A DNA stretch of 11,442 bases from Brasilonema bromeliae SPC951 (GTDB lineage Bacteria > Cyanobacteriota > Cyanobacteriia > Cyanobacteriales > Nostocaceae), in contig NZ_QMEB01000168.1 of NCBI RefSeq assembly GCF_012912135.1, forward strand, positions 1 through 11,442, written 5' to 3'. Both the position numbers and the translations under genes were made by a program. The first letter of the stretch is position 1, and each line of letters begins with the position of its first letter. A model generated the notes under the pieces. That model did not search any database and was not told the origin of the DNA. It saw only the letters and a list, made by a program, of their open reading frames with translations. Below, piece after piece: positions 1 through 11,442 of this stretch.

Positions 1-168
1 TTGTTAATAATTCTAATTCTAAATTTTCAGATATTTTTTGGCATTCGTCTAAATAATCTCTTATTTGTTGTAGAGAAATTATTTCATTTCTTTCATGAGA
101 AGGAAGTTTTAAGTAATATGAAATCCGGATGTATACTTACTGTATAGCTGGGTTGCAATTATCTGCTC

Positions 169-660
169 ATGCCAAAACGAATTTCAATTGTCCAACATCA
201 TGAATTGGACGAGTTAGAAACACGCTATCGCCAATCAAAAGATTCTGTTGAACGAAGCCAGTATCAAATTGTATGGTTACTAGGAAGCGGCAAAACAACG
301 TCGGAAGTTTCTGCGGTAACAGGATATTCTTTAAGGTGGATCAGAGTAATAGCGAAACGGTACAACGAATTGGCAGAGGCGGGGATCGGAGATAGGCGTC
401 ATCGAAACGCAGGAACAGAGCCATTATTGGATGAAGTATTACAAGCACAGCTATTGCAAGCAATGGAAACACCAGTCAGCGATGGCGGAATTTGGAACGG
501 ACCGAGAGTGGCTGGGTGGATGAGTCAAGTACTTGAGCGTCGAGTTCATCCTCAAAGAGGGTGGGAGTTTCTCAAGCGTTGGGAGCATCGTTTACGTGTG
601 CCAAGACCGGAACATTACTGCTCTGACCGGATAGAACAACTTGAGTGGAAAAAAAACTGA
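169..660 (+). CDS. IS630-family transposase, OrfA (N-terminal DNA-binding part)
   Basis: This is an ORF-track frame. It has an HTH-like segment (SQYQIVWLLGSGKTTSEVSAVTGYSLRWIRVIAKRYN) typical of IS630 transposase N-termini. It ends at TGA 658-660, right after an A8 run (649-656). Confidence 0.85.
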   Translation: MPKRISIVQHHELDELETRYRQSKDSVERSQYQIVWLLGSGKTTSEVSAVTGYSLRWIRVIAKRYNELAEAGIGDRRHRNAGTEPLLDEVLQAQLLQAMETPVSDGGIWNGPRVAGWMSQVLERRVHPQRGWEFLKRWEHRLRVPRPEHYCSDRIEQLEWKKN

Positions 661-1262
661 ATTTGAGGGTAGGCGAATTACACCAACAATATCCAGATGC
701 GAAAATTGAGGTCTGGGCAATGGATGAGCAAATGCCTGCGGCAACGCTTCGCGAACGTGTTGGACTGAAGCCAGTTTTACGACGTATTTGGGTACCGTGG
801 TGGGAGGTACCAACAGCACAGGTGCATTGGCGCTTTCAGTGGGTTTGGGTCTATGGTTTTGTTCATCCAGAATCTGGAGAAACATATTGGTGGGTTTTGC
901 CGCGTGTCAATACTGAATTGTTTAACCAAGTTTTAGGAGATTTTGCTCGCGAGTTTGGTATTGGCGATGAGAAACACGTTCTGTTAACGGTTGACCGTGC
1001 CGGATGGCACGTCAGTCATGACGTTCAAATTCCACATGGTTTACACTTGGAGTTTTTACCACCATATTCACCTGAATTACAACCAGCAGAAAGACTGTGG
1101 ACACTTACGAATGAACCAATTGCCAATCAGTACTTTTCTTCGATTGAGGAACTTGAAGACGCGATAGTCGCTCGTTGCCAAGTTCTGCTTCAAAAGCTTT
1201 GCTTTATTAGTGGATTAACCTGCTACCACTGGTGGCCTAGAACCGCCGCATACGATAACTAA
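645..1262 (+). CDS. IS630-family transposase, OrfB (DDE catalytic part), probably expressed as an OrfAB fusion by -1 frameshift
   Basis: Catalytic signature: VWAMDEQ (D), LLTVDRAGWH (D), then about 30 residues later PPYSPELQPAERLW (E), which is the IS630/Tc1-mariner P-E-L-x-P-x-E-x-x-W motif. The frame is -1 relative to OrfA and overlaps it across the A8 run. The GTG at 645 is therefore probably not a genuine start. The fusion would be about 365 aa. Confidence 0.85.
   Translation: MEKKLNLRVGELHQQYPDAKIEVWAMDEQMPAATLRERVGLKPVLRRIWVPWWEVPTAQVHWRFQWVWVYGFVHPESGETYWWVLPRVNTELFNQVLGDFAREFGIGDEKHVLLTVDRAGWHVSHDVQIPHGLHLEFLPPYSPELQPAERLWTLTNEPIANQYFSSIEELEDAIVARCQVLLQKLCFISGLTCYHWWPRTAAYDN
649..657 (+). 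promoter_or_regulatory. Candidate programmed -1 frameshift (or transcriptional slippage) site, A AAA AAC within an A8 run
   Basis: The OrfA codons read tgg aaa aaa aac tga, and the -1 frame continues open into the DDE domain. The same aaaaaaaac motif sits at the equivalent OrfA/OrfB junction of the second, unrelated IS630-family copy (minus strand, 2010-2018). Confidence 0.55.
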
Positions 1263-1435
1263 TCACCCGGATTTCATATCACCTCGTAAGCCAGCATAAC
1301 TTGCCAACCGCCTGCATGGGGCGATCGCTCCTTGAACAAAGGCAAGCAATCTCAAAGACACCAGCAAATTGCGTCGCCTCAACGAGTAAATTGACAACCC
1401 CTCAACGGACTACTATAGACAAGTTCTCTTTTTCT

Positions 1436-2528
1436 TTATGAAGCTGCGCTAAATAAAGCTTCAAGAATGAAGTCGTAAGAGGTGAGAGAAACAATCACTT
1501 CTGGTGTAATAGTTTCTAGCGCCTCAGCTAATTTCTCACGCAGTTGAGCAAGGGTTTTACAATTCTCCGATCGTAGTTTGCTCTTGAGAAACTCCCAGAA
1601 CCTCTCAATTGGGTTCAATTCACCGAGAGTGGGGAGGTTGGAAAATCGGTATAATATTTTCTGGACAATCAAGGGTTTTAACTGTGTGAAACGAGCCTTG
1701 GTCAAATTGGATAACTGCAACGTCCTCGCCAAGTTCTGCTGACAGCAACTCTAAAAACCTCTGAAAACAATCACTATCAAGATGGGAAAACTCGTAGAAA
1801 AAACTGTATCCGCTTAAAGGTTCAACGACACGATACAAGTAAAAATTATCACGTTGCCACTGACTCAAACCGATGGGTTTGACACCGGGAGCGGTAATTA
1901 AACGTCCCGTAATAGTCTTTAGTCCCAAGCGGGTTATCTCCTCTGAACATATATCTGAGTCGCTGACCTTCTCCAAATTCTTCTTGCAAGAATTTGAGTG
2001 CTAAAGGGAGTTTTTTTTAAAGTCAGACTGGCTGTGCGGATGCTGTTTCCGGCTTTTGGGACGAGGAACTTTTAGTTTGGCACCCGGCATAATAGCGAAC
2101 AAGTTGATAAACCGTTTTGTAAGCAATCTTTAGTCCCAGTTCGTTCTAAGCGCCATTGTTGAATCTGACTGTAGCTGTGAAATCCTTGTGGTGAGGACAA
2201 TCGCTGTTTCAACCGTTCCAAGTTTTCTCCACTAACTATAGATTCTTTACCAGGCGCATGTTTCACACATAGCAACCCACTTCGTCCCTCGTCTTTATAC
2301 CTTCGTGAACCTTCGAGTTACGGTTGCTTGATCTGGTCCGAAATGTTTGGCGATACGCCTTTAGGCGTCTGCCCTTCGGGCAATCGCTTGCCGACTTGTG
2401 ACTTGACCACTTTTAAGCCAGTAGAGCATTTGTAATCGCTCTTTGCTACTTGCCGTTGTCGCATATTTAACAGCTTTTTCCAATTCTTCAAGGCTTTCTT
2501 TAATCTCGACTTGCAATCTCAAACCCAT
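1436..2528 (-). pseudogene. IS630-family transposase pseudogene (multiple frameshifts and in-frame stops)
   Basis: Minus-strand reading gives recognisable transposase pieces in several frames. These are MGLRLQVEIKESLEELEKAVKYATTASSKERLQMLYWLKSGQVTSRQAIA (ATG at 2528), VKHAPGKESIVSGENLERLKQRL (2275-2072), AKLKVPRPKSRKQHPHSQSDFKKN, ITRLGLKTITGRLITAPGVKPIG...VAVIQFDQGSFH (1976-1620) and ELNPIERFWEFLKSKL (1732-1436). The 30-nt insertion at 2355-2384 supplies an in-frame TAA. One frame change coincides with a 7-nt direct repeat, accttcg, at 2299-2305 and 2309-2315. The first catalytic D context is degenerate (CSEEITRLGL). Confidence 0.8.
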
Positions 2529-2577
2529 CACGTTTAAACCAAACGCACCCTTATTTTTAATTTAGCGCAGCTTCATA
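1437..2577 (-). mobile_element. Second IS630-family insertion sequence, different from the first, inverted and decayed, flanked by a TA duplication
   Basis: A perfect 16-nt terminal inverted repeat: tgaagctgcgctaaat at 1439-1454 matches atttagcgcagcttca at 2560-2575. TA at 1437-1438 and 2576-2577 flanks both ends. The interior carries fragments of an IS630-type transposase on the minus strand. Confidence 0.8.
2355..2384 (+). repeat. 30-nt double-hairpin mini-element inserted inside a HIP1 octamer (SDR-type small dispersed repeat), copy A
   Basis: The sequence reads gcgat|acgcctttaggcgtctgcccttcgggcaat|cgc, so the flanks reconstitute GCGATCGC. There are two 5-bp hairpins, acgcc/ggcgt and tgccc/gggca. 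A near-identical copy lies at 5142-5170. Confidence 0.7.
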
Positions 2578-2869
2578 CAGAAATGGTATTACAAGTTCTT
2601 GTTGTTGGGTGTGGGCTTGGAATGGAATTTATTCGACCATAAGTCGTTTGCTAGAAACTAATGCAAAATAAGTATAACCTCATCTTTCTAAGAGGAGGTC
2701 TTCGGACAGCAAATATGATTCATTGGTTTGATGTCAGCTGACAAACACAATTCCTGAGCTAAATTCAGCAACACCAGATTTTTCTATCTTCTATATCCTG
2801 ATGTAGATACTCTCCTCTGTTGTCGGCGTCACAATTAACAGTAACACGATGCCAGGAGAGAATTAATTC

Positions 2870-3622
2870 ATGTCGCAAGAGCAACGCATAGAAGAACAAA
2901 TGCTTTCGCATGAAGCCGAAAAGCAAGTTTCTCAACAGGTAGACAAAGTAGAAAAAGTAGACGTAGATGTACAAACCGACCTTCTGAAAATATTTCAGGG
3001 ACAGGCAGATGGAGTTTCTTTTGAAGCTCAAGGACTAGTCAAGCAAGACATCCGTGTGCAGGAAATAAAACTACAGACAGATAGCATTGACATCAATCCA
3101 TTGAGTGTTCTTTTTGGTCAAATAGAACTGAATCAACCAGTCAATACCACTGCTCGTATTGTACTTATAGAAGCAGATATTAACCACGCTTTGACTTCAA
3201 AGTTTGTTCGCAGCAAGATGCAAAACTTTGAGTTGAATGTAGATGGTGAAATTGTCGGTTTACAGCCACAGGAAATACAAATTCACCTATTAGATGGTGG
3301 CAAAATGGCATTTACGGGAAAAGTACTGCTCAAAGAAAAGGGGAATACTCGCTCAATAAGTTTCACAGCACAGGTTTGCCCACGTACTCAAGACAAACCC
3401 ATAATGCTAGAAAATTTTAACTGCACTCACGGCGGAGAAGGTATTTCACTAGAAGTCGTTGTTGCTTTAATGCAGAAGGTAAAAGAACTAGTCAACTTAC
3501 CATATTATGAATATGAGAAAACGGTGTTCCGCGTCAGAAATATGGATGTTGAAAAAGGTAATATGACACTTTTGGTAGATGCACGTCTCAAGCAAATTCC
3601 CTCATTGGATGATTTATCTTGA
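2870..3622 (+). CDS. Hypothetical protein, probably DUF2993 / LmeA-like family
   Basis: A 250-aa ORF with a ggagag Shine-Dalgarno-like motif about 20 nt upstream of the ATG. The pattern (...GQADGVSFEAQGLVKQDIRVQEIKLQTDSIDINPLSVLFGQIELNQPVNTTARIVLIEADINHAL...) resembles cyanobacterial DUF2993 proteins as I remember them. The family call has not been verified by search. Confidence 0.6.
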   Translation: MSQEQRIEEQMLSHEAEKQVSQQVDKVEKVDVDVQTDLLKIFQGQADGVSFEAQGLVKQDIRVQEIKLQTDSIDINPLSVLFGQIELNQPVNTTARIVLIEADINHALTSKFVRSKMQNFELNVDGEIVGLQPQEIQIHLLDGGKMAFTGKVLLKEKGNTRSISFTAQVCPRTQDKPIMLENFNCTHGGEGISLEVVVALMQKVKELVNLPYYEYEKTVFRVRNMDVEKGNMTLLVDARLKQIPSLDDLS

Positions 3623-3776
3623 ATCTTTAGTCATAAAAGGAATGTGAGATGCAAAAAATAGATAGTTTTTCAAAAGTAAATACGTTTGGATGGACTATAC
3701 TCACTTGACTGCTGTACATAAACTATAGCAGTCCTAAATCATTAGTGAAACTCTTTTTTCTTCTCCTCTGCGCCAC

Positions 3777-3817
3777 GCCAGGTGCTACAACGGGGGGAAC
3801 CCCCGCAACGCACTGGC
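3777..3817. repeat. GC-rich imperfect hairpin typical of cyanobacterial intergenic dispersed repeats
   Basis: In gccaggtgctacaacggggggaacccccgcaacgcactggc, the outer stem is gccaggtgc/gcactggc and the inner stem is ggggg/ccccc, with an internal loop. It is flanked by tcctctg-like direct repeats (3764-3776 and 3818-3835). Only one copy is in the window, so its dispersed-repeat status is inferred. Confidence 0.35.
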
Positions 3818-3973
3818 TCCTCTGGTTCTCTGCGGTTAATTCAATCAAAATCTTTTTCACAAATCAAATAGAATTGCTATAATTGCCCAAATAAAATTGT
3901 ACTCAAAGAGATATAGACGCATCTTAATTTCAATGATGAAATGGCATTGGTTCAACTCAAATTGTAAAGATTT

Positions 3974-5182
3974 ATGTACGAAAAGAGTAAAAAACCAAGC
4001 CAGAAAAGTTTATGGGCACTCGATTACTTAAACCTTTTTCTAGCTGATGTACGTGATGGAGTAGGACCATATCTAGCTATCTACTTGAAAGCTTCAGAAA
4101 ATTGGAATCCAGCCAATATCGGGATTGCAATGTCTGCTTCAACTATTGCAACAGTGATTGCCCAAACACCAACAGGTGCGTTAGTAGACCGATTGCGTCA
4201 AAAACGAATGTTGATTGTGGTGGCTGCTGCAATTGTGTCTATTGGTTGCATCGCAATAGCCCTGTTCCCGAGTTTTCCAATAGTTATTGGTGGTCAAATT
4301 TTAATTGGTTTAGCAGCAGCAGTGTTTCCAGGTGCAATCGCCGCTATTACCCTAGGACTAGTCGGGCATGATCATTTAGACCGTCGAATTGGTCGCAATG
4401 AGTCGTTTAATCATGCAGGTAACGTACTTGCAGCGATTTTAGCTGGTTTAGTGGGTTCTTTTATTACCAGCAAAGGCATCTTTTTTCTGGTTGCAGCTAT
4501 GGCGGTGGCTAGTGCAATCGCCGTTTTGAGAATTCGCGAAAAAGAGATTGACCACGAATTAGCGCGTGGTGCAAAAGATGAGGATGAGGACGTTTCAGAA
4601 GAACATCCACATCATCTCTCTGGGTTATCGCAGTTGTTCAGCGATCGCCGCATCCTTTTGTTCTGTCTTGCAGTGGTTCTGTTTCACTTTGCCAATGCCG
4701 CTATGTTACCACTTGTCGGTCAAAGACTCTCAGAAGGCAAAGCTGCAGGAGCTACACTTTATATGTCAGCTTGCATCATTGTTGCCCAGTTGGTGATGAT
4801 TCCTTCTGCTAACTTGGCTGGTCGTTTTGCCCATGCTGAGCGAAAACCTATCTTTTTGTTTGGCTTTGCTGTTTTGCCAATTCGTGGTATACTTTACACT
4901 CTCACCAATAATCCTTATTTTTTGGTTTCTGTACAGATTTTAGATGGAGTTGCGGGCGGGATTTTTGGCGTGCTTTCAGTACTCATGGTTGCTGATTTAA
5001 CTAAGGGCACGGGTCGGTTTAATGTCACACAAGGAGCGCTAAATACTGCTGTTGGTATAGGTGCATGTTTGAGTAATCTGCTAGCTGGGTTTGTGGTGCA
5101 AAAGGCTGGCTATAATGTTGCTTTTGTTGGGTTGGCTGCGATACGCCTTTGGCGTCTGCGCTTTGCGCAATCGCTCTCGTAG
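3974..5182 (+). CDS. MFS transporter, C-terminus frameshifted by a 29-nt insertion (probable pseudogene; the restored frame would run to 5265)
   Basis: A hydrophobic, multi-helix 402-aa ORF with MFS motif A (TGALVDRLRQKRM) after TM2 and a charged central loop (ELARGAKDEDEDVSEEHPHH). After ...VAFVGLAAI the ORF reads RLWRLRFAQSLS*. The +2 frame then continues AIALVATIIFWMFVPETKAS...* to 5265, which looks like the natural TM12 and tail. Removing 5142-5170 gives an uninterrupted 420-aa ORF. Confidence 0.85.
   Translation: MYEKSKKPSQKSLWALDYLNLFLADVRDGVGPYLAIYLKASENWNPANIGIAMSASTIATVIAQTPTGALVDRLRQKRMLIVVAAAIVSIGCIAIALFPSFPIVIGGQILIGLAAAVFPGAIAAITLGLVGHDHLDRRIGRNESFNHAGNVLAAILAGLVGSFITSKGIFFLVAAMAVASAIAVLRIREKEIDHELARGAKDEDEDVSEEHPHHLSGLSQLFSDRRILLFCLAVVLFHFANAAMLPLVGQRLSEGKAAGATLYMSACIIVAQLVMIPSANLAGRFAHAERKPIFLFGFAVLPIRGILYTLTNNPYFLVSVQILDGVAGGIFGVLSVLMVADLTKGTGRFNVTQGALNTAVGIGACLSNLLAGFVVQKAGYNVAFVGLAAIRLWRLRFAQSLS
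5142..5170 (+). repeat. 29-nt double-hairpin mini-element inserted inside a HIP1 octamer (SDR-type), copy B
   Basis: The sequence reads gcgat|acgcctttggcgtctgcgctttgcgcaat|cgc. The hairpins are acgcc/ggcgt and tgcgc/gcgca. The orientation matches copy A. The second stem differs from copy A by a compensatory C-G to G-C swap. Confidence 0.7.
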
Positions 5183-5499
5183 CAACTATCATTTTCTGGA
5201 TGTTCGTCCCAGAAACCAAAGCTTCACATAAAGCACGGGCTTTCGTTTCAAACCACTATTCATGAAAAGTCTATGAATAACGACTGATTGCAAACGCCCA
5301 AGGTGTATTACATAAGCGACTAATTGCTCACTGTCTTCCTTCTATTACAATTAGTCAGTAGCCAGTCTTCTCTTAGCCAATTTTTCAGCCTAGGTCTTAT
5401 CCTAAACCAGGATTTCTATAACTGCCGAAAGATGGAATTATTAGTAAAAATTTGTAACCTTGAAAACAAAGAGATAGATATAAGCACGAAGTTTCATCT

Positions 5500-7194
5500 A
5501 TGCAAGAGTATGATGTTGTCATTATTGGAGCAGGACATAACGGATTAGTCTGTGCTGCTTATTTGCTGAAAGCTGGCTATAGCGTCCTGCTCTTGGAAAA
5601 GCGTTCTGTTCCCGGTGGTGCAGCAACAACAGAAGAATCTTTACCACAGGAAGCGCCTGGATTTAAGTTTAACTTGTGTGCAATTGACCACGAGTTTATT
5701 CACTTAGGACCAGTCGTACAAGAATTAGAACTGGAAAAATACGGCTTAAAATATCTGGAGTGTGATCCAGTTGTTTTCTGTCCTCATCCTGATGGAAAAT
5801 ACTTCTTAGGTCATAAATCAGTAGAAAAAACTTGTGCAGGAATCGCCCGTTATAATGAACGAGATGCCAAAAAATATGCAGAATTTACAGACTATTGGCA
5901 GAGGGCAATTGGTGCAATGATTCCCATGTTTAATGCACCGCCTAAATCTGTTTTAGATATTCTTGGCAACTACGACATTGCAAAGCTGAAAGATTTATTT
6001 TCAGTCATTGGTTCTCCTAATAAGACGCTGGACTTTATTCGCAATATGCTAACCAGCGCTGAGGATATTCTTAACGAGTGGTTTGATTCAGAATTTCTGA
6101 AAGCGCCTCTAGCAAGACTTGCATCAGAACTTGGTGCGCCTCCCTCCCAAAAAACCCTTGCTATTGGTGCAATTATGATGGCAATGCGCCATAATCCAGG
6201 CATGGCTAGACCCCGTGGCGGTACTGGTGCATTGGTACAAGCCTTGGTGAACTTGGTGACAAGTAAAGGTGGCGTTATCCTGACAGACCAGCAGGTTAAG
6301 AAAGTTTTGGTTGATAATGGTCATGCTGTTGGTGTGCAGGTGGCAAATGGCGTAGAATACCGTGCTAAGCACGCGGTGATCTCAAACATTGATGCCAAGC
6401 GACTATTTTTGCAATTCATAGATAACAGCGATGTAGATGCTGCTGATCCAAACTTACGGGAAAGATTAGAACGTCGGATTGTCAACAATAACGAAACTAT
6501 CCTCAAGATAGACTTGGCTTTAAACGAACCACTGCGCTTTGAACATCACGAGCACAAGGACGAATACCTGATTGGATCTGTGTTGATAGCAGATTCTGTT
6601 ACTCATGTAGAACAGGCTCATAGTAAATGTACTTTGGGAGAAATTCCAGATTCCGACCCCTCAATGTACGTAGTTGTGCCAACAATGTTAGATCCGTCGA
6701 TGGCACCTCCTGGCAAGCATACCGCATGGATTGAGTTTTTCTCTCCGTATCAAGTTGCTGGTGCAGAAGGTACTGGTTTAAATGGTACAGGGTGGACGGA
6801 CGAATTAAAGCACAAAGTCGCAGATAAGGTGATTGATAAGTTAGCAGACTACGCACCAAATGTGAAAAATGCAATCATTGCTCGTGCTGTAGAAAGTCCA
6901 GCGGAATTAGGAGAAAGATTAGGCGCGTATAAAGGAAATTACTACCATGTTGATATGACCTTGGATCAGATGGTATTTTTCCGTCCCTTACCAGAGATAG
7001 CGAACTACAAAACCCCAATTGAAGGTTTGTTCCTTACAGGTGCGGGAACTCATCCAGGTGGTTCGATTTCAGGAATGCCAGGACGCAACTGTGCGCGAGT
7101 CTTTTTGCAGCATAAGCACCCTATAGCACAGACGCTTAAGGATGCACGGGATTCGATTAAATCAACAGTTGAATCCGTGTTTAAGATTAACTAA
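5500..7194 (+). CDS. crtO: CrtI-family (phytoene desaturase-like) FAD-dependent oxidoreductase, most likely beta-carotene ketolase CrtO
   Basis: A 564-aa ORF with an N-terminal dinucleotide-binding fold (YDVVIIGAGHNGLVCAAYLLKAGYSVLLLEKRSVPGGAATTEE). It also has the C-terminal CrtI-family motif LFLTGAGTHPGGSISGMPGRNCA. Similarity along the whole length to the cyanobacterial CrtO (Synechocystis slr0088 type) is from memory. The family call is firm; the specific ketolase call is inference. Confidence 0.75.
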   Translation: MQEYDVVIIGAGHNGLVCAAYLLKAGYSVLLLEKRSVPGGAATTEESLPQEAPGFKFNLCAIDHEFIHLGPVVQELELEKYGLKYLECDPVVFCPHPDGKYFLGHKSVEKTCAGIARYNERDAKKYAEFTDYWQRAIGAMIPMFNAPPKSVLDILGNYDIAKLKDLFSVIGSPNKTLDFIRNMLTSAEDILNEWFDSEFLKAPLARLASELGAPPSQKTLAIGAIMMAMRHNPGMARPRGGTGALVQALVNLVTSKGGVILTDQQVKKVLVDNGHAVGVQVANGVEYRAKHAVISNIDAKRLFLQFIDNSDVDAADPNLRERLERRIVNNNETILKIDLALNEPLRFEHHEHKDEYLIGSVLIADSVTHVEQAHSKCTLGEIPDSDPSMYVVVPTMLDPSMAPPGKHTAWIEFFSPYQVAGAEGTGLNGTGWTDELKHKVADKVIDKLADYAPNVKNAIIARAVESPAELGERLGAYKGNYYHVDMTLDQMVFFRPLPEIANYKTPIEGLFLTGAGTHPGGSISGMPGRNCARVFLQHKHPIAQTLKDARDSIKSTVESVFKIN

Positions 7195-7219
7195 TACGCG
7201 CGTTGCATTCATACGTATT

Positions 7220-7276
7220 ACCTCACCCTGCCCTGTCGGGCATCCCTCTCCGAATTCCGGAGAGGGAAAAATTTTA
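7220..7276. repeat. MITE-like hairpin repeat (cctcaccctgccctgtcgggcatccctctcc-N7-ggagaggg), left copy
   Basis: The segment 7221-7266 matches the reverse complement of 9397-9442: a 31-nt arm and an 8-nt arm are identical, and only the 7-nt loop differs. It contains the hairpin ccctctcc/ggagaggg, followed by aaaaatttta. It lies between the convergent 3' ends of crtO-like and ilvA and could act as a terminator-like structure, although no canonical U-tract follows it. Confidence 0.7.
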
Positions 7277-7326
7277 GGGGTTTTGCTCCTCAACTCAGCC
7301 CTACTCTTTTAAGCGTGAGCATTACC

Positions 7327-8838
7327 CTATCCTAAAAACAGCTTATATGCTGGATTCTGACTTTCATCCCAATAGCGGTAACCCAGCGTATCCAGAAATG
7401 CTTGCCATTGCTCCATCTCATGGGGAGGTACCTGCATCCCCACGACAATCCGCCCGTAGTCTGCGCCATTGTTGCGGTAGTGAAACAGGCTGATATTCCA
7501 ATCAGGACTCATGGAACTGACAAACTTCATCAATGCACCAGGACGTTCAGGAAACTCAAAACGGTAAAGCAACTCATTATTAGCAAGGTGAGAGTGTCCA
7601 CCAACCATATGCCGCAAATGCAATTTTGTTAGTTCGTCATCGGTTAAGTCAATGGTTTTGAACCCATGAGCTTCAAAGGTTTCAACCATCTTTGCTGCAT
7701 CAGCACGGTTTTGAATTTGCACCCCCACGAAAATATGTGCCTCTTTTTCACCAGCAATGCGATAACTAAACTCGGTCAGATTCCGTTTGCCAATACATTC
7801 ACAAAACTTGCGAAGACTACCCCGTTCCTCAGGAATCGCCACAGCAAAAATGGCTTCGCGGCGTTCACCCAACTCTGCTCGTTCAGCAACAAAGCGGAGG
7901 CGATCAAAGTTCATGTTAGCACCGCAAGCAACGGCAATTAACGTTTGTCCCTGGATTTGTTCTCGTTCGACGTAAGCCTTTGCACCGGCGATCGCCAATG
8001 CACCCGCTGGTTCCATAATCGAGCGCGTATCCTCAAACACGTCTTTAATCGCAGCACAAGTGTCATCTGTATCAACTAAAATGATGTCATCCACATATTC
8101 CTGACACAGATGGAAAGTTTCTTCTCCGACTTCCCGCACCGCTACCCCATCAGCAAATAAGCCTACTTGAGGTAAGCGCACCCGTCTCCCTGCTTTGAGC
8201 GATTGATGCATAGCATCAGCATCCACTGGTTCAACGCCAATAATTTTAATTTCAGGACGTAAGCGTTTTACATATGCTGCAATCCCAGAAATCAATCCAC
8301 CACCGCCAATCGCCACAAAAATAGCGTGGATAGGTTGCTGATATTGTCGCAGAATTTCCATGCCGATTGTTCCTTGTCCGGCAATCACATACGGATCATC
8401 AAAGGGATGAATAAAAGTCATACCTTTTTCTGCCTCTAGTTGACGGGCTAAGGCATAGGCATCATCGTAAGTATCCCCATGCAAAACTACCTCCCCCCCT
8501 CTGGCTCTGACTGCATCTATCTTCACCTGAGGTGTCGTTACCGGCATAACAATAATTGCTCGTGTTCCGATATGACGGGCAGCAAGAGCAACGCCCTGGG
8601 CATGGTTTCCAGCAGACGCAGCAATGACACCCTGTTCCAGCAAATCCGGCGGTAGTTGCGCCATCTTGTTATAAGCACCCCGCAGCTTGAAGGAAAAGAC
8701 TGACTGCATATCTTCCCGCTTGAGTAGGAGTTTATTATTCAGTCGTGCGGATAGATTGGGAGCATAATCCAAGGGCGTTTCCTGAGCAACATCGTACACG
8801 CGGGCAGTCAGGATTTGTACAAGGTAGTCGCAAAGCAT
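7327..8838 (-). CDS. ilvA: Biosynthetic threonine dehydratase (threonine ammonia-lyase), PLP-dependent, with C-terminal regulatory domains
   Basis: Strong colinear resemblance to E. coli IlvA. Matching segments include YLVQILTARVYDVAQETPL, the PLP lysine motif SFKLRGAYN, ASAGNHAQGVA, the glycine loop GGGGL, GLFADGVAV, EPAGALA, and the regulatory region ...ISLFHYRNNGADYGRIVVG...NPAYKLFLG*. The start is set at ATG 8838 (MLCDYLVQIL..., 503 aa). The ORF-track TTG at 9042 would add 68 residues translated from tandem repeats. Confidence 0.9.
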   Translation of the reverse strand: MLCDYLVQILTARVYDVAQETPLDYAPNLSARLNNKLLLKREDMQSVFSFKLRGAYNKMAQLPPDLLEQGVIAASAGNHAQGVALAARHIGTRAIIVMPVTTPQVKIDAVRARGGEVVLHGDTYDDAYALARQLEAEKGMTFIHPFDDPYVIAGQGTIGMEILRQYQQPIHAIFVAIGGGGLISGIAAYVKRLRPEIKIIGVEPVDADAMHQSLKAGRRVRLPQVGLFADGVAVREVGEETFHLCQEYVDDIILVDTDDTCAAIKDVFEDTRSIMEPAGALAIAGAKAYVEREQIQGQTLIAVACGANMNFDRLRFVAERAELGERREAIFAVAIPEERGSLRKFCECIGKRNLTEFSYRIAGEKEAHIFVGVQIQNRADAAKMVETFEAHGFKTIDLTDDELTKLHLRHMVGGHSHLANNELLYRFEFPERPGALMKFVSSMSPDWNISLFHYRNNGADYGRIVVGMQVPPHEMEQWQAFLDTLGYRYWDESQNPAYKLFLG

Positions 8839-8940
8839 GGGCGTCAACAGGTTGGTAAATGCCGGATGGATGATAATTTTACCGCCAAACTTGTCAGCAT
8901 GACATACAGGACTTAGGCAACGAGATCCAGCAGTTGTGGG

Positions 8941-8980
8941 AGGGTGTAGGGGGGTAAGGGGGTAAGGGTGTAGGGGTGTA
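8941..8980. repeat. Short tandem repeat, five 8-nt units (RGGGKGTA on plus, TACMCCCY on minus), STRR-like
   Basis: The five units are agggtgta ggggggta agggggta agggtgta ggggtgta, read directly at 8941-8980. Inverted-orientation units (ttacccct) follow at about 9000-9020. Confidence 0.8.
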
Positions 8981-9046
8981 ATACCAAATCCGTTTTTATA
9001 ACCCCTCGTTACCCCTGGGGATTGGAAATCGCGGCTATACAAACGA

Positions 9047-9064
9047 AGTCCGCCTGCGCGGACT
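9047..9064. other. GC-rich hairpin (agtccgc-ctgc-gcggact)
   Basis: A perfect 7-bp stem with a 4-nt loop, seen directly. It resembles dispersed hairpin repeats of Nostocales genomes, but only one copy is in the window. Confidence 0.35.
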
Positions 9065-9290
9065 AAATTATAAATGGGGTATAAGACGCGGATTTAGTAT
9101 AAGGGGAAAACGCGCGGGTGTATAGAAGTTAAAAGCTAAAAGGCAAAAGAAAAATTTCTTTGTCCTTACTTTATGGTTTCTACTTTTTAAAGGTCTAAAA
9201 AAAGAAGATTGCCATATCAGGAACTGTACTTATCCACGGTGTAGTTACTTGTGGTTTGGAAAAACTTGCACTAAGACCTTCCTATTAAAC

Positions 9291-9342
9291 AAAATCTGCT
9301 TTTTGGACGGTTCATCGTACCACGAAAAGCAGATTTTTTTTT
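9291..9342 (+). terminator. Intrinsic-terminator-like hairpin with A-tract/T-tract flanks, not attached to any annotated gene
   Basis: The stem pairs aaaatctgctttt (9291-9303) with aaaagcagatttt (9325-9337), around a loop of about 21 nt, and a run of T follows (to 9342). The symmetry makes it potentially bidirectional. No CDS ends near it on either strand. Confidence 0.4.
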
Positions 9343-9360
9343 AAAATATTCAGAATTATG

Positions 9361-9443
9361 AACCTCACCCTCGCTTGAATCGGCGCTAAAATCTTTCCCT
9401 CTCCTTAATAAGGAGAGGGATGCCCGACAGGGCAGGGTGAGGT
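9361..9443. repeat. MITE-like hairpin repeat, right copy (inverted relative to 7220-7276)
   Basis: The outer arms aacctcaccct (9361-9371) and agggtgaggtt (9432-9442) pair, and the inner hairpin is ccctctcc-ttaataa-ggagaggg (9397-9419). The segment 9397-9442 is the reverse complement of 7221-7266 except for the loop. Confidence 0.7.
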
Positions 9444-9528
9444 TCCGAACTTACTAGTAATTTTCCGAAATCTTTCAAGATAAAGTGGTAGATATAACTA
9501 AATGTCATCTTGGTTTCGGGGCTAGTTT

Positions 9529-9969
9529 ATGGAACCTGCAACACTCACAGCAGCGGCGATCGCCACCCTAGCATTTAGCAAAGCTATCGAAAAAACCGCA
9601 GAAACACTGACTGCAAGCGTATTAAATAAATTAAACAATCTGCGCGAGAAAATTTTTCATAGGTTCAAGGATACTCAGAAATTAAAGGATACGCTAGCAA
9701 AAGCCCAGAAAGAAGGCTCAAAGGCAGATGTTGATTTAATTGCTGCTTATTTGCAGGTAGCAATGGACACAGATGATAAATTTGCTCAAGATATTCAACA
9801 GCTTGCTCAGGAAATTAACCAAGAAATTAATATTGGTAATATTGAAGGGCGGAATGTTCAGAATGTTTATGGTGGCGAAGCTTTTCAGTCTAATGATGCG
9901 AATGCTCCCACTTTTCAAGGCGGCAGTGGTCACAACATAACCTTTAACTACAATAATCCCAATTCTTGA
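9529..9969 (+). CDS. N-terminal module of an NLR-like protein: hydrophobic first helix, helical domain and G/N/Q-rich tail. It ends at an in-frame TGA, so it is either a separate small protein or the 5' part of a disrupted or readthrough fusion.
   Basis: A 146-aa ORF-track frame. It reads MEPATLTAAAIATLAFSKAIEKTAETL (apolar helix), then charged helical segments, then NIGNIEGRNVQNVYGGEAFQSNDANAPTFQGGSGHNITFNYNNPNS. It is in the same reading frame (frame 1) as the NB-ARC ORF that starts immediately after the TGA. Confidence 0.7.
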   Translation: MEPATLTAAAIATLAFSKAIEKTAETLTASVLNKLNNLREKIFHRFKDTQKLKDTLAKAQKEGSKADVDLIAAYLQVAMDTDDKFAQDIQQLAQEINQEINIGNIEGRNVQNVYGGEAFQSNDANAPTFQGGSGHNITFNYNNPNS

Positions 9970-11442
9970 CTGCAGTCGTCCGAATGGGAACGGGCAAAGT
10001 TAAATCCCCCTACTGGAATACCAGAGAATTTGCCCAAGAATAGGGCGACGAAATTTGTCGGGCGAGAAGAGGAACTGCAACAGCTACACCAACTTTTGCA
10101 GGAAAATGACCGCGTGGCAATAGCCGCCATTTCTGGTATGGGTGGAGTGGGGAAAACAGAACTGGCGCTGCAATATGCAAATACTCACCGCGAAACTTAC
10201 CAAGGTGGAATTTGCTGGTTACTCCCGAAAGCTGCGGATGTGGGATTGCAGTTAGTGCAGTTTGCGCGTATTCACCTTAACTTAAACCCACCAGAAATAT
10301 CGCCGGATTTTGATTTACACGCGCAACTCGCATACTGCTGGCGGCGTTGGCGTGAGGGTGAGGTGCTGCTGATTTTAGATGATGTCGCGAAATACAAAGA
10401 AATTAAACCGTATCTCCCAACCTCATCTTCCCGGTTTAAGGTGTTGATGACAACAAGAGCGCACTTTGGGCAAATTCCGAAATTATCATTAGGTGTGCTG
10501 CAACCAGAAGCGGCGCTGGAGTTATTACGAACACTCATTGGTGCAGAACGAGTTGATGAAGAAATTGCACAAGCAGAATCTTTGTGTGCATGGCTGGGAT
10601 ATTTACCTTTGGGGTTAGAATTAGTCGGGCGGTATCTTGCACGCAAAGAAGATTTGTCTCTAGAAGAAATGTTGCGGAGGTTGGAGAAAAAGAGATTAGA
10701 ACAACCTGCCCTTGTGAAGTCAGAAGACGACATGACAGCACAACTGGGTGTGCAAGCAGCGTTTGACTTGAGTTGGCAGGAATTAAACAACACGGATAAG
10801 CAACTGGCGTGTTTGCTGAGTTTATTTGCACCTGCACCAATACCTTGGCAGTTGGTAGAACTGTGCTTACCCGATGTAGATGCAGAAGAGTTAGAGGAAA
10901 GTCGGGATGATAAGCTGCTGAATTTGCATTTGCTACAGCGTAAGGAAAAGGGAATTTATCAACTGCATCCACTGCTGAGGGAATTTTTTCAAGCGAAGTT
11001 GACAGAGTTAGATCCCCCCAACCCCCCTTATCAAGGGGGGGATCTCAAACAAGCTTTTGCCACAGCAATGATAGCTGTTGCTAAGAATATTCCTGAAAAC
11101 GCCACGCGTGAACAAGTTACCGTTATTTCTCCCGCAATACCTCATTTGGCAGAAGTCGCCAACAATCTTATTCAATGTGTCAGGGATGAGGATTTAATTT
11201 GGGCTTTCGTTGGTAATGCCTTATTCTACAATAGTCAGGGATTGTATGATCAAGCAGAACCTTGGTATAAGCAATGTCTAGAAGTTACTAAAAAACGCCT
11301 GGGAGATGAACATCCCGATGTCGCAACTAGCCTCAACAACCTGGCTAATCTCTACGACTCCCAAGGAAGATACGCAGATGCTGAACCACTGTACCTACAA
11401 GCATTGGAACTAAGGCGACGCCTGCTGGGAGATGAACATCCC
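9970..11442 (+). CDS. NB-ARC (STAND) NTPase with TPR repeats, NLR-like. Partial, because it runs off the window; the start is unresolved.
   Basis: I checked 491 consecutive sense codons by hand, from 9970 to 11442; this frame is not in the ORF track. Motifs: FVGREEELQQL; Walker A GMGGVGKT (10135-10158); Walker B VLLILDDV (10363-10386); RFKVLMTTR; GYLPLGLELVGRYL (10597-); MHD-like YQLHPLLREF (about 10957-10986). TPR units of the LGDEHPDVATSLNNLANLYDSQGRYADAEPLYLQALEL type begin at about 11200. The first in-frame ATG (10138) lies inside the P-loop. The only upstream options are TTG 10030, TTG 10096 and GTG 10114. Confidence 0.85.
   Translation, partial: MQSSEWERAKLNPPTGIPENLPKNRATKFVGREEELQQLHQLLQENDRVAIAAISGMGGVGKTELALQYANTHRETYQGGICWLLPKAADVGLQLVQFARIHLNLNPPEISPDFDLHAQLAYCWRRWREGEVLLILDDVAKYKEIKPYLPTSSSRFKVLMTTRAHFGQIPKLSLGVLQPEAALELLRTLIGAERVDEEIAQAESLCAWLGYLPLGLELVGRYLARKEDLSLEEMLRRLEKKRLEQPALVKSEDDMTAQLGVQAAFDLSWQELNNTDKQLACLLSLFAPAPIPWQLVELCLPDVDAEELEESRDDKLLNLHLLQRKEKGIYQLHPLLREFFQAKLTELDPPNPPYQGGDLKQAFATAMIAVAKNIPENATREQVTVISPAIPHLAEVANNLIQCVRDEDLIWAFVGNALFYNSQGLYDQAEPWYKQCLEVTKKRLGDEHPDVATSLNNLANLYDSQGRYADAEPLYLQALELRRRLLGDEHP
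11011..11044. repeat. Palindromic C/G-run mini-repeat embedded in frame in the NLR-like gene
   Basis: In gatccccccaaccccccttatcaagggggggatc, the outer stem is gatcccccc/ggggggatc and the inner stem is cccccc-ttatcaa-gggggg, bounded by gatc on both sides. It translates as DPPNPPYQGGD. It has the same C-run, AT-loop, G-run design as the ccctctcc-ttaataa-ggagaggg repeats at 7243-7266 and 9397-9419. Confidence 0.6.

Follow-up and report, generated by a model that had tools for sequence, protein, structure and literature searches.

A conserved UGA codon followed by a covarying pseudoknot suggests that a cyanobacterial NLR-like gene is recoded to give two products

How is an NLR-like gene expressed when its reading frame is interrupted by a single stop codon? 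The question is raised by the right end of an 11,442-nucleotide stretch of DNA from Brasilonema bromeliae SPC951 (contig NZ_QMEB01000168.1; this whole stretch is called the window here), where frame 1 of positions 9529-11442 spans 638 codons and contains one stop, the TGA at 9967-9969. A sequence-only reading had described this frame as open apart from one TGA, which our translation bears out, and all five motifs that it quoted were found in the frame 1 translation at the coordinates listed in Table 1. Pfam searches of the region downstream of the TGA (9970-11442) matched both of the domain types it had named, NB-ARC (7.4e-17, 61.9 bits, cutoff 23.5) and TPR (TPR_10, 5.8e-25; TPR_12, 9e-20). 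This region is an NLR-like NB-ARC STAND NTPase with a TPR repeat array. The repeats had also been expected to run past the end of the window, in agreement with the closest relative (L002, Brasilonema sp. CT11), which has 926 codons past the TGA with 12 TPR_12 stretches. As to the proposed NLR/Avs-type layout, Pfam supports the arrangement of effector, NOD and repeats and the NLR-like class, and the locus shares with Avs and bNACHT proteins the tripartite order in which an N-terminal effector precedes a STAND NTPase and a repeat sensor. Membership of the Avs group is not supported: unlike those systems, the window is matched by no Avs or bNACHT model in PADLOC, in which the sole match is the generic TPR model PDLC01169.

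The TGA itself had been taken for a blemish, to be swapped for a sense codon. One rival reading is that the locus is a pseudogene, an all-in-one NLR hit by a nonsense mutation, or the product of an assembly error. True all-in-one fusions without the stop do exist in the wider family (P0319, which was verified, P0306, and L067), and decay is evident at a few loci (L059, L007, and L057). However, an independent assembly (Logan SRR35385960, L001) matches the window with 100% identity from 9430 to 11328, the TGA among the matching positions, and the identical 146-aa protein is called on it. The stop sits at this position in 63 loci, in which identity between the small proteins goes down to ~40%, and metagenomes add another 55 such loci; the downstream ORFs are intact, with a coding-type third-position pattern. 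Judged by this comparison, conservation effectively refutes the pseudogene reading, the divergence excluding recent copies of one mobile pseudogene, and we regard a pseudogene or an assembly error as extremely improbable.

The 146 residues upstream of the TGA belong to a protein family that is widespread, stands alone, and ends at the 9967 stop. A protein search recovered 179 homologues, nearly all of them 139-155 aa long, and the family comprises 706 clusters at 50% identity (E<=1e-3). Its N-terminus is strongly conserved: M1, E2, and P3 are invariant in alignment A2 and P3 is invariant in alignment A1. Published work assigns an N-terminal signature of the 'MEPIS' type to antiphage NLRs as well as to Bell, Hell, and Bab domains, and describes Bell domains as acidic at position 2-3; the 146-aa protein carries the hydrophobic helix, the acidic residue at position 2-3, and the 'MEP...' start. 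Its AlphaFold2 (AF2) model has helices at 8-108 (mean pLDDT 67, pTM 0.56), followed by a tail in which most of residues 105-141 have a pLDDT below 50 and in which N109, V110, Q111, N112, V113, Y114, G115, and G116 are invariant in A2. We consider this tail a candidate amyloid-type signalling motif. Searches of the protein against Pfam, NCBIfam, and PADLOC returned nothing, as did a PDB profile search; Foldseek with the AF2 model, to be read with its mean confidence in mind, found no PDB match at E<=0.001. Pfam has no significant model for any member of the family, and hence gave no Bell-type match. Taken together, its hydrophobic 'MEP' N-terminus, predicted helical bundle, and G/N/Q-rich tail make this a putative Bell-like protein.

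We then compared the stop codon and what follows it in 66 relatives found by protein search, the window included. TGA is used in 63 of these, TAG in one (L058), and TAA in two, both of which are two-gene loci. The base after the stop is C in every one of the 63 TGA loci, in contrast to the 3' stops of these NLR ORFs, which vary among TAA, TAG, and TGA. TGA also serves as the ordinary stop of LmeA within the window. In 57 of the 63 TGA loci, frame 0 runs on for 200 codons or more, or until the contig ends, with a median post-TGA open length of 681 codons versus 10 in the other frames; short downstream ORFs occur in ~10% of loci. The distance from the stop to the P-loop (153-189 nt) varies by multiples of three only, with Walker A in frame 0 in 55 loci, and a +1 insertion in one locus (L032) is compensated 26 nt further on. 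The codon after the stop is mostly CTA or CTG, and also CTC, CCA, CCG, CAG, or AAG. A protein query spanning the junction found no genuine natural sense-codon variant in the databases. One candidate with TGG (Trp) at this position, P0222, was rejected, as its DNA has TGA and the gene had been called under another genetic code. What emerges from the comparison is a conserved, apparently leaky stop with a conserved in-frame coding extension, the pattern associated with read-through.

Could the NTPase part instead be a second gene, translated by termination-reinitiation or non-canonical initiation, with RNA structure acting in coupling, in pausing, or on the stability of the mRNA? As a rule, the partners of a Bell/NLR pair are two genes that overlap or are tightly linked, the form taken by L066 and L073, and gene callers do place a downstream gene here, for example from GTG 10114. 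That start, however, would leave out FVGRE, a conserved segment, as well as the strand that precedes the P-loop, and no start codon is conserved among the loci: between the stop and the FVGR motif that precedes NB-ARC, a TTG or GTG is present in 30 of 57, ATG in none, and the remaining 27 have none of the three. In addition, homology to paralogous NB-ARC proteins begins at KLNPPTGIP, 10 codons past the stop and thus ahead of the only possible start codon, a TTG at codon +21. The NLR part in the window has neither an N-terminus nor a motif copy of its own, unlike its two-gene relatives, and a promoter/terminator scan found promoter-like sites at chance level. Independent initiation would further leave unexplained the exclusive use of UGA-C, the absence of stops between the UGA and the domain, and the compensated frameshift in L032. 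We therefore consider two separate genes an unlikely arrangement. Because the NTPase part lacks a conserved start codon of its own, the comparison shows ATG 9529 to be the only position at which its translation would start.

Constraint at the junction also appears to act on the RNA. The coding-type third-position pattern begins at about codon +18 after the stop. In codons +1 to +14, all three positions are under constraint, a sign of selection at the RNA level. Eight bases past the stop, we identified a predicted H-type pseudoknot (9978-10008; Table 1). The structure was first drawn by eye from the same sequences that were later scored, and in these 96.3% of cells are paired, with compensatory changes in seven of the nine pairs; none of 500 shuffles reached this pairing, and controls slid along the alignment were 23-58% paired. 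Stem 1, which RNAalifold predicted independently, is paired in 98.4% of cells and has double changes in three of five pairs (for example CG 36 / UA 23, and CG 33 / UG 12 / GC 10 / UA 8). Stem 2 is paired in 93.7% of cells, with double changes in all four pairs and nine different complementary arm pairs across lineages, including new pairs in the distant members L072 and L074; it is only 4 bp long and its covariation comes from few lineages. In 31 of 49 metagenome sequences, collected with a search pattern that lacked TCCC, this sequence stands at the expected offset (chance 0.004). The locus with TAG (L058) retains the knot through compensatory changes, and L059, in which stem 2 is lost, also carries a downstream frameshift. 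The result is a conserved RNA structure ~8 nt past the stop that covariation supports, more weakly so for stem 2, in which non-cognate loop/arm combinations pair as well (27 of 72). Folded as a single sequence, the small hairpin was no better than shuffles (z = -0.22). The alternative offered by that fold, in which the stop codon pairs with AGUUA, was rejected, since it is not conserved.

A conserved in-frame UGA closely followed by a conserved RNA structure is also what bacterial selenoprotein genes have, which raises the possibility that the UGA is read as selenocysteine or by a dedicated opal suppressor tRNA and that the structure is SECIS-like. Several observations speak against this. A search of 9000-10400 against Rfam, SECIS families included, gave nothing at the recoding site even at E<=10; the geometry of the element is that of a pseudoknot, whose second stem covaries, and not that of a SelB-type hairpin; one member has UAG with the same knot; and the codon lies in a predicted disordered interdomain linker and not at a redox site. 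A published survey of 61 cyanobacterial genomes reported no tRNA with a UCA anticodon and no tRNA-Sec, and the cyanobacteria discussed in a survey of the selenium trait are not selenocysteine decoders. We thus hold selenocysteine or dedicated suppression to be very improbable.

Table 1. Positions of the features discussed, in window coordinates, and the basis of each assignment.
Feature	Position	Strand	Basis
Putative short product, 146-aa Bell-like termination product, stop included	9529..9969	+	179 homologues, 706 clusters
N-terminal 'MEP' and hydrophobic helix, MEPATLTAAAIATLAF	9529..9576	+	conserved in A1/A2 alignments
G/N/Q-rich C-terminal tail, candidate amyloid-type signalling motif, NIGNIEGRNVQNVYGGEAFQSNDANAPTFQGGSGHNITFNYNNPNS	9829..9966	+	conservation, predicted disorder
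Proposed recoding site, UGA then C	9967..9970	+	TGA-C in 63/63 TGA loci
8-nt spacer from stop to pseudoknot, CUGCAGUC	9970..9977	+	alignment A3; constant length in loci analysed
Predicted stem 1, 9978-9982 (GUCCG) with 9991-9995 (CGGGC)	9978..9995	+	covariation, RNAalifold
Predicted stem 1 loop, holding stem 2 5' arm 9986-9989 (GGGA)	9983-9990	+	covariation
Predicted A-rich loop 3, AAAGUUAAA (9996-10004), and stem 2 3' arm 10005-10008 (UCCC)	9996..10008	+	covariation
Proposed read-through extension: linker, NB-ARC, start of TPR; cut by window end	9970..11442	+	Pfam
NB-ARC domain	about 10066-10731	+	Pfam
Walker A, GMGGVGKT	10135..10158	+	translation
Walker B, VLLILDDV	10363..10386	+	translation
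RFKVLMTTR motif	10432-10458	+	translation
GYLPLGLELVG motif	10597-10629	+	translation
LHPLLREF motif	10963-10986	+	translation
Start of TPR array	11197-11442	+	Pfam

These observations change the meaning of the TGA. Far from being a blemish, it is more conserved and more informative than anything else in the locus: the small family ends there, C follows it in all TGA loci, the NTPase lies in frame behind it, and a covarying pseudoknot stands downstream. On the same grounds, the locus is neither a single ordinary ORF nor a pseudogene, and most likely is a recoded gene giving two products. We propose, and consider probable, that it is a single recoded gene belonging to a cell-death or immunity system of the Bell/NLR type, in which pseudoknot-stimulated UGA read-through yields an effector and an effector-sensor fusion. 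Most ribosomes would stop at the UGA and release the 146-aa protein, with its hydrophobic 'MEP' N-terminal helix, a helical bundle of roughly 100 aa, and a G/N/Q-rich tail of 40 aa. A minority would decode the UGA, probably by near-cognate tRNA-Trp, aided by the weak UGA-C context and by the pseudoknot at the mRNA entry channel, according to the logic of retroviral gag-pol read-through. The resulting long product of ~1070 aa would carry the same N-domain and tail, followed by NB-ARC and TPR. By analogy with HET-S/NWD2, Bell-BASS/NLR pairs, and Bab/Agp, a triggered TPR sensor may cause NB-ARC to oligomerise and thereby cluster the tails of the long form, these may template the tails of the abundant short form, and the helical domains may then attack the membrane. 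Read-through would thus take the place of the second motif copy that two-gene systems carry, and would keep the ratio of sensor to effector fixed at a low value.

The wider family includes two-gene counterparts of this arrangement. In distant homologues (L066 and L073), the small protein and the NLR form two-gene pairs with the tail on both partners; the tail of the L066 small protein aligns with that of the window and occurs again at the N-terminal end of the NLR beside it. The sharing of the tail motif between effector and NLR in these two-gene relatives strengthens the likeness to NLR cell-death systems. Within the window, the motif was found at the C-terminus of the effector and not at an N-terminus of the NLR, and the sharing seen in BASS pairs would here arise only through the read-through fusion. 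Across the loci, the stop and knot are joined upstream to Bell-like N-domains, and once to an alpha/beta-hydrolase, and downstream to NB-ARC-TPR, NACHT-HEAT, and other sensors, so that the 'stop + pseudoknot' unit appears to behave as a portable cassette across effectors and STAND sensors. Extending our proposal to the family as a whole, we think it reasonably likely that a large bacterial NLR-like gene family uses programmed, pseudoknot-stimulated UGA read-through, by which one ORF would encode both a free cell-death effector and a sensor bearing the same effector and templating tail, with their stoichiometry fixed and the recoding unit acting as a portable cassette.

In the literature, we found no prior description of such a recoded NLR arrangement and nothing on read-through involving a cyanobacterial NB-ARC or Bell domain; the recoding literature yielded nothing on Nostoc or bacterial NLRs, and none on Npun_R4603/4604. 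The descriptions of pseudoknot-stimulated UGA read-through that we found so far concern viruses. To our knowledge, and leaving aside the insertion of selenocysteine and a small number of phage cases, programmed read-through with a dedicated RNA stimulator is not established for bacterial chromosomal genes. If our proposal is correct, the presence of a covarying pseudoknot at over 100 loci would offer a tractable bacterial model of read-through, and the annotation of hundreds of cyanobacterial NLR-like genes would change. These genes are currently annotated as a "hypothetical" 146-aa protein and an NB-ARC protein that is truncated at its N-terminus and begins at an arbitrary start. The proposal would also explain, in a form open to testing, how cell-death signalling based on amyloid or oligomerisation sets its ratio of effector to sensor, and would link three natural architectures (two genes, fusion, and recoded gene) within one homologous family. 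Screens for effector/NLR motif pairs, which seek matching motifs in two annotated proteins, would miss such loci, a major class.

Among known systems are the amyloid-signalling gene pairs of Bell-domain and BASS type that filamentous bacteria carry next to NLRs of the NB-ARC or NACHT kind (Dyrka et al., 2020, bioRxiv 10.1101/2020.01.06.895854). The window shares with these pairs a ~140-aa protein whose N-terminal helix is hydrophobic, whose residue at position 2 is acidic, and whose C-terminus bears a short G/N/Q-rich motif. Also shared are a collinear NB-ARC-TPR or NACHT protein and occurrence in multicellular cyanobacteria; moreover, distant homologues of its small protein are bona fide pairs of this kind. 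It departs from them in that its NLR has no start codon or motif of its own and continues the frame of the effector past the UGA and the pseudoknot. Bab/Agp, an E. coli system of abortive infection under amyloid control (Ibarlosa et al., 2024, bioRxiv 10.1101/2024.11.07.622273), and the fungal HET-S/NWD2 likewise have an effector with a hydrophobic 'MEP...' helix 1 and a helical bundle, which a repeat-containing sensor activates through a shared short amyloid motif, as we propose for the window. Both, unlike the window, consist of two genes with a duplicated motif, and neither Foldseek nor the PDB profile search matched the window protein, by sequence or by fold, to any Bab or HeLo structure. 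A parallel at the level of translation is MuLV-type gag-pol read-through, in which a UAG-G stop is followed by a spacer of ~8 nt and an H-type pseudoknot. The window differs from it in the bacterial host, the chromosomal gene, the UGA-C stop, a much smaller knot (5 + 4 bp), and in joining an immune-like sensor to an effector in place of a polymerase. What the two would have in common is a leaky stop, an 8-nt spacer, and a compact H-type pseudoknot, predicted from sequence in our case, together with the proposed output, in which an abundant short product and a rare fusion extended at its C-terminus stand in a fixed ratio.

The sequence-only reading had described frame 1 as open from ATG 9529 to the end of the window apart from one stop, with five NB-ARC-type motifs and TPR units downstream. 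Translation bore this out, with TGA 9967-9969 as the sole stop and all five motifs present, and HMM searches of the post-stop part returned NB-ARC (7.4e-17), TPR_10 (5.8e-25) and TPR_12 (9e-20). The 146 codons before the TGA encode a small Bell-like protein with 179 homologues among 5.8 billion proteins, nearly all of 139-155 aa and found in Nostocales and other filamentous cyanobacteria; the nearest is from Brasilonema sp. CT11 (94% identity), and an exhaustive HMM search placed the family at 706 clusters at 50% identity. The protein combines an N-terminus with a family-invariant MEP and a hydrophobic helix, a helical middle of ~100 aa, and a conserved G/N/Q-rich C-terminal tail (NVQNVYGG...APxFQGGSGHxITFN); AF2 predicts helices at 8-108 and disorder in the tail. 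Judged from sequence comparison, a stand-alone protein genuinely ends at this TGA, and the stop is conserved. Several family members (P0004, P0008, P0010-P0012 and P0014) carry clearly spurious JGI product names, such as 'MinD-like ATPase', 'adenosyl cobinamide kinase' and 'septal ring factor EnvC'.

We retrieved 69 genomic loci by protein patterns alone, of which 66, including the window, were informative. The small protein ends at TGA in 63 of these, at TAG in one and at TAA in two, and the base 3' of the TGA is C in 63 out of 63. Past the TGA, 57/63 loci keep frame 0 open over 200 codons or more, or as far as their contig reaches (median open length 681 codons, versus 10 in the other frames), and the distance from stop to P-loop (153-189 nt) is a multiple of three without exception; in L032 the frame is shifted by a +1 insertion and restored 26 nt downstream. 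The 3' stops of these NLR ORFs are mixed (TAA, TAG and TGA), and in the window LmeA uses TGA as a normal stop. A pseudogene or an assembly error, to which we assign next to no credence, is ruled out by this conservation; window positions 9430-11328, TGA included, are also identical in an independent Logan assembly. In 27 of the 57 loci, the stretch from the stop to FVGR, the motif with which the NB-ARC domain begins, lacks ATG, GTG and TTG alike, and an ATG occurs there in no locus. Similarity to paralogous NB-ARC proteins starts 10 codons past the stop, and third-position variation is coding-like from about codon +18 onward. Given the frame-0 continuation, the scarcity of start codons and this homology, the NTPase can generally not be initiated on its own. 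We consider it unlikely that the NLR is a separate gene translated by independent initiation or reinitiation: no start codon is conserved, and this reading leaves the UGA-C context and the maintenance of frame unexplained.

From codon +1 to codon +14, constraint extends to every codon position; one codon, for example, varies between W, R and G yet keeps the bases NGG. An H-type pseudoknot was fitted to an alignment of this region (A3, 63 distinct loci), in which 96.3% of cells are paired and double changes that preserve pairing occur in seven of the nine pairs (50 cells). None of 500 shuffles reached the observed pairing, slid controls were 23-58% paired, and RNAalifold predicted stem 1 independently. 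Stem 2 occurs as GGGA:UCCC, GGAG:CUCC, AGGC:GCCU, CGGA:UCCG, GCAGA:UCUGC, AGGGAC:GUCCCU, GGGGGC:GCUCCC, GGGG:CCCC and GAGG:CCUC; cognate arms pair in 8/9 cases, but so do non-cognate combinations in 27/72. The knot is small, its single-sequence fold energy is unremarkable, and no Rfam family matches the region. The sole locus lacking stem 2 (L059) is also frameshifted downstream. Comparative evidence favours pseudoknot-stimulated read-through, whereby most ribosomes would terminate at the UGA and a minority would continue into the NLR. Decoding of the UGA as selenocysteine, or by a dedicated opal suppressor tRNA, is very improbable, as one UAG variant exists, the downstream RNA is a pseudoknot, the codon sits in a linker, and tRNAs with a UCA anticodon were absent from the 61 cyanobacteria covered by a published survey.

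Features of the stop-knot region and of the transposase in the window
Feature	Position (nt)	Details
Pseudoknot stem 1	9978-9982 with 9991-9995	alignment A3
Pseudoknot stem 2	9986-9989 with 10005-10008	alignment A3
UGA-to-stem 1 spacer		8 nt
Loop 3	between stems	A-rich
IS630-like transposase, two overlapping ORFs	169-1262	HTH_33/HTH_29 169-660; DDE_3 645-1262

The cassette of stop and knot is modular: behind it we found NB-ARC-TPR, NACHT-HEAT-NCC-H and NB-ARC with APAF1_C sensors as well as unknown membrane proteins. A metagenome scan by DNA pattern, in which proteins were not used, yielded 55 additional loci; the upstream ORF matched the family HMM in 46 of 53, and TCCC, which lay outside the pattern, stood where stem 2 predicts it in 31 of the 49 unique sequences (0.004 by chance). 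On one metagenome contig (L106, JAAUYH010089630.1; pattern match 1610-1642), the Bell-like protein is replaced by a 309-aa alpha/beta-hydrolase of DUF676/PGAP1 type, and a P-loop NTPase follows the TGA and pseudoknot.

Elsewhere in the window, the IS630-like transposase is split by either a frameshift or a programmed frameshift, and 1263-2869 (~1.6 kb) holds only short ORFs, with no Pfam matches for 1436-1732 and 1620-1976 on the minus strand. The threonine dehydratase (ilvA) ORF as listed (7327-9042, minus strand; 571 aa from TTG) probably reaches too far in the 5' direction, since its PALP domain begins only at residue 87. At the listed 5' end lies a short hairpin (9042-9065, GTCCGC-CTGC-GCGGAC) whose match to Rfam CRISPR-DR28, at 31.9 bits, falls short of the gathering score of 35; being single-copy, it was rejected as a CRISPR array. 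Between ilvA and the NLR, a hairpin with 17-nt arms (9287-9349) has an A-rich stretch before it and a T run after it, an arrangement similar to that of a bidirectional intrinsic terminator. Directly upstream of the small gene, 9360-9445 has the look of a small repeat or MITE-like element, with nested perfect inverted repeats (outer 12-nt arms GAACCTCACCCT / AGGGTGAGGTTC; inner 12-nt arms TCCCTCTCCTTA / TAAGGAGAGGGA, a near-palindrome with 1 nt between) and a weak Rfam 'whalefall-1' match on the minus strand.

Two distant family members, from Leptothoe (L066) and Vacuolonema (L073), have an ordinary two-gene form, in which TAA or TAG terminates the small protein and the NLR is a separate gene starting from an ATG of its own; the NLR N-terminus (EQWTVTGNAERNVYIDNKAPIIPGNQGTVNITYGQLP) repeats the small-protein tail (EVWNVIGKAEKNEFIDNKAPIIKDNTGTINISYGQPP), and the tail in the window aligns to this repeated motif. 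Other relatives are true all-in-one fusions (P0319, 957 aa and verified in DNA; P0306; L067), and fusions with TIR and with a probable CHAT domain exist as well. In paralogous NB-ARC proteins, the same "GIPQNLP.SG..FVGRE" linker comes immediately after amyloid-like or EAD N-termini. The recoded form could therefore give both a free effector and an NLR bearing effector and motif. The P0319 gene is clustered with a PNP_UDP-TIR protein, a TIR protein and another small-protein/NB-ARC pair (L132 1-5874), which suggests a defence-island-like neighbourhood. P0222 was rejected as a natural Trp fusion across the stop, as its DNA reads TGA (L131 488-1648); the gene caller of that assembly had applied a genetic code that treats TGA as a sense codon, and anyone searching for natural fusions could be misled by entries of this kind.

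Literature searches did not find NLR/Bell/BASS systems combined with pseudoknot-stimulated read-through on bacterial chromosomes and as a portable cassette, and we know of no such combination. Both components, NLR/Bell/BASS systems and pseudoknot-stimulated read-through, are already known. A tail repeated at the NLR N-terminus, as in the two-gene relatives, is the arrangement that defines BASS amyloid-signalling pairs. By analogy with HET-S/NWD2 and Bab/Agp, the proposed mechanism would proceed through templating and membrane attack.
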